Assembly (NCBI GenBank): GCA_964487615.1
Contig: CAZARM010000001.1
Location: 32,226 to 96,225, forward strand
From: an uncultured Candidatus Saccharibacteria bacterium
GTDB lineage: Bacteria; Patescibacteriota; Saccharimonadia; Saccharimonadales; CAZARM01
DNA length: 64,000 nt
Direction of reading: 5' to 3'
Shown here: positions 1 through 64,000 of the stretch, piece after piece
Layout of the letters: each line of letters opens with the position of its first letter
Position numbering within the stretch: position 1 is the stretch's first letter
The notes under the pieces: model-generated
Told to the model about the DNA's origin: nothing
Database searches by the model: none
Seen by the model: only the letters and a program-made list of their open reading frames with translations
Made by a program: the position numbers and the translations under genes

Positions 1-1513
1 CGTCGTCAGTACCTCGTCACGCGATGTGTATAGTGACATTCAACCGGTTGGTGTCCAAGTTACCGATCCGGACCTGATAGACAGCTTATTCGATCCTGGG
101 ATTGTGTACGCCAAAGGTGGCCGTTTGCTCAAGATGCTCCGGGAGTACATTGGAGACAAGGCTTTTGTTCATGGGCTGAGGGCTTATTTTGAGAAGCATG
201 CCTACTCCAATGCTAGCCGTGAAGACTTATGGCATGCCTTGTCGGAAGCCAGCGGCAAAAACATTTCGGCTCTCATGACACCATGGCTGGAGCAGCCTGG
301 TATGCCCGTACTTCACGTTACCCAAGAAGGTAGCAAGTTGCACATCAACCAAGAACGTTTCATGCTCGATAAGCAACCTGATGGCACTTTATGGCCCGTG
401 CCACTGCTGGCCGACAAAGACATTACCCCAGAAATTGTTGACGCCAATAACACTGCTATTGTCCTCAAAGACAGCGACTTTAGGATTATCAACGCCCATG
501 CTAGTGGACATTATTTGGTGGAGTACATCAACCCGAGCCATCGCGAGTACTTGGCGGAGCTGTTTGAGCAAACCAATCTGCCCAGTGAAGCCCGGATCAG
601 CCGCCTAAACGACATCTTTATGTTGTCTAGGCGAGGCGAGGCTTCCCTGCGCGAAGGTTTGGATCTGCTGGCTAAAGCCTCTCATGAACCCAGAGACAGC
701 GTCTGGGACCTGATGCTCCGGATTATCGCCGCCAGCATGCAGTTGACAGAGGCTGACGAAGAGGCTGACGAATTGCTGAAGCGCTTTAGGCGTGAACTGG
801 CCAAAGACTGGTATCACAAACTAACCTGGGATCACGGCAGCGACCATGATCCAAACATCCGCCAACTGCGGCACACTGTCATAGCACTGATGACCAGCGG
901 CGAAGATTCGGACGCCGTGCTGGAAGCCCAAATGCGCTATCAACTCGCCAAAGAGGTCAAAGACATTGATGCCGAGCTGCGTAACACCATCCTCGGTTCT
1001 GTGGTGCGGCAAGCATTGCCTGGTGTAATAGACCAGCTACTGGCTAGCTACCCTACTGCTTCAGCAGAAGTCCAGTTAGACATTACTGGCGCCCTGGCAG
1101 CTACTCGTGACCCAGCTGTTGCCAAGGCTATACTGCATAAAGCACTGGGACCAAAGGGCTTTGTTCGATCCCAAGATACCTTGCGTTGGATCGCTATGTT
1201 TTTGCGCAACCACTACATACGGGACGTTGCCTGGGACTTCCTGGTCAACCAATGGGACTGGCTTGAACAAACACTGGGCACCAGCAAAAACTTTGATTTT
1301 TTGCCCGTTTACTGCGCTGCCGTACTGAATACACCCGAGGGACTACATAAGTTTAAACAACTATTTGATGACAAAAAGCACTTGAAGGTTTTGCAGCACA
1401 ATATCCGCGTAGGCTTAGCCGACATCACCGCGCGGATTGAATGGCGGCAGCGTGAAGAGTCGGGTATTAAAGCCTGGCTGGAGGGCTGGAACGCTACACT
1501 ACCAAAAGATTAG
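1..1513 (+). CDS. pepN: Aminopeptidase N (M1 family), C-terminal portion. The 5' end runs off the window: the reading frame is open from base 2.
   Basis: Post-catalytic-domain motif resembling M1 aminopeptidases (GGRLLKMLREYIGDKAFVHGLRAYFEKHAYSNASREDLWHAL). No stop upstream in frame to window edge. The ORF-track start at 26 is an internal GTG. Confidence 0.8.
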   Translation, partial: VVSTSSRDVYSDIQPVGVQVTDPDLIDSLFDPGIVYAKGGRLLKMLREYIGDKAFVHGLRAYFEKHAYSNASREDLWHALSEASGKNISALMTPWLEQPGMPVLHVTQEGSKLHINQERFMLDKQPDGTLWPVPLLADKDITPEIVDANNTAIVLKDSDFRIINAHASGHYLVEYINPSHREYLAELFEQTNLPSEARISRLNDIFMLSRRGEASLREGLDLLAKASHEPRDSVWDLMLRIIAASMQLTEADEEADELLKRFRRELAKDWYHKLTWDHGSDHDPNIRQLRHTVIALMTSGEDSDAVLEAQMRYQLAKEVKDIDAELRNTILGSVVRQALPGVIDQLLASYPTASAEVQLDITGALAATRDPAVAKAILHKALGPKGFVRSQDTLRWIAMFLRNHYIRDVAWDFLVNQWDWLEQTLGTSKNFDFLPVYCAAVLNTPEGLHKFKQLFDDKKHLKVLQHNIRVGLADITARIEWRQREESGIKAWLEGWNATLPKD

Positions 1514-1847
1514 TCACTATTGGCGGATGGCCGGTGAGTTCAATTGCCGCCAACTCATAATCTGCCAGCCAGTTGTGATTACTGGTCCACATCTCAGCCG
1601 CGAAACGCATTTGGCTTAGCTTCTTGGCCGTTATGTAGTCTAGGCCACTGCCCTGGGCGCCACCGCGCCTAGATTTAACCTCCACAAAATACATGCGCTT
1701 GTCTTTTTCGGCGACTACATCAATTTCACAATACTTGGTCTTCCAGTTCAGTTCAACGACTCGGTAGCCTTGGGTTTTCAAATATTCAGCAGCCACGTTT
1801 TCAGCGTGATGACCGGCCTCATAGTTAGACATCAGTCGCTCCTGCAA
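1494..1847 (-). CDS. yraN: YraN-family (UPF0102) predicted endonuclease
   Basis: 117 aa. Typical YraN core (GE..AA.YL...GY.I...N.R....EIDIIA..... FVEVK.R). Confidence 0.8.
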   Translation of the reverse strand: MQERLMSNYEAGHHAENVAAEYLKTQGYRVVELNWKTKYCEIDVVAEKDKRMYFVEVKSRRGGAQGSGLDYITAKKLSQMRFAAEMWTSNHNWLADYELAAIELTGHPPIVTNLLVV

Positions 1848-2430
1848 GGACTACTTTGACTGGTTTATAACTAAGCCGGTGCAGCTCGCAGACTCCATGT
1901 AGCCTTAATAGTCGATGGTGCAACGATGTGCCATAACCCACGTGTTTTTCAAACTGGTAGAGTGGATGCTTCAGTCCGGCCCGACGCATGTAGGCATCCC
2001 GTTCAGTTTTAGCCAAGATGCTGGCTGCACTAACCGCTGGTACTAGTGCATCAGCTTTAATCATAGTTGCAAATCCCTCTGTGCAAGGAGTTTGATTGCA
2101 AGAACATAGGTAATTAAAGTTCCCGTCAATCAGCACTGGATAAATAACTTTGTCGATCGTGAGGTTTATTTCAGACAGAGCGGATTGCATTGCTTGGCGG
2201 GTGGCGGCTGTTAGGCCTATTTCGTCGATCTCTTTGGGAGTCACCCAGCCGACGCCGTAAGCTACGGCGCTAAGCTTAATTTCTGCGGCTAGTTTTTCTC
2301 TCTGGAGACGAGTTAGCTTTTTTGAATCGGCTAGTCCGAGGATCGGCAAATCTAGCAGCACAGCAGCTGCTACAAGCGGTCCCGCCCAGCAACCGCGTCC
2401 GGTTTCGTCAATCCCGACAATCATGTCCAT
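1825..2430 (-). CDS. rnhB: Ribonuclease HII
   Basis: GIDETGRG(C)WAGPLV N-terminal motif, about 200 aa. Overlaps the yraN start, which is operon-like. Confidence 0.9.
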   Translation of the reverse strand: MDMIVGIDETGRGCWAGPLVAAAVLLDLPILGLADSKKLTRLQREKLAAEIKLSAVAYGVGWVTPKEIDEIGLTAATRQAMQSALSEINLTIDKVIYPVLIDGNFNYLCSCNQTPCTEGFATMIKADALVPAVSAASILAKTERDAYMRRAGLKHPLYQFEKHVGYGTSLHHRLLRLHGVCELHRLSYKPVKVVLAGATDV

Positions 2431-2439
2431 GCCTCAATG

Positions 2440-2465
2440 GTAACAAAAAACCGCCTTTTTCGGCG
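2440..2465 (-). terminator. Rho-independent terminator downstream of rplS (GACCGCCG-loop-GGCGG followed by a T-run on the minus strand)
   Basis: Hairpin ccgcc/ggcgg with an A-run on plus, which reads as a T-run on minus, directly after the rplS stop. Confidence 0.6.
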
Positions 2466-2489
2466 GTCTGATTAAGGCTTGACAAAGGA

Positions 2490-3026
2490 TTACTCGGCCT
2501 TGGGAACTTCCTCGTGTTTAGCTATTGCCTCTTCAGCTTTAGCTTCGATCTTGGATTCTTCTTTGGCTTTTTCGGCTGCTTCGATCTCGTGCTGCTTTTC
2601 GGTCTCCTCCTTCAGTTTCTCGGCTTCAGCCTCGGCTTTTTCATCGACAATAGAATTTACAGCTTGGCGGTCGAAGTCTTGGCCTGTTAATCGAGCTGAT
2701 TTGCCAGTACGTGCGCGCATGTAAGTTAGATAATTGCGCCGGACCTTGCTGCGCTTTGTGACTTCAATCTTGACGACTAATGGACTATGGAGCAAGAAGC
2801 TCTTTTCGACACCGACGCCACTGGCAATGCGGCGCACCACGATCCGACTAGTGTGTGAGTTCTTGCGGTCAGTTCGAATAACCAGACCTTGAAAAATTTG
2901 GATTCGTTCTTTGCTGCCTTCACGAATTTTCTGGTGCACCTTAACAGTGTCGCCTGAATGAACGTCGACAATCTGTGGTTTCTTATAACGAGCTTCAATT
3001 TGGCTAATAACAGATGGCATAACCAA
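2490..3026 (-). CDS. rplS: 50S ribosomal protein L19 with a K/E/A-rich C-terminal extension of about 65 aa
   Basis: Core matches L19 (GDTVKVH.KI.EG.KERIQ.F.G.VI....G...T.T.R....GVGVE..F.LHSP....IEV.....VRR.KLYY.R). The tail DEKAEAEAEKLKEETEK... is low-complexity. Confidence 0.9.
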   Translation of the reverse strand: MVMPSVISQIEARYKKPQIVDVHSGDTVKVHQKIREGSKERIQIFQGLVIRTDRKNSHTSRIVVRRIASGVGVEKSFLLHSPLVVKIEVTKRSKVRRNYLTYMRARTGKSARLTGQDFDRQAVNSIVDEKAEAEAEKLKEETEKQHEIEAAEKAKEESKIEAKAEEAIAKHEEVPKAE

Positions 3027-3085
3027 TAGATATTACACTAAGTTACCCTTTTATGCAACTAGTTCTGATCTGTTATCATACATGC

Positions 3086-4219
3086 ATGGATTTCAATAAA
3101 ATAGCCCTCCAAAAACATAAACAATTGCGTGGAAAAATCGAGATTACTCTCAAAGATAAGTTAAACTCGCCGGACAAGTTGAGCACCTATTACACGCCTG
3201 GCGTAGCGGCGGTGTCTAGTTACGTGGCTGAGCACCCCGATGAAGCCCGGGACTACACCTGGCTCAACAACTCGGTGGCGGTTATTTCGGATGGATCAGC
3301 TGTTCTGGGGCTTGGAGATATCGGTCCGTATGGTGCATTGCCGGTTATGGAAGGCAAAGCCATGCTATTCAAGCACTTCGCTGGGATCGATGCTGTGCCA
3401 ATTGTGTTAGATGTACATACGGCTGATGAGATAGTCAGTGCAGTGCTTGCAATCGCACCGAGTTTTGGTGGCATAAATCTGGAAGACATTGCGGCTCCGA
3501 TTTGTTTTGAGGTCGAAGACCGCGTCAAAGCCGCGCTCAAGATTCCTGTCATGCACGACGACCAGCATGGGACAGCTGTAGTTGTGCTGGCTGGGCTTAT
3601 AAACGCTATGAAAGTAACTGGTCGAGATCTTAAAGATTGCCGGATTGTCACTGTCGGTGCCGGAGCTGCTGGCACTGCTATTATGAAGTTGTTGCATAAA
3701 TTTGCCGCCCCAGAGATTTTGGCGGTGGATAGCAAGGGCATTATTTCTGCCAAGCGGACAGATCTAAATGATGACAAGAAAAAGCTACTGAAGTTTACAA
3801 ATAAGCCCAATCTCAGCGGATCATTACAAGACGCTTTGAAAGGTGCTGATATATTTATCGGTGTCTCCAAGGCAGGCCTACTAACTGTCGATATGGTTAG
3901 ATCAATGAGTAAGGATCCAATAATTTTTGCTATGGCTAACCCAGTGCCAGAGATCATGCCGGACGAAGGCAAGATAGCCGGTGTTGCCGTCATGGCTACT
4001 GGTCGTAGTGACTTTCCCAATCAAGTAAATAATGCCCTGGCTTTTCCGGGTATTTTCCGTGGTGCACTAGACAATCGTGTCAGCAAGATCACTGATGAGC
4101 ACAAGATTGCTGCCGCTGAGGTTATTGCTAGCCTCGTAGACAACCCTACCGCAGAACAAATTATTCCCAGCGTTCTGGACGACCGTTTAGTCCCGGCCAT
4201 TGCGAAGGTGATCACCTAA
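3086..4219 (+). CDS. maeA: NAD(P)-dependent malic enzyme (short form)
   Basis: YTPGVA, SDGSAVLGLGDIG, DDQHGTAVV, GAGAAG and NQVNNALAFPGIFRGALD motifs. Start moved to ATG 3086 (MDFNK...); the ORF-track start at 3053 is also possible. Confidence 0.85.
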   Translation: MDFNKIALQKHKQLRGKIEITLKDKLNSPDKLSTYYTPGVAAVSSYVAEHPDEARDYTWLNNSVAVISDGSAVLGLGDIGPYGALPVMEGKAMLFKHFAGIDAVPIVLDVHTADEIVSAVLAIAPSFGGINLEDIAAPICFEVEDRVKAALKIPVMHDDQHGTAVVVLAGLINAMKVTGRDLKDCRIVTVGAGAAGTAIMKLLHKFAAPEILAVDSKGIISAKRTDLNDDKKKLLKFTNKPNLSGSLQDALKGADIFIGVSKAGLLTVDMVRSMSKDPIIFAMANPVPEIMPDEGKIAGVAVMATGRSDFPNQVNNALAFPGIFRGALDNRVSKITDEHKIAAAEVIASLVDNPTAEQIIPSVLDDRLVPAIAKVIT

Positions 4220-5817
4220 CCAATAACGCGGTAGACTTCGTCAATCGTAGTTTGGCCGTCTATAACCTTGAGTATGCCGTCCTGGAGCATAGTGCGCATA
4301 CCACTTTTAGTCGCGGCTTCTTCTATTTGCTGCGAGGTAAGGCCCTCGGTGTGGTGCTCTAGTAAATCACGTATTGCTCCAGCCATTAGAAACTGTTCGC
4401 GCAGGGCAACTTGGCCACGGAAGCCATAAGGGTTGTCCTCTGAAGCTCCTGGCTTGTAGAGCTGCAAGTTAGTGATGTCAGGCTTAGGTATGTTGGCTGG
4501 CAGGCTATCGAGGACCTCATGAACTTTGCGCTTTACGGCCTCATCGGGCGTGTATGCTTGTTTGGTGTTGTCATCCAGTTTGCGTACCAAGCGTTGAGCC
4601 ATAACTAGACGTATTGCCGATACAAACAGCGGATTCTGACCAATAATATCGGTTAGGCGCGTTAGGGCGGCCGCAGCCGATGAAGCGTGGAATGTAGACA
4701 GCACTAAGTGACCAGTTAGTGCTGCCTGTAGTGCTGTTTTGGCGGTGTCTGGGTCGCGGATCTCTCCAACCATCACAATGTCGGGGTCTAGCCTTAGCAC
4801 AGCCCTTAGTTTCTCAGCAAAACTGGTCTCTTCGGCAGTTTTAGTGGACACCGAAATCTGGGTAATACCTGAAAACTGGTACTCGACGGGGTCTTCTATA
4901 GTAATGATTTTACGTTCTTCATTATTGAGTGAATTTAGCATGGAGTACAGCGTTGTGGTCTTGCCCGATCCAGTGGGACCGACCACCATCACCAGACCGC
5001 TCGGCTTGGCGATGATGTCGTCGACGTGCTGGCGTTCTTCTGGAGACAATCCTAATTTGTCGAGCTTGTACATGTCCTGGTCCATATTGAACAAACGCAT
5101 CACGACATCCATGCCATTGATAGTAGGCACCGTTTCCAAACGCAAATTAATATCGACTTCTTTACCGTCTTGCATGCGCAAATGTTGAGAGATGTGGCCC
5201 TGCTGGGCGTCGGGTGCAGAGGTAGAAACATTACCGGCGCTGGCAACTGCAGAAATAAGTATTCGATATTTTTCCAGGCTAATGTGAGCAATCGGGTGCA
5301 ACACACCGTCCATCCGGAATCGGATGCGCACATATTCGCGTTGAGTTTCTATGTGTATGTCTGAGGCTGCCAAACGGTGAGCCTGTTGCACCAGGTAAGC
5401 CAGCATGTCATCAGCTCGAACTTGTTCGAGTGTGGCGGAAACCGTCTTGAGCAATTCCTCGGTTCCAGCGGTGTTCACGGCGATGTCCTGGTAGACAACT
5501 TGCTTTGGCGGGTCATATAGTTTCATGTACTCCCTATAGCCCGTGTCGGATATCAAGGCAAATGCAATACGCTGGTCCAGGAAGCGGCCTCTAAGCCCCG
5601 TCATAGTTTGCTGGGAGGTGGTGTTGGTCACTCCAAAGGTTATGTGGCTCTCGTCCAGGACGAGCGGTATGACGCGCAGATCGTATAGATCCCGCATGGG
5701 CATCAACGCCTTATACAGCGTCTTTTGAATTTGCGACGTATCAACATAATCTAACCCCAAAATCCGGGCTCGGCGCTGGGTAGCCAGCTCCTCGTCGCGT
5801 CTAGCATCTTGACTCAT
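4216..5817 (-). CDS. pilB: Type II/IV secretion ATPase (PilB/GspE family, type IV pilus assembly ATPase)
   Basis: Walker A GPTGSGKTTT, ITIEDPVEY, and Walker B/His-box region. N-terminal GspE_N-like domain. 533 aa. Confidence 0.85.
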   Translation of the reverse strand: MSQDARRDEELATQRRARILGLDYVDTSQIQKTLYKALMPMRDLYDLRVIPLVLDESHITFGVTNTTSQQTMTGLRGRFLDQRIAFALISDTGYREYMKLYDPPKQVVYQDIAVNTAGTEELLKTVSATLEQVRADDMLAYLVQQAHRLAASDIHIETQREYVRIRFRMDGVLHPIAHISLEKYRILISAVASAGNVSTSAPDAQQGHISQHLRMQDGKEVDINLRLETVPTINGMDVVMRLFNMDQDMYKLDKLGLSPEERQHVDDIIAKPSGLVMVVGPTGSGKTTTLYSMLNSLNNEERKIITIEDPVEYQFSGITQISVSTKTAEETSFAEKLRAVLRLDPDIVMVGEIRDPDTAKTALQAALTGHLVLSTFHASSAAAALTRLTDIIGQNPLFVSAIRLVMAQRLVRKLDDNTKQAYTPDEAVKRKVHEVLDSLPANIPKPDITNLQLYKPGASEDNPYGFRGQVALREQFLMAGAIRDLLEHHTEGLTSQQIEEAATKSGMRTMLQDGILKVIDGQTTIDEVYRVIG

Positions 5818-5879
5818 ATACTCACATTATAACCATAAGCATGTGCACGTACTAGTGCTGCTCTGCTAGGATTAAACGT

Positions 5880-6377
5880 ATGCAACGCCAATTGGTCATC
5901 ATAGCGCATAATTTGCGTAGCACTCATAACGTCGGTTCCCTGCTGCGCACCGCTGAGGGCTTAGGTGTGACCGGTGTTTTCTTGACAGGCTATACACCTT
6001 ACCCGGGTATTCCCGGTGATGTGCGCTTACCACACGAACACAAGAAGCTGACGGCTCAGATTCATAAAACCGCACTAGGCGCTGAGGCATCTGTACCGTG
6101 GAAACACGCAAACGACATTGAGCCAGTGTTAGCAAGCTTGCGAAGAAATAACTTCAAAGTGGTTGCCTTGGAGCAGCACTCCGGGAGCATACCCTTGCTG
6201 GACTATCAGGCACCAGCAAAGCTAGCGCTGATTGTTGGACGTGAGGTGGAAGGAATTGAGCCGGAAGTTTTGGAGATGTCTGACGCCATTGTAGAAATTC
6301 CAATGATGGGGCAGAAAGAATCATTCAACGTCGTTCAAGCCGCCGCGATGGCACTCCACGATTTGACATTCCACTAA
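5880..6377 (+). CDS. SpoU/TrmH-family RNA 2'-O-methyltransferase (TrmL-like size)
   Basis: IAHNLRSTHNVGSLLRTAEGLGV SPOUT motif, 165 aa. Confidence 0.75.
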   Translation: MQRQLVIIAHNLRSTHNVGSLLRTAEGLGVTGVFLTGYTPYPGIPGDVRLPHEHKKLTAQIHKTALGAEASVPWKHANDIEPVLASLRRNNFKVVALEQHSGSIPLLDYQAPAKLALIVGREVEGIEPEVLEMSDAIVEIPMMGQKESFNVVQAAAMALHDLTFH

Positions 6378-6410
6378 ACAAGAGTTGATGATAGAATAAT
6401 CACTAGAACT

Positions 6411-7298
6411 ATGCTGTCTAAAACAAAAAAGGTCTCTGAGCATAAACGCAACGGACGCCACCATAGCCACACGACTCAGTACAAACAGATTTACTGGCCG
6501 TATTTGCCTTTGGTTGTAGTGGCCATATTTATGTTGGCTATTTCTATCCTGCCCAATCGTGGCACCAGCCACACGCTAGCTTATGCTACCGAAATGAGCC
6601 GGGAAACACTGCTCCAAGCCACTAATGGCCAACGTGCCAGCAACAATAAGGAAAACCTCACCTTGGAAGCTGAGCTAAACAAAGCCGCTCAAGCCAAAGC
6701 AGAAGACATGGCCAAGCGAAACTACTGGTCACATCAAACACCAGAGGGTAAAGACCCCTGGATCTTTATTGACCAGACCGGATACAAATACTACAAAGCC
6801 GGCGAAAACCTAGCCTACGGCTTCGTGGACAGTGATACGACCGTCAAAGGCTGGATGAATAGTCCCACCCACCGTGATAATTTATTAGACAGTGCATTTA
6901 CCGAAGTTGGCTTTGGCTTTGCCAACGCCAACGATTACCAGAAATCTGGTCCCGAAACTATCGTAGTCGCAATATATGGTCGACCCCAGAGTCTAGGCAG
7001 CACTGTATTAGCCGCTCAACCCTCGTCGACCAATCCTCCAGTCACCGCCTCACCGAGCAAAGAAGTAACCAAAATTGAAGTTTTAAGTGGTAGTAAACTG
7101 ACCTGGGCACCGTTTGCAGTCGGCATTTTGAGTGGTGTAGCAGTCACTGGCTTGTTACTCAATCACGGTCTGCGTCTGCGCAAACTGCTTCGCAAGGGCG
7201 AGAGGTACTTTGTAGCTCACCCCATCCTAGACATCGCACTCATAGTTATTGCCTTCTCCTGTGTAGAACTCACCCGCACGATCGGCTATATCCATTAG
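6411..7298 (+). CDS. CAP/SCP/YkwD-domain protein with an N-terminal TM anchor and C-terminal hydrophobic segments
   Basis: CAP signature pieces: NG.RA...L.....L..AAQ..A.DMA..NYWSH.TP.G.....I...GY.....GENLAYG...W.NSP.HR.NLL...FTEVGFG. Confidence 0.7.
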   Translation: MLSKTKKVSEHKRNGRHHSHTTQYKQIYWPYLPLVVVAIFMLAISILPNRGTSHTLAYATEMSRETLLQATNGQRASNNKENLTLEAELNKAAQAKAEDMAKRNYWSHQTPEGKDPWIFIDQTGYKYYKAGENLAYGFVDSDTTVKGWMNSPTHRDNLLDSAFTEVGFGFANANDYQKSGPETIVVAIYGRPQSLGSTVLAAQPSSTNPPVTASPSKEVTKIEVLSGSKLTWAPFAVGILSGVAVTGLLLNHGLRLRKLLRKGERYFVAHPILDIALIVIAFSCVELTRTIGYIH

Positions 7299-7335
7299 GG
7301 TATATTTTTAAACGGAAGCAGTTTATACTGCTGGT

Positions 7336-7473
7336 ATGACAAAGAAAACCAAACAACAGAGAGAACTAACTAAACGCGACCTGGCTTTTTACGTCGCCGT
7401 TATCTTATTGCTGGGTCCTTTAGGTGTGGTAATCGTCCTTTATGACTACCACCGCTATATCAAGAAAACCTAG
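7336..7473 (+). CDS. Small 45-aa predicted membrane protein (MTKKTKQQRELTKRDLAFYVAVILLLGPLGVVIVLYDYHRYIKKT)
   Basis: ATG and stop read directly from the sequence. One clear TM helix. It is below the ORF-track size cutoff. Its stop overlaps the convergent dnaE end by a few bases. Confidence 0.3.
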   Translation: MTKKTKQQRELTKRDLAFYVAVILLLGPLGVVIVLYDYHRYIKKT

Positions 7474-10400
7474 TGCACTTTGATATTGTCAGTGCCAACA
7501 ACGGAAGCTAGCTCGGCAATGCTATCGTCACTCGCGGATAATCTCATGGGCAACTTAATGATCTGTTTTTGATCGGCTGGGCCGAGGACTAAAACTACTT
7601 CTGTGTTGCCTTTATGCAAATCAATCTTTTCTTTTAGTCCTAGCAGCATCTGCTGATCTTCACTGCTCGTTAAGCGAATATAAACTCTTGGGTTGGCTTG
7701 CAATGACGGCTCCATTGGCAGAATAGCTGATGCGGATTTTTTAGCCTTACGTGTCTTGAGGGCTTTCCGTTCTTTGCCGGTTGCTTGATATGCAGCAGCC
7801 TGGTCTAGTGTGACTTCACGGGCATCATCAACCATGACCTTTACGTCCTGAATTAGGTTGCCGTCGCGGTCTTTGGCGTTAACTTTGCCTTTGACTATCA
7901 CTACTCGATCTCGTTCCCATATGCCAGTGGTTTGCTGGTAGATGCTTGGAAAAAGGATGAATTCTATCTCATGGAAGCTGTCGGCTACCTTAACAAAAGC
8001 CATTTTTTGGCCATTCTTGGTGGTGATTTCACGCACATCAACAATGGCACCTCCTACAGTTACGCTACTACCGTCGTGCTCCGCCCGTAGTTGATTGAGC
8101 GGTACAGTCTGTTCAGCAAGCAAAGTCTCAAACGACTGTAGCGGGTGTTGGGATAGGTAAATGCCCAGTAATTCGCGCTCCCAGACCAACAACTCTCGCT
8201 CGGGAATTTCTGACCCTGGCTTTTCGATAATCAGCTGAGGTCGGACTTGGTCTTCGATAAGGTTGCCAAAAAGATCTGTCTGTCCGCTAGAGGCTTGCTT
8301 CTGCAAGCGATTAGCAAAGGCCAAAAACACATCAAGATTATGTAGCAGATGTGACCTACTACCAAAGCGATCGAAGGCTCCAGCCTTCATCAGGCTTTCC
8401 AGCGCTTTGCGGTTAACCACCCGAGGGCTGACTTTGCTAAAGAAATCTTCCAGTGACTCAAATGGCCCTACCTGACGTGCTCGCAAGATCTCTTCTACAG
8501 CTGCCGTTCCAACATTCTTGATGGCATTCATCCCGAAGCGTATCTGGTTGGTTTTAGGTACAACTGCAAACTCCACAAAAGATTCATTGACATCCGGCGG
8601 CAAAACCTCCACACCGATGTGCTTGCATTCAGCTATCTCAATTGCCAACCGATCGGTGTCATCGTAGTCGCTAGTCATCAGAGCCGCCATAAATGCCGCT
8701 GGATAGTGAGCTTTTAGATAAGCTGTTTGGTAAGCAATTAACCCATAACATGCGGCATGGGATTTGTTAAAACAATAGGCCGCAAAATCTTCTAGCTGCT
8801 TCCAGAATTTCTCCATCAAGGTTTTGTCGATTTCTGAGTGTTTCTGGCCGCCCTCGATCATCTTGTCTTTCATTTTGGCCATAAGTTCGGCATTTTTCTT
8901 GCCAATGGCTTTACGTAGCGTGTCTGCCTCACCGCCACTAAAACCACATACTTCTTTGGATATCTGCATAACCTGCTCCTGGTAAACTAGAACGCCGTAG
9001 GTATTTTTTAGAGCGTTTTCCATGCTGATATGCGGATAACTGATTTGGCGCAAACCATGCTTACGACCGATGAATTCATCGATAAACTGCATCGGTCCTG
9101 GGCGGTAAAGGGCTACCATGGCGATGATGTCTTCAAAGACCGTGGGCTTGAGGTCTTTGAGATAGCGTTTCATGCCAGCTGATTCCAGCTGAAATACACC
9201 AGTAGTGTCACCTCGCTGGAAAAGTTCGTAAGTAGCCTTATCGTCCAACGGGATCTTGTTGACATCAATGTCATCACCGTAAACTTTGCGTACTATGCGT
9301 AGCGCATTTTTAATAATAGTCAGGTTGCTCAAACCCAAGAAGTCCATTTTAAGTAGTCCTAAATCCTCGATCGGGCCCATGGAGTACTGGGTAGCTACGA
9401 CGCCCTTCTGAGCCATTTCCATTGGTGCAAATTTCACAATTTCGTCAGGTGCAATCACTACGCCAGCAGCATGGACGCCATGGCTGCGGATAGTGCCTTC
9501 GAGTCGCAAAGCTTGGTCTAGCACCGTACGGCTAATCTCGTTGGACTCGTATTCGGCCCTAAGGTCGGGGTCATCCTTCAGTGATTTCTCCAGTGGAATG
9601 TGACGACCCTGGAACGGAGCAGGAATCATCTTGGCCAAACGGTCAGCGTCAACGTAAGGAACTTGCAATACTCTAGCTACATCACGTACAGCGTTGCGAG
9701 CAAACATTCGGCCAAAGGTGGCAATATTGGCGACCCGATCAGCGCCATACTTATCGATACAGTACTGGATGACTTCGTTGCGCCGAGTATCCTGGATATC
9801 GATGTCGATATCTGGCATGCTGATACGGTCGGGATTAAGAAAACGCTCAAACAGCAGGTCGTACTGAATAGGATCTAGTTCGGTTATCTTGAGCCCATAT
9901 GCAATAATTGAGCCAGCTGCGGATCCACGACCTGGACCAAAAACGATGCCATTGTTCTTGCCCCAGTTAATAAAGTCTTGAATGATCAAGAAATAGCCGT
10001 TAAAGCCCATGTTATCAATGACGTTTAATTCAAATCCTGCCCGGGCGACCATTTCAAACGGCAGAGTTTTCTGGGCTTCTTCGCGGCTAAGATCGGCTGC
10101 CTGAAGTTCGCTGACGCCACCATAGCGCCAGGCCAAGCCACGATAAACCAGGTCGTGCAGATATGACTTCTCTGTCTTGCCTCTGGGGACGGGAAACTTG
10201 GGGATCAGAATTTTTCCTAAGTCTAACTCAACGTGACAACGGTCGGCTACTAGCTTAGTATTGGTTATTACATCCGGGTTATCTTTACCCCAACGCTTGA
10301 TGATTACTTGAGGCGTTTCAACATGGAGCGGAAAATCCTTTAGTGACATGCGCTTTTCGTCACTCAAGAACGATCCTGTACCAACGCACAATAAGATTTC

Positions 10401-11117
10401 ATGGGCTTCTTGGTCGTCATGACTCAAGTAGTGAGCATCGCAGGTAACGACTACTGGAATGTCTAACTCCTTACCAAGTTTCAACACCTGTTCATTGATA
10501 CTCTGCTGATCAGGACTATGCAGCGGGTTGTCAGGATGCCCGTGATCCTGAACCTCCAGATAGTAGCGATCCCCAAAAATACTTTTGTACCACTGCGCAA
10601 CAGTTTTGGCTTGTTCGTACTGACCTTGCTTCAAGGCATCACCAACCTCACCACTCATACAGGCGCTCATGACAATCAAGCCTTCGTTGTACTTCTCTAG
10701 CAGCTCGTGATCAATCCGTGGGTAGTAATAGAAACCTTCCAGATGGGCGATGCTACTGAGTCGCATTAGATTCTGATAACCGGTGATATTCATGGCTAGC
10801 AAGATCAGATGGAAACGAGCTTTGTCCTTTTGTGGATCTCTGTCGGTGTGACTGCGGGCGGCAACATAGGCTTCCAGCCCAATTATCGGGTTTATGTCGC
10901 GGGCCTTGGCTTCTTTATAAAATTCTACCGCTCCGGATAGGGTGCCATGGTCTGTCATAGCCACCGCAGTCATGTTTTGGGCTTGCACAAAGTCCATTAG
11001 AGGTCCAACTCGTGTCAGCCCATCAAGTAAACTGTACTGAGTATGGTTATGTAAATGCACAAAGTCTGAGCTTTTCAGCTCAGACGATGCGCTATTTTCA
11101 GAGACGTGCATAGCCAA
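7470..11117 (-). CDS. dnaE: DNA polymerase III alpha subunit
   Basis: 1215 aa. PHP domain N-terminus (HLHNHTQYSLLDG, MTDHG), polymerase core and OB-fold regions. Confidence 0.95.
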   Translation of the reverse strand: MAMHVSENSASSELKSSDFVHLHNHTQYSLLDGLTRVGPLMDFVQAQNMTAVAMTDHGTLSGAVEFYKEAKARDINPIIGLEAYVAARSHTDRDPQKDKARFHLILLAMNITGYQNLMRLSSIAHLEGFYYYPRIDHELLEKYNEGLIVMSACMSGEVGDALKQGQYEQAKTVAQWYKSIFGDRYYLEVQDHGHPDNPLHSPDQQSINEQVLKLGKELDIPVVVTCDAHYLSHDDQEAHEILLCVGTGSFLSDEKRMSLKDFPLHVETPQVIIKRWGKDNPDVITNTKLVADRCHVELDLGKILIPKFPVPRGKTEKSYLHDLVYRGLAWRYGGVSELQAADLSREEAQKTLPFEMVARAGFELNVIDNMGFNGYFLIIQDFINWGKNNGIVFGPGRGSAAGSIIAYGLKITELDPIQYDLLFERFLNPDRISMPDIDIDIQDTRRNEVIQYCIDKYGADRVANIATFGRMFARNAVRDVARVLQVPYVDADRLAKMIPAPFQGRHIPLEKSLKDDPDLRAEYESNEISRTVLDQALRLEGTIRSHGVHAAGVVIAPDEIVKFAPMEMAQKGVVATQYSMGPIEDLGLLKMDFLGLSNLTIIKNALRIVRKVYGDDIDVNKIPLDDKATYELFQRGDTTGVFQLESAGMKRYLKDLKPTVFEDIIAMVALYRPGPMQFIDEFIGRKHGLRQISYPHISMENALKNTYGVLVYQEQVMQISKEVCGFSGGEADTLRKAIGKKNAELMAKMKDKMIEGGQKHSEIDKTLMEKFWKQLEDFAAYCFNKSHAACYGLIAYQTAYLKAHYPAAFMAALMTSDYDDTDRLAIEIAECKHIGVEVLPPDVNESFVEFAVVPKTNQIRFGMNAIKNVGTAAVEEILRARQVGPFESLEDFFSKVSPRVVNRKALESLMKAGAFDRFGSRSHLLHNLDVFLAFANRLQKQASSGQTDLFGNLIEDQVRPQLIIEKPGSEIPERELLVWERELLGIYLSQHPLQSFETLLAEQTVPLNQLRAEHDGSSVTVGGAIVDVREITTKNGQKMAFVKVADSFHEIEFILFPSIYQQTTGIWERDRVVIVKGKVNAKDRDGNLIQDVKVMVDDAREVTLDQAAAYQATGKERKALKTRKAKKSASAILPMEPSLQANPRVYIRLTSSEDQQMLLGLKEKIDLHKGNTEVVLVLGPADQKQIIKLPMRLSASDDSIAELASVVGTDNIKVH

Positions 11118-11192
11118 GTTGTTACCCTCTTTGTAGTTATATTTTAGTCTACTTTGGGGTTAAAGGCACGGGTTATAATTACAGCTTTCTTG

Positions 11193-11447
11193 CTATTTGG
11201 ACATTAGCATCTGACGAATGTTCTCGATCACAGTGACGTCGCTAAATAAAGACAGTACCCAAATCAGCAAGGCTACCACCACGGTTGCCCCAATGACACC
11301 GCCAAAACCGCCCAAGATACCCTTTATAAACGTCATCTTATACGATTGGTTACGGTCAATGTAGCCAGTTTCGTAGATATTTGTGAGCATTCGGCCCAAT
11401 TGTTCGAAGTCTGTTTTAGCCTTTTTTGGGTTCGGCATGCTTACCAA
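11193..11447 (-). CDS. Small membrane protein, unknown function
   Basis: 84 aa with one strongly hydrophobic helix (GILGGFGGVIGATVVVALLIWVLSLF). No family recognised. Confidence 0.4.
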   Translation of the reverse strand: MVSMPNPKKAKTDFEQLGRMLTNIYETGYIDRNQSYKMTFIKGILGGFGGVIGATVVVALLIWVLSLFSDVTVIENIRQMLMSK

Positions 11448-11838
11448 CGTATTTTTTCAAGTGGTCAATGGCTTTTTTGGCCTCACTCATGGCCTTACGC
11501 AGATCTTTGTCTTCTGGCTCGCCTTCATGAAAGGCACTTAAGATGACTCGGACTTTGTCCCGAGCTTCTTGAGCCCGAATGATAGCCTCGTCCAGTCCCG
11601 ACTTGGCGCGAGTAGTTACATTCTTAGCGGTGGCTTTGGCTTCATCAATCAGGTCGTTCAGCTCACTGTGCATATTCTTCAATCTTTTTTCAGCATCGGC
11701 TTTGGCCTGCAATGCTTTTCTTTGTATGTCTTGCCGTGTTTCTTTGCCACTTTTAGGAGCTGTCAGAATACCAGCTAGGTAGCCTAGTCCTGCTAACAGT
11801 AATCCTCCTAAGGCTAGTCTGCCTGGTCGTTTAGTCAT
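11416..11838 (-). CDS. YtxH-domain protein
   Basis: N-terminal helix followed by APKSGKETRQD, the YtxH hallmark, then a coiled-coil charged region. Confidence 0.7.
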   Translation of the reverse strand: MTKRPGRLALGGLLLAGLGYLAGILTAPKSGKETRQDIQRKALQAKADAEKRLKNMHSELNDLIDEAKATAKNVTTRAKSGLDEAIIRAQEARDKVRVILSAFHEGEPEDKDLRKAMSEAKKAIDHLKKYVGKHAEPKKG

Positions 11839-11839
11839 G

Positions 11840-12106
11840 CTATTTTCCTTTCTTGTTATCGTGCTTATGCAATACCGTGTCGGCTATGTTACTAAGCAGT
11901 CGGCCAACCGAGAAGGTACCGCTGGCCCTAGAAAAGAATTCTCCAATATTTTCAGCCTGATCCATCACATTTTCAGCCTTGTCAGTTATGCGCTGGACGC
12001 TATTGGAAATTTGGATACATTTAGCCAGCAGGACAATACTCAAGACTAAGAAAATCGCCAAAAACGTGGACAACATTATCACCAAGATGGTTTCGGCATT
12101 CTCCAT
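11840..12106 (-). CDS. DUF948-family small membrane protein (YtxG-like); it often pairs with YtxH
   Basis: 88 aa with an N-terminal TM plus a helical region. Its placement directly upstream of the YtxH gene matches the Firmicute ytxGHJ arrangement. Confidence 0.55.
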   Translation of the reverse strand: MENAETILVIMLSTFLAIFLVLSIVLLAKCIQISNSVQRITDKAENVMDQAENIGEFFSRASGTFSVGRLLSNIADTVLHKHDNKKGK

Positions 12107-12164
12107 ATACCATCCACTATAGCATATTGCTATAACGCTTCAGTTGCGAGAAGTTGGACTTGTG

Positions 12165-13604
12165 TCACAAACCTAGTTGATTTTTGATTATATCCTGAGC
12201 CAGGCCAGGATTGGCTTTGCCTTTGCTGGATTTCATAACTTGCCCAACTAAAAACCCAATAGCTTTGGCTTCGCCGTTTTTGACATCTTCGCACGCTCTG
12301 GGATTGTCTTTTAGCACTTGAGCAACTACTGAGGCAATTTCGCCCTCATCAGAAACTTGCATTAGATTTTTAGCCTTGGCGATAGCCAAAGGATCACCTC
12401 CGCTATGGCTTAACTCTAGCCAGACTTCTTTGGCTGCCGTCGAACTGAGCTTGTTGTCGGCTACCAACTGAGATAAAGCAATGGCGGCGACAGGTGTTAC
12501 AACTAATTGCGTAGCCTCTGCATCATCAGTCATGGGCGCAGCATTCACGAACCAATTGGCGATTCTTTTGGCATGAGATTTGTCGCTTTGATCCAAGATT
12601 GCTTTAACAAATTGAGTATTCTCCGGTATGGCAACGAGGGTTTCGATTGCAGCTGGCTCTAAGCCAAGGTCCTGAAACAATTTGCGGTACTCACCTGGTA
12701 GCATAGGCATGTTATCTTCTGTGTCATTGATCATCTTTTCTGATATCACCACTGGTGGAAGATCGGGTTCTGGGAAGTAACGGTAGTCGTGGGCTTCCTC
12801 TTTGGAGCGCTGGGAGAAGGTTTTTTGTTTGGCGTCATTCCAGCCCCGGGTTTCTTGAACTATTGGCTCGCCCTTGTCTAACAGTTCTGTCTGTCGAGCT
12901 ATTTCATACTCCACGGCTTTTTCTACGCTGCGGAAAGAGTTTAGGTTCTTGGTTTCTGAGCGCGTGCCTAATACGGCAGGATCTTTACTGACGGAAACAT
13001 TGACGTCAAAGCGCATATTTCCGTGGTACAAGTCCGCTTCGGACACCTGAGCATAGCGCATTAACAGGTACAATTCTTTGGCGTATGCCTTTGCCTCGGC
13101 TGCGGTATGCATGTCGGGCTCAGACACTATTTCTAGTAGTGGGGTGCCGGCACGGTTTAAATCAACTAGACTATAGTCTTTGCCGGGTGGATGTGTGCTT
13201 TTGCCAGCATCTTCTTCCATATGAGCCCGTGTGATTTGAATGCGACGACTATAACCGTCCACAATAATATTTACGCATCCCCCAATAATTATCGGCTGAT
13301 CAAACTGGGTAATCTGATAACCTTTCGGCAGATCGGGGTAGAAGTAGTGTTTGCGGTCGAACTTACTAAACTTTTGTGGCTTGGTACCAAGTGCAAAGGC
13401 AGCTTTCATAGCCAGCTCTACGGCCGCTTGATTAAGCACCGGAAGAGCGCCGGGCATCCCCAGATCAATGTGGCTAATCAAGGTGTTGGGATCGGCTTTT
13501 CGGGCATCATTGTTAACCGCCGAAAACAGCTTGGTCTTGGTCTTGAGCTGCACATGACACTCGATACCAATCGTAGGGATGTATTTGGGCTGAGGTTTAT
13601 TCAT
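12165..13604 (-). CDS. gatB: Asp/Glu-tRNA(Asn/Gln) amidotransferase subunit B
   Basis: IGIECHVQL N-terminus, 479 aa, and a GatB/YqeY C-terminal domain. Confidence 0.95.
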   Translation of the reverse strand: MNKPQPKYIPTIGIECHVQLKTKTKLFSAVNNDARKADPNTLISHIDLGMPGALPVLNQAAVELAMKAAFALGTKPQKFSKFDRKHYFYPDLPKGYQITQFDQPIIIGGCVNIIVDGYSRRIQITRAHMEEDAGKSTHPPGKDYSLVDLNRAGTPLLEIVSEPDMHTAAEAKAYAKELYLLMRYAQVSEADLYHGNMRFDVNVSVSKDPAVLGTRSETKNLNSFRSVEKAVEYEIARQTELLDKGEPIVQETRGWNDAKQKTFSQRSKEEAHDYRYFPEPDLPPVVISEKMINDTEDNMPMLPGEYRKLFQDLGLEPAAIETLVAIPENTQFVKAILDQSDKSHAKRIANWFVNAAPMTDDAEATQLVVTPVAAIALSQLVADNKLSSTAAKEVWLELSHSGGDPLAIAKAKNLMQVSDEGEIASVVAQVLKDNPRACEDVKNGEAKAIGFLVGQVMKSSKGKANPGLAQDIIKNQLGL

Positions 13605-14076
13605 TATTCTTGATCCCTGCTTCCTGATTCTTGGTGTTCAGGGCTCCCAGATCACGCAGACCTTGACGGAAACCAATCAGCGCAGCTTTGACATCTGATT
13701 CTTTGAGTTTGACTTTGGTCTCGTCGGCTTTAAGTTTTTTGCACAAGTTATGCGCAAACCATAGATCGTCATTGTTAGAAAAATAGGCGCCGGCGGAGAC
13801 CATTCGCTCACCCATGCTCTTGCCTTTGAATTTGCGGCGCTTCAACGCTTCGTCTAATAGTTTGTCGGCGCTGAAGATAGCGCTGCTCCAGGTAGCCTTG
13901 TCTTTGCAGTAGGATTGCAGCTCGGTCCATTTGAATGCAAAGCGATCACGCTTCAAGCGTTTTGGCAGCCGGCGATATACAAATAGCAGCACGATAAGCC
14001 CAATCGCTATGCCTGCCAGCAGAAAGACTCGCATTTCCATGCTCAGGCTATTCAGGTTGATCAACTTGGCCATCAT
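13597..14076 (-). CDS. Membrane-anchored protein of unknown function inserted between gatA and gatB
   Basis: 159 aa. Its start overlaps the gatA stop (ATGA) and its stop overlaps the gatB start by 8 nt, which suggests translational coupling. One N-terminal TM. No family recognised. Confidence 0.55.
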   Translation of the reverse strand: MMAKLINLNSLSMEMRVFLLAGIAIGLIVLLFVYRRLPKRLKRDRFAFKWTELQSYCKDKATWSSAIFSADKLLDEALKRRKFKGKSMGERMVSAGAYFSNNDDLWFAHNLCKKLKADETKVKLKESDVKAALIGFRQGLRDLGALNTKNQEAGIKNNE

Positions 14077-15503
14077 CCCGCCAACTCCTCGGTTTGCTTT
14101 GCTAACTCCAGTAAGGTGCGGTCAGATTTTTGCGGTGCGATTATCTGCAATCCGACGGGCAGGTTGCCGACATTTCCCACGGGCACACTGATAGCTGGTA
14201 CGCCGACCAGGCTTGGCGCAACCGTCATTATATCTTGGAGGTACATCTGTAATGGTTCATTGCTGTTGCTCCCAATTTCAAAGGCCGTGGTGGGTGCCAC
14301 TGGCCCAACTAGGAAATCCACATGGGCGAACGCAGCTTCAAACTCTTTGATTAGTTTTGTTCTGAGCTGCTGGGCTTTTTTATAATACGCATCGTAGTAG
14401 CCGCTACTGAGTACGTAGGTGCCGATCATGATACGCCGCTTGGCCTCTTGGCCAAAGCCTTGTGATCTGGACATACTGAAGCTTTCTTCCAAAGTCTTGG
14501 CTCCAGCGTGGCTGTAACCATAGCGCTGGCCATCATAACGGCTAAGGTTACTGCTGACCTCAGCTGGCATAATAATGTAATAACAGGCCAAACTTAGTGG
14601 CAAGGAAGGCAGACTGACTTCCGCGACAGTGGCGCCCGCGGCTTTGAGTTTATCAACGGCTTGTTCGATCTGCCGTTTGACGCTTGGGTCGACGCCTTCA
14701 CCCATATACTCCTTGATAACACCGATTCTCAGAGACTTGAGGTCAGAGTTCAGAGTCTTGAGGGTGTAGCCTTGGGGGTCGCGGTCTATGCTGGTCGAGT
14801 CTAGATCGTCTTTGCCGGCCATAACGTCCAGTACCAGTGCGGCATCTTCGACGTTGCGCGTCAGCGGTCCGATGACATCAGTGCTGCTGGCCATGGCTAT
14901 TACCCCACTGCGAGACACCAGACCATAGGTCGGTTTCAGGCCGACTGCCCCACAAAAGCTGGCCGGTTGGCGAATGGAACCGCCGGTGTCTGTACCGACC
15001 GCAAACGGCACCATGTCCAGTATCACAGCCGCTGCCGAACCACCAGATGATCCTCCCGGCACCCGTGAGGCATCATGAGGATTTTTAGTGATCATTAGGT
15101 CGCTATTCTCGGTACTACCACCGTGAGCAAAGGCGTCTAGGTTGGCCTTGGCCACCACAATGGCGCCCTCAGCTTCTAATTTCTCAATAGCTGTTGCTTG
15201 GTAAGGTGCCTCAAAGCCTTTCAAGATATTGCTGGCGGCAGTCGTTTCGGACCCAAAGGTCAGGAAGTTATCTTTGGCAATGAAGGGTACACCGACCAGG
15301 CGACCCACCTTTTGGCCCTTGGACACACGCTCATCAATATCTATGGCCCGCTGCCTGGCTCGTTTGGCGGTGGTGGCTATAACGGCATTAAACTCTGCTT
15401 TATCATCAATGGTCTTCAGGGCTTGCTCGACAAGGTCAACGGCCCTAAGCTCGCCGGCCTGAACCTTTGCAGCAATATCAGCAATAGCGGTCCACTGACT
15501 CAC
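14073..15503 (-). CDS. gatA: Glutamyl-tRNA(Gln) amidotransferase subunit A
   Basis: Amidase signature GGSSGGSAAAV. 476 aa. Confidence 0.95.
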   Translation of the reverse strand: MSQWTAIADIAAKVQAGELRAVDLVEQALKTIDDKAEFNAVIATTAKRARQRAIDIDERVSKGQKVGRLVGVPFIAKDNFLTFGSETTAASNILKGFEAPYQATAIEKLEAEGAIVVAKANLDAFAHGGSTENSDLMITKNPHDASRVPGGSSGGSAAAVILDMVPFAVGTDTGGSIRQPASFCGAVGLKPTYGLVSRSGVIAMASSTDVIGPLTRNVEDAALVLDVMAGKDDLDSTSIDRDPQGYTLKTLNSDLKSLRIGVIKEYMGEGVDPSVKRQIEQAVDKLKAAGATVAEVSLPSLPLSLACYYIIMPAEVSSNLSRYDGQRYGYSHAGAKTLEESFSMSRSQGFGQEAKRRIMIGTYVLSSGYYDAYYKKAQQLRTKLIKEFEAAFAHVDFLVGPVAPTTAFEIGSNSNEPLQMYLQDIMTVAPSLVGVPAISVPVGNVGNLPVGLQIIAPQKSDRTLLELAKQTEELAG

Positions 15504-15793
15504 GTGAGCATTCTCCTGACTTTGATGTGGCTGCCTTCGGTGGCCGGAGCATTCTTTAGCAGTGATCTTTGGTCCGCACCATAGTCTTTCTCCACATCAG
15601 GCCGCATAACGTTTACTAGTCCTGTTACCTGAGAGGTGGGCTCTAAACCTTCCAAATCTACTGCTTGTAGTTGTTGGACGTAAGCTAGGATGGCACTGAT
15701 CTCGTCTGTGAAGTGAGCCACTTCATCGTCAGTGAGGTGCAGTCGGGCCAAAGTGGCCAATTTTAATACATCTGCTTTGCTCAACTTAGTCAT
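15500..15793 (-). CDS. gatC: Glutamyl-tRNA(Gln) amidotransferase subunit C
   Basis: 97 aa. The start is adjacent to and overlaps gatA. Typical GatC helical sequence. Confidence 0.85.
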   Translation of the reverse strand: MTKLSKADVLKLATLARLHLTDDEVAHFTDEISAILAYVQQLQAVDLEGLEPTSQVTGLVNVMRPDVEKDYGADQRSLLKNAPATEGSHIKVRRMLT

Positions 15794-15897
15794 ATGTTAC
15801 CCAAGTATAACAGAGACGAAAATTTTCTGCTTTACAAAGAAATATCCAGGGACTACGCTAATGATAAGTATAAATCTCACTTAGACAAAGGAAAAAG

Positions 15898-17004
15898 ATG
15901 TCTTCAATAGAGAAGGACGACTTCGGTGAACAGGCCGAAGGCCAAACTAATATAATCCAAACACCTCCGGCTGCGTATGGAGGTTTTTTATTAGAAAGAC
16001 CCGTACCACAGTTTGACTTAGAAGTTGTTGAAAGGAAGCTAGTCTGGCAAGCCAAGATACGGGATATTGGCTACTTTACGCGAGAGTTGGTTACTTTTAA
16101 TGATGGAACTCAGTACGAGGATCAACGATCAATGCCTGATAAAACCCGTTTCGATGTTGGCGCTACGATGACTACCCCTTGGTGTACGCGTATACCTGGC
16201 TACCCGACAGAGGTACAGAAGCTCCTGGCAGCACAAGGTATTGCATCGGACTTGGTTGGACCTCCGGAATTTCCTGTGAGTTTATTTTCGCCTCGTAAAA
16301 CTTTAAATATGCTCTCGAATATAAGACACTATGTGAGTAATTCGCATGATGCTGCCGCTCAGCTGACACTGGCACGAGATGCTGCTACTGCTGGGATGTT
16401 CGACGAGGAGACTTTAATGGCCCTGGGTTATTCTCGCGGTTGGATGATTGGCTGGGATCTATTGGCTCAAGATGAGCAGTTTGGATTTGATATCATCTAT
16501 TCGGATGGCACAGACCCATGTCTGGTAGTCAAAGCGAACCAAGATGATTTGAATATTACAGATCGAGATACCTACACCTACCTACCCCGCGAAGTTGCCG
16601 CGGCAATATATGCTATTCAGAACCATAGTTTGGCAGAAATTAAAGATCTGGTAAAAACCCTGCATGGCATGCCCAAATTCCTACAGCACGTTGCCGTAGG
16701 GTTTGCATTGTTCGAGGGACAAGCCGGCTGGCAAATCCCGAATATTCAAAAAGACAAAGTAGGTGTGGTGCGCTTATATGATAAAAGTCTCGGAAACCAG
16801 CGCGAGATATTAAAAACAGTCTTGGCAAGCTTCCCTAACCTTTACCTTATCGACCGTGAAGGGCTTCATGCATCGGGTATGCACCCAAATGTTCGAAAAG
16901 CAGCTGTAGGACGCATTGTTCTAGCACAAAATCTCCACGCTGAGGGTGTACCGCTAGAAAGCGTTGACTTCGGCAGCCTAGCGGCCTTGCCCATAGCAGC
17001 TTAA
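15898..17004 (+). CDS. Hypothetical protein. It carries a GYSRG pentapeptide that fits the GxSxG nucleophile-elbow pattern, so it may be an alpha/beta-hydrolase-like protein.
   Basis: 368 aa. Only the GxSxG-like motif was recognised. No confident family. Confidence 0.4.
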
Positions 17005-18968
17005 AGTTTCTTTTTTATATCGTTGATGATATCGCGGAGTTCGGCGGCTTTTTCGAACTCCAGGTTAGCGGCAGCCAGGTCCATTTGACTAGTTAGGTCT
17101 TTGATCAGGTGGCCGTACTCATCTTTGGGGATTTTGTTTAGATTGAGCTTGGCTCGCTTGGCTTCTTCTGGCAGATCAGGTCGCATGCCCTTTTCTATGG
17201 CTTTGGCAATGCCAGTTGGTGTAATCCCGTGTTCTTTGTTGTAGGCTTCCTGGATTTTACGGCGGCGGGTAGTTTCGTCCAGGGTGCGCTGCATGCTCTT
17301 GGTAACATGGTCTGCATACATGATGACTCGTCCTTCAACGTGGCGAGCAGCACGGCCGACAGTCTGGATTAAAGCCTGTTCGCTACGCAGAAATCCCTCT
17401 TTGTCCGCGTCTAGGATGGCGACCAGCGAGACTTCTGGCAGGTCCAAACCTTCACGCAGCAAGTTGATACCAACTACAACGTCATATACGCCAAGACGCA
17501 AATCGCGCAAGATGTCGGTACGGTCTAGAGTGTCCACATCGCTGTGCAGATAGGTTACTTTAATATTAATTTCTTTGAGGTAGTCTGTTAGGTCCTCTGA
17601 CATGCGCTTGGTTAGCGTAGTGACCAGCACACGCTGGCGTTTATCGATGGTGTCTTTGATTTCGCTGAGCAAGTCGTCTATCTGGCCCTCAATCGGCCGG
17701 ACTTCGATTGGCGGATCAATGAGCCCCGTAGGACGAATGACCTGCTGGGCTGGTGGCTTGAGACTACGCGACAGCTCATACTCGGCTGGTGTGGCGCTGA
17801 CATAGACTACCTTATTAACGTGTTTTTCAAATTCTATGAAGGTTAATGGCCGATTGTCCAGGGCGCTGGGCAGTCTGAAGCCATGCTCGACTAGTACTTC
17901 TTTGCGTGCCCGGTCACCGTTGTACATGCCCCGTACCTGGGGCATGGACATGTGCGACTCATCAACAAAAAGCAGGTAGTCATCTGGAAAATAGTCCAGT
18001 AGCGTCGCTGGCTGTTCGCCAGGTTCGCGATTAGTTAGATATCGGCTGTAGTTTTCTATACCCTTCACAAAACCGGTTTCTTCTAACATCTCTAGATCAA
18101 ACTTAGTTCGTTGCTGCAGTCGCTGGGCTTCCAGTAACAAGCCGTGTTTATTGAAGTATCCAAGCCTCTCGTCAAGCTCGTGTTCAATCTTGCCTAAAGC
18201 TACCTTGAGTTTATCCTGCGGTGTCACGTAGTGGCTGCCGGGAAATATCCTCAACTCATCTATAGTCGCCAGGATTTCACCAGTTAATGGATCTATCCTG
18301 GTAATACGCTCGACTTCGTCGCCAAAAAACTCGATACGATATGCTAGTTCTTCACCGGCTGGGAAAACATCGACTACATCGCCGCGCACGCGGAATGTTC
18401 CCCGATGGAAGTCAATGTCATTGCGAGCGTATTGAATGTCCGTTAAGTGGCGCAGGAACTTATCCCTAATTCGTCGCTCCCCACGTTTAACGGTAATGGC
18501 CATGTCGCCATAGTCTTCTACTGAGCCAATTCCGTAAATACAGCTGACGCTGGCCACGATAATTACATCCCGGCGGGACAGCAAGGCATCTGTAGCCGCG
18601 TGGCGCAAACGGTCGATCTCTTCATTGATCTGGGAATCTTTTTCTATGTACGTATCAGAGCGCGGAATGTAGGCTTCCGGCTGGTAGTAATCAAAATAGC
18701 TAACAAAGTAGTGCACGGCGTTGTCCGGAAAGAAGTTCCGGAACTCATTGTAAAGCTGGGCCGCTAGGGTTTTATTATGTGACAATACTAGGGTCGGCTT
18801 CTGGATGTTCTCAATTACATTAGCCATCGTAAAGGTCTTGCCCGAGCCGGTGACACCTAGCAGCACCTGTTCCTTGACTTCCTTCTGCAAATTCTCAGTC
18901 AGCTGAGCAATGGCTGATGGCTGATCACCCATTGGCTGATAGTCAGATTTTAGACTGAAAGAGGTCAT
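17001..18968 (-). CDS. uvrB: Excinuclease ABC subunit B
   Basis: 655 aa. [10 protein letters not shown] Walker A, helicase motifs and a C-terminal UvrB/UvrC interaction coiled coil. Confidence 0.95.
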
Positions 18969-19001
18969 CGCTACATTGTATCAAGACACCGGGTTTATGT
19001 C

Positions 19002-19574
19002 TTAGGCGTATAGCCTACGGTACTTTTTGTGATCTTCATCAAGAATATCTACTAATTGGGCTATCAAATTTTCAGCATTGTCATCAAATATCACTCCTCC
19101 GCCTCGGCCCTCGCCAGCGGCGTGCAGGATGTCCATGATTTCTGTACTTATACCTCCACCACCGGCTAGGAAGCCAATCGGCGTATCAGTCTCAATAGCA
19201 ATCGTAAATTCATGCAATGTGCCTATACGACCACCAATACTAACCACGGCGTCAGCCGAATTTATCAGTACTGTGTCCCGTCCAACATAGTGCAAGCCGG
19301 TATACAAAATGGTGTCATAAGCATCAGTGGGCAAACGGTATTTCAAAACATGCTCAATCTTGCTAGATGCTGGGCTGATGCCGACGCTCATCAGACCCCC
19401 AGCTTTTTTATAAGCCTCAGCCGCATAATTAGGTAGTCCAATCGTGGCCCCAGTCATTAGACTATGACCAGACTTGGCTAAAGCGACACCTACCGACTCG
19501 GCTAACATCATACCTTCGGCTACGCTCTCACCTTTTGAGGCACCGCTAACACAAATTTGATATTTAGAGCTCAT
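19002..19574 (-). CDS. TIGR00725-family / LOG-like (SLOG) Rossmann-fold protein; possibly a nucleotide N-glycosidase
   Basis: ICVSGAS...GATIGLPNYAAEAYKKAGGLMSVGISP and VSIGGRIGTLHEF match the TIGR00725/LOG GGGxG...PGGxGTxxE pattern. Confidence 0.65.
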   Translation of the reverse strand: MSSKYQICVSGASKGESVAEGMMLAESVGVALAKSGHSLMTGATIGLPNYAAEAYKKAGGLMSVGISPASSKIEHVLKYRLPTDAYDTILYTGLHYVGRDTVLINSADAVVSIGGRIGTLHEFTIAIETDTPIGFLAGGGGISTEIMDILHAAGEGRGGGVIFDDNAENLIAQLVDILDEDHKKYRRLYA

Positions 19575-20825
19575 TTAGAAAGTCTCTCCGGCAAACTCCA
19601 GAATCTCGGGGTCTACCGTCTCATAATCTAAACTTTTCAAGACCTGGTTCTCTAGTGCAGGCTGGCCCATGTAACGGACAAACAACTCATTCCATAGCCC
19701 ATCCTGGGCATGCTGATAAACGCGATGTCCATAATCCAGTCCGTTTAGGTAGTTCAGTGCCATGTCCAGCAAATTAAAGCTGACTGGTTTATGGTCTCCT
19801 TTGGTGGCTACATAATCCATGCCGTGCCAAAAATGCAGTGCCGGCTCCAGATGATACAAGACTTCCTCAACGTTGCGCCAAGCTAGATCCTGATGCGTTA
19901 CATGAGGCTCCAATACTGACGGGTGCTGCTGACCTTTTCGGCCAAAATGTCGTTGTACTACGCGCCAATGAATTTCTTGACCAGCTATTTGAACATGAGT
20001 GCCCCGGTCGTATTGCAGAGAAGCGGCAATGCGCTCACCAAAGTCAGGTTGCATTTGGTGGAGCTTATAAAAAGAGCTGAACAAGCGAATCTCATTAACT
20101 TCGTAAAGCAGTAGAGGCAGCAATGTAATTGCCACCCCTGGACGTTTGTCTAGTGGCAACGGCAACATCAGGACTACACCAAGCTCTCGAATGTCCAATA
20201 AGTTATGGTGACGGCTTGAGGTGTAGGTGTTGGCGGCTTTCTGCCATTTGGTTTTATCTAGCAGCCTAATTTCTATGGGTCGGGTTTCGAAATCCATGGG
20301 CATTAGCTGGTGATACTGAGCTATGAACTTGCGATACCATTGATCCTTCTCGATAAGTTTTAGCCCACCAAATATTTCGCCGATTGGTTCACGCTTCAGC
20401 ATTGACTCCAGTGACTTGTAGCCCAAATAACGCATTAGGGCTTTGGGTGGTTGGAGCTTGAGCAAGCGCTTGGCGCTGCTAGCTTTTAGGACCCACGCCG
20501 TATGTGGTATCTTGGCCTGCAACACAGCATCCCGAATACGTGGAAGTAAAGCGTGCACGTCACTGGCATCAGCCACACCTAATTTTTTAGCCACAAAGCT
20601 GTCGTGCAAACGAACCAGATTGAGCAGCGCATAGTAGAGCTCTCGGCCGGTTGTGTCCCGCGGGTCAAGTCCTAGCTCACGTGTTTTTTGACGCGTTAGC
20701 GTCAATAAATCCGCGGTCAAGCGAACGTCAACGCTGTGATGCCCACTGGCGTGCTCCAAACGTCGAATATCATCAGCAAACAGCGCCTGATTGACCCCCA
20801 ACAATTCCGAAATGAGTCTAGACAT
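19575..20825 (-). CDS. Conserved hypothetical protein (416 aa) adjacent to the LOG-like gene
   Basis: No recognisable motif. No TM. Its stop abuts the LOG-like start (19574/19575). Confidence 0.5.
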   Translation of the reverse strand: MSRLISELLGVNQALFADDIRRLEHASGHHSVDVRLTADLLTLTRQKTRELGLDPRDTTGRELYYALLNLVRLHDSFVAKKLGVADASDVHALLPRIRDAVLQAKIPHTAWVLKASSAKRLLKLQPPKALMRYLGYKSLESMLKREPIGEIFGGLKLIEKDQWYRKFIAQYHQLMPMDFETRPIEIRLLDKTKWQKAANTYTSSRHHNLLDIRELGVVLMLPLPLDKRPGVAITLLPLLLYEVNEIRLFSSFYKLHQMQPDFGERIAASLQYDRGTHVQIAGQEIHWRVVQRHFGRKGQQHPSVLEPHVTHQDLAWRNVEEVLYHLEPALHFWHGMDYVATKGDHKPVSFNLLDMALNYLNGLDYGHRVYQHAQDGLWNELFVRYMGQPALENQVLKSLDYETVDPEILEFAGETF

Positions 20826-20885
20826 AATTACTACTTAGAATAGCGTAAAGCTTATGCTTTTACCACTGGTAATGACTGTGATTGT

Positions 20886-21884
20886 TCAGACTAACGGCAT
20901 GGCATGATAGTCGGCTGGTGCTTTCTCCAGCAGCGCCTGCAGTTCAGCTTGGGTCAAGAGACCCTGCTGGGCGCCAATGTACTGCGAAACATTCATGCTA
21001 TTGATTGGCGCCCATGCTAGGGCAGTCTCCAACGGTTGACCTTGCGCTAGAACGGTCGTTAGCGTGGATGCAAAGGCATCACCGGCACCCGTTCGATCAT
21101 AAGGCTGCTTCACGTCAGGATAGATCGGCATGAACAGATTTCTTTGACCATCGGATGCGTAAGCACCTGCCGGACCATCGGTGATAACAACGGTCTTAAC
21201 CCCTAGGTCGTGCATAGCCTGAATCAGTCCAGACACATCACCACGGTCTTTGCCGGTAATAGTTGCTGCCTCCTCGCGGTTAGTCACGACTATCTCTGCA
21301 CGTTGATAGAATGGCGCTAGTTTTTCGGCACCCCAAATCAAATGGTACATCCCGGGCTGGAAAGCCAACCTTATGTCCGGATTAGCAGACAGGTATTCAA
21401 GCATAGCCTGGTGCAACTCCTCTGTTTTCTCCCCTAAGACACCCAAGTACAACCAGTCGGGCTTTTGCGCGGGGGTCTTCCACTCGTAATCATAATCCTC
21501 AAACTTCTGAAGCTTGGTGCGGTCGGCCCCGTAGCGAAGATAAAAGTGATAATTTGACTTCTTACCGGTTTCGACTACTAGACAATCGGTGTTCACAGCT
21601 TGAGACTTGAGGTAGTCGATCATTTCTTGCCCAACGGCGTCATCTCCTAACCAAGCCATCAGGCTGACGTTCAAGCCTAGGCGCGCCATGGACACGGCTG
21701 CATTTGGCGCACATTCCACGGCCTTAACGACGTCTAACTTGTCATAAGGCAGCTTTGCCCCCAGCTCAAAACTCAAACGCTTGTAGCCTTTATCGTCAGT
21801 CGAAACTACTGCATACTCTTCAAATAAAGTGATAAATGCTCCGCTAATGATGTCTCCGACGCATAGTATGTGTGGTTTATTCAC
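20886..21884 (-). CDS. PfkB-family carbohydrate/nucleoside kinase (ribokinase superfamily), copy 1
   Basis: DRTGAGDAF anion-hole motif near the C-terminus. 332 aa. Confidence 0.8.
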   Translation of the reverse strand: MNKPHILCVGDIISGAFITLFEEYAVVSTDDKGYKRLSFELGAKLPYDKLDVVKAVECAPNAAVSMARLGLNVSLMAWLGDDAVGQEMIDYLKSQAVNTDCLVVETGKKSNYHFYLRYGADRTKLQKFEDYDYEWKTPAQKPDWLYLGVLGEKTEELHQAMLEYLSANPDIRLAFQPGMYHLIWGAEKLAPFYQRAEIVVTNREEAATITGKDRGDVSGLIQAMHDLGVKTVVITDGPAGAYASDGQRNLFMPIYPDVKQPYDRTGAGDAFASTLTTVLAQGQPLETALAWAPINSMNVSQYIGAQQGLLTQAELQALLEKAPADYHAMPLV

Positions 21885-22840
21885 AGTTTCTTTTCCTCCA
21901 TCCTCATTTCATGAATCGGGGTATCCTGCTTTAGGATCCCGACTTTGGCGCCTATTACGCTTACCACTGAGGTCGAATTGGCACTAGCAAAGGTAACGGC
22001 CTGCTTGAGCGACTGAGTAACCGCCCAATTAACAACGAACCCCGAACCAAACGCGTCGCCGGCACCAGTTCTATCTATAACTGGTACGTCTTTATAAATT
22101 CCGGCCTGAACATAATTTGTGCCGTCTGTGGCTGCCACGCCCTTTGGCCCATCGGACACTACTACTACTGGTGCCAATTTCGCTAGTGCTTCAACCAGAT
22201 CGTGCAGCGATTCGGCTTTGACAATCATTTGTGATTCTTGCTTGTTGACAATAAGCACTTCGACAAAGGGCAGGAGTGCTTTGATCTTATCGGTGTGCGC
22301 CAGTTCCGCTTTGCCTGGGTTCCAAGCAATCTTGATATTCAAACGCTTAGCATCGGCAAACAATTTCTCGAGGGTCTCCATCGATCCAGCCAGATTTGAC
22401 ATATAAAGCCAGTCGACCTGACCAACACTGGACAAGTCAAACTGAGCCGATTGGTAATGAGTCGATGCACCTCGGTAGGTAAGGATCGTCCGCTCCCCAT
22501 TGGCGGCCAGCAAGATTACCGAATAACCGGTGTTGTACTTTTCTGAATACGACAATTTGGCTTCCACACCTTCACGCTTTAGCTCCTCAGAAACGGCTTG
22601 ACCAGCTGGATCGTGGCCAATGGCACCCATAAAGACACTGTCTTGTCCCTGACGAGCAAATGTTACGGCCGCATTGGTTGCCCCGCCGCCAGTGCTGAAG
22701 TTGATTTGGTCGACGTCTGCCTTGCCGCCCATTTTGAGCTCAGCATAGAAAGAACCGTCTTCTTCTTTCACCGGATCCAGAGCGTCGCTGTGGCTCAAGA
22801 AAACATCCTGGACCGCAGCTCCAATCGACACAAATTTCAT
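21881..22840 (-). CDS. PfkB-family carbohydrate/nucleoside kinase (ribokinase superfamily), copy 2
   Basis: GGGATNAA N-terminal motif and DRTGAGDAF. 319 aa. Overlaps copy 1 by 4 nt. Confidence 0.8.
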   Translation of the reverse strand: MKFVSIGAAVQDVFLSHSDALDPVKEEDGSFYAELKMGGKADVDQINFSTGGGATNAAVTFARQGQDSVFMGAIGHDPAGQAVSEELKREGVEAKLSYSEKYNTGYSVILLAANGERTILTYRGASTHYQSAQFDLSSVGQVDWLYMSNLAGSMETLEKLFADAKRLNIKIAWNPGKAELAHTDKIKALLPFVEVLIVNKQESQMIVKAESLHDLVEALAKLAPVVVVSDGPKGVAATDGTNYVQAGIYKDVPVIDRTGAGDAFGSGFVVNWAVTQSLKQAVTFASANSTSVVSVIGAKVGILKQDTPIHEMRMEEKKL

Positions 22841-22919
22841 ATGTATTTATCCCTCTTGTTTGTATTTACATGATACTTGGTGTTTAGAATATACGCCATC
22901 TGTATATTGAACTGTGTAG

Positions 22920-23954
22920 TTATAGGTCCTGGCTAGTGGAAACAAAATCGTCAGTGTGGACACCCAAGTCAAGTCTACCTTGACGGGCTTGGACTGCTAG
23001 CATCAGTTGATGATCGAAAATAGCCGCAGGGTCACCTTCTTTAGCCGCCCAAGCCTTAAGCACCGGGTCTTGCAAGGCACGCGAATAAGAAAAAGTTACA
23101 CCCCAAGGGTGGTCAGCAGCCTGAGCGATTAAGTTCAAGTTCTTAAAAGCATCGTCTGGTACCTGCCCTCCGCTCAAGAACACAACGCCACCCAACTCTT
23201 TGGGTGCATGTTCATGTAAAACGCGGACTGTCCGATTGGCAACATCTTGATTATCAATTGCTATTCCAGAGTCTTTTCCGGGCAATACCATGCTCGTTTT
23301 TAAAATCGCGCCAGGCAAATGAACACGCATAGCCCGCATGAGTTTGAAAAGCCCGTCTAATGTTCTTTCCAAGGCCTGCTCGCACTGCTCAATTGTATGA
23401 TTGCCTTCGAACAACACTTCAGGCTCGACCATTGGTACGATGCCCGCTTCCTGACAAATTCTAGCGTAACGGCTCAAAACAAAAGCATTGCTCTCTATGC
23501 ATTCTTGGGTTGGTATACCGTCACCTATGGTGATCACCGCTCGCCATTTAGCAAACTTGGCGCCATTTTCTGCGTAGTGCTTGATGCGTTCTGGCAGACT
23601 ATCTAGGCCTTTGGTTAGCTTCTCGCCTTTAAATCCCGGCAAGTCAATCAGCCCTTCGTCAACTTTAATCCCTGGCAGAACACCGATTCCATGCAGATAG
23701 TCAGTAAATGGAACATGATCATCGGTTTGTTGCCAAAATGTTTCATCAAAAAGGATCACGCCACTCAAATTATCGGCGTTGCCTGGTGCCGTTAATAGAA
23801 TCTGGCGGTACTGACGACGGGTTTCAGGGGTACATTCGACCCCGACGGCGTCAAATCGTTTCTGGCAGCTGGCGTTACTTTCGTCTGCAGCCAGAACGCC
23901 ATTACCACTCCCGACTAGTTGTTTAGCAATTGTCTCGAGTGCTTGAGTGTCCAT
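22920..23954 (-). CDS. fba: Fructose-bisphosphate aldolase, class I (Schiff-base type)
   Basis: GILAADES-like GVLAADES, KWRAV, LKTSMVLPG (Schiff-base Lys region), VVFLSGGQ and FSYSRALQ motifs. Confidence 0.85.
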   Translation of the reverse strand: MDTQALETIAKQLVGSGNGVLAADESNASCQKRFDAVGVECTPETRRQYRQILLTAPGNADNLSGVILFDETFWQQTDDHVPFTDYLHGIGVLPGIKVDEGLIDLPGFKGEKLTKGLDSLPERIKHYAENGAKFAKWRAVITIGDGIPTQECIESNAFVLSRYARICQEAGIVPMVEPEVLFEGNHTIEQCEQALERTLDGLFKLMRAMRVHLPGAILKTSMVLPGKDSGIAIDNQDVANRTVRVLHEHAPKELGGVVFLSGGQVPDDAFKNLNLIAQAADHPWGVTFSYSRALQDPVLKAWAAKEGDPAAIFDHQLMLAVQARQGRLDLGVHTDDFVSTSQDL

Positions 23955-24929
23955 TTACTTCTTCGCTTCCATTAGTTCGTGTGCGGCAATGGCTATGTGC
24001 TTAGCAGTCAGTCCAAAGTGCTCTAGCAACTCTTCCGGTTCGCCGGACTCACCAAAGCGATCGCGGATGCCTAAGCGTTTCAGTGGCGCTGGAAATTCTT
24101 CGCCCAGTAGCTCCGCTACTGCGCTACCCAGGCCTCCAGCAATTTGAGCTTCCTCAATGGTAATCACGTGTTTGGTTTTGTGGACTGATTGCAAGATTGT
24201 AGCTCCATCCAGTGGTTTCACGGTTGGGCAGTGTACGACTTCTACGTCAATCCCATCTTTAAATAACATGTCGGCAGCCAGCAGTGCCTGGTATGTGAGC
24301 GGACCGGTGGCGACGATGGTCAGGTCCGCTCCTGTAGCATAAACATAGGCTTTGCCGATTTCAAAAGGAGTCTGTTCAGTCGTAAATATTGCGCTGTCGG
24401 AGCGGGCTAAGCGTAAGTAGCTTGGTCGGTGGTCTTTAGCAAGTGCCAGGGTCGTGCGTTCAGCCTCTAAACTGTCACCCGGGACCACTACAACCATATT
24501 AGGTAGCACTCGCATGAGGGCTATATCCTCCAACATCTGGTGAGTTGCGCCATCCGGACCAACTGAAACCCCGGCGTGTGAACCAACAATCTTGACCGGA
24601 CGGTCATTTAGGCAAATCGTTGTGCGAATCTGCTCCCAGTTACGACCAGGACTAAAGGCGGCGTAAGAGGAGACGAACGGGATCTTGCCCATGGCGGCCA
24701 TACCTGACCCAACAGTCACTAAGTTCTGCTCAGCTACACCAATTTCTACAAAACGATCTGGGAACTCTTTGGCAAACAAACTCATCTGTGTCGAATCGGT
24801 TAAATCAGCGCAGGCAGCCACGACGTCTTCGTTGTCTTTGCCGGCTTGCAGCAAACCACGCCCAAAACCCTTGCGGGTGGCTTCTTGTTCAAGCTTGCCA
24901 TGCACATCGTGCAGATGAAAACTACTCAT
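23955..24929 (-). CDS. tktB: Transketolase C-terminal subunit (pyrimidine-binding and C-terminal domains)
   Basis: Start placed at MSSFHLHDV, which overlaps the N-subunit stop by 8 nt. The ORF-track extension to 25067 is read-through into the upstream gene. Confidence 0.85.
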   Translation of the reverse strand: MSSFHLHDVHGKLEQEATRKGFGRGLLQAGKDNEDVVAACADLTDSTQMSLFAKEFPDRFVEIGVAEQNLVTVGSGMAAMGKIPFVSSYAAFSPGRNWEQIRTTICLNDRPVKIVGSHAGVSVGPDGATHQMLEDIALMRVLPNMVVVVPGDSLEAERTTLALAKDHRPSYLRLARSDSAIFTTEQTPFEIGKAYVYATGADLTIVATGPLTYQALLAADMLFKDGIDVEVVHCPTVKPLDGATILQSVHKTKHVITIEEAQIAGGLGSAVAELLGEEFPAPLKRLGIRDRFGESGEPEELLEHFGLTAKHIAIAAHELMEAKK

Positions 24930-25767
24930 GTTCACCTCTAATTTTGCCATTAAGGGTGCGAAGTTGATGGAGGGCTTTTTTGGCCTCTTCATGGTTGGGC
25001 GGCGAGCCGTGCCAATGGAAATCATACTCCATGAAATCGACACCCTTGCCGGGGACTGTATGAGCAATAATCATGATCGGCTTTTCTACCACTGCTCGCC
25101 CCATAGCACAGGCATCTATGACAGCTTCGACATTATTGCCATCAATTTCTATGACATGCCAGCCAAAGGCTTCCCACTTTTCTTTTAGGTCATCAAGAGG
25201 CATAACGGTCTCAGTCGGCCCATCAATCTGAATGTTGTTACGGTCGGTAATGGCAATGATGTTATTTAGCTTGTATTTTGAGCAGAGCATGGCGGCTTCC
25301 CAGACATTCCCCTCGTCCTGCTCGCCATCACTCATGACGACATACACCCAACGGTGCTGGTCTTTGTTCATACGCATCGCCAGAGCCATACCGGCCGCCT
25401 GACTTAGCCCGCAGCCTAAGGGGCCACTGGTATTTTCTAGTCCGGGCAATTTCTGGCGCTCTGGATGCCCCTGGAGCCGCGAACCAAACCGCCGCAAAGT
25501 CAAAAGCTCTTTGATATCAAAATACCCGGCCTCAGCCATGCTAGCGTAACGCACCGGCACACAGTGACCGTTGCTTAGCAGCAAAATATCCCGTTGGTCC
25601 CAGTCAGGTTCTTTGGGATTATGTTTCAAAATATCAAAATAAAGCGCGGCGAAGATGTCGGCTAGTCCTAATGGACCGGCACTGTGGCCACTGCCAGCAT
25701 GTTCCAGCATGCGGATAATATCCACCCTGATATTAGTGGCTTTTTGTTCAATTTCTGCTATTTTCAT
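24922..25767 (-). CDS. tktA: Transketolase N-terminal subunit (TPP-binding)
   Basis: HSAGPLGLADI and GHCVP...GYF motifs. 281 aa. Split transketolase arrangement. Confidence 0.85.
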   Translation of the reverse strand: MKIAEIEQKATNIRVDIIRMLEHAGSGHSAGPLGLADIFAALYFDILKHNPKEPDWDQRDILLLSNGHCVPVRYASMAEAGYFDIKELLTLRRFGSRLQGHPERQKLPGLENTSGPLGCGLSQAAGMALAMRMNKDQHRWVYVVMSDGEQDEGNVWEAAMLCSKYKLNNIIAITDRNNIQIDGPTETVMPLDDLKEKWEAFGWHVIEIDGNNVEAVIDACAMGRAVVEKPIMIIAHTVPGKGVDFMEYDFHWHGSPPNHEEAKKALHQLRTLNGKIRGEHE

Positions 25768-26426
25768 CTGTTTGTATCCACGCTTGCTATCTTATTTAGT
25801 GTAGCATAAGCGGCCTGAGGATCTTCGGCCCGTTCAATGAAGCCACCGGCGTTCAAAACGTCTATTCCGCCATCGATCAGCTTCTGGCAATTTTTATCGT
25901 TGATGCCGCCGTCCCAGCCAATTTCAAGCTCTTTTTTCATTTTTTTCAGCAGTCGCACTTTGTCAAGCAACTTCAGGTCAATCTGACCTCCGAAGTGGCC
26001 CAACTCGCCCGAGAATATCAGCACATGGTCAATGTGCTCTAATGCTGGCCGAATAACGTCCGGCGCCGTGGCCGCCAGCAACGCCACGCCGACCTTGATG
26101 TCTGCCTCATGAAGCTTCTTGGCAAAACTTATAAAACTGCCTTCGGCCTCGGCGTGGATAATGACCAGGGTCGGCTCAAGCTTAACAATGTCGTCTAGGT
26201 ATAGGTCTGGCCTCTCATACATTAAATGTAAGTCGGCCTGTACACTATGAGGCCACCATACTCCACGGATGGCCAGACTTTTAGGCTTGGCGAATAATCC
26301 ATCGGTTAGGTCAATCTGCACGCGTGTCGCAAACGGTGCAATCCGCTCCATCTGCTCTCGAAACTGATGAGCGTTATGGGCTAAAACCGTTGGACATACT
26401 ACGGCCATAATGTCAGAGCTCATCAA
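25764..26426 (-). CDS. rpe: Ribulose-phosphate 3-epimerase
   Basis: CPTVLAH...QIDLTDGLF (equivalent to PSILSAD...DVMDGHFV) and IFSGELGHFGGQ...IDGGI. 220 aa. Confidence 0.75.
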   Translation of the reverse strand: MMSSDIMAVVCPTVLAHNAHQFREQMERIAPFATRVQIDLTDGLFAKPKSLAIRGVWWPHSVQADLHLMYERPDLYLDDIVKLEPTLVIIHAEAEGSFISFAKKLHEADIKVGVALLAATAPDVIRPALEHIDHVLIFSGELGHFGGQIDLKLLDKVRLLKKMKKELEIGWDGGINDKNCQKLIDGGIDVLNAGGFIERAEDPQAAYATLNKIASVDTNR

Positions 26427-26856
26427 TCTGCTTAATACGCCTTTTGAACCTGTCGGCTCCGGCGAATGGCGTTGTCAGCCAGGTGGCAATGATAGCTTCG
26501 GCTTTAGCTTCTTTTAGAACTCTCGCCGGCAAACAAGCCACATTGGAGTCGTCGTCATTACGCGCAGCGCTAGCCGCTTCCCGATCAAACAACAGTGCCG
26601 CACGAATGCCTTTAAATCTATTGGCGGCCATGCACATGCCCTGGCCACTACCACAGATCAAGATCCCACGGGGATCAGGGTCACTACTAGCCAGCATGGC
26701 ATGAGTCAACTTGGCAGCAAAGATTGGGTAATCGTCTTCTGGATCCATCCGCTCATCACCAGTGTCCAGTACGTTGTGGCCTTGGGCTTTTAGGATGCCC
26801 TCCAAACGTTCCTTGAGGTGAAACCCGTTATGGTCAGAACCGATGAAAATGTTCAT
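26413..26856 (-). CDS. rpiB: Ribose-5-phosphate isomerase B (RpiB/LacAB family)
   Basis: IFIGSDHNGFHLKE...ILICGSGQGMCMAANRFKGIRAAL motifs. 147 aa. Confidence 0.9.
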   Translation of the reverse strand: MNIFIGSDHNGFHLKERLEGILKAQGHNVLDTGDERMDPEDDYPIFAAKLTHAMLASSDPDPRGILICGSGQGMCMAANRFKGIRAALLFDREAASAARNDDDSNVACLPARVLKEAKAEAIIATWLTTPFAGADRFKRRIKQIDEL

Positions 26857-26860
26857 GTGT

Positions 26861-27883
26861 TTACTCGGCTTTTTTATGTATCAACTTGCCTGTATCAGCT
26901 ACCTGCTCAACCAGACGATTCGAGTAGCCCCATTCGTTGTCATACCAGATGACGACTTTTACCAGGTTTCCGGCTACCACATTGGTAAGCTCTAGATCTA
27001 CAATTCCGGAACGACTGTCGCCAATATAGTCACTACTCACAAGTGGTTCATCGGAGACTCCAATAATACCCTGGTAGTACGGCTCTTTTGAGGCTTTTGT
27101 AAGCAGATCGTTTATTTCCTCTTTGGTGCTGTCCTTCTTAAGCAACATGGTCACGTCACTTAAAGACACGACCGGCGTAGGCACCCGAACACTTAGGCCG
27201 TCAAACTTTCCTTTAAGACTCGGCACGGTCAGCGCTACCGCAATTGCTGCTCCAGTAGTGGTAGGCACAATGTTGTGTGCGGCGGCCCGACCTTCTCGGG
27301 GATCTTTAGTCGGGCTATCGGTAAGCGTTTGGCTGGCAGTATCACTATGTACGGTAGTCAGCATGGCCTTTTCGATGCCAAATTCGCGATCCATGATATC
27401 CATAATGGCGGCAATGCTGTTGGTAGTGCAGCTGGCATTGCTAATGATGTTGCCGGCTTTCTCTAACTCTTTGTCATTGGCACCAATTACGATGGTCTCT
27501 ATGTCATCACTTTTGGAGGGTGCGGAAATGACTACTTTTTTGGCACCCGCCTTGAGATGGGCCGAGGCGTCTTCGCTCTTGGTGAAACGCCCGGTCGACT
27601 CGATAACTACATCCACGTCCAGATCTTTCCATGGCAACATACTTGGATCTTTTTCTGCGGAAACGGGAATCGATGTGCCATCAACAATTAGATTCTTTTC
27701 GTCAAATGTCACCTTGTGCTCATATTTTCCATAGTTTGAGTCATGCACTAATAAATAGGCTAATTCCTTGGTATCGGTCAGGTCATTAATGCCGACAATC
27801 TCTAGATCAGTCCGTTCAAAAGCAATCCTAAAGCTGAGTCGGCCAATTCGCCCAAACCCATTTATTGCAACTCGTGTTTTCAT
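26861..27883 (-). CDS. gap: Glyceraldehyde-3-phosphate dehydrogenase
   Basis: INGFGRIGR and SNASCTTN active-site motif. 340 aa. Confidence 0.95.
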   Translation of the reverse strand: MKTRVAINGFGRIGRLSFRIAFERTDLEIVGINDLTDTKELAYLLVHDSNYGKYEHKVTFDEKNLIVDGTSIPVSAEKDPSMLPWKDLDVDVVIESTGRFTKSEDASAHLKAGAKKVVISAPSKSDDIETIVIGANDKELEKAGNIISNASCTTNSIAAIMDIMDREFGIEKAMLTTVHSDTASQTLTDSPTKDPREGRAAAHNIVPTTTGAAIAVALTVPSLKGKFDGLSVRVPTPVVSLSDVTMLLKKDSTKEEINDLLTKASKEPYYQGIIGVSDEPLVSSDYIGDSRSGIVDLELTNVVAGNLVKVVIWYDNEWGYSNRLVEQVADTGKLIHKKAE

Positions 27884-27962
27884 GTTTTATGCCACCCCAA
27901 ATATTTAGTGAATTTTATCTGTTGTTATTGTATAAGCACTGGCGTTATCTCGCAACCACTTC

Positions 27963-28574
27963 CTAGCGATCGACCTCTTGGCCTTTAAACTCAGGTAAGT
28001 CAAGTAAAGCTTCCAATGAAGTAGCCTTAGCAAAAAGCGACGTAAAGTAACTCATCATAGGGTAGTTGCCAGACAACACTGACGACCTGACTTGATCGAA
28101 GGGCTGGAGCTTGACGCTAATCTTCTCTCCGTCTGGGTCAAACTGTTGCTCAAACAGCTGATCGAACTCAGTAGCAACAAAAATCGGAGTAAACCATTCA
28201 ATCTTTACAGCTGGCTGATCAGATGCAACGTGACGCCACTTTTTGAATGTCATCCCTGTTTCCTCCCGCAACTCTCGCTTGGCTGCATCTAGCCAGTTAT
28301 CGTCTTCTTCGTCCGGCCGACCACCAGGCAAATGTACTTGCATAGGACGTCCGGGCTGTTGATCCTCGACTATGACTACTTTTCCATCTTTTATGGCAAT
28401 GACTTGAACAGTGTCAACACGTTTCATCATCTCAAAAGTTTTAATTGACCCGTTGAACATCTCTTGGGGCCATTGGTAGACGTCAAAGATCTTGCCTTGA
28501 AACGCGAGAGTAGCTTTGTCAGGAATCAAAAACGCATTTTTAGATATAACTTTTTTCATTTTTTTTATTTCCAA
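27963..28574 (-). CDS. NUDIX hydrolase
   Basis: Nudix box GGRPDEEDDNWLDAAKRELREETGM. Confidence 0.85.
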   Translation of the reverse strand: MEIKKMKKVISKNAFLIPDKATLAFQGKIFDVYQWPQEMFNGSIKTFEMMKRVDTVQVIAIKDGKVVIVEDQQPGRPMQVHLPGGRPDEEDDNWLDAAKRELREETGMTFKKWRHVASDQPAVKIEWFTPIFVATEFDQLFEQQFDPDGEKISVKLQPFDQVRSSVLSGNYPMMSYFTSLFAKATSLEALLDLPEFKGQEVDR

Positions 28575-29169
28575 CGAACCTTACGAGATTAGCTACGCCT
28601 TTGGCATGGTCTTTGTGAGACGTGCCTTGGTCATCTAGAACCGTGGCTTCAAATTTGTGCGTAAAGTCTTTGGTTGATGGGATATCGAAAAAGCGTTTTT
28701 GAATCCCTTTTATGGCTCGGTAGTTAGGTTCGATCTCTGTACCTTCTGACAGTTCCGGGTCATGAATGCTATTGACCAAGAAAGCTAAAGTGCCACCAGG
28801 CTTCAAAATGTCGTAGATTTCATTAAACAACTGCTCGGTACGTTTGAGCGGAAAGTAATGGAGTGACAAGTGGGCGTAGACAATGTCAAAAGTCTCAGGC
28901 TCAAACGGCAGCGGCAAAGACATATCAAGTTGAAGTGCCTCAACAGCAGGGATTGTAGGTAGTTTTGTTAAATCAGTGGCAGTAACTTTGTAGCCCTTTG
29001 ATGCAAACCAAGCACTGTCCTGTGACAAGCCGGCACCTAGTTCCAATAGATGCCCACCGTCAGGAAAAAATTTGACGGCTTCTTGGGCAAACAAAGTCGG
29101 CTGTTTTACCCATGTTTCGTCGGCATAGCCAGATAATTTATTGACCCAATAGTCTTGAACGTTAGACAT
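28540..29169 (-). CDS. Class I SAM-dependent methyltransferase
   Basis: LLELGAGLSQDS (motif I) and LKPGGTLAF (post I/II). Start set at MSNVQDYW, immediately after the ppa stop. Confidence 0.75.
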   Translation of the reverse strand: MSNVQDYWVNKLSGYADETWVKQPTLFAQEAVKFFPDGGHLLELGAGLSQDSAWFASKGYKVTATDLTKLPTIPAVEALQLDMSLPLPFEPETFDIVYAHLSLHYFPLKRTEQLFNEIYDILKPGGTLAFLVNSIHDPELSEGTEIEPNYRAIKGIQKRFFDIPSTKDFTHKFEATVLDDQGTSHKDHAKGVANLVRFVGNKKNEKSYI

Positions 29170-29171
29170 AA

Positions 29172-29699
29172 CTACTTCTTGTAACGTTGTATGCAATCAG
29201 AGATTATTTTTTTGGCTTCCTCAACATCTCCCCATCCTAGTACCTTGGTGCTGCCTGGCTTTTTGAGGTCTTTGTAGTGGTCAAAATGATGTGCGACCAT
29301 CTGCTTCCAAAGATCACCAAGATCTTCGAGCGTATTGAGCCAGTCACCGTCATTGCGGTCATCTGCCGCGCGCACCACAATCTTGTGATCCATATCGCCA
29401 TCATCCTCAAAATTCATCACGCCCAAGATTTTTGCTTCTAACCAGATCCCAGTGGGTAGTGGCTCGTCGCAGACAATCAGGGTATCTAATTCATCACCAT
29501 CGCCATCTAGGGTTTGCGGTATAAAACCATAGCTGACGGGTTTGGGGAAAATACCAGGCTCCACGCGGTCCAGCATAAATGCTGCCCGCTTGCGGTCCCA
29601 TTCAATTTTTAGGATAGAGCCTTCGGGAATTTCCACGACGGTATTGACCAGCCCGTCCGCTACATTGCCGGGAGTTAGAACCTTATTGAAATCAGGCAT
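29172..29699 (-). CDS. ppa: Inorganic pyrophosphatase (family I)
   Basis: DGDELDTLIV and surrounding family-I PPase motifs. 175 aa. Confidence 0.9.
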   Translation of the reverse strand: MPDFNKVLTPGNVADGLVNTVVEIPEGSILKIEWDRKRAAFMLDRVEPGIFPKPVSYGFIPQTLDGDGDELDTLIVCDEPLPTGIWLEAKILGVMNFEDDGDMDHKIVVRAADDRNDGDWLNTLEDLGDLWKQMVAHHFDHYKDLKKPGSTKVLGWGDVEEAKKIISDCIQRYKK

Positions 29700-29741
29700 T
29701 AGAAATCCTTGTTTAATCAGTAATATTGTACACTATAGCCA

Positions 29742-30443
29742 ATGCGTATCATTGGGCACCGCGGTGCTGCCGGATTAGAGTTGGAAAACACCTTGGCTAG
29801 TCTTCAGCGAGCCAAAGATCTGGGTGTTGACGGTGTTGAGTTTGATGTCCGCCTGACAGCTGATCGCCAACTAGTGCTATGTCACGACGGTGACCTGTCC
29901 CGAACCGCTACAAAGTCAGCCAAAATCGAAGAGATGAATCTAGCAGAATTAAAGCAGATACCGCTCAAAAATGGTGAGCCAATACCAACGCTTGATGAGG
30001 CCTTAGACTGCCTGGGTCAAACCCTGGCAGTAGTCGAAATGAAAGTTAGCGGTTGTGCAGACGAACTGCTGGCAGTTCTGGATAAACATCCTAATACCCC
30101 AGTTATCATTGCCACCTTTCTGCATGAATTCGCGGCCGAGCTGGAAGTAAAACGCCACGGACTAACCGTCTTTTTGGCAGAATACACCCGCCCGACCGAG
30201 ATCATCCATTTTGTGCGTACGGCTAAGGCGGATGGGATTGACCTCAATGCCTGGGTACTCAATCCCTTGACCTATTGGCTTGCCAAGAGGCGAGGCCTAG
30301 ATATCATGGTCTATACCGTCAACCGGCGTTTCATCGGCTGGTTTATCAAAAAGCTCTATCCAGATGTGGCAATCTGCACCAACCACCCCGAACGATTCGT
30401 CAAGTCCGGAAAAGCCACAAATTCAGCATCGACCAGGCGCTAA
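29742..30443 (+). CDS. Glycerophosphodiester phosphodiesterase (GDPD family)
   Basis: IGHRGAAGLELENT...GVDGVEFDVRLTADRQLVLCHD N-terminal catalytic motif. Confidence 0.8.
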   Translation: MRIIGHRGAAGLELENTLASLQRAKDLGVDGVEFDVRLTADRQLVLCHDGDLSRTATKSAKIEEMNLAELKQIPLKNGEPIPTLDEALDCLGQTLAVVEMKVSGCADELLAVLDKHPNTPVIIATFLHEFAAELEVKRHGLTVFLAEYTRPTEIIHFVRTAKADGIDLNAWVLNPLTYWLAKRRGLDIMVYTVNRRFIGWFIKKLYPDVAICTNHPERFVKSGKATNSASTRR

Positions 30444-30912
30444 CGATTGCGGCAACCAAGTATTGGGCTTGGGTCCAGTCACGGTTCAATAAACATAGAA
30501 TCGCGGCCCCCACATTTATAACAACGGCGAAGATGTACCAGCCCATCGGCCGATCAACCAAGCCGTTCCACAAGTAGCCAATTGCCATCACCAGCAACCA
30601 GAACGCTCCCAGGTGTGCAATTAGCCGATAAGCCCATTCGACTTTGATATAGAACACGATGCCAGAGATGGCAATGCCAACAGTAATTGGCACCAGCCAG
30701 GCCAAGAATATATTACGCATCTGTCGAACCTTCAGCGGCATTACCCTGTACATATATCCTAGACCAATCAATGACAGCGTGAACCAAACAGGATTAATGG
30801 TTTTTCGTTGGTGATAATCAGTGGCAATGAAGCCGGCTGTAACTAGTACCGCCCACAGCAAGTAAACCCGGGCGCGAGTTTCTATGAACAAATGCTTACC
30901 AAACGGCGACAT
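30400..30912 (-). CDS. Polytopic membrane protein of unknown function, 171 aa with 4-5 TM helices
   Basis: Start set at MSPFGK (ATG 30912); the ORF-track extension overlaps the divergent FNR-like gene. Highly hydrophobic, aromatic-rich. Confidence 0.5.
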   Translation of the reverse strand: MSPFGKHLFIETRARVYLLWAVLVTAGFIATDYHQRKTINPVWFTLSLIGLGYMYRVMPLKVRQMRNIFLAWLVPITVGIAISGIVFYIKVEWAYRLIAHLGAFWLLVMAIGYLWNGLVDRPMGWYIFAVVINVGAAILCLLNRDWTQAQYLVAAIVSAWSMLNLWLFRT

Positions 30913-30939
30913 ATGTTCATAGTATACTATTGAGATATT

Positions 30940-31644
30940 ATGCGCGTAACATTTGATCATTCTAGTCCCACGGCCGACCACATTCGGACCTATTACTTCA
31001 AACCGGAGCGGGAGATGCGCTACACGGCTGGTCAATTTATTGAGCTCACCCTGCCCCATGACAATCCGGACAAGCGCGGGCAGAAACATTGGTTTACCCT
31101 GTCCTCCTCGCCTAGTGAAGAACTGCTTAGTATTACCACTAAATTCGCTACTGACCACATTAGTACCTTCAAGCAAACCTTGGCAGCCCTTAAGCCGGGC
31201 CAAGAGGTCGCCATGAGCGATGCCATGGGTGACTTTGTGCTACCAAAGGATACCTCCCTTCCGCTGGTGTTCATCGCCGGTGGCATTGGCGTTACACCGT
31301 TTCATAGCATGATCCAGTGGCTAATCGATACCCAGGAACACCGGACGATTCAGCTGCTTTACGCCGCCAATGTAGTTGAAGAAGTAGCTTTTAGGGATAT
31401 ATTTGCCAAGTATGGCCTGCCAGTCACCATAATTTTGAGCAAACCACCCGTAAACTGGAAAGGCCAATCCGGCCGTCTGGATGCCAAAAAAATTCTGGAG
31501 CTGGCTCCTGATGTAGACCGCAAGCTGTACTACCTATCAGGTCCCGAACCAATGGTCGAAGCTCTAGTCGAAGGCATGAAGGATGCCGGCGTCGATAAAA
31601 AGCGCTTGGTCGGTGACTACTTCCCCAACTACACGGGCGTATAG
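30940..31644 (+). CDS. FNR-family flavoprotein oxidoreductase (ferredoxin-NADP reductase / cytochrome-b5-reductase-like FAD and NAD(P) binding)
   Basis: HWFTLSSSP (R-x-Y-S/T-x-x-S FAD motif analogue), GGIGVTPF (NAD(P)-binding GxGxxP) and YYLSGPEPM (CGPxxM analogue). Confidence 0.7.
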   Translation: MRVTFDHSSPTADHIRTYYFKPEREMRYTAGQFIELTLPHDNPDKRGQKHWFTLSSSPSEELLSITTKFATDHISTFKQTLAALKPGQEVAMSDAMGDFVLPKDTSLPLVFIAGGIGVTPFHSMIQWLIDTQEHRTIQLLYAANVVEEVAFRDIFAKYGLPVTIILSKPPVNWKGQSGRLDAKKILELAPDVDRKLYYLSGPEPMVEALVEGMKDAGVDKKRLVGDYFPNYTGV

Positions 31645-31668
31645 ATTAAACACTCAACTTGAACTGGT

Positions 31669-32100
31669 TTACTCCGTAACTACGATCGTGGCTTTCATAT
31701 TGGGGTGAAGCTCACAGTGGTAAGCAAAAGTACCCGCAGCATCAAATGTCATGGTGTACATTTCGCCTTGGTCAAGCGTGCCACTATCTAGCATGCCGCC
31801 CCCATCAGAGGTCACAGTGTGGGCTGTAGAATCTTTATTGGTCCAGGTGACAGTAGCACCCTTCTTGACGGTCAGTTTGGTAGGGGAAAAGGCAAAACCG
31901 GAGATGGTGACTGAGTTGGATGAAGTAGAATCATTCGAGGTGGCTGGAGCCGTTTCGTGCGCAGAATGGTCTTCCGGGGCAGTTGCGGTGCTCGAACTGG
32001 CAGTCTGTGCAGGCTCATCTTTCCGCGTGGCCAGATATACCCCGCCAAGACCCAGAATCGCTACCACGACAACAATGATTATTATCACAGGTTTGCTCAT
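31669..32100 (-). CDS. Cupredoxin (plastocyanin/amicyanin-like type-1 blue copper protein) with an N-terminal TM anchor
   Basis: GATVTWTNKDSTAHTV...FAYHCELHPNMKA supplies the His/Cys/His/Met copper ligand spacing. Ser/Thr-rich linker. Confidence 0.75.
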   Translation of the reverse strand: MSKPVIIIIVVVVAILGLGGVYLATRKDEPAQTASSSTATAPEDHSAHETAPATSNDSTSSNSVTISGFAFSPTKLTVKKGATVTWTNKDSTAHTVTSDGGGMLDSGTLDQGEMYTMTFDAAGTFAYHCELHPNMKATIVVTE

Positions 32101-32205
32101 ATCCCCTCCTTGATTACTGACTAATCATACCATCAAATGTAGTCAAGTCTAAAGAACCCTTAAAGTATGAGAAAATAGAAGTCTAAAGGGGGAGTTTTTA
32201 AACAT

Positions 32206-32598
32206 ATGGATAAGAATAAATGGGTAGTGGCGGCATTAATTGCCGTTGGTGCACTTGTGGCGCTTGTAGCAGTATTGCCCAAAACCAAACAAAGCAGTAC
32301 GGCTGCTAACATCACCCCGCCCACAGTTACCAGAATTACCGCCGAAGAAGTAGCCAGCCACGATAGTCGTGATGATTGTTGGACCGTGATTAATGGCAAA
32401 GTCTACAACATCACCGGCTTTATCTCCAGCCACCCCGGCGGGGACGAAATCTTGCGCGCCTGCGGTATTGATGCCACCAGCTTGTTCACCCAGCGCGAAA
32501 CCAGCAGTGGACAACCTGTCGGCTCGGGGACGCCTCACTCTAGCAGCGCCGCCAGCCAGCTAGCTAGCCTTCAAATCGGTGTGCTGTCATCTAACTAA
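32206..32598 (+). CDS. Cytochrome b5-like heme-binding domain protein with an N-terminal TM anchor
   Basis: Exact match to the cyt-b5 heme signature [FY]-[LIVMK]-x-x-H-P-[GA]-G in FISSHPGG. Context HDSRDDCWTVINGKVYNITGF...DATSLF. Second His in TPHSS. RBS aaaggggga sits before the ATG. Confidence 0.75.
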   Translation: MDKNKWVVAALIAVGALVALVAVLPKTKQSSTAANITPPTVTRITAEEVASHDSRDDCWTVINGKVYNITGFISSHPGGDEILRACGIDATSLFTQRETSSGQPVGSGTPHSSSAASQLASLQIGVLSSN

Positions 32599-33037
32599 CC
32601 GACCGCTCTGAGATATACTTAACAGTTTCGATATAGTGCTGCAGTTGATCTGTAGGAATTTCGGCTAGCCAGTTATCCATCTTTTGAGCAATAATTTCCT
32701 CAGTGTGCGTCAGCATACGTTGCCCGCGAGGACTTAAGATAACGTGCCTCGACCGACGGTCGCGACGCTGGATCTTTTGCTTGACTAGTTTTTGCTGACC
32801 AACCTTGACCATCAATGCTGTGACTTGGGGCTGCGAAACATCCAGGCGTTTAGCAATCTCGGACAAGCTCAAGCCCTCTTCGGGTCCTTCGCCGATCACG
32901 CCCAACAGCAGCCACTCCATCATCGTAAGTTTCAAATAATCAAGTTGGTCGGCCACTAGTGCTCTTAGCACTCTATCGGCTCTGGAATGGAGCAGACAGG
33001 CCTGGTACATCGTAATTATTTTGCCCTGGTCAGCCAT
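32591..33037 (-). CDS. MarR-family transcriptional regulator
   Basis: wHTH region LSLSEIAKRLDVSQPQVTALMVKVGQQKLV...DRRSRHVILSPRG. Confidence 0.8.
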   Translation of the reverse strand: MADQGKIITMYQACLLHSRADRVLRALVADQLDYLKLTMMEWLLLGVIGEGPEEGLSLSEIAKRLDVSQPQVTALMVKVGQQKLVKQKIQRRDRRSRHVILSPRGQRMLTHTEEIIAQKMDNWLAEIPTDQLQHYIETVKYISERSVS

Positions 33038-33107
33038 ACCATCACAGCTTGTAGAAAAAACTTCAACTTGTAAAGTAAAATTCCGCCTTTATTGCTGTTA
33101 GTAAAAT

Positions 33108-34076
33108 TTACTGCGAAACTTCAGATGCTTTAGCCCTGGCATGAGGCTCTAGGTACTGGCGAATCATTAAAGCAGCTGTGGCTCCCTCGCCGGCTGCACT
33201 AGCGATTTGCATGGTGGCGCCACTGCGCACATCACCAGCTGCAAACACACCCGGCATCGTGGTTTCTAAGTGATTGTTGGTCTTGATCATACCGACTTCA
33301 TCTAACTCCACCGCACTACTTTTTAAGAATTGCGTATTCGGCAACAAGCCAATAAATACAAATACACCGTCGGTTTCAAAACTAACTTTTTTGCTTGTCA
33401 GGGCATCGGTAGCGCTGACCGAAACCACTTTGTTGTCAGCTCCGCCAACAATTTCATCGACGGGCGTATTGAAGTGGACGGTAATTTTGTCGGCGTGTTG
33501 CTTGAGCTCTTGTTGCAGCACATCAGAAGCTCTGAAAGCCGGACCGCGAACCAACATGTCAATTCTGGTCGCAAAACGAGTTAAGAAGATTGCTTCCTGA
33601 ACAGCCGAGTTACCACCGCCGACGACCACTAAGCGCTTATCTCGGTAAAAAGCTCCGTCACAGGTGGCACAGTAGTGCACTCCGCGGCCGTAATACTGCT
33701 GCTCGCCCGGAATGCCTAGTTTTTTGTAATCACTGCCGGTGGCTATCAGTACGGCTCGAGCATGCATGTCGCCTTCCGAGGTCTTGAGTAGCTTGTAGTC
33801 GCCTTTGTCCTCAATGCTCATCACTTCGCCCAAGCGAATGTCTGCCCCAAAGCGTTCGGCTTGTTTCTCCAGAGCCTGACCGAGTTCTAAGCCGGCAATG
33901 CCGTCGGCAAAACCTGGATAGTTATCTACCCAGTCGGTTATCGAGGCCAAGCCGCCGATGACACCTTTTTCAAATAACACGGTATCTATATCTTCGCGTG
34001 TGGTATAGATGGCCGCACTTAAAGACGCTGGGCCAGCCCCCACCATCACCACATCATGCGTTTCTATATCAGCCAT
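33108..34076 (-). CDS. trxB: Thioredoxin-disulfide reductase
   Basis: VVMVGAGPAS FAD motif, redox-active CATCDG, and GGGNSA NADPH motif. Confidence 0.9.
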   Translation of the reverse strand: MADIETHDVVMVGAGPASLSAAIYTTREDIDTVLFEKGVIGGLASITDWVDNYPGFADGIAGLELGQALEKQAERFGADIRLGEVMSIEDKGDYKLLKTSEGDMHARAVLIATGSDYKKLGIPGEQQYYGRGVHYCATCDGAFYRDKRLVVVGGGNSAVQEAIFLTRFATRIDMLVRGPAFRASDVLQQELKQHADKITVHFNTPVDEIVGGADNKVVSVSATDALTSKKVSFETDGVFVFIGLLPNTQFLKSSAVELDEVGMIKTNNHLETTMPGVFAAGDVRSGATMQIASAAGEGATAALMIRQYLEPHARAKASEVSQ

Positions 34077-34124
34077 CTTAATTTATCCATTCTATCATTT
34101 GCAAAGTCTACTTTCTACGCTGCA

Positions 34125-34244
34125 CTTAGTGCTTTTCAGGGATGCAGTACAAGGCAGGAGCGAGGAACGCAAAGGAGCGGTATTCAAATACCCTGACTGC
34201 GTACCGGAGCTCCTAGCGCCGTAATGCGCCCTGAAAAGTACTAA
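34125..34244. promoter_or_regulatory. Candidate regulatory region upstream of trxB-marR. It has a 17-bp inverted repeat (cttagtgcttttcaggg ... ccctgaaaagtactaag, one mismatch) flanking an 86-nt spacer that contains the palindrome GGAGCTCC.
   Basis: Read directly from the sequence. The right arm overlaps the glutaredoxin stop codon. Confidence 0.35.
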
Positions 34245-34492
34245 GCCGCGACTGCAGGGGCGAGGCGGGCTAAGTTGAAGCCAACAACAACTTCTCTAGT
34301 ATTATCTTCTTTGGTAACCACGGTAACCGGCACTGTCAGGGCGCCGCTCAATTCCAACGCTTCAGCCTGACGCTCGGGATGCTGGTCTATATTGACTTCC
34401 TCGTAAGCATGGCCTTTGCTGCCTAACCATTTTTTGACCATTACGCAGTAAGCGCAGGTGTTGGTAGTGAAGATAGTGATGTTTTTGGCCAT
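34241..34492 (-). CDS. Glutaredoxin-like protein (NrdH/Grx family)
   Basis: 83 aa with CAYC redox motif near the N-terminus. Confidence 0.75.
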   Translation of the reverse strand: MAKNITIFTTNTCAYCVMVKKWLGSKGHAYEEVNIDQHPERQAEALELSGALTVPVTVVTKEDNTREVVVGFNLARLAPAVAA

Positions 34493-34601
34493 AATTTGTC
34501 CCTCTTTTCGTGCAACTTTTAGTGTTTATATGCTTATGTCTACCTATTGTATATAGCGTTTGCAGTTATTTCAAGACGCTATATGTTGTGTTTTTTTACT
34601 G

Positions 34602-35141
34602 CTACTGTTTTACGCTGACCAGCTCGATATCAAACACCAGGTCAGCGTCAGGGGGGATTCCTGAGCCTTGCGGTGGTGTGGATCCGTATGCTTGAGCTGC
34701 CGGTATCAGTAAGCGACGCGTGCCGCCGACTTTCATGCCTGGAACACCGTCCGTCCAGCCCTTGATCACTTGGTCCAGTCCAAATTCTACCGGTTGATTT
34801 GGGCCGTCGTGAGAACTTTGAAATATAATCCCTGTTGCCGCTACTGCTCCAGTGTAATGAGCCGTGACTGTTGCTCCCTGCTTAACAACCTCCCCGTCAC
34901 CTACGACCAGATCTATAATTTTCAGTGAGTCGACCTTAGCGACCGGCTCAAAGTTTTGTAGTTTTGTACCTTCCAATGTTGCCCCCGTCTGTTTAGTTTG
35001 ATCATTAATCACTTGCGAGTCAGTCGGGTTAGTAGGCTGTTTGTGCATTTCCCAGATCACGTAAATACTAAAACCGATCGATGACACCAAGAACAGTGCT
35101 GCCGCCAGTAGTGCAAAGACACGTTGATGCATTTTTGCCAC
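34602..35141 (-). CDS. FKBP-type peptidyl-prolyl cis-trans isomerase with an N-terminal TM/signal
   Basis: VTAHYTG...G..F.SS.....P.EF.L..VI.GW..G..GM.VGG.R.L.IP...AYG FKBP core. Confidence 0.85.
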   Translation of the reverse strand: MAKMHQRVFALLAAALFLVSSIGFSIYVIWEMHKQPTNPTDSQVINDQTKQTGATLEGTKLQNFEPVAKVDSLKIIDLVVGDGEVVKQGATVTAHYTGAVAATGIIFQSSHDGPNQPVEFGLDQVIKGWTDGVPGMKVGGTRRLLIPAAQAYGSTPPQGSGIPPDADLVFDIELVSVKQ

Positions 35142-35211
35142 GTTGTTACCTCCTTAGTCGTACGTCAAGTATAGCGACGTAGCGAAGCTTCGCCAACAAC
35201 ATTAGCAGATA

Positions 35212-38070
35212 TTACGACACTTTGGTTGAGATGCGGCGGTACAACTTGGGGTAGACGAACGTCAGAGCCAAATACACCATCAGCAATAGGCCAAAGTTAA
35301 TATGCAACAAGCTGCTGATAGCCACCACAGCTACCAGACCTGCTAGCCAGGAAAGGGCTTTGGCGCGGCTAACTTTTTGGCGTAAAAACTCGGCTCCGAG
35401 ATAGTAGTATGGGAAAACCGTGACAACCAGTAGCGTGTTGGACAACAGGCCAAAGATCAACACCACAGCCAAACCTTCCCAGAATGGACTGGCCAGCGCT
35501 AGCGGGATAAGCGATACAACGGCCGTCATGCTGGTGGCAAACAACGGACGGAAACGTTCTTCCAGAGCGGCTACTGCGGCATCAATGGCCCCGGCGCCCT
35601 CATGCCGTTTCTGGTTAGCAAAGTCTGTCAGCAGAATGGTGTTTTTGATGCTCAGGCCAATTAGAGCAAAGAAGCCCAGCATAGTGAAAAAGCTGATGGC
35701 GTTATCAGTCAGATTAAGACCCAGCATAATGCCAAAGAAGCTAAACGGAATGGCCATGAAGATCAGGAGGGGCTGCAGCAAGGAGCGGAACTGGAAGGCC
35801 AGCAGGATAAACATGACGACTAGCAGTATTGGGAAGGCCAAAGCCAAAGTGCGGAAGGAGTCTTGGTTTTCTGATTCGAACCCTATATTGTAATTGATCT
35901 TGTCGGTTGACAGACCAAACTGACTGAGCTTGGTGTTATTGAATTCTTTTTCCAAACTATTTTGGGCCAGGGTGACGAGAGTGGTGGTATCGGTGCCATC
36001 AAAATTGGCGGTTACCGTTACCACTGGCCGGTTATCAACCCTTAAGTATTGGTCAGGACTGGAGACGTTGACGTTTACGAAGTGAGCGGTTGTGCCATTT
36101 ACCCTTATGAGTTCAGTGTTTTTCATGTAGCTTTCATAGGCGGCGGCGGCTTTGAAGGCGTCCTGACGATTAGTCGAATCAATTTCAACAGTAAAGGCCG
36201 CAGAGGGGGGGCCAATGTCAACTTGGGCTACCGAGACTCGGGCGGCCTTAAAGTCACCGTCATACTTCTCCTGCAACTGTTTAACCAGTTCCGGCGACGT
36301 CACTTCGCGCTTATTGTAATTAGTCAGTTCAATTTGCTCGCTGGCCGTTTGGGCATTGCCTGTTCCATAGTACGAAGAATGTACAAAGTTTTGTCCGACC
36401 ACCTGGGCGGCCAGCTGGTCAGCTTGCCCAGCAATTGCCTGGGCCTCCTCCACGCTGGTGCCTTGAGGAAAGTTAATGGCCAATGCTAAGCCGTTGGTGT
36501 CCTTGGTGGGGGGGAAGATGTTAAACACCACATTTTTGGCTATCAACCCACCGGCCAATACAAATCCTAGGCCGATGAAGACAGCTGTTAAGCCAACACC
36601 GAACAGTTTCTTGCGTGAGCCCCGAGCCCATAACATCGGTCGGGTAATGAAGCCTGCGACCTTGGCTTCAAAGCCCGCAGCTACTTCTTTGACCCCTTGC
36701 TTGCCCATTTGCTTTTTGCCCAGTAGCACGAAGCGTGCAAAGAACGGAATGAAGATTAGAGCCACCAGCAAGCTGATAAGCAAAGATATGATGATGGTCA
36801 CTGGAATCGCTTGGATGAAGTCGCCCAAGATTCCACCGACGAATAGTAACGGCACAAAACTCAAACAAGCTGTTAGCGTCGCTGCAACCATCGCCCGGCT
36901 AACTTTCCGGGTGGCCGTCCGTACGGCTTCGCGGGCATCTTTTTCTTTGCCCCTCGCCGCATCGATGGCTTCAACCATAATAATCGTGTCGTCGACGATT
37001 AAGGCCAGCCCCAGAATAAGTGCAAACAGGGTTATGACGTTCAACGTATAGCCGATCAAGTACAGTACGCCCAAACTGGTCACCAGCACGGTGACCATTG
37101 AAACTACGGTGATTAGCGAGGCCCGGATGGCAATAACTAACGAGCCTACTATCAAAACGGCCAGCAAGCCTTCGAGTAACACGCGCTGGAGCTCGCTGAG
37201 GCTGTCTTTGATGCTGGGCGCTGAACTGGCGCTCACCTCACCACTGTAGTCAGCAAATGCCGGATCATGTTTCAGCTGGTCTAGAACGCCGCGGACTTGT
37301 TCATCAAATTTTATGACATCAGCACCATCGGTTTTAGTGACACCAATGATTATCGAATTGAAGAAGTTGGTCTGCTCCTGCTTCTCGCCGTAACGGTCAA
37401 AGCTACGCTGAATGTCCGTTGCGTGGCCAGTTGATACGTCAGTGGCAGTTTCAAACTGGGTTTTTAGAAAAACCGATTTAACTAGCTCGGGTTTGTGGTC
37501 ATTCAACCATTTAACGGCCGACTCAGCCTTTGCGCTGGTATCGGCAACTGAAGCAGTTCCCTTTGTATTGAAAAATGAGACTGCCGCATCAATCGGTTGG
37601 ACATCGCCACCAGTGGCGCCAAAATACAGCACATCGTACTGCGCTTGGACAGAAGCTGGTAAGACGCCCGAATCCTTAACCGCTTGCTCGAAAGCCTTGG
37701 TGGCGACGCTGGAGTCTACATTTTCCTTGTACTGCAGACTGATGCTAAAGAAGTTGTCAGTACTCTGACCCTGGACCGTGCTAACCCCCGCCTGATGAGT
37801 GGCAATCTCGGTCATCGGTTTAACCACGTCTTGGTCGACCCTGGCCGGATCATTTACGAAATAAGTGCCATTAACAATGGCGAAGGGCACGTTAACACTC
37901 GGGAAACCTTCACGTCTGAGCAAAGTCGTATAACTGGCAATACCGAACACGGCGATGGCTAGCCATATGAGCGCTGTGAGTTTTGGTCGGTCAAAGAAAG
38001 CGGTGGTCAGTTTTGGTAGGAATTTATCACGCGGTTGCTTGTTGGTTGGCTTGTGTCGTCGCAGTAACAT
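35212..38070 (-). CDS. RND-superfamily (MMPL/HAE-like) transporter, 952 aa
   Basis: Two repeats of large extracytoplasmic loop plus 6 TM segments. Typical RND topology. Confidence 0.7.
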   Translation of the reverse strand: MLLRRHKPTNKQPRDKFLPKLTTAFFDRPKLTALIWLAIAVFGIASYTTLLRREGFPSVNVPFAIVNGTYFVNDPARVDQDVVKPMTEIATHQAGVSTVQGQSTDNFFSISLQYKENVDSSVATKAFEQAVKDSGVLPASVQAQYDVLYFGATGGDVQPIDAAVSFFNTKGTASVADTSAKAESAVKWLNDHKPELVKSVFLKTQFETATDVSTGHATDIQRSFDRYGEKQEQTNFFNSIIIGVTKTDGADVIKFDEQVRGVLDQLKHDPAFADYSGEVSASSAPSIKDSLSELQRVLLEGLLAVLIVGSLVIAIRASLITVVSMVTVLVTSLGVLYLIGYTLNVITLFALILGLALIVDDTIIMVEAIDAARGKEKDAREAVRTATRKVSRAMVAATLTACLSFVPLLFVGGILGDFIQAIPVTIIISLLISLLVALIFIPFFARFVLLGKKQMGKQGVKEVAAGFEAKVAGFITRPMLWARGSRKKLFGVGLTAVFIGLGFVLAGGLIAKNVVFNIFPPTKDTNGLALAINFPQGTSVEEAQAIAGQADQLAAQVVGQNFVHSSYYGTGNAQTASEQIELTNYNKREVTSPELVKQLQEKYDGDFKAARVSVAQVDIGPPSAAFTVEIDSTNRQDAFKAAAAYESYMKNTELIRVNGTTAHFVNVNVSSPDQYLRVDNRPVVTVTANFDGTDTTTLVTLAQNSLEKEFNNTKLSQFGLSTDKINYNIGFESENQDSFRTLALAFPILLVVMFILLAFQFRSLLQPLLIFMAIPFSFFGIMLGLNLTDNAISFFTMLGFFALIGLSIKNTILLTDFANQKRHEGAGAIDAAVAALEERFRPLFATSMTAVVSLIPLALASPFWEGLAVVLIFGLLSNTLLVVTVFPYYYLGAEFLRQKVSRAKALSWLAGLVAVVAISSLLHINFGLLLMVYLALTFVYPKLYRRISTKVS

Positions 38071-38092
38071 GATGGTCAGATCCTCTGTAACT

Positions 38093-39868
38093 TTAGGTTG
38101 CTATGTCAAACTTCTGCAATTTCTTCTTGTTGAGCTCGGAGCGCTTGCCTCGCTGCAATTCCAGTAGCTGGGCATAGATGCCACCACTCTTAGATAGTTT
38201 AGCAGGTGAACCAATTTCGTCGATAGTGCCGTTTCTGAGCGTAATGATTTGGTCAACGTGACTGATGGTACTTAAGCGGTGGGCAATAATGATGGTGGTA
38301 CGTCCGCGCATTAGTCGTTCCAGAGCTTCCTGGACCATGCCCTCGGACCGGCTGTCTAGACTGCTCGTGGCTTCGTCCAAGATTAAAATTGGCGCGTCCT
38401 TGAGCAAGGCCCGGGCTATGGCAATGCGCTGTTTTTGACCTCCAGAAAGTTTCAGCCCACGCTCACCAATTTCGGCATCGTAACCATCATCTAACTTGCT
38501 GATAAACTCGTGGGCATTGGCGGCTTTGGCGGCCGCAACAACCTGTTCTTCCGTAGCACCGTGGTGTGCGTAAGAGATATTTTCTCTAATCGTTCCGGAA
38601 AATAGGGCTGGCTCCTGAAAAACCACGCCGATGCCCTGGCGAAGGCTATTCTGGGTGACTGATTGGATGTCTTGACCATCAATAGTAATATTGCCTTTTT
38701 CTGGCTCATAAAGCCTCAGTAGTAGGTTAGTTAGGGTGGTTTTGCCCTCGCCACTCTCGCCCACCAAGGCAATTTTGGTATCTGGCTCAATGCTTAGCGT
38801 TATATCGTGTAATACCGGTTGTTTTTGATCGTAACTAAAGCTAACGCCGTCAAATTCAATCTGACCCTGCTTGACCTGAAGCTTTTTGGCATTCGAATGA
38901 TCTGATATTTCTGGCCGCAGATTCATAACCTCGAAGTAGTCACGGCTATCGGCTACGGCCTTCTGGGTATTTTCTACCAAGAAGCTAATAGTAAAGATTG
39001 GGATGCGGATTTGCTGCGATAGCAATATCAGGGCAACTGCCACGCCCGGCGTATAAACACCATGGGCAGCCTGCAAAAATATAAACAGATAGACAAAAAA
39101 GAACGTTACGTTTAGCACCAGCCGGCGGCGGACATCGCGGGTATGCCAAAAGTTTGATTGCGGGCGGTTGATCTCGACCGCCTTTTGGAGCCTAGCGGTA
39201 AAGAAGTTTAGTTCCCGCTTTTCTGTAATGAAGCTTTTGACGACCTTGACCTGACCGATGGCTTCGGCAAAGCGACCAGTGGCGATGTCAGACTGCAAGT
39301 TTTTTTCAGCCTGGTACTGTTGCCAGGTGTTGCTGGTTCTAACCGTTAGCCAGATGTATATCGGGTACAGGGCTAATAGCAGCAGCGCTACTGGCCAACT
39401 ATAGTACGCCACCACAACCAGCGAGAAAATCGTCGTTAGAATAAACTGCAGGAAGTTATTGCTCATCATTTGCATGAAATTAGCAATCTGCAGAATAGAG
39501 CGATTTAAGCGGTTGATGATTTTGCCTGACAATTCGGTGTCAAAATAACGCTGGGGTAGGCTCAGCAAGTGTTCATAGTAGCGAACTGATAGGATTTTAA
39601 TGAGCTTGGCAGACATCTGATCGCCTAGGTAACCACCGACATTGTTAAGCACTGTGCCCATGACGTCCAACACAAAGATTCCTAAGGCTATCAAACCCAA
39701 GTAACGGAAGGAGGCGGTAGACCCTTTGCGGATTTCATCAATCGCCCAACCGCTCAAGATTGGCAGGAGCAAGCCGCTGAGACTAACCAGCACCATGATA
39801 ATGCTGATACCAACGTAGTAGCCGCGCAGCTCACTGGCCGATTTTAAAATCTTGATAATGTGTTTCAT
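38093..39868 (-). CDS. ABC transporter, fused permease/ATP-binding (type I exporter, MsbA-like)
   Basis: 6-TM N-domain. Walker A GESGEGKTT, ABC signature LSGGQKQR, Walker B ILILDEATS. Confidence 0.9.
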   Translation of the reverse strand: MKHIIKILKSASELRGYYVGISIIMVLVSLSGLLLPILSGWAIDEIRKGSTASFRYLGLIALGIFVLDVMGTVLNNVGGYLGDQMSAKLIKILSVRYYEHLLSLPQRYFDTELSGKIINRLNRSILQIANFMQMMSNNFLQFILTTIFSLVVVAYYSWPVALLLLALYPIYIWLTVRTSNTWQQYQAEKNLQSDIATGRFAEAIGQVKVVKSFITEKRELNFFTARLQKAVEINRPQSNFWHTRDVRRRLVLNVTFFFVYLFIFLQAAHGVYTPGVAVALILLSQQIRIPIFTISFLVENTQKAVADSRDYFEVMNLRPEISDHSNAKKLQVKQGQIEFDGVSFSYDQKQPVLHDITLSIEPDTKIALVGESGEGKTTLTNLLLRLYEPEKGNITIDGQDIQSVTQNSLRQGIGVVFQEPALFSGTIRENISYAHHGATEEQVVAAAKAANAHEFISKLDDGYDAEIGERGLKLSGGQKQRIAIARALLKDAPILILDEATSSLDSRSEGMVQEALERLMRGRTTIIIAHRLSTISHVDQIITLRNGTIDEIGSPAKLSKSGGIYAQLLELQRGKRSELNKKKLQKFDIAT

Positions 39869-39989
39869 TATCTAAAGCTTAACAGGCTAAGTTAGCCTTG
39901 CCTACCTGTTTTTGATTGACTAATCTTCCAAAACTTACGAACAGCTATGTGTTCTTAAACTTTGGGAGAAGACAGATGTGAGAAGTTTT

Positions 39990-40470
39990 ATAGAAAAGAA
40001 AGGGAGCGAAGGCTCGACCAAACATTTTCTAACCTGCGTCAGTTATCTCCTTGTAGAACCAGTGGGTCCCCGACCTCGCGACTTTGCGCGGGAGCAGATG
40101 GCTGCGAGGTCGGGGACACCTGCTGGGGTGGTAAGAGCGTGGACTGCTCTCTTACCGCATGGGGCCTAGGGCCTCACGAATGGGCCTGGCGGTTGTTCAC
40201 ACGCATCTTTCCAGCGGCGGGTGCTGAAACGACGGGGATCACACCACCAGGCACCAAATGGAGCTATAAATTACAGCTCTCGAACTTGACCAGTGGTCTC
40301 TCGTAGCGCCGTTGTACGGGCAGTTTCGCATATCTGCGTCGCTGACACTACGAGAGACTCACCGGGCTGGTGGGGCGAAATCGGGAAACGCCAGGTCGGG
40401 GCGAACGGCCTGCAGCGACAGAACACGGACGAAGTTTCTTCGTACGCCTGGAACTCCATCTCTGGAATAC
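39990..40470. ncRNA. Candidate structured ncRNA locus (strand unresolved). About 58-60% GC, ORF-poor, with several long perfect helices.
   Basis: Helix 40065-40079/40103-40117 (15 bp); the same arm can also pair with 40391-40405. Helix GGTAAGAG/CTCTTACC at 40130-40157. Helix 40291-40307/40349-40367. Weak resemblance to RNase P CR-II (GGGGUGGUAAGAGCG) and to ACAGAAC. No canonical P4, and no tmRNA tag ORF found. Confidence 0.3.
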
Positions 40471-40480
40471 GCTTCCCTTG

Positions 40481-40551
40481 CTCCGCCAGTAGGACTCGAA
40501 CCTACAACCTCCTCACCTGAGTGAAGTGCTCTGCCATTGAGCTATGACGAA
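40481..40551 (-). ncRNA. tRNA-like element. Acceptor stem, D-arm (GCTC-AATGGCA-GAGC) and T-arm (GTAGG-TTCGAGT-CCTAC) are canonical. The anticodon region instead forms a 6-bp/4-nt hairpin (CTTCAC-TCAG-GTGAGG). No 7-nt anticodon loop can be drawn. CCA is not encoded.
   Basis: Folded manually from the reverse complement. The U1-A72 acceptor stem has two G-U pairs. It is either a tRNA pseudogene or the tRNA-like module of the adjacent GC-rich RNA. Confidence 0.35.
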
Positions 40552-40960
40552 AGGAACTTTTAACTACATCGTAGTCTATGATGACTATTCACGTACTCGC
40601 GAACAAACATCATAGACCACTGGGCAAAAAATTCCTGCCGGGCTATCCTAGTTCAAAAAATAACTTAAATCACATCTGTCAAAGTACGTTTCAGGAGCCA
40701 AAACTCAACCGAAACAGCTTCATTTATACCACAAGAGCCAACTTCTATCAACTATAATTACCCACTAGGGACGCTCTAGACAGCACGGATGTCACGCCTC
40801 TCCACTATAGTGCCAGCCATTTTCTCCACCAGAAGCGGACCAGGCTGTACAACAAGGTACTGCTTGGGAGTATCGGAGTTGACAAATGGCTGTGGTGCAA
40901 AGAGATTAGCGGTGCTGTTGGCTCCTGCCAGCAGGCAGGCTAATCGGTGGAGAGGCATGA

Positions 40961-42700
40961 CTACCAGCCGCCACCACCGCCTCCACCACCACCACCTCCG
41001 GAAAAACCACCGCCGCCGCTGCCCGAGCTACTAGAGCTAGTGGAGGCCGAAAAGCTACTATTCATGGCCGAGACACCGGTTGTTAAAGTGTTCGCAAATG
41101 CCGCCATCTGGAACGTCGAGAAGTTGCCGTCGTACCAGCTTGGCGGTTGTTTATAGATATCCTCAAATTGCTTGGACCAGGACTTCTCGACGCCCAAGGC
41201 CACTGCAAATGGCAGCAGCTTTTCAAACAGCTCAACTGTTTGGGACGGTGCGGCATACGGCCGGTCTACGCTTTGAAGCATCTTGAGCCGGTCTTTCTCG
41301 GCCGTCTTCATATATAGTTCCAAGCCTTTGACTTTTTCATAAGCCTCCACGCCGGCGTGACTGCGGCGGCGCATTAGGCCAGCATAGAAAATTGCGCTTA
41401 ACATAGCCCAGATTAGCCCTAAAATCCAGCCCCAACCCTGGCCAGTGACAAACAGCAACACAAAAGAACCCACTGCTGTAGCAATCAGCCAGTTACGCAC
41501 GTGAGTCGGCTTGTCTTCGAACAGACCATAATCTTTAGTTAGCTTGGACTTGAGGTCTCTCCGAATAACGGTAACTGTGGTGTACATAGCTGTTCGATCG
41601 ATTTTTGAGATACTCTGAAGTGCGCCTTTAGTGGCGGGGCTAAACAATGTCCCCAGCAAGGACGACTCATGGGGCTTAAGACCAGCGAAATCATCATTGA
41701 CTAGCTCCAGGGAAAATTCGCGTTTTTTAAACACTAGCGCCTGGGTCTTCTGTTCGTCATGGATCTGGATGTAACCACGCACAGCTAGATCAATGATCGT
41801 GGCAGACAGATCTCGGCCATCTACCCGGTAATCCATCAGCAGCCCGACTTCCGCTGGCGACAGACCCTTGGGTGGTTCGTACTCCGGCACAATTACGCCA
41901 CGACCTTTGTAATCTTTGCCGTATTTGCGCCACACATTAAAGCACACCAGGCTAGTAATCACACCGGTGGCTATGCCTACCAGCTGCCACCAGTTGTCCC
42001 GCAGCCAATCATTACGGTCGCGCGGTGTGATCAAGCCCTTTTGTAAAGGCGAGGCGACTGTTAGCGTCTCAAAAGCCTCTAAACGACGGCTAGCCTCAAA
42101 TTTATAGCCTCTATCAGTTCTTGTCAGCTGGCAAGCCTGTTCTGTACTGCCAAGTTTTCCGGTGTAGCATGCTGGTGTGGGCAAGCCCTGATCATTCCAA
42201 GACGCTGGGAAGATAACTTCACCAGCGACTTTTTCAAACGGTTGACCCCACTGATTACCATTTACGTCCCAGTACCACTCGTCAAAGCCGTTCTGGTAAT
42301 TGACTACACCTATCATTTCGTACTTGATCTTGTAGCTATGATCACCAGTGATGGTTTGATTAGCATTGCCTATCTTTAGAACTTTATTATTAGCCTGTTC
42401 GTAGCTGGTAAAAGGTTCGCTGTTACCATCACGCTCAATTGATGTGACGTGCAATTTCGCTGAGTGGCCTTGATAATCAGTTGGTATAGCCCGGTAGATT
42501 CCGTGGTTATAATCGCTGAAGGTCAGATGAATGTCTTCTTCTACCTGCAAACGGCCGCCATGAACGTCGTTAAACAATTCGTAGCGGCCGTCGAACTCGT
42601 GGATGACAAAGTCATTAACGTCCGCGTCGGCACGGCCAGGTAATAGAAATAGCACTGACGCAATAAACGTCAGGGTCAGGAGTGCGAATAGCTTTTTCAT
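40961..42700 (-). CDS. DUF2207-like membrane protein with a signal peptide, two TM helices and a Gly-rich C-terminal tail
   Basis: Domain order and the terminal SGSGGGGFSGGGGGGGGGGGW tail are typical of the DUF2207 family. Confidence 0.55.
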   Translation of the reverse strand: MKKLFALLTLTFIASVLFLLPGRADADVNDFVIHEFDGRYELFNDVHGGRLQVEEDIHLTFSDYNHGIYRAIPTDYQGHSAKLHVTSIERDGNSEPFTSYEQANNKVLKIGNANQTITGDHSYKIKYEMIGVVNYQNGFDEWYWDVNGNQWGQPFEKVAGEVIFPASWNDQGLPTPACYTGKLGSTEQACQLTRTDRGYKFEASRRLEAFETLTVASPLQKGLITPRDRNDWLRDNWWQLVGIATGVITSLVCFNVWRKYGKDYKGRGVIVPEYEPPKGLSPAEVGLLMDYRVDGRDLSATIIDLAVRGYIQIHDEQKTQALVFKKREFSLELVNDDFAGLKPHESSLLGTLFSPATKGALQSISKIDRTAMYTTVTVIRRDLKSKLTKDYGLFEDKPTHVRNWLIATAVGSFVLLFVTGQGWGWILGLIWAMLSAIFYAGLMRRRSHAGVEAYEKVKGLELYMKTAEKDRLKMLQSVDRPYAAPSQTVELFEKLLPFAVALGVEKSWSKQFEDIYKQPPSWYDGNFSTFQMAAFANTLTTGVSAMNSSFSASTSSSSSGSGGGGFSGGGGGGGGGGGW

Positions 42701-45183
42701 ATTCGCTCAGTGCCAAGCTTTTGGTGCACCTCATCGGCGATGGCATCTAATAGTTCACTGACTTCATTCGTCGTCAGCGTGCGGTCGTGAGCATGTACAG
42801 TGAACCGGTAGCTGATATTCTTATGATTGTCGTGTTCTGGCTGGTAAATACTTAACGGGCCGCGAGTCACTTCCAACTTTTTTTCTCCCATACTGACCCG
42901 AGTAGCTTCGGCTATCGCATCATCTAATTCTTGGAAAGCTTCCTGCGCACCGACTTTGAGAGTCATGTCCTGTTCGACTTTTGGAAAACGTGGCAATGGT
43001 TGGTACTTAGGAGCAGACGGCACCACGGCAATCAACTGCTCTAGCCCAATTTCAAAACCTGCAGAAAACTGTGGTAGCTTGAGTTCACGAATAACGTTTG
43101 GTTTAAACTCCCCAACAATACCCAACAAATTTCCCGACTCGCTGTCGTGAACCAGGGCTGAGCGAGCCGTATTAAACGGCTGCATGCTGGCAAAGTCCGA
43201 TGCTTGCTTGATAGGCTGGTATTTTAAAGCGATGCCTAGGTCCATTGCCAGAGCATCCAAATAGGTACGGGCTTGATAAAACGCCGCCCCGGATTTCTTA
43301 GCCTGATCACCAGCCGCTGCTACAAAGGCCAGCATATTAAATTCTTGGGGAATGCCGTCCTCAACGTGAGCTTTGTTGTGTGTTTTGTTCATCTCAAACA
43401 TTGCTAGCTCAGGGGCACCGGCCTTGATATTAGAATGTACTTTATCGAGCAGGCTGGGTATTAGCGTCTGCCGGTAGTATTGCAAATCAGGGCTGAGAGC
43501 ATTGGATAATTTAAAGGCCTTGTCCTGGTCTTGCCCAGCCGTAGCCAGCAGGTCGCCATGGACAAAGCTGTAGGTCAATACTTCATTTGCACCATTGCGT
43601 GACAATATGTCGCGAATTCGCGCCTTGAAGTCAAACTCTGGGTTGCGCTTGGTTGGCTTGATCGAACGCATCGGCAGGTCAAGTGGAAGCTTTTCGTACC
43701 CATACAATCGACCCACTTCCTCGACGATGTCCTCGGCTATTTCAATATCAGTGCGCCAGAATGGTGGCTTGACGGCCAGCTGTTTGCCGATGCTCATGAC
43801 TTTAAACTCTACGTTTTCAAGCAGATCGGTTATTCTTTTGACAGTTAGGTTTAAGCCTAGCCGGTCATTTATGAACGACGGGGTCACGCGAACGGTCGCT
43901 GGCTCTGGCAGTGATTTGCCGGTGTCAACAACATCGCCAATTACTGCGGCATCAGCGAACTGCCTCAACAGTTGCACAGCTTTATGTAATACCCGGTCAT
44001 TTTGCAGATGGCTCTGGCCTTTGGTAAATCTGGTGCTGGCATCAGTGAACAACCCGTACTCCATGGCACTGCGCCGGATGGTGTACATATCAAAACTGGC
44101 GACTTCCAGGATGATATTGCTGGTATCTTCATCTGTCTCCGTCCCGGCACCGCCCATAATACCGGCGACGCCTACGGGTGTGTCGCCAGAGGTGATCAGA
44201 ATTGTCGAGTCGTCATTTAGTTCCAGATCCTTGCCGTTTAGAAGCTTCAGCTTATCGCCCTTTTTTGACATTCGTGCCCCTAAGTTACCGGCTAGTGGCA
44301 ATTTATCGGCATCATAGGCATGCATCGGCTGGCCAGTCAAATACATCATGTAGTTGGTAACGTCTACAGCAGTATTAATTGGTCGCAAGCCAACACGGTT
44401 CAGGTAGGTTTGCAGCCAAAACGGGCTGGGGCCGTTGTGAGCAATGCTCAGTGGCAGGGCCATAAAGCGAGGTACTAGCTTTGGTACGTCATTTTTGACT
44501 GTTACTTTAAGGGAACGAGGGTCTGGCATAAGTTCTGATTTTTTAAACTCAACATACCACTTGGGGCTGGTGAACGGCTGGCCTTGGATGCCAGCAATTT
44601 CCCGGGCCACACCCAAGATTCCAAACAAGTCTGGCCGGTGAGTGAACATTTTGTTCTCGATATCTACTACATAGTCGTCCAGGTGATAGGTGGCGGCAAA
44701 ATCAGCACCGGGCTTGGCGTCACCACGGTCTAGCTCCACGATGCCAGAGTGGTCATCACTAATCGCCAGCTCGTGGCTGCTGGCTAGCATGCCGTTGCTG
44801 ACTTGCCCGCGAATCTCCCGGGCTTCTAGCACAAAAGGCTCTTTATCAACACTGCTAGGTACAGTAACGCCGGGTGGCAACCAAGCTACCAGCAAACCTT
44901 CACGCACATTTGGGGCGCCACAAATAACTTGCACATAGCCCTTAGCATCTCGGTCTACGCGCTTAGCTGCTCGGCCATCATCGATTTTGCAGACCTGAAG
45001 TTTGTCAGCGCCTGGGTGTTTGACGCACTCCACGACTTTGGCAACGATGATGCCCTGGTATTTTTTGCCAACGTCGATGACTTCTTCAACCGCGCCAATC
45101 TGAGCGCCGATTTTAGCCACCATGGCGTCGACTGTTAGATCAGCCTTGGTGAATTCTCTAACCCAATTGAGACTTACTTTCAT
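42697..45183 (-). CDS. pheT: Phenylalanine--tRNA ligase beta subunit
   Basis: 828 aa with tRNA-binding, B3/4, B5 and FDX-ACB domains. N-terminal MKVSLNWVREF. Confidence 0.95.
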   Translation of the reverse strand: MKVSLNWVREFTKADLTVDAMVAKIGAQIGAVEEVIDVGKKYQGIIVAKVVECVKHPGADKLQVCKIDDGRAAKRVDRDAKGYVQVICGAPNVREGLLVAWLPPGVTVPSSVDKEPFVLEAREIRGQVSNGMLASSHELAISDDHSGIVELDRGDAKPGADFAATYHLDDYVVDIENKMFTHRPDLFGILGVAREIAGIQGQPFTSPKWYVEFKKSELMPDPRSLKVTVKNDVPKLVPRFMALPLSIAHNGPSPFWLQTYLNRVGLRPINTAVDVTNYMMYLTGQPMHAYDADKLPLAGNLGARMSKKGDKLKLLNGKDLELNDDSTILITSGDTPVGVAGIMGGAGTETDEDTSNIILEVASFDMYTIRRSAMEYGLFTDASTRFTKGQSHLQNDRVLHKAVQLLRQFADAAVIGDVVDTGKSLPEPATVRVTPSFINDRLGLNLTVKRITDLLENVEFKVMSIGKQLAVKPPFWRTDIEIAEDIVEEVGRLYGYEKLPLDLPMRSIKPTKRNPEFDFKARIRDILSRNGANEVLTYSFVHGDLLATAGQDQDKAFKLSNALSPDLQYYRQTLIPSLLDKVHSNIKAGAPELAMFEMNKTHNKAHVEDGIPQEFNMLAFVAAAGDQAKKSGAAFYQARTYLDALAMDLGIALKYQPIKQASDFASMQPFNTARSALVHDSESGNLLGIVGEFKPNVIRELKLPQFSAGFEIGLEQLIAVVPSAPKYQPLPRFPKVEQDMTLKVGAQEAFQELDDAIAEATRVSMGEKKLEVTRGPLSIYQPEHDNHKNISYRFTVHAHDRTLTTNEVSELLDAIADEVHQKLGTERI

Positions 45184-45605
45184 GCCAAGTCTCCGAACTC
45201 GGTCAGTGTTGCAGTTTCTTCAGGGTGAGCCAGATCAGAATAGCGTAGCCAGGTAGGAGTGATCAGGAAGTAGACTTGGCCGGCTTCACCAGCAAACCTT
45301 TTGGCAGCCGGGACTTTTTCATAATGTTTAGCCACCCGCTCTTCCAGCTCGTCACCTGTTACTTGGTGAGCTTGCCCCTCATACTGAACAGTTATAGCAC
45401 CTTCGGTGCCGACTACTAACGCCACGGCCGGATTTGCTTTGAGGTTAGGATACTTTCGGCTTTTTTCATTGGTGCCTATAAAAAACTGGTATTGCGCGTT
45501 ATGAGAAAACCCTATCGTCGCCGCTTGGGGCTTTCCGTCCTGATTAACCGTTGCTAAGACACAAGTATTGTGGCCACTCAAAAATTCATTAATCTTGTTG
45601 CTCAT
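45180..45605 (-). CDS. Pyridoxamine 5'-phosphate oxidase-family (FMN-binding split-barrel) protein, inserted between pheS and pheT
   Basis: 141 aa. N-terminal TCVLATVNQDGKPQAATIGF...NPAVALVV pattern typical of the PPOX/general stress protein 26 family. Overlapping start and stop with both neighbours. Confidence 0.65.
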   Translation of the reverse strand: MSNKINEFLSGHNTCVLATVNQDGKPQAATIGFSHNAQYQFFIGTNEKSRKYPNLKANPAVALVVGTEGAITVQYEGQAHQVTGDELEERVAKHYEKVPAAKRFAGEAGQVYFLITPTWLRYSDLAHPEETATLTEFGDLA

Positions 45606-46657
45606 TTGAACTGCCTCAGGAAGTCTAGTTTGCCAGAGTGGAAATTACGGACGTCTTCGATGTCGTACTTCATCATGACTAATCTATCCAGTCCCATGCC
45701 GCCAGCAAAACCAGTGTAAATCTCTGGATCGATGCCAGCCATTTTTAGAACATTGGGGTGAACCATGCCCATGCCTAACAGCTCAATCCAACCGCTGTAA
45801 CTACAAACATTGCAGCCCTTTTTGCGACAAAACGGACAGCTCAGGGCCAGCTCTAGGCTGGGCTCGGTGAATGGAAAGTAAAATGGCTGGCTCTTGATTT
45901 CTAACTTCTGCCCGTAGTATTCCTCTAAAAATGTTTTGAAGGTAGCTATCAGATTGCCGGCGTGGATGCCCTTGCCAACATACATAATCTCTACCTGGTA
46001 GAAGGTATGCTCATGTCTGGCATCAACGTCTTCGTTGCGGAAGGTCCGGCCAGTGTAAACGGTACTGATGGGAGTTCCTTTTTCCAAGCCAGCTTTGCCC
46101 TGTTTTAAGACACGAGTTTGCATAATACTGGCGTGTGCTGGTGCCACGTAAGGATGGCCATTTTTGTCCATCTCTTTGGTCATAAAGGTGTCATAGTCGT
46201 CCCTCGCCGGGTGTCCAGCCGGAAAGTTGAGCGAACTAAACATGTGATATTCATCGTCTAACTGCCGGGATTCCACGGCATTGAAGCCCATACGGTAGAA
46301 AATATCTAGCACATGATCCAGCTCCGTCATTAATGGGTGCTTACTGCCTAGGCTGCTGGGCAACACCGTTGGTCGTTGCTCAGACTCTACGTTCACGTCA
46401 AAGGGAGCGGTAACGTCGATCGGCTGCAACTTCTCGGCTTTGTCAGCGTGTTCAGCAACTAATTGCTCAAGTTCCGCCTTTAGCTTGTTAATCTCCTTGC
46501 CAAATGAGCCTCTGTCTTCAGCGGGCAGTGTTGTGATCTCTGAGTATAGTGCTTTTAGCTCCACCGACTTCAAAATTTCGGTCTTGTTATCAAGTTCCGA
46601 CAACCGACTTTTTAGAGCCTTCGCAACTTCAGCAATTTTAGGATTTTGGTAGCTCAT
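45602..46657 (-). CDS. pheS: Phenylalanine--tRNA ligase alpha subunit
   Basis: Class II aaRS motifs (FPFTEPS, GMGLDRLVM). 351 aa. Confidence 0.95.
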   Translation of the reverse strand: MSYQNPKIAEVAKALKSRLSELDNKTEILKSVELKALYSEITTLPAEDRGSFGKEINKLKAELEQLVAEHADKAEKLQPIDVTAPFDVNVESEQRPTVLPSSLGSKHPLMTELDHVLDIFYRMGFNAVESRQLDDEYHMFSSLNFPAGHPARDDYDTFMTKEMDKNGHPYVAPAHASIMQTRVLKQGKAGLEKGTPISTVYTGRTFRNEDVDARHEHTFYQVEIMYVGKGIHAGNLIATFKTFLEEYYGQKLEIKSQPFYFPFTEPSLELALSCPFCRKKGCNVCSYSGWIELLGMGMVHPNVLKMAGIDPEIYTGFAGGMGLDRLVMMKYDIEDVRNFHSGKLDFLRQFK

Positions 46658-46699
46658 TGTGAATTCCAGTATAACAGATGGGCAACAGAGAGCAGTATA

Positions 46700-46728
46700 T
46701 TGACATATCTTGACGCTTATGCTATAAT
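46700..46728 (+). promoter_or_regulatory. Sigma70-type promoter, TTGACA-17 bp-TATAAT, driving the GC-rich ORF at 46884
   Basis: Exact consensus hexamers with 17-bp spacing, read directly. About 150-nt 5' UTR with hairpins at 46737-46763 and 46789-46832. Confidence 0.6.
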
Positions 46729-46883
46729 GTATTAGTTTTCAGTGGAGTTTACTCCTGAAAACGCCCTTTGACAGAGTAGAGAAGAAATAGATTGGCACTA
46801 TTGCGCATAGAGCCGTGCTCAGCAATGCCAATCTATCTCAATATCCCCTAGCATTCACCCACACACCGTTCCGAGGAGGAACA

Positions 46884-47351
46884 ATGTCATTCCGTCCGAC
46901 CCAACGCGGTAATCGCACCCTGCATGTGATAGCGGTCCTCGTGGCTGCCATCTGCGCATCCCTCATCGTGAGCCTCACGTACGGATACGGAGATGATCCC
47001 AGACCTGCCAACCCCTACACCCCCACCCCCTCCGGCCAAGAAGCCATCGACGGCGTTGCGCCACCAGGAATCACCATTTCCTACGGAGTGAACTCCCTGT
47101 ACGTCGCAACCAGCAGTCGGCTCAATGACCGTCCCAACGTCACCTTCATCCTCCCCCTCACCGAGGAAGATGATCGTCGACTGGACGAGATGTTGCCGCA
47201 GGGCAAAGACATCGTCAGGGAGCTGGCCAAGATCGACGAGATCGAGGTCATCTACCTTCTGGAAGACGGTGTGGTCGTCGACTACAAGCCGGGCTCATCA
47301 CGAGATGAACTGCTCGACCAGGTCACGACCATCATCGGAATGTACGGGTGA
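46884..47351 (+). CDS. Membrane-anchored, Pro-rich-linker secreted protein of unknown function. Its GC3-rich codon usage is compositionally foreign.
   Basis: Start set at ATG 46884, preceded by the GAGGAGGA RBS. TM helix HVIAVLVAAICASLIVSL, linker DDPRPANPYTPTPSGQEAIDGVAPPG, and a C-terminal domain of about 110 aa. Most codons end in G/C, unlike the neighbouring genes. Confidence 0.6.
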   Translation: MSFRPTQRGNRTLHVIAVLVAAICASLIVSLTYGYGDDPRPANPYTPTPSGQEAIDGVAPPGITISYGVNSLYVATSSRLNDRPNVTFILPLTEEDDRRLDEMLPQGKDIVRELAKIDEIEVIYLLEDGVVVDYKPGSSRDELLDQVTTIIGMYG

Positions 47352-47355
47352 AAGT

Positions 47356-47404
47356 GTGGCGGAGGTCAGGTCGTTCCGATTTTTCGGTACAACCCCCTCC
47401 GCCA
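47356..47404 (+). terminator. Stem-loop terminator-like structure after the GC-rich ORF (GTGGCGGAGG ... CCTCCGCCAC, 10-bp stem, internal mini-hairpin CCGAttttTCGG)
   Basis: Read directly. No clean T-run. Confidence 0.4.
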
Positions 47405-47478
47405 CCCTAAACCCTCTACTCTGTCACTTCACCATAGGAACTAAACTTTAGTCCCTGCGGTGAGGTACAATAATCACT

Positions 47479-47976
47479 ATGGCTAACTTCTCTTTTGATA
47501 TTGTTTCTGAGTACGACAAGGCGGAGATGAACAATGTTTTTGACCAGACCCGCCGGGAAATGGACAACCGTTATGATTTTAAAGGCACCCCGGCAGAAAT
47601 TGATTGGCTCGGCGATGATAAGTCCGGGTTCAAAGTAACGGGCAGTGGTGATTGGCAGATAGACGCAATTCTGGACATTGTCCGCAAAAAGCTAGCCTCC
47701 CGCAACCAAAGCCAAAAAGTATTAGATACCTCTAAAGAATCTGTGGTCAGCAATATGAAGACCACTAAAGAAGTACTGTTCAAACAGGGCTTAAGCCAAG
47801 ACAACGCCAAAAAGATCACCGCACTAATTCGCGATAATGTTCCAAAGGTCAAAACCCAGATCCAGGGAGACGCAGTCCGCGCCACCAGCGGCAGCAAAGA
47901 CGACCTTCAAGCAGTCATGCACTTGTTACAGTCCAAAGACTTCGATTTCCCCCTAAGCTTCACTAACTACCGCTAA
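47479..47976 (+). CDS. yajQ: YajQ-family (UPF0234) nucleotide/cyclic-di-GMP-binding protein
   Basis: Strong similarity along the whole length to the E. coli YajQ pattern (SFDIVSE.D..E..N...Q..RE...RYDFKG ... QIQGD.VR.TS.S.DDLQAVM...Q.DF..PL.F.NYR). Confidence 0.85.
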   Translation: MANFSFDIVSEYDKAEMNNVFDQTRREMDNRYDFKGTPAEIDWLGDDKSGFKVTGSGDWQIDAILDIVRKKLASRNQSQKVLDTSKESVVSNMKTTKEVLFKQGLSQDNAKKITALIRDNVPKVKTQIQGDAVRATSGSKDDLQAVMHLLQSKDFDFPLSFTNYR

Positions 47977-47990
47977 TAAGCTCAAGAGTT

Positions 47991-49355
47991 TTGGGCTATA
48001 CTTGGTGCTATATGGATGAACAGGCCGTTGATGAGATTCAGGCTAAGCCGACGGATGTGCTTGAAGTAGCTAAGGGCGTACTGGAAATGAACGACGAAGG
48101 TACGCACACTACACCGACTAATAGTGGGTTGTACCCGCACCAGTGGCTATGGGACAGTTGCTTTGTAGCGATTGGCCTCCGGCACTTGGATATTGACCGA
48201 GCCAAGACCGAGATTTTGAGTTTGCTTCATGGCCAGTGGGCCAACGGTATGATGCCAAATATGATTCTTAGTACACACAGACATCACCGGGACAGTAATC
48301 TCTGGCGTAGCTGGCTGAACCCCAATGCCCCAGACCATGTCAGTACCAGCGGCATAACGCAGCCGCCAATGCTTGCAGAAGCGGTAGTGCGCGTGGGCGA
48401 AAAACTGAACAAAACCGAGCGTCGGACTTGGTATAAATCGGTATTCCCGGCGCTACTGGCTTACCACGAATGGCTGTACCGTGAGCGCGATCCTCACTCC
48501 GAAGGGCTAACACTACAGATCCATCCATGGGAAACGGGAATGGACAATACACCGCCCTGGATGAGTGAGCTACACGACCACCAGTTAGCTTGGTGGATCA
48601 CGGTTGTCGATAAGCTGAGGCTAGGTCATATATTTAAAGTCTTTCGCCGAGACAAGGTAATCCCAGCCGAACAGCGGTTGGGAACGATTGAGGCATTAGC
48701 GCTCTATAGCACGCAGCGCCGCTTGCGCCGCAAGAACTATGACATTAGCCGAATTTTGTCACACTCCTTGTTTGCCATTGAAGATGTAAACTTCAACTCT
48801 ATCCTGATACGGGCCAATCATCACGTCCGGGACATTGCCAAGTTTCTGCGCAAAGAGTTACCTGAAGAATTAGACGATAGCATGCACAAGACCGAAAAAG
48901 CTCTGGAGCAGCTATGGGATCCCTATTCTAATCAGTACTACTCCCGGGAATTTGTGTCTCACCGCTTACTCAAAACACCGTCCCTGGGAACACTAATGCC
49001 ACTCTACGCCGGCAGCATCACCAAGGAGCGGGCAGGCGTGCTAGTCAAGCTACTGGAGGACGCCAACCAGTTCGGCAGCCACTATCCAGTCCCAACTGTG
49101 CCAATTAATTCAGAGTGGTTTAAGCCAACCGGCTACTGGCAAGGGCCGACTTGGGTCAACACCAACTGGATGATCATCGATGGGCTGAAACGCTATGGTT
49201 TTGCTGACCACGCGGCAGCGCTAGCAGAAACGACTCTGGAATTAGTTGAACGGTCTGGTTGTAGTGAGTACTTCAGTCCGCTTGACGGATCACCCGCCGG
49301 CGCTCCCAACTTCAGCTGGACCGCCGCTCTGAGCATAGATTTGTTATCGAAATAA
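47991..49355 (+). CDS. Six-hairpin glycoside hydrolase (GH63/MGH-like; putative glucosyl-/mannosyl-glycerate or similar hydrolase)
   Basis: YPHQWLWDSCF and GYWQGPTWVNTNWM motifs typical of the (alpha/alpha)6 GH63/GH37-like catalytic domain. Alternative start ATG 48012. Confidence 0.6.
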   Translation: MGYTWCYMDEQAVDEIQAKPTDVLEVAKGVLEMNDEGTHTTPTNSGLYPHQWLWDSCFVAIGLRHLDIDRAKTEILSLLHGQWANGMMPNMILSTHRHHRDSNLWRSWLNPNAPDHVSTSGITQPPMLAEAVVRVGEKLNKTERRTWYKSVFPALLAYHEWLYRERDPHSEGLTLQIHPWETGMDNTPPWMSELHDHQLAWWITVVDKLRLGHIFKVFRRDKVIPAEQRLGTIEALALYSTQRRLRRKNYDISRILSHSLFAIEDVNFNSILIRANHHVRDIAKFLRKELPEELDDSMHKTEKALEQLWDPYSNQYYSREFVSHRLLKTPSLGTLMPLYAGSITKERAGVLVKLLEDANQFGSHYPVPTVPINSEWFKPTGYWQGPTWVNTNWMIIDGLKRYGFADHAAALAETTLELVERSGCSEYFSPLDGSPAGAPNFSWTAALSIDLLSK

Positions 49356-49637
49356 CAGGATGCCCAGGATTATGGCTCCGTCCATACCAAACCACAGAGC
49401 CTGGGTGAGAATCAGCGGTTTAATTTTGTGGACCAGGGCATAGCTTAAGAAGATTATGCCTATCAGGCTGTAGCCTAACCAGGTCGCCAGCGAAAGGCTA
49501 GTGACATCATGTGTGGTATAAATCTTCCAGATTTGTGGCAAGCTGGAGAAAGGATGAATGACAGCGGCTCCTAACATGGCCTTGTCTATCAGCCGATTGG
49601 AAGTTTTCTTGATATGAAGGAGGGGGTGAGTACGCAT
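49344..49637 (-). CDS. SemiSWEET / PQ-loop small sugar transporter (3 TM)
   Basis: 97 aa with three hydrophobic helices and the PQ motif in TM1 (SSLPQIWKIY). Confidence 0.6.
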   Translation of the reverse strand: MRTHPLLHIKKTSNRLIDKAMLGAAVIHPFSSLPQIWKIYTTHDVTSLSLATWLGYSLIGIIFLSYALVHKIKPLILTQALWFGMDGAIILGILLFR

Positions 49638-49642
49638 AAGGA

Positions 49643-50803
49643 CTAGAAGTTGGCGAGCCGGTTGCCCTTGCGCCAGGTCTTAAGGGCTTGTTTATATGGT
49701 TCAAAATTGCGGAAAATCGAGAGGTCAGCTCGACGACGCACCAGCCAACCTCGGTAGCCGCTAATCACGCCTTTTTGAGTCTGCAATACTGCCCAATTTG
49801 GCCCGATCGGAACTACATAGATTGGATGCCAAGCCCGGTAAGTTACTGGCTGCTTGCCGGCCTTTTCGCTTAGTAGATTGCGGGCCACGAACTTGGCATC
49901 ATGAAGCGCTGTTTGCGCCATGCCACTAAAAGGCGTAGCGGCGTTGTCACCCAACACGTATATATCCGTTTGTCCTTGAGCTAACATATACTGATCTACC
50001 TTGACCCGGCCACGTTCCAGCTCAAAGATATCCGGGTGCTCAGCATAAAAACTGACGGCTTTGCTGCCAGCCGTCCACACTATGAGATCAGCACTCAAAT
50101 CATCACCCTCCAGGCACAGTTTGCCTGGTTCGCAGCTATTAACTTTGGTATTTAACTTCAACTTAACACCCAGGTGACGTAAACGGGCTTCGGCCTTCGC
50201 CGAAGCCTTTTCGTGCAACATCGGCAACACCCGTGGAGCACCTTCGACAAGAGTAACTTCCACTTTTACAACCGGCTTGTCTTCACGCTCGGCGATTAAT
50301 TTGGCAAAGTTCTGAAGCTCTCCGGCTAACTCAACACCAGAAGCACCGGCACCGACAACGGCGACTGAAGCTTGCTTGTGATGAGCGCGGAATAGTCTGG
50401 CTAACTCATGGCGCAAGCGGATGGTGCTGGCAATGGTGTCCATGCTTTGGCTGTGCTCATCCATGCCTTTTAGGCCGAAATAATTCACCACGTTGCCCAT
50501 AGCTAGTACCAGCTTGTCGTAGCCATAAACTTCACCCATTTCACTGACCACCCGCTGTTTTAGGGGATCCAGGCCCACGACTTTGTCTAAGACGAGCTCG
50601 ACATTATGAGTATGCTTGAAGATATCGCTCAGTGGTATAACGACTTCAAGCGGCGAGTGCCCCGTGCCAGCCCGATATAACGCACCGTGGTATTCAAAAT
50701 TTGGCCCTTGGGAGATCAGTGTAATTTTAAAGCCTGGCTTGTTAGCCAGCTCTAATGCTGTTTTGACCCCGGCAAAACCGCCGCCCACCACGACAATCTT
50801 CAT
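49643..50803 (-). CDS. ndh: Type II NADH dehydrogenase (NDH-2) / FAD-dependent pyridine nucleotide-disulfide oxidoreductase
   Basis: N-terminal KIVVVGGGFAG and second Rossmann VAVVGAGASGVELAGEL. 386 aa. Confidence 0.8.
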   Translation of the reverse strand: MKIVVVGGGFAGVKTALELANKPGFKITLISQGPNFEYHGALYRAGTGHSPLEVVIPLSDIFKHTHNVELVLDKVVGLDPLKQRVVSEMGEVYGYDKLVLAMGNVVNYFGLKGMDEHSQSMDTIASTIRLRHELARLFRAHHKQASVAVVGAGASGVELAGELQNFAKLIAEREDKPVVKVEVTLVEGAPRVLPMLHEKASAKAEARLRHLGVKLKLNTKVNSCEPGKLCLEGDDLSADLIVWTAGSKAVSFYAEHPDIFELERGRVKVDQYMLAQGQTDIYVLGDNAATPFSGMAQTALHDAKFVARNLLSEKAGKQPVTYRAWHPIYVVPIGPNWAVLQTQKGVISGYRGWLVRRRADLSIFRNFEPYKQALKTWRKGNRLANF

Positions 50804-51861
50804 ACACTATCCTCATCGGTCGGTCGGTCAAGCAACAAGGGCTCAATACCTGCTCCTTGGTCAGCAATTTTGACAATGTCTTTGTCGATCCGTCCCAGTT
50901 CTTTTGATGCACTATTGTAGTGTCCTACCGTGGCGCCTAAACTAACACCGACTTTTTTGAAGTAGCCATCGTAATTAATCAGGTGCCGCGTTAACTGCTC
51001 GATGTTTTTGCGGATGACTTCGGTGTCTTTTTGGATTTCCAAACTGCGCAATTGCTGGACGATAATCTGCAGAGTTGCCGCTAATGTACTGGGTCCTACG
51101 ATGGTGACGTGCTTGTCGACAGCTGCATATTGCATAAGGTCACGTCCGTTAACACCGCCGGCACCAACTTTATTGGCCAGTAAGTCATAGAATATGGCCT
51201 CTGAAGGGATAAACATCAGGGCTTGTTCCAAGGTGCCCTTGCGTGGCTGTACATATTTGGATGTTTCGTCGATGCGCTTTTTGAGGTCTTCTTTGAATAA
51301 TTTCTCTAAAGACACTCGGGTGTCGCCCTTGGCTTCTACTAGTCGGTTGTAATTCTCCAAACTAAATTTGCTGTCAATCGGCAATACTCGGCCGTCAAGC
51401 TTGATCACGGCATCGACAATCAGTCCTTCAGCTAGTTTGTATTGAAGCTCGAATGAGCCCGGTGGTAATAGATTTTGCAAAATTTGCTCTAGGTAAAACT
51501 CGCCCAGGACACCACGCTGTTTAGGGTTGGCCAGTACGTTTTGCAACACTTTGAGTTCTCCTGCGATGTCGCCGACTTGCTGGTTGGTACGCTCTAGGTT
51601 GGTTAGTTTCTGGGTTACGTCCTTGATGATGGTGGCGCTTTCCTTAAACTGGCTAGCCATTTGCTGGTTAGATTTGTCCAAACGCTCAGTCAGATGGCTC
51701 TGTATACCATCTTTCAGCTGATGCACCGATTCAGTCAATGTAGTCAGGTCCTGTTTTAGCATCAGGGCACTGCCGGAATCATTGGTATTGCTGCTTTTGC
51801 GCAAAAACATGAATAACAAAACCGCATTTAGTACCGCCAAGATAATAACTGCAACAATCAT
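50800..51861 (-). CDS. rmuC: DNA recombination protein RmuC
   Basis: N-terminal TM, long coiled coil and C-terminal RmuC nuclease-like region (GVLGEFYLEQIL...FIPSEAIF). Confidence 0.75.
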   Translation of the reverse strand: MIVAVIILAVLNAVLLFMFLRKSSNTNDSGSALMLKQDLTTLTESVHQLKDGIQSHLTERLDKSNQQMASQFKESATIIKDVTQKLTNLERTNQQVGDIAGELKVLQNVLANPKQRGVLGEFYLEQILQNLLPPGSFELQYKLAEGLIVDAVIKLDGRVLPIDSKFSLENYNRLVEAKGDTRVSLEKLFKEDLKKRIDETSKYVQPRKGTLEQALMFIPSEAIFYDLLANKVGAGGVNGRDLMQYAAVDKHVTIVGPSTLAATLQIIVQQLRSLEIQKDTEVIRKNIEQLTRHLINYDGYFKKVGVSLGATVGHYNSASKELGRIDKDIVKIADQGAGIEPLLLDRPTDEDSV

Positions 51862-51894
51862 TAGCTCTATTGTATCGAATCCAAGGAGAGAAGC

Positions 51895-52953
51895 CTACTC
51901 CTGACTGCCAGGACTGTAAGCCAAGAAGCAAGGAGCATTTGCGGGATCACCTTCAATAGTCGTCTGGCCGGCAGGGTCGCAGAGCGGCAAATTGGAGCAG
52001 TCGAGCGGTGTGTTTGTATCTTTTGGCAAGGCATTGCCAAAAAGGTCGTAAGCAATGATCCCTTCTACGTCGTCTTTCAAGCACGACGACGGCTGATAAT
52101 AGGCGCTGTACGTCAGTGCCTGTTCTTTGGTGGCCTGTGGATAGTCATGGTCACTATTACATGGGGTTTCTGCGCAGCTGATTACGGCTGACTCATTATG
52201 AATAAAGTGATGCGCAGCATTGATGCTCAGCCCGACCACGACCACACCCACCACCAGCAATATTGGCTGCAAGCTTAGGAAGCGGCGGCTCTTGCCAGAT
52301 TCGTGCAGTTCGGGGATTAGGTCACTCATGGCGATATAGAGCAAGAACCCGGCGCTCAAGCCAAGCAACACGCCGATGGGCAGATCTTTGGAGCTGCCAA
52401 GAGCAAATGTCAGTACTGCTGCTGCTGTGGTAGCCAGGGCGCTCAGAGCATTGACCAACAGCACCTTGCCGCGACTCATGCCTTTATGAAGTAACAAACC
52501 AAAATCACCAATCTCTTGAGGAATCTCATGTGCCGCCACGGCAATAGTAGTGACGATGCCAGTTGGTACGCTAACTAGAAAGGCCACTGCAATGGCCACG
52601 CCGTCCAGGGCATTATGAATTGTATCTCCAGCAATGATGAGCGCCGTGGTGGGATCCCCTTGCCCTTCGTGCTGATGATGGTGATGAAACCAGTGCAAAA
52701 ACCGCTCGGCAAAGAAAAAAATTATTATACCTAATAGTGTGGACATCAGTAATGTGTCGCTGCTAGCTTGTTCCAACCCATCTTTGAGCAAGTCCAAAAA
52801 GACTGCGGCTAACAACGCACCGGCCGCAAAGGGGGTGGCGTACTGGGCAAGTTTCCTAGCTACTTTCTCGCTGCCAAGCATCAGCACACCGCCAATCAGC
52901 GAAAATAACCCGCCCACCAACGAGAAAAAGATAATATGTCCGTAATTAGCCAT
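51895..52953 (-). CDS. zupT: ZIP-family divalent metal transporter (ZupT-like) with a Cys-rich C-terminal extension of about 95 aa
   Basis: His-rich loop HWFHHHHQHEGQ, HNALDGVAIA and HEIPQEIGDFG ZIP signature helices. The tail holds 8 Cys (CAETPC...CLKDD...CSNLPLCDPAG...CFLAY). Confidence 0.8.
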   Translation of the reverse strand: MANYGHIIFFSLVGGLFSLIGGVLMLGSEKVARKLAQYATPFAAGALLAAVFLDLLKDGLEQASSDTLLMSTLLGIIIFFFAERFLHWFHHHHQHEGQGDPTTALIIAGDTIHNALDGVAIAVAFLVSVPTGIVTTIAVAAHEIPQEIGDFGLLLHKGMSRGKVLLVNALSALATTAAAVLTFALGSSKDLPIGVLLGLSAGFLLYIAMSDLIPELHESGKSRRFLSLQPILLVVGVVVVGLSINAAHHFIHNESAVISCAETPCNSDHDYPQATKEQALTYSAYYQPSSCLKDDVEGIIAYDLFGNALPKDTNTPLDCSNLPLCDPAGQTTIEGDPANAPCFLAYSPGSQE

Positions 52954-53011
52954 TAAAACTCCTACTTACTCAACAGCATAAAGCTAATGAATCCCAAATT
53001 GCAAATCAATT

Positions 53012-53584
53012 CTAAGGCTCAGACCTAATGGGAAATACAGGGTGAAACTGTCGATTCAGGGTTTCTAAGCGCGCGTCAAATGCCTCTACGAGGTCAAAAC
53101 CCAGTGATTCTGCCTGTAAATTAGCGGAGACCAGCAGTAAACGAACAACGTCTTGTATCACAGGTACCCTTTTATCAATTGCTGCTTCGCGCGTTGAGGC
53201 ATGACTTAGATCATCCAGATTACCAGCCAACTTCTCAGTTGCCTCCCAGACAGCTGCTTGGCTTACTGGAGTTTCTCCTACTCTGTTCGCTAATCTAGTT
53301 GCTATTACTTCTTCTCTAGACGCAGGAACTAGATCGTTCGGACTTTGTTGTGTCCAACGTCCTAGTCGCAGTCCGTATCGCACTGTGTCAGGAGCAATAA
53401 ATTTCGGAACTTCCCAAGTGCTTGTAAAATCTCTATGAAACATGCCCTTAACGATGCTTGACAATACGCGATGAGCATTCAATTCGAAGCCGTCATCCTC
53501 ATGCTTCCAGCCACCCTCAATAACATCATAAACATATAGGTTACCGGCCATTTCATCAAGAGCATCAGCGGACATCAATATCAT
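53012..53584 (-). CDS. Hypothetical protein with a possible C-terminal MazG-like NTP pyrophosphohydrolase fold
   Basis: C-terminal VWEATEKLAGNLDDL...IQDVVRLLLVSANLQAESLGFDLVEAFDARLETLNRQ resembles the MazG E-E-x-x-E/D helix pair. Weak. Confidence 0.35.
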   Translation of the reverse strand: MILMSADALDEMAGNLYVYDVIEGGWKHEDDGFELNAHRVLSSIVKGMFHRDFTSTWEVPKFIAPDTVRYGLRLGRWTQQSPNDLVPASREEVIATRLANRVGETPVSQAAVWEATEKLAGNLDDLSHASTREAAIDKRVPVIQDVVRLLLVSANLQAESLGFDLVEAFDARLETLNRQFHPVFPIRSEP

Positions 53585-53629
53585 GAAGCTATCCTAGCCC
53601 ACCCCACCCGCAAAAGGCAAGCATAACCA

Positions 53630-53765
53630 CCTGCTCTCCTCCCGCAATGCAGCCTCGGGGGAGAGAGCCAGACAAAATGTATTCCATTTTGCCCGAGCGT
53701 GAGGAGGGGGTGTCCCCCTCCTCAGTTTTAAAAAGACCCCGGTGCAAAATCCGCCCGGGGTCATC
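53630..53765 (-). terminator. Cluster of three GC-rich hairpins between the PAP2 gene and the downstream ORF. The hairpin nearest PAP2 (GACCCCGG-12nt-CCGGGGTC) is followed by a T-run on the minus strand, which makes it the PAP2 terminator. The middle one is a perfect GAGGAGGGGG-TGT-CCCCCTCCTC.
   Basis: Read directly; coordinates are given in the hunt section. Confidence 0.5.
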
Positions 53766-53802
53766 GGAAGCCTCACACTTCCACTTCAAGCATAAGCGTG
53801 TC

Positions 53803-54519
53803 TTAGGCCTTTTTCAAGACTCTTTTTTGCAGGTTGTTAAGGATGATGAGGCTGCAAACAGCGTAGGCAAAAAGCCCTATGGCAAAGCCGCCAATGACAT
53901 CCAATGGCGCATGAACACCCAAATATATCCGTGACAAAGCAACGGCAATAATTGAGGCCGGAACAGCCCATTTATATTTGGCCGGTGCGTAACATCCGAG
54001 TGTCAGTGCCAGGGCTGTAGCTAACGCAACATGGCCAGACGGAAAACCAGCTCCCCGCACCATAAAATCTCGATAACTGCTGTCCAGCAGCAGTTCTACT
54101 GGCCGTGGCCGACCTACCAGATCCTTAGCCACAATGGCTAACAAATACGCGAGTATGCCTGTTAGCAATAACCGTTGGGCTATACGGTAATGTTTCTTGA
54201 ACAAACAAAAGGCAGCTAGGATTAACAGCATGCTGAAACTACCCGCCTGAGTTATTAGCAGGAATATGGGAGTGAGAGCTTCCGGCCACCCATGAATGAA
54301 GTTGAATACATCTCTTTCCCAGCTTGCCACATGATTATCAGCAGCTAGGATTGCGCTAATCCCGAATAGCGTGATGGCAAAAACTATCTGATATTTTGGG
54401 TTTCCAAGCAGGCGAACTCTCTTAGTTTTACGCGGCATAATCATAACCAGTATACGCCAGGAAGATAGAACCCAGGAGGTAGAATGTAGGGAGTAGGAAA
54501 GCTTCGGCTTATTAGACAT
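53803..54519 (-). CDS. PAP2-family phosphatase (undecaprenyl-diphosphatase/lipid phosphatase type)
   Basis: KDLVGRPRP, PSGH and SRIYLGVHAPLD, the three PAP2 motifs. Start may be internal (ATG 54444 or 54438). Confidence 0.85.
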   Translation of the reverse strand: MSNKPKLSYSLHSTSWVLSSWRILVMIMPRKTKRVRLLGNPKYQIVFAITLFGISAILAADNHVASWERDVFNFIHGWPEALTPIFLLITQAGSFSMLLILAAFCLFKKHYRIAQRLLLTGILAYLLAIVAKDLVGRPRPVELLLDSSYRDFMVRGAGFPSGHVALATALALTLGCYAPAKYKWAVPASIIAVALSRIYLGVHAPLDVIGGFAIGLFAYAVCSLIILNNLQKRVLKKA

Positions 54520-54688
54520 GTAACAACGACCTTCACCCCTCGTATGCTCTGCAGCCTTCTCATATACAGCACTCCATTATGAATTAATTATGCGATCGCA
54601 TAATTAATTCATGGCATGTCTAATATCGATGGTATGCCGTTCAACTTCTGGTCTTTGGATTCTACCGTTAACTCTATTGGTTGTGTTT

Positions 54689-56518
54689 CTACTTTTGACG
54701 TTTGCGTTTGTTCGGGTCGAGCTCGCGCTTGCGCAAGCGCAGATTTTTGGGTGTGACTTCTAGTAGCTCGTCGTTTTCAATAAAGTCTAGGCACTGTTCT
54801 AGGCTGAAGATAACCGGGGGCGTTAGCTGGACCACACCATCACTGGAAGAACTGCGCATGTTTGTCAGGTGCTTTGCTTTGCAGACATTGATCTCCATAT
54901 CTTCTTGGCGTTTGTTCAAGCCCACGACTTGCCCAGCATAGACTTTTTCGGCCGGGCCGACAAAGGTGACACCCCGCTCCTCGGCAGTTTGCAGAGAGTA
55001 TGGGGTGGTTATGCCTGTTTCAAACGCGATCAGCACGCCATTACGCAGTTGTTGCAAGGACGCGCCCATCGGCTGATAACCGACCATGAGACTGTTCATG
55101 ATAATTGTTCCCTTGGTGTTGGTCATCATAATGTTTCGTAGTCCCAGTAGTCCACGAGTTGGTAGCTCATATACCAGCTTGGTGACGCCTTTAGGGCTGG
55201 CAAATTGTTCTTTGAGTGTAGCCCGGCGTTGACCCAACTCCATCTGTACAGTGCCTACATGTTCGGCAGGTACTTCAATGATTAGCTCCTCGACAGGCTC
55301 CTGGGTGATGCCATCTGTTTCTTTAGTCACAACTTGAGGACGTCCTACCTCAAACTCAAAGCCTTCGCGCCGGAGCGTTTCTATTAGCACACTCAAATGA
55401 AGCTCTCCGCGACCGGATACTAAGAAGCCAATGTTTTCCTCTTCTACCCGCAAACCAACATTGGTTTCCAGCTCTTTTTGCAACCGTTCGCCAATTTGGC
55501 GTGAAGTCGTAAACTCACCTTCCAATCCTTTAAACGGACTAGTGTTGGGCCCGACATAGATCTTCAGGGTTGGGGCTTCGACTTCCATGACAGGTAGAGC
55601 CTCAGGAGAGTTAACGTCGGCTAGTGTTTCACCAATCTGGGCATCAGCGATGCCAGTCAGCTGAACGATGTCGCCGGCTACACCCAAACCTACCTCAAAC
55701 TTACTGACACCATGGCTCATGAAGACGTTATCAACTTTGGCTTTGCCCAAGGTCCCGTCTTTTTTGCACAATGCGATCGGGTCACCAGCCTTAATGCTAC
55801 CTCGGGTAATCCGCCCAATGGCGTACTTACCCTTGAAGCTGTCCCAGGCTAGCGCCGTCACTAGCATCTGGAAGGGTTTGTCGCGCTCGATGGTAGGAGC
55901 CGGGATGTCTTTGATAATGGCGTCGAAGATTACGTCTAGATCGGCTTCAGCTTCGATATTACTAGGCGGCTGTAGCCATGCTTTGCCGGTACGTCCAACT
56001 GCGTAGTAGACCGGATAGTGCAGTTGATTTTCATGAACAGCTAATTCCAAGAACAAGTCAGCAACTTCGTTTTCCACTTCTTTGATTCGAGCGCCGGATT
56101 TATCGATTTTGTTAATAATGACGATTGGCTTAAGATCGTTGGCTAGAGCCTTGGTAAGTACAAACTTGGTCTGGGGCATGGGGCCTTCCTGAGCGTCGAT
56201 AATCAGTATGCAACCATCGGCCATGTTGAGTGTCCGCTCTACTTCGCCAGAAAAGTCGGCATGTCCAGGAGTGTCGATAATATTAATTCGGTAGTCACCG
56301 TGTTGCACGGCGGTAACTTTGGCAGTTATGGTAATGCCGCGTTCGCGCTCCTGGTCACCGCTGTCCATGATTAGATCCTGAGTCATTTCAGCCTGATTGT
56401 CCCTAAACGTCTGAGACTGTTTGAGCAGACCATCTACAAGAGTGGTCTTGCCATGATCAACATGAGCAATAATTGCAATGTTACGAATTTTGGATGGGTC
56501 TTGAGTGCGCTCGGCCAT
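54689..56518 (-). CDS. typA: Translational GTPase TypA/BipA
   Basis: AIIAHVDHGKTTLVD G1, DTPGHADF G3 and the EF-G-like domain order. 609 aa. Confidence 0.95.
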   Translation of the reverse strand: MAERTQDPSKIRNIAIIAHVDHGKTTLVDGLLKQSQTFRDNQAEMTQDLIMDSGDQERERGITITAKVTAVQHGDYRINIIDTPGHADFSGEVERTLNMADGCILIIDAQEGPMPQTKFVLTKALANDLKPIVIINKIDKSGARIKEVENEVADLFLELAVHENQLHYPVYYAVGRTGKAWLQPPSNIEAEADLDVIFDAIIKDIPAPTIERDKPFQMLVTALAWDSFKGKYAIGRITRGSIKAGDPIALCKKDGTLGKAKVDNVFMSHGVSKFEVGLGVAGDIVQLTGIADAQIGETLADVNSPEALPVMEVEAPTLKIYVGPNTSPFKGLEGEFTTSRQIGERLQKELETNVGLRVEEENIGFLVSGRGELHLSVLIETLRREGFEFEVGRPQVVTKETDGITQEPVEELIIEVPAEHVGTVQMELGQRRATLKEQFASPKGVTKLVYELPTRGLLGLRNIMMTNTKGTIIMNSLMVGYQPMGASLQQLRNGVLIAFETGITTPYSLQTAEERGVTFVGPAEKVYAGQVVGLNKRQEDMEINVCKAKHLTNMRSSSSDGVVQLTPPVIFSLEQCLDFIENDELLEVTPKNLRLRKRELDPNKRKRQK

Positions 56519-56617
56519 AAAAATTCAAAAGCGCCCTTTTATCATATAGGCGCTTCTTCCTATCTGTTGGATTATAACATAAGCGTGAATTTTCCACAAG
56601 AGCTAGAGAACCGTGGT

Positions 56618-56989
56618 TTAACGTGGACGCCTGGATCTCCATATTCGCATAGGCTTACGTGCTGCAATGCGTTGCAGTAGCCATGTATCCTCACCAAATG
56701 GTTCGTGATCTTTATCCGTCAAAACTTCGTAGAGCTTTGGTAAGTCTGGCTTGGGCACTATGCCACGAACCACCATACCTGCCCAGACTATGGTCTGTTT
56801 ACCCTCTAAGTAGCCAAACTTTATTCGATTGAATACCTCGCATTCTTGTATGTCGGGCATTCCTGTCTGAGTCACCAGTTGTTTGTGTACTACCTCAGCT
56901 TCCAACTTGGCCATCCACTCGTCCCAAGGAAGTGGTGTTTGGGCAGCCTCAATACCAGCTTCAAGAAGCTCACTTTGGTCGATGGCCAT
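56618..56989 (-). CDS. Hypothetical cytoplasmic protein (124 aa) directly upstream of the MacB-like ABC pair
   Basis: Start set at MAIDQSELL (ATG 56989) with the upstream RBS AAAGGA. No family recognised. Confidence 0.45.
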   Translation of the reverse strand: MAIDQSELLEAGIEAAQTPLPWDEWMAKLEAEVVHKQLVTQTGMPDIQECEVFNRIKFGYLEGKQTIVWAGMVVRGIVPKPDLPKLYEVLTDKDHEPFGEDTWLLQRIAARKPMRIWRSRRPR

Positions 56990-57075
56990 TTTTGTTTCCT
57001 TTCGTTTGTCTACATCTAGTATAGTCCTTATGTAAAGGGACTTATGCACAACTGCTGTTGGGCGCGAAGAACTAC

Positions 57076-58359
57076 TTATTCGTAGCGCAGAGCTTCAATA
57101 GCATCCAGACGAGCCGCTCGGCGGGCGGGCAAGGTGGCAGCAATAAAGGCGATCAGCATAATGAGCAAGATCACTGGGATAACCGAGCGGGCCGGGAAAG
57201 AAAACAGCTGCAACCCCTCGAAATCTTTGAACACGGTACGAGAAGCCACCTTGCTGCCGATGCGTCCAAGGATGTTAGCTGCCCCCAGGGCTATTATTGA
57301 GCCCCAGAAGCCGATCAGGATAGCCTCGAAACTAAACAGGGCAAAAATCTTACGCCGGCTCATACCCAGAGCCTTCATTAGCCCAATCTCCCGCGTTCGT
57401 TCCTGAACGGCCATCAGTAGCGTGTTGACAATCCCAAAAGTGGCGGCTGCTAAAGTGATGGCCGCAAAGATATTCAGAAACGTGATGATCCCGCCAATGA
57501 TGGTTTTGATAATTCCCAGTTGATCTTCTAGGGTTACAGCTCCGTATTTTTGGTCCTTCAATCTTTGCTTGAGCTGGTCTAGATCTGATTTGCTCATGCT
57601 AGCATCAAACTTGGCAAAGACATTGGGGTACTGCGCTTGGCGCAAGGGGCCCAAGCTAGCGGTAGTTTGAGCGTGGACAGATTTGATAAAAGCCAGATTG
57701 GCAGTGGTTTGATTGCCATTAACCAGCGCCTTTTCCTGGACACCAACAATCGTGGCGTCACGAGTAAACGGCCGGCCAATGCCATCAGTGAAGCCGACCG
57801 TCAGTTTCTTTCCCAAGGCAGCTTTGGAGTCAGCAAAACCTAAGGGGCCAACAAATTCTGGCGGCAAGGTCACCTCAAACTCGGAGCCGTTTTGATTTAC
57901 CATGCGACCAACGCGCATTGGCTGGATGAGGCCATCTACTGTCTGGGTCACGATAGCTATGTACTTTTTGCCACTGGCAGTTATGTAATCGGCTGAGGTG
58001 GGGTACAAGGGCAGGACGCTTTTGATTCCGGGCGTGGCGGCGATCTTGTCGACGTCGCGTTGCACTAACAACCCCTGTGTGATGCCCAGTGCGGAGCTGC
58101 TGACCCGTTCTGGGTCATACTCCTTGACATCGCTACCAAAGGGATTGCCGCTGCCGGTGTCCAGAGAAATGAACAACACATCTTTGGCACCTACACTACC
58201 GACTTGTTCTTCAACGTAAGTTTTGAGACCCGCGCCCACCCCAGTAGTCAGCATTAGTGTTAGGGTGCCTATAAACACCGCTGAGATAGTCAGGAAGGTA
58301 CGCAACTTGCTTTTGCGCAAGTTAGTATTGGCGGTGCGGATGATGTCGAAGTATCTCAT
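57076..58359 (-). CDS. ABC transporter permease, FtsX/MacB-type (4 TM plus a large periplasmic domain)
   Basis: Start ATG 58359 overlaps the ATPase stop (ATGA). N-terminal TM, a large extracytoplasmic domain and a C-terminal 3-TM FtsX bundle. Confidence 0.8.
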   Translation of the reverse strand: MRYFDIIRTANTNLRKSKLRTFLTISAVFIGTLTLMLTTGVGAGLKTYVEEQVGSVGAKDVLFISLDTGSGNPFGSDVKEYDPERVSSSALGITQGLLVQRDVDKIAATPGIKSVLPLYPTSADYITASGKKYIAIVTQTVDGLIQPMRVGRMVNQNGSEFEVTLPPEFVGPLGFADSKAALGKKLTVGFTDGIGRPFTRDATIVGVQEKALVNGNQTTANLAFIKSVHAQTTASLGPLRQAQYPNVFAKFDASMSKSDLDQLKQRLKDQKYGAVTLEDQLGIIKTIIGGIITFLNIFAAITLAAATFGIVNTLLMAVQERTREIGLMKALGMSRRKIFALFSFEAILIGFWGSIIALGAANILGRIGSKVASRTVFKDFEGLQLFSFPARSVIPVILLIMLIAFIAATLPARRAARLDAIEALRYE

Positions 58360-59045
58360 ATGACCCCTTCCTGCATGATCCGGCCGTCCTTCAGGTAAAT
58401 CCGCCGCTGGCAACGTTTGGCCAGGTCAGCGTCGTGGGTGACAAAAATTATAGTGATGCCGTCTTTGTTGTTCAGGCTGAACAACAAATCTTCAATTTTT
58501 CTCCCAGTAGCAGAGTCTAGGTTTCCGGTTGGCTCATCTGCAAAGATAACTTTGGGGTTATTGATCAGCGCTCGGGCTATACAGACCCGTTGTTTCTGGC
58601 CACCGGAGAGGTCATTGGCCCTGCTGCCGGCCTTGTCTTCCAGCTCAACGTCCTTTAGTACGGCCAAGCCACGCCGCTTTCGCTCGCGCGACGAAACCCC
58701 GGCGATTTTGAGAGGTAAAATAACGTTGTTCAGCACCGTGTCATTACCGTTTAAAAAGAACTGCTGGAACACAAAGCCGAAGTCTCGGTTGCGGATACTG
58801 TCGGTGTCACGACGTTTTAGCCTAGTGGTCACCCGGTTACTTATAGCTATGCTGCCGCTGGTTGGCGTATCCAGCAGGGCCAGCAGGTGCATTAGTGTGG
58901 ACTTGCCAGAGCCACTTTTGCCAATGACGGCAATCACTTCACCTTCATTGATAGTTATATCCACACCTTTTAGGGCAGTGAATGCTGCGCTACCTTTGCC
59001 GTAGGTTTTCACCAAGTCTTTAACTGCCAGTAGAGTTTTAGGCAC
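58356..59045 (-). CDS. ABC transporter ATP-binding protein (MacB/LolD-like)
   Basis: GKSGSGKSTL Walker A, LSGGQKQRV signature, IIFADEPTGNLD Walker B. Confidence 0.9.
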   Translation of the reverse strand: MPKTLLAVKDLVKTYGKGSAAFTALKGVDITINEGEVIAVIGKSGSGKSTLMHLLALLDTPTSGSIAISNRVTTRLKRRDTDSIRNRDFGFVFQQFFLNGNDTVLNNVILPLKIAGVSSRERKRRGLAVLKDVELEDKAGSRANDLSGGQKQRVCIARALINNPKVIFADEPTGNLDSATGRKIEDLLFSLNNKDGITIIFVTHDADLAKRCQRRIYLKDGRIMQEGVI

Positions 59046-59124
59046 GCATTATTCCTTCGTTCATTGTCCCAATGTAGCATAAGCGCTGGTCAGCCACCAG
59101 CTGGCAACCGGTATACTAGAGTGT

Positions 59125-60303
59125 ATGCAAGGAGTGCCGTTGGCCGAGCGTATGCGGCCGGAGACGTTACAGGATGTCCTTGGTCAGGAGCATTTAGTCG
59201 CTTCTGGGCGGATTATTCGTGAAATCATCGAGAAGAAGCAGCCCACTAGTTTGATTCTGTGGGGGCCACCGGGCAGTGGTAAGACTACTTTGGCTCGTAT
59301 TATCGCTCGGGGCACGGGGGCTGAGTTTATGGAGCTCAGTGCCGTAACGTCAGGCAAAGCCGATGTCGTAAAAGTCATTGAACAGGCTGAAGCTAACCTG
59401 CGCCTTGGTATGCGAACTATTTTGTTTGTGGACGAGATCCACCGCTTCAATAAAGCCCAGCAAGATGCCTTCCTGCCCCATGTGGAGGACGGCACCATTG
59501 TGCTGATCGGTGCCACCACTGAAAACCCCAGCTTTGAGGTTATCAACCCACTGCTGAGCCGCAGCCGGGTGTTGGTGCTTGAACCACTCGACAAAGACGA
59601 CATCGTGACGATATTACGCAAAACCGCCAGGCTTGAAAATTTGAGTGCCAAACGACTGCCGGCGAAGAGCATTGATCTATTAGCGGAATTGTCTGGCGGT
59701 GACGCGCGCGTGGCTCTGGGCAACCTGGAACTTGCTTTGCAGCTGACCACAGGCCCCCTCACATCAGAGATTGTAGAAACGGCTGCTCAAAAGCGCGTTC
59801 CCGGCTACGACAAAGGCGGAGAGACTCACTACAACATCATCAGCGCCTTTATCAAATCTATGCGCGGTTCTGATGCCAACGCCGCATTATATTACCTGGC
59901 CAGAATGTTGCAAGCTGGCGAGGATCCCAAGTTCATCGCCAGGCGAATGGTAATTTTTGCTAGTGAGGATGTCGGTATTGCGGCTTCGCCGGCTCTTAAC
60001 CTGGCTGTGGCCACCTTCCAGGCCGTGGAGCGCATTGGCATGCCAGAATGCCAATACAACTTATTCCACTGCACCCTGGTGCTAGCCAAATGCCAAAAGT
60101 CCCGGGTGGTATCCAACGCCATGGGCAAAGCCCAATCCGCCGCTCGCGAGCACCCCGACTTGCCGGTACCGCTGCACTTGCGCAACGCGCCAACCAAACT
60201 TATGAAGGATTTGGGCTACGGCAAGGGGACCAAATGGGAAGCCAATTTCAAACACCCCAAAGGCTTCCTACCGGACGACCTCCAAGACCTTAACCTATTC
60301 TAG
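59125..60303 (+). CDS. rarA: Replication-associated recombination protein A (AAA+ ATPase RarA/MgsA)
   Basis: MRPETLQDVLGQEHL, GPPGSGKTTLARIIA, ILFVDEIHRFNKAQQDA, and the C-terminal MgsA helical domain. Confidence 0.9.
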   Translation: MQGVPLAERMRPETLQDVLGQEHLVASGRIIREIIEKKQPTSLILWGPPGSGKTTLARIIARGTGAEFMELSAVTSGKADVVKVIEQAEANLRLGMRTILFVDEIHRFNKAQQDAFLPHVEDGTIVLIGATTENPSFEVINPLLSRSRVLVLEPLDKDDIVTILRKTARLENLSAKRLPAKSIDLLAELSGGDARVALGNLELALQLTTGPLTSEIVETAAQKRVPGYDKGGETHYNIISAFIKSMRGSDANAALYYLARMLQAGEDPKFIARRMVIFASEDVGIAASPALNLAVATFQAVERIGMPECQYNLFHCTLVLAKCQKSRVVSNAMGKAQSAAREHPDLPVPLHLRNAPTKLMKDLGYGKGTKWEANFKHPKGFLPDDLQDLNLF

Positions 60304-60417
60304 CCACATCCTTTTACACACCATACCTATCCTCTAAAGCCACAACATGCAAAGTGCGCAGGGTCCGTCCTTGTACAAGTCCTCGTGGAACCCCCGTCTG
60401 GTCGGAGCCGATGCAAA

Positions 60418-60444
60418 GATGCAAAGGGCCAGACCCTTTGCATC
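60418..60444. terminator. Bidirectional terminator-like hairpin between convergent rarA and the PAP2-like gene (GATGCAAAGGG-ccaga-CCCTTTGCATC, 11-bp stem)
   Basis: Read directly. Confidence 0.55.
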
Positions 60445-60454
60445 GGATTTACGA

Positions 60455-61324
60455 TCATTTGGTGCGGTTGATTTGTTTTAGTTTGGCCAGCACCCAGGGT
60501 GAAGCCATGTAAGCCGCCAGAGCATATAGACCACCTGCTAGTTCATCGATTAGGTAGTGTTCACCCTGGTAGACGGTGCCAAAGTAAATGGCCGCTGGAT
60601 AGATCAGCACCAACCAGCGCGATTTGCGCTTAAATAGTTTGATTACAAATATGGCAACTAGCGTGGCATAGGCTGCGTGGAGGCTTGGCATAGCAGCTAC
60701 AGGATTGGGTGAAATCTTGTTATATAGTGACGGAAAATCATTGATCCCCAGCGCAAACCAAACATGAGAAGAAACACGAGTGATGGGCTCTATCACGCCT
60801 CGCTCACTAGCCATCCATGGGGGTGCGGCCGGAAAAGCCAAGAACGTCAAGAATCCGGCGAACGAAACCAGCAGAAACGCGGTAATGTAGCGCCAGTATT
60901 GCGACTCACGCTTTTTCCAGACTAGAATAGCCACGCAAAATGGCAGCACAAAATGCAGCATATAAAATAGATATAGGACAAAGTCGTACCAGCTAACGCC
61001 TCCATGCCATAGCCAACTTTGCAGTACATTTGTGGGAAGATGTCCTAGACCAAAGACTCTGTCGGCATGGATCATGAAAGTGTAGTTCACATGTGTATTC
61101 AAGTGCGGCACCAACCCTCTAAACGATTCATAAACTAGCAGCAACAGCACAAAGGGCGCTAAGCGCTTAAAAAACGCCCATCCCTGCCCCAGAGCCATAA
61201 AAATAAATGTCAGAAAAAACAATAGTTTGTCCGGTGTCGGAAAACTAGGCTTTTGGATAAAAATAACTGCGCAAGCTAGGGCTCCAACAAGGCCAATAAT
61301 TCTAAATGGTTGCTTCCAGGTCAT
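60455..61324 (-). CDS. PAP2-superfamily integral membrane protein (PAP2_like/AUR1-type; possible lipid phosphotransferase or phosphatase)
   Basis: 6 TM helices. PSLH (C2 motif) and YQGEHYLIDELAG (C3 H-x-x-x-D). Confidence 0.6.
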   Translation of the reverse strand: MTWKQPFRIIGLVGALACAVIFIQKPSFPTPDKLLFFLTFIFMALGQGWAFFKRLAPFVLLLLVYESFRGLVPHLNTHVNYTFMIHADRVFGLGHLPTNVLQSWLWHGGVSWYDFVLYLFYMLHFVLPFCVAILVWKKRESQYWRYITAFLLVSFAGFLTFLAFPAAPPWMASERGVIEPITRVSSHVWFALGINDFPSLYNKISPNPVAAMPSLHAAYATLVAIFVIKLFKRKSRWLVLIYPAAIYFGTVYQGEHYLIDELAGGLYALAAYMASPWVLAKLKQINRTK

Positions 61325-61338
61325 CCACTTAGTTTAGC

Positions 61339-61776
61339 TTATTTAGTCGGCGCCAGATCTTGAGACTTTTTAATCAGATTCCCTAATAAAAATCCCACCA
61401 TATTTATCTGTTCTTCGGCTTTGATGCAGTCCAGAATACTCATACCACCCAAATCTTCCTGCTTGGAATCAATTAGGGCGTAGAATGTCCATGCATCTAC
61501 AAATTCTGGGTCCCAGCAGGTCAGTACGACGCGTAGTCCGGGTGGCACATATAAACTTCCGTCATCCTTACCGACAAACTGGCTGTGAGGTATCAAAATC
61601 TTTCCATCGCTTGTAGGCAAACCATGTATTTCGCGGGTAGTCACCATATTTTTCACCTCACCTCCACTACTATTGCCGAGCAAGTAGGCAACCTCCCAAG
61701 GGGTGTACAAAGGAGCAAACGCCTTGATAAATGGCTCTGGTCCGAAGTCTGCTGTCTCTGGTCCTAAATCTGTCAT
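61339..61776 (-). CDS. Hypothetical protein, 145 aa
   Basis: No motif recognised. Acidic, with no TM. Confidence 0.4.
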   Translation of the reverse strand: MTDLGPETADFGPEPFIKAFAPLYTPWEVAYLLGNSSGGEVKNMVTTREIHGLPTSDGKILIPHSQFVGKDDGSLYVPPGLRVVLTCWDPEFVDAWTFYALIDSKQEDLGGMSILDCIKAEEQINMVGFLLGNLIKKSQDLAPTK

Positions 61777-61860
61777 AGCGTATATTATGTCACTTTTACA
61801 AGTGCATGTCGACTGTCATAGCCAAGCATCCGGCAATCAGGTATAATTCCACCCTGTTAT

Positions 61861-61935
61861 TGGGGAGTGGCCAAGTGGTAAGGCACCAGGTTCTGGTCCT
61901 GGCATTCGGGGGTTCGAGTCCCTCCTCCCCAGCCA
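61861..61935 (+). tRNA. tRNA-Gln (anticodon CUG), CCA encoded
   Basis: Manual cloverleaf: UGGGGAG acceptor (U1-A72), D-arm GCC-AAGUGGUAA-GGC, anticodon arm CCAGG-UUCUGGU-CCUGG, T-arm GGGGG-UUCGAGU-CCCUC, then G-CCA. Near-identical architecture to E. coli tRNA-Gln. Confidence 0.9.
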
Positions 61936-61943
61936 ATAAAAAT

Positions 61944-61970
61944 GTCCGCATTCTTGCGGGCTTTTTTATT
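61944..61970 (+). terminator. Rho-independent terminator after tRNA-Gln (GTCCGCA-ttct-TGCGGGC followed by TTTTTT)
   Basis: Read directly. Confidence 0.7.
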
Positions 61971-61974
61971 GGCT

Positions 61975-62105
61975 TGTGCGGGAGGAGGGGCTCGAACGGG
62001 ATTGCATGTCTGCAATCCCCGCCCCTAGCCTCAGAACGACCAAAGGGAGTTGGGGTCGTCTTAACAAAACTTACTTTTGTTTTGTGACGAGGCGAGTCCC
62101 TCCCC
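61975..62105. other. Structured element of about 130 nt with complementary G-rich/C-rich termini (GGGAGGAGGGGCUCG ... CGAGUCCCUCCCC) and an internal perfect hairpin (GGGATTGCA-loop-TGCAATCCC). It contains a T-loop-like CCCGTTCGAGCCCC on the minus strand but does not fold as a tRNA.
   Basis: Manual folding. It lies in the 3' region of the phosphoesterase gene, between that gene and tRNA-Gln. Confidence 0.3.
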
Positions 62106-62116
62106 ATCCAACCTGG

Positions 62117-63250
62117 CTAGAGATTAAGCTCGTGGAGCAGGCTAACACTGCTTTCAGGTACACAGGTCCCAGTATTACCAGGAGCTGTACCGGAGGCACA
62201 ACCCAAGTAAGGCTGCAAATGCAGAGCATCTTGAACCGTCTTTAGCAGACCGATGTTATTCGAAGCAGTATCTACTACCGCACCCACCTTTACTGATGGC
62301 GCTACGACCAAGCTTGGGATGATTGGCGTACCGGTACTTGTAGAGCCTTCGTCCCACATGATGAAGATAGCCGTATCACCGGCTTGGTAGTTGGGACCTT
62401 TTATTAACAACGGCAGATAGGTCCTCAGCCAGTTGTCACCCTGCGCGACCGTACCATCGTGCATGTCGTTGTTTTGATCAGGAGTAATGAATGTGAACGT
62501 AGCCAGCCTGCCTCCAGCAATATCATCAGCCAGTGTTCCGGTTGGTGTAGTACAATCGCCGCTCCCTGAAGTCGGACAAGTGATAGCTGGAGTTGGTACA
62601 TCGTACTGCTTACAGTCGCTAGAAATCGGCACGTAGAATGCTGCTGGGTTGTGCTTGAAATAGTAGGGCGGGCTATTGGTCAAGGCGCAGTTGGCTGGCA
62701 TCGATTCCTGATAGCTCTTCCACGACCCACCGCTTTCCTTGACGAGCTGGAAGATGCTCTTAGTTGTCAGCGAATTCGCCGGACCGTACACACCATCGTC
62801 TAATATGCAGGCCTCGCCATGGCCGCCGGCCGAGGTAATGCCCTTGTTACAATTACTGCCCGAAGTTGCTGCAGCATATTGTGGTTCAGAGTTTAATGTT
62901 GCGGTGGTCCCATTATCTTTGATGTTCGTCAGCGACGCACATTTTTGGGCCAAGCTATCAATGTATGCAGCTTTCCCTACCACATCGGCTTCGTCCTTGT
63001 TCTCTTCCCAGATCCAAACGATGTGCTTGTACTGCTTCGCTGTAGTTAACAGGCCGCAAGGGACATCGGCAGTTGCCGTAGGTAGCTCCTGTGAAGCAGT
63101 CTCTGTGGCTTGCGATCCAGATTTAGAGTTGTGTCGCACGTAGGCAAAGACTCCCCCTGCAATAACGATAAGTAGCACAATAATCCAGATGATTTTCTTT
63201 GATTTCATAAGTCTTCCTCCGTAGCCAACTATACTCTTAGTAATAAGCAA
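62117..63250 (-). CDS. Secreted phosphoesterase-family protein (PLC/AcpA-like acid phosphatase family)
   Basis: HIVWIWEENKD (like the family N-terminal VVxMENRSFD motif) and ITPDQNNDMHDG (TPNxxNDMHD-type motif). N-terminal TM/signal. Probable start MKSKK at 63208. Confidence 0.6.
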   Translation of the reverse strand: MLITKSIVGYGGRLMKSKKIIWIIVLLIVIAGGVFAYVRHNSKSGSQATETASQELPTATADVPCGLLTTAKQYKHIVWIWEENKDEADVVGKAAYIDSLAQKCASLTNIKDNGTTATLNSEPQYAAATSGSNCNKGITSAGGHGEACILDDGVYGPANSLTTKSIFQLVKESGGSWKSYQESMPANCALTNSPPYYFKHNPAAFYVPISSDCKQYDVPTPAITCPTSGSGDCTTPTGTLADDIAGGRLATFTFITPDQNNDMHDGTVAQGDNWLRTYLPLLIKGPNYQAGDTAIFIMWDEGSTSTGTPIIPSLVVAPSVKVGAVVDTASNNIGLLKTVQDALHLQPYLGCASGTAPGNTGTCVPESSVSLLHELNL

Positions 63251-63318
63251 CTTTCAAAGGCAGTATGCCATATGACGTTAGGGCAAGAGGTTTTTTGCAT
63301 TGCTGATATTATAATGTC

Positions 63319-63915
63319 ATGACTACTGTCTTTATCATTGCTGGCTTCGATCTCCACAATACAGCCGCCACTGACAAGTATATAGTTTTGGAAAATGGTC
63401 TCAAGAATAAAGGTTACGGGATTGTTGCAAGTGATATTTCTTGGAAAAAGAAGACAGCCACGCAGTACGCAAAAGAGTTCGTAGATTTTTATAATAAGCA
63501 TAGCTCTGAGAAGAACATTGTAATTGGCAATTCTTTCGGGGCAGTGGTTGCGTTCATCTCTGCTCCGGAAACCAAACCGGATAAACTCTATTTATGTTCA
63601 CTATCACCATTCTTTAAAGAGGATCGTGGCAAGCGCCTTGATAGCTATGGTATAGATATATTTGGCAAGCGTAGAATGGAAGATCTTTGGTCAATATCTG
63701 TAAGAGATATGGAAGCCAAAATTAACATTGCTAATGTAAAAACTACTGTCACATACGGCGAGAAAGAGCGTCAGACATCACCTACTCTAGTCGCACGATG
63801 CAAAGACACTGCTAAGCATATTAAACTTTCGCAACTCATTGAGATACCAAATGCACCTCATAGTATGGCCGATGAGAGGTATTCAGAGACATTGATCGAT
63901 CTCATTTCGCTCTAA
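63319..63915 (+). CDS. Small alpha/beta-hydrolase-fold protein (esterase-like)
   Basis: GNSFG nucleophile elbow (GxSxG) after a beta-strand (IVIGNSFGAVVAF). His in NAPHSM near the C-terminus. AT-rich codon usage. Confidence 0.55.
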   Translation: MTTVFIIAGFDLHNTAATDKYIVLENGLKNKGYGIVASDISWKKKTATQYAKEFVDFYNKHSSEKNIVIGNSFGAVVAFISAPETKPDKLYLCSLSPFFKEDRGKRLDSYGIDIFGKRRMEDLWSISVRDMEAKINIANVKTTVTYGEKERQTSPTLVARCKDTAKHIKLSQLIEIPNAPHSMADERYSETLIDLISL

Positions 63916-64000
63916 ACAAGAACAGCTCTGACCCTATACATCATACCCAGACATGAGACAGGCATTGAATCCTTGCTCTCCAAGCAACAGCCATCAAGCG

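Follow-up and report, generated by a model that had tools for sequence, protein, structure and literature searches.

Between pheS and yajQ, the window (the whole 64,000-nt stretch of DNA analyzed here, whose source organism is a soil Saccharibacterium) carries a compact unit at positions 46700 to 47465 of the + strand. Its elements follow one another in the order promoter, hairpin P1, CAUUGACAG arm, hairpin P2, cargo, hairpin P3, complementary arm, and hairpin P4, and we refer to everything other than the cargo as the frame. The sigma70-type promoter (46700 to 46728) matches the consensus at 12 of 12 positions (−35 box TTGACA at 46700 to 46705, a 17-nt spacer, and −10 box TATAAT at 46723 to 46728), has an extended −10 TG at 46720 to 46721, and is invariant in all five lineages that carry the cassette, part of the spacer (GCTTATGCTATAATG) included. 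P1 (46735 to 46762; GUUUUCAG..GGAG..CUCC..CUGAAAAC) starts 6 nt past the −10 box and is the predicted 5′ end of the transcript. The structured leader of ~149 nt, which contains P1 and P2, continues with the 5′ arm of a long-range closing helix (46769 to 46781; UGACAGAGUAGAG), just before which lies a conserved CNUUGACA motif, and with P2, a long imperfect inverted repeat (46784 to 46839). The Shine-Dalgarno (SD) sequence GAGGAGGAA (46873 to 46881) lies 2 nt upstream of the ATG, and its GGAGGAA is invariant in all carrier lineages. Directly past the stop codon of the open reading frame (ORF; 46884 to 47351) follow P3, a GC-rich inverted repeat without a U-tract (47353 to 47408; GUGGCGGAGG...CCUCCGCCAC); the 3′ arm (47414 to 47426; CUCUACUCUGUCA), a perfect 13-nt complement of the 5′ arm; and P4 (47427 to 47465; CUUCACC...GGUGAGG), which abuts the closing helix. 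The initial annotation had described a self-contained unit, and the promoter, structured leader, SD sequence, and 3′ structures bear this out; the perfect 13-nt inverted repeat, which brackets the ORF and has no further exact copies in the window, and the fourth hairpin had been overlooked.

The 3′ end of P4 touches the −10 box of yajQ (TACAAT at 47466 to 47471; feature 47466 to 47481, + strand), which is situated 7 nt before the yajQ ATG at 47479. In relatives that lack the cassette, TATAAT or TACAAT stands 6 to 7 nt before this ATG, and yajQ is probably leaderless and outside the unit. A scan of the + strand recovered no intrinsic (Rho-independent) terminator: the sequence after P3 is CCCUAAAC, and that after P4 is UACAAUAA. 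The TTGACA within the arm was considered as a second −35 box and rejected, because no −10 box follows it at a suitable distance (by eye).

The coding sequence (46884 to 47351, + strand) specifies a 155-aa protein with a transmembrane (TM) anchor (residues ~13 to 31), a proline-rich linker (~37 to 51), and an acidic alpha/beta ectodomain (~60 to 155). This is the anchor, stalk, and external domain that had been proposed at the outset: a hydrophobic 19-mer (mean Kyte-Doolittle hydropathy of 2.65) is preceded by an N terminus of net charge +3 and followed by DDPRPANPYTPTPSG and then by an ectodomain of ~105 aa with a net charge of −12, and charge and hydropathy together predict an N-in topology. 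When 1.84 billion protein representatives were searched exhaustively, homologues came up in four other lineages only, all of them Saccharibacteria. These proteins (P0002, P0003, P0004, and P0006) have the same architecture; across the five lineages, the ORF spans 155 to 196 codons, and protein identity is 26 to 57%. The family shares the motifs NPYxPT..GxEA.xG..P and (I/L)PL and an I(G/A)xxG C terminus, its h-region is ~19 to 21 residues long, and inspection of the family alignment shows no conserved lipobox or AxA site. A fifth candidate, the repetitive 416-aa protein P0005, was set aside because its match to the proline-rich segment is one of low complexity.

Searches of Pfam, NCBIfam, PHROGs, PADLOC, and PDB sequences returned nothing significant. 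An AF2 model, with pLDDT values of 70 to 90 in the C-terminal domain, has the order beta-beta-beta-alpha-alpha-beta-beta-alpha, like Nfu_N (PF08712), SAV1430, and SeR13, and SAV1430, a NifU-like N-domain, and SeR13 are also the best Foldseek matches of the ectodomain (PDB entries 2ffm, 1pqx, 2ltl, 2ltm, and 2k1h; E values of 2e-3 to 2e-2, target-normalised TM-score of ≤0.65). Pfam matches to Nfu_N are weak, occur in three of eight family members (best member, E = 0.0036), and stay below the PF08712 gathering threshold, the window protein having no match; the sequence match to SeR13 is likewise weak. The model is suggestive of a distant resemblance to the Nfu_N/SAV1430 fold, at scores below significance thresholds. 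Unlike the known domains, which are cytoplasmic Fe-S-scaffold modules, the ectodomain would be membrane anchored, extracytoplasmic, and very acidic. The protein is probably located at the cell surface and abundant there. Its fast evolution would be in keeping with host contact or with the recognition of phages, and it may play a part in host interaction.

No other ORF in the window deviates as strongly in composition. GC content reaches 0.583 to 0.585 in 400-nt windows at 46800 to 47399 (surroundings, 0.43 to 0.55), and the ORF itself (GC, 0.588) has a GC3 of 0.724, the highest among the 61 ORFs of the window (mean, 0.521; SD, 0.060; z of ~3.4). From its own amino acid sequence and the codon usage of the window, a GC3 of 0.52 ± 0.04 would be expected, and the observed value was attained in 0 of 20,000 simulations (P < 5e-5). 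The GC rise and the codon outlier reported initially are confirmed, although the description of codons as ending almost exclusively in G or C was overstated: 72% do so, and the excess is specifically one of C (C3 of 0.51 versus 0.29), G3 not being elevated. Genes in the window encoding ribosomal protein L19, GAPDH, and aldolase are without C3 bias, so ordinary translational selection is not evident in this genome and expression-linked codon bias is unsupported as a source of the GC3. A by-product of secondary structure in the coding sequence is ruled out, since the coding sequence alone has a folding z of −1.7, inside the range of other genes.

The GC3 excess recurs in every carrier lineage (0.66 to 0.81 versus ~0.38 to 0.65 in neighboring genes), including a host of low GC3 (L086), in which the cassette gene has 0.68 versus ~0.38 to 0.41 in its neighbors. 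Between close strains, the dS of the cassette is 0.0045 versus 0.02 to 0.15 in neighboring genes, and in a second comparison 0.10 versus 0.33 to 0.48; synonymous sites have changed significantly less than those of the flanking genes (Fisher P = 5e-8 and 4e-5), dN is the same as or above that of the neighbors, and UTR divergence is ~0.01 and 0.07 (by eye). Synonymous sites and UTRs evolve 3 to 30 times more slowly than neighboring genes while amino acids evolve faster, a combination that marks the bias as actively maintained and as no relic. Judged by these comparisons, the abundance of C-ending codons is kept up by selection on synonymous sites and not by donor ancestry; the cause of this selection could be the translational optimality of NNC codons or the avoidance of A/U-rich RNase sites.

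Constraint on the frame is visible as base pairing. The hairpins are kept in the five lineages via compensatory changes: 97% of cells in the UTR alignment are paired (40 to 48% in slid controls), and double-change pairs number 14 versus 6.1 in shuffles. The 11 pairs of P1 are paired in 100% of seven sequences, with switches between G-U and A-U; of the 20 pairs in P2, 4 show compensatory double changes (pairing in 97% of cells); and P4 has 16 pairs, 7 with such changes (98% of cells paired), its inner stem in the window copy being wholly unlike that of other lineages with pairing retained. P3 has changed from GGAGG/CCUCC to GGGAG/CUCCC. Cassette carriers all have the same 5′ arm; between cargo types, it changes in concert with the 3′ arm, so that the closing helix of 12 to 14 bp covaries, and substitutions in the 3′ arm of carriers (L079 and L086) are C-to-U only, so that G-U pairs are retained in the + strand RNA. 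This covariation and the use of G-U pairs show the helices to be RNA-level structures of the + strand, and a minimum free energy (MFE) fold of the full transcript retains every one of them (z = −8.1). Rfam gave nothing beyond chance-level miRNA and lncRNA matches at 46640 to 47500 and none for the other frames described below, and a promoter-plus-P1 pattern returned chance matches only from JGI metagenomes and IMG/VR (L081 to L085, with unrelated downstream sequence). A hammerhead-like CUGAUGAG in P4 is not conserved in the window copy. Two known systems were also discarded: a retron (a1/a2 repeats), for which the span is too long and the ORF lists of the region hold no reverse transcriptase gene, and an integron attC site, to which there is no resemblance, the unit moreover having its own promoter.

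The frame recurs at other loci around unrelated GC-rich cargo. A covariance model (R1) matched a second copy with different cargo within the window, on the − strand at 39925 to 40716 (22 bits; E of ~1e-3). It comprises P1 (40715 to 40688), a 5′ arm (GACAGAUGUGA; 40680 to 40670), a long hairpin, a tRNA-like element (40551 to 40480; called “tRNA-???” by ARAGORN), a GC-rich stretch of ~480 nt that has no long ORF, a 3′ arm (UCACAUCUGUC; 39981 to 39971), and a P4-like hairpin, and its MFE fold retains P1, an 11-bp closing helix, and P4 (z = −10.1). Frames with cargo other than that of the cassette surround a 144-aa protein (L042; GC3 of 0.93 over the full 168-codon ORF call versus 0.69 for pheS), CxxC proteins of 57 to 61 aa (L059, L055, and L068; GC of 0.54 to 0.57 in loci of 0.37 GC), or GC-rich cargo that has no long ORF and cannot be aligned (WIN2, L074, L004, and L087). 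The cargo thus includes at least three unrelated small proteins, plus stretches with a tRNA-like element or without a long ORF. The P1 core GUYGAG...YUCC is found again in frames with other cargo; P1 was compared across cargo types by a regex census (a MAFFT alignment was structurally inconsistent and was left out). Across 12 frames in four cargo classes, 10 of the 14 pairs of the closing helix show changes on both sides (35 cells versus 12.8 ± 2.6 in shuffles, reached in 0 of 500), counts that are biased by the location of the 3′ arms of non-cassette frames through a complementarity search, although each arm stands at the expected place before a P4-like hairpin.

The explanation that we favor, with moderate confidence, is that the unit at 46700 to 47465 is an old, lineage-restricted gene of the Saccharimonadales and no recent import, encoding a bitopic membrane protein on an mRNA that lies inside an RNA frame. 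The consensus promoter would produce a discrete mRNA of ~730 nt with P1 as its 5′ end (the start being predicted), and both UTRs would pair through a helix of 12 to 13 bp. The entire coding region would thereby form a closed loop, with P2 and P3 inside it and the closing helix stacked on the 3′ hairpin P4. Going by its architecture and by analogy, the frame may shield the RNA ends from 5′-end-dependent and 3′ exonucleolytic decay, may act as a double-strand-specific (RNase III-type) processing stalk, or both. Together with the strong promoter and SD sequence, it would yield a stable, highly expressed message, insulated from the leaderless neighbors pheS and yajQ; the membrane protein that it encodes is bitopic (N-in/C-out), evolves rapidly, and has an acidic alpha/beta ectodomain. 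The likely role of the frame would be RNA stabilization or processing for high expression.

Three known systems offer points of comparison. In rRNA operons, long-range helices flanking the 16S and 23S rRNAs form processing stalks that are cut by RNase III, which also cuts sites in phage T7. The frame shares with these stalks a strong promoter, a leader hairpin, and then a covarying helix of 5′ and 3′ sequences that closes the cargo loop, and it, too, occurs around apparently noncoding cargo. It differs in that the cargo of the unit is a protein-coding mRNA and in that its helix measures only 12 to 15 bp, extended by coaxial stacking on the 16-bp P4; no boxA-like sequence was recognized in the frame. 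A closing helix of this length is short for a classical RNase III substrate. Pairing of the 5′ and 3′ ends over an entire ORF is also known from the fold-back inhibition of hok mRNA (5′ tac/3′ fbi pairing) in the hok/sok type I toxin-antitoxin system and from the icaR UTRs of Staphylococcus aureus, and the ORF of the unit, too, encodes a membrane protein. However, its product of 155 to 196 aa has a folded ectodomain, whereas the hok toxin is below 60 aa, the pairing spares the SD sequence, and a promoter scan found no minus-strand promoter or antisense RNA inside the unit. Finally, 5′-terminal hairpins stabilize the Escherichia coli ompA and Bacillus subtilis ermC and aprE leaders; as in these, a hairpin begins ~0 to 2 nt from where the transcript, an envelope-protein mRNA with a long leader that would be strongly expressed, is predicted to start, but P1 forms part of a larger conserved frame.

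A broader reading, to which we give somewhat less than an even chance, is that the frame is a modular RNA scaffold, not described before, that occurs throughout the Saccharibacteria. As a processing-stalk-like “expression cassette,” it would surround, at fixed genomic slots, cargo that is unrelated, evolves fast, and is enriched in GC, and it would impose on this cargo a strong RNA-level constraint at synonymous sites.

The rival that survives best, although we consider it unlikely, takes the frame as the hallmark of a family of mobile or exchangeable cassettes that are swapped at preferred slots in Saccharibacteria (e.g., by homologous recombination after DNA uptake), with GC-biased gene conversion lifting GC3. 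Carriers are indeed patchy in a PheS neighbor-joining tree, standing at three separate places with noncarrier sisters, such that vertical descent requires many losses. In relatives, the pheS|yajQ spacer can be as short as 22 bp or as long as 2.3 kb and holds unrelated cargo, and the slot between an ABC transporter gene and pheT also contains frames whose cargo cannot be aligned. Frames are far better conserved than their cargo, cargo GC is above that of the host in every case, and the low dS between strains would likewise fit exchange. Yet cassette protein identity tracks host PheS identity (r = 0.87), dN is not lowered together with dS, and the cassette comes without recombinase genes or target-site duplications. 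It is never found outside its own slot, lying between pheS and yajQ in the same orientation on 13 of 13 contigs in the five lineages, and the G-U pairs on one strand, together with the covariation, imply a constraint on RNA and not on DNA recombination sites.

Less likely still is a transcript that is itself the main product, as a structured or dual-function RNA, with the ORF secondary or incidental. In its favor, constraint is stronger on the UTRs and at synonymous sites than on the protein, the whole transcript has a folding z of −8.1, and the sister frame in the window, with its tRNA-like element and GC-rich stretch lacking a long ORF, has one of −10.1. Against this, an ORF of 155 to 196 codons has stayed intact in five lineages at protein identities of 26 to 57%, with the SD sequence, TM segment, peptide motifs, and stop position conserved; the coding sequence alone has an ordinary folding z-score and its nucleotide sequence is not conserved at depth.

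The model of the initial annotation, in which the gene was recently transferred from a high-GC donor, possibly an actinobacterial host, and GC3 is the signature of that donor, now appears very improbable. Like a horizontally acquired genomic islet, the unit is a compositional outlier (the top GC3 in the window) with its own promoter, occupies an intergenic slot of varying cargo, and is missing from most relatives: 75 of 75 GTDB species representatives obtained through PheS lack the cassette, as do the nearest PheS relatives, L003 and L004. In the comparison of sister genomes suggested initially, the gene is absent from most, and the carriers share slot, context, and composition, which the initial annotation had itself named as evidence against its model. 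Unlike an islet, the unit has no donor homologue or mobility genes. The best matches that had been predicted in Actinobacteria did not appear: there is no homologue outside Saccharibacteria among the 1.84 billion representative proteins, a profile search over 5.8 billion gave none either, and a word-indexed protein search with the 155-aa protein returned only the query itself. Phage and plasmid collections, PHROGs, and PADLOC gave no match either, and the ORF list shows no integrase, att site, tRNA flank, or direct repeats at the locus. Further against transfer, the slot and the GC3 offset are the same in five deeply diverged lineages, the gene codiverges with PheS, and its synonymous sites are constrained (dS depressed with dN normal or high), the opposite of what a neutral relic would leave.

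The least probable reading treats the 13-bp inverted repeats as sites of a site-specific invertase that flips the ORF segment relative to a fixed promoter, and although these perfect repeats flank exactly the segment from the SD sequence through the ORF to P3 with the promoter outside, and a surface protein is a typical target of phase variation, it is contradicted by a single orientation in 13 of 13 independent contigs, by arm changes (C-to-U only) that keep G-U pairs in RNA where DNA would be mismatched, by arms that vary with cargo type yet stay complementary (unlike a recombinase site), by the same frame around cargo without a long ORF, and by the lack of an evident recombinase gene nearby.

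An old gene in a constrained RNA frame carries several implications. A GC3 island the size of a gene, even one with its own promoter, is not necessarily a horizontal acquisition, the bias here being, on our reading, a selected and conserved property of the transcript. The protein belongs to an orphan family, found in five lineages among ~15 billion proteins, that is surface exposed and fast evolving, in a group whose cell-surface biology and attachment to hosts are poorly understood. Around it lies a conserved RNA architecture without a match in Rfam, a covarying long-range closing helix plus hairpins that recurs around different cargo and at a second locus in the window. If the scaffold reading is true, this architecture could define a new class of bacterial elements for RNA maturation or stability; alternatively, it could form the ends of a new type of gene module that ultra-small epibiotic bacteria can exchange. 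If the frame does control RNA stability or processing, it would offer a handle on posttranscriptional control in CPR bacteria and a practical marker for their most strongly expressed small genes and RNAs.

The cassette (46700–47465) is a self-contained unit that comprises, in order, a promoter, hairpin P1, a 5′ arm, hairpin P2, the cargo (the 155-aa membrane-protein gene at 46884–47351), hairpin P3, a 3′ arm, and hairpin P4; the two arms pair as a closing helix, and we refer to the parts surrounding the cargo as the frame. As the initial annotation described, the promoter at 46700–46728 is a consensus match (12/12 positions, plus an extended −10 TG), a strong ribosome-binding site (GAGGAGGAA) lies 2 nt upstream of the ATG, and the leader and 3′ end are structured (hairpins at 46735–62, 46784–839, and 47353–408). 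Two features had been overlooked: a perfect 13-nt inverted repeat (TGACAGAGTAGAG/CTCTACTCTGTCA) that brackets the ORF at 46769–81 and 47414–26, the only exact copies within the window, and a fourth hairpin at 47427–65. The cassette gene is flanked by the divergent pheS (45602–46657, minus strand) and by yajQ/DUF520 (47479–47976, plus strand), and the unit is inserted between their promoters. Because −10-like boxes lie 6 to 11 nt before the pheS and yajQ ATGs across the family (in the window, at 46668–46673 on the minus strand and 47466–47471 on the plus strand), with no Shine-Dalgarno (SD) sequence, both genes are probably leaderless. The same boxes occur in relatives with short spacers (L054, L047, L048, and others), and this arrangement suggests that leaderless mRNAs are common in the clade. 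Framed genes, unlike pheS and yajQ, have long leaders and strong SDs.

The ORF is a genuine compositional outlier. GC content is 0.583 to 0.585 in the stretch 46800–47399, versus 0.43 to 0.55 across the surrounding 10 kb, and the ORF itself (GC, 0.588; GC3, 0.724) has the highest GC3 of the 61 window ORFs (mean, 0.521; SD, 0.060). Redrawing its codons at the frequencies used across the window gave an expected GC3 of 0.52 ± 0.04, and 0 of 20,000 draws reached the observed value. The bias toward G/C-ending codons is thus strong, although "almost exclusively" overstated it: the third-position excess is specifically C (0.51 versus a background of 0.29; ATC 11/13, ACC 9/11, TAC 8/8), with G3 not raised over the window background. 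Ordinary genome-wide translational selection is probably not the cause, since the window's highly expressed genes, those for L19 (2490–3026), GAPDH (26861–27883), and aldolase, show no C3 bias. The coding sequence alone is not unusually structured (z = −1.7).

The earlier interpretation, a recent acquisition from a high-GC donor, is very unlikely, as relatives carry the gene in the same context and with the same composition. Judged by its PheS relatives (best match, 78% identical), the window belongs to the soil Saccharibacteria (Saccharimonadales). A word-indexed search with the cassette protein returned only the query; an exhaustive HMMER search of 1.84 billion representative proteins yielded three true homologues (26 to 33% identity; a fourth match was rejected as a repetitive false hit), a profile search added a further, fourth homologue, and cluster look-ups brought the lineages carrying the gene to five overall. 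No homologue was found outside Saccharibacteria among the 1.84 billion representatives, searches of phage and plasmid DNA gave no match to the cassette, and mobility genes are absent. The gene occupies the pheS|yajQ slot, always in one orientation, in 13/13 recovered contigs (L001-2, L078-80, and L086-94); neither it nor its flank motifs occur in any of 75 GTDB species representatives retrieved by way of PheS. Carriers occupy three places in a PheS neighbor-joining tree: a clade of L079, L087, L080, L091, and L086, whose sister L047 lacks the gene; L078, sister to L013/L017; and the window, sister to L003. The slot itself is a hotspot (46658–47478 in the window; the equivalent spacer in L003-L077): among 52 relatives with both genes adjacent, spacer length varies between 22 bp and 2.3 kb, and unrelated insertions include purF with a second ORF of ~200 aa, various hypothetical proteins in either orientation, and a recurrent coiled-coil protein (L003, L013, and L016).

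Every homologue has a raised GC3 relative to its neighbors, irrespective of host composition (0.66 versus 0.55 in L078, 0.665 versus 0.51 to 0.56 in L079, 0.81 versus 0.61 to 0.65 in L080, and 0.68 versus ~0.38 to 0.41 in L086). Cassette protein identity scales with PheS identity (r = 0.87), being 0.26 to 0.34 at PheS identities of 0.65 to 0.69, 0.34 to 0.36 at 0.71, and 0.41 to 0.57 at 0.80 to 0.82, which indicates that the cassette has been co-diverging with PheS, at what appears to be about three times its rate. Between close strains, synonymous sites are far more conserved in the cassette than in the flanking genes (dS for cassette, pheS, and yajQ, respectively: 0.0045, 0.153, and 0.020 in L079/L087, Fisher P = 4e-5 for the deficit of synonymous differences in the cassette; 0.10, 0.48, and 0.33 in L080/L091, P = 5e-8), with nonsynonymous change equal or higher (dN in L080/L091: 0.039, 0.027, and 0.016). 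A recent transfer would lower dS and dN both, and a decaying foreign signature would lack such synonymous-site protection; hence the codon bias is being maintained, whether by selection or, conceivably, through biased conversion. Both the synonymous sites and the untranslated regions (UTRs) of the cassette are under strong constraint.

Conservation is much stronger in the noncoding flanks than in the protein. At PheS identities of only ~65%, no change is seen in the promoter and part of its spacer, in the 5′ arm TTGACAGAGTAGAGA, in the SD, or in P2's lower stem. With the 5′ and 3′ UTRs of seven sequences concatenated, RNAalifold predicts P1 at the predicted transcript start, 6 nt past the −10 box; a long-range helix of 12 pairs; P2; P3; and P4, which adjoins the long-range helix with no spacer. 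In this structure, 97% of cells are paired (versus 40 to 48% with partners slid), and 14 pairs show changes on both sides (versus 6.1 ± 1.6 in shuffles, 0/500 of which reach 14), P4 alone accounting for seven compensated pairs. Because G-U pairs are many and arm changes are only C to U (the 3′-arm substitutions in L079 and L086), the structure belongs to the plus-strand RNA and not to duplex DNA. In the minimum-free-energy fold of the 732-nt transcript, every element is intact (z = −8.1). The frame structures are conserved at the RNA level, with a covarying closing helix enclosing the cargo, and we are highly confident that the frame is a real RNA structure. No Rfam family matches any frame, which is apparently undescribed.

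The frame is reused around other cargo. A covariance model of P1–arm–P2 (R1) matches loci without the cassette gene (L074, L059, L030, L055, L068, and window positions 40640–40715 on the minus strand), each match preceded by a −35/−10 pair, and a regular-expression census of 922 kb adds L042, L004, and a second site in L087. At matches with downstream sequence available, the complement of each frame's own 5′ arm lies 0.4 to 0.8 kb downstream, just before a P4-like hairpin: GACAAGTGAATA and TATTCACTTGTC in L059, GACAAAAGAAAGTG and CACTTTCTTTTGTC in L042, GACAGGTGTAAATA and TATTTAAACCTGTC in L074, GACAGGTGTGATTA and TAATCACACCCGTC in L004, GACAGGTGTGATA and TATCACACCTGTC in L087 (minus strand), and GACAGATGTGA and TCACATCTGTC in the window's second frame. 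Across 12 frames, 10/14 closing-helix pairs show both-side changes, in 35 cells versus 12.8 ± 2.6 in shuffles (0/500), counts to be read knowing that the arms were located by complementarity itself; each arm is at its expected place, and the chance of a 12-nt complement within 1.6 kb is ~1e-4. A promoter-plus-P1 match in a contig classed as viral (L081 = L085; IMG/VR UViG_3300020078_000487) was discarded as chance, with unrelated downstream sequence and no phage link.

Cargo varies widely. The L042 frame (about 1435–2403 in plus coordinates, minus strand) encloses a 144-aa soluble protein that matches no Pfam family and has an extreme codon bias (GC3 over all 168 codons of the ORF call, 0.93, versus 0.69 for pheS). 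Those of L059 (8110–8546), L055 (4560–5041), and L068 (9606–10087) enclose 57- to 61-aa CxxCxGxG-repeat proteins with weak DnaJ-Zn-finger/anti-TRAP-like matches and a GC content of 0.54 to 0.57 in loci of 0.37. Remaining cargo consists of GC-rich stretches without a long ORF that cannot be aligned with each other. The window's second frame (39925–40716, minus strand; P1, 40715–40688; arms, 40680–70 and 39981–71) lies between an ABC-transporter gene (38093–39868) and a DUF2207 gene (40961–42700). It contains a long hairpin, a tRNA-like element (40551–40480; ARAGORN "tRNA-???"; Rfam tRNA, 52 bits; 4-nt anticodon loop, read by eye), and a GC-rich stretch of ~480 nt with no long ORF. With a folding z of −10.1 and no Rfam match besides tRNA, it may be an undescribed processed RNA. 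Two mechanically called ORFs are almost certainly not genes: 39962–40306 (plus strand; GC2, 0.60), antisense to this GC-rich cargo, and 61796–62107 (minus strand), overlapping a tRNA at 61861–61932. In other Saccharibacteria, the syntenic ABC-transporter|pheT slot holds frames in L074 (10596–11226), L004 (9641–10325), L087 (about 2741–3595 in plus coordinates, with a 33-aa CxxC mini-ORF), and L030 (12754 to the locus end). Their enclosed sequences align neither with each other nor with the window copy; within a conserved frame, the cargo appears to undergo very rapid turnover or divergence.

The 155-aa protein has the transmembrane anchor, proline-rich stalk, and external domain first described: a +3 N terminus, a single strongly hydrophobic 19-mer, the proline-rich DDPRPANPYTPTPSG, and an ectodomain that is acidic (net charge, −12), a layout that fits a predicted N-in/C-out topology. 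The AF2 model (mean pLDDT, 67.7; 70 to 90 over residues 61 to 155) has the order beta-beta-beta-alpha-alpha-beta-beta-alpha, and a Foldseek comparison with the PDB ranks SAV1430, NifU-like N-domains, and SeR13 highest (E = 2e-3 to 2e-2; target-normalized TM-score up to 0.65). Nfu_N matches are weak and limited to 3/8 family members (best E = 0.0036), and SeR13 matches the family profile at an E of 0.18; the modeled ectodomain would thus resemble the Nfu_N/SAV1430/SeR13 fold, a resemblance and not membership. Homologues in other lineages (P0002, P0003, P0004, and P0006) carry a CxSPEDxC loop between the anchor and an NPYxPT motif, whose cysteines probably form a disulfide; the window protein lacks this segment and, judging from the alignment (A4), has presumably lost it. 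An exposed envelope component would fit the protein's rapid evolution, its high acidity, and its external location; a part in host contact or phage interaction is speculation.

As for the frame's role, we put the chances of stabilization or processing for high expression at about even. The RNA could be shielded from end-dependent decay by its 5′-terminal hairpin together with the end-to-end helix, which would stack on P4, and/or the same helices could serve as a stalk for double-strand-specific processing; with the consensus promoter and SD, the frame would make the message stable and abundant. The preference for C-ending codons might reflect either optimal reading of NNC by single GNN tRNAs or avoidance of A/U-rich RNase sites. 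Analogues include rRNA processing stalks, the fold-back pairing of hok mRNA, icaR UTR pairing, and ompA-type stabilizer hairpins. The cassette is an orphan, fast-evolving surface-protein gene held in a conserved RNA frame, and in Saccharibacteria the same frame also encloses other cargo.
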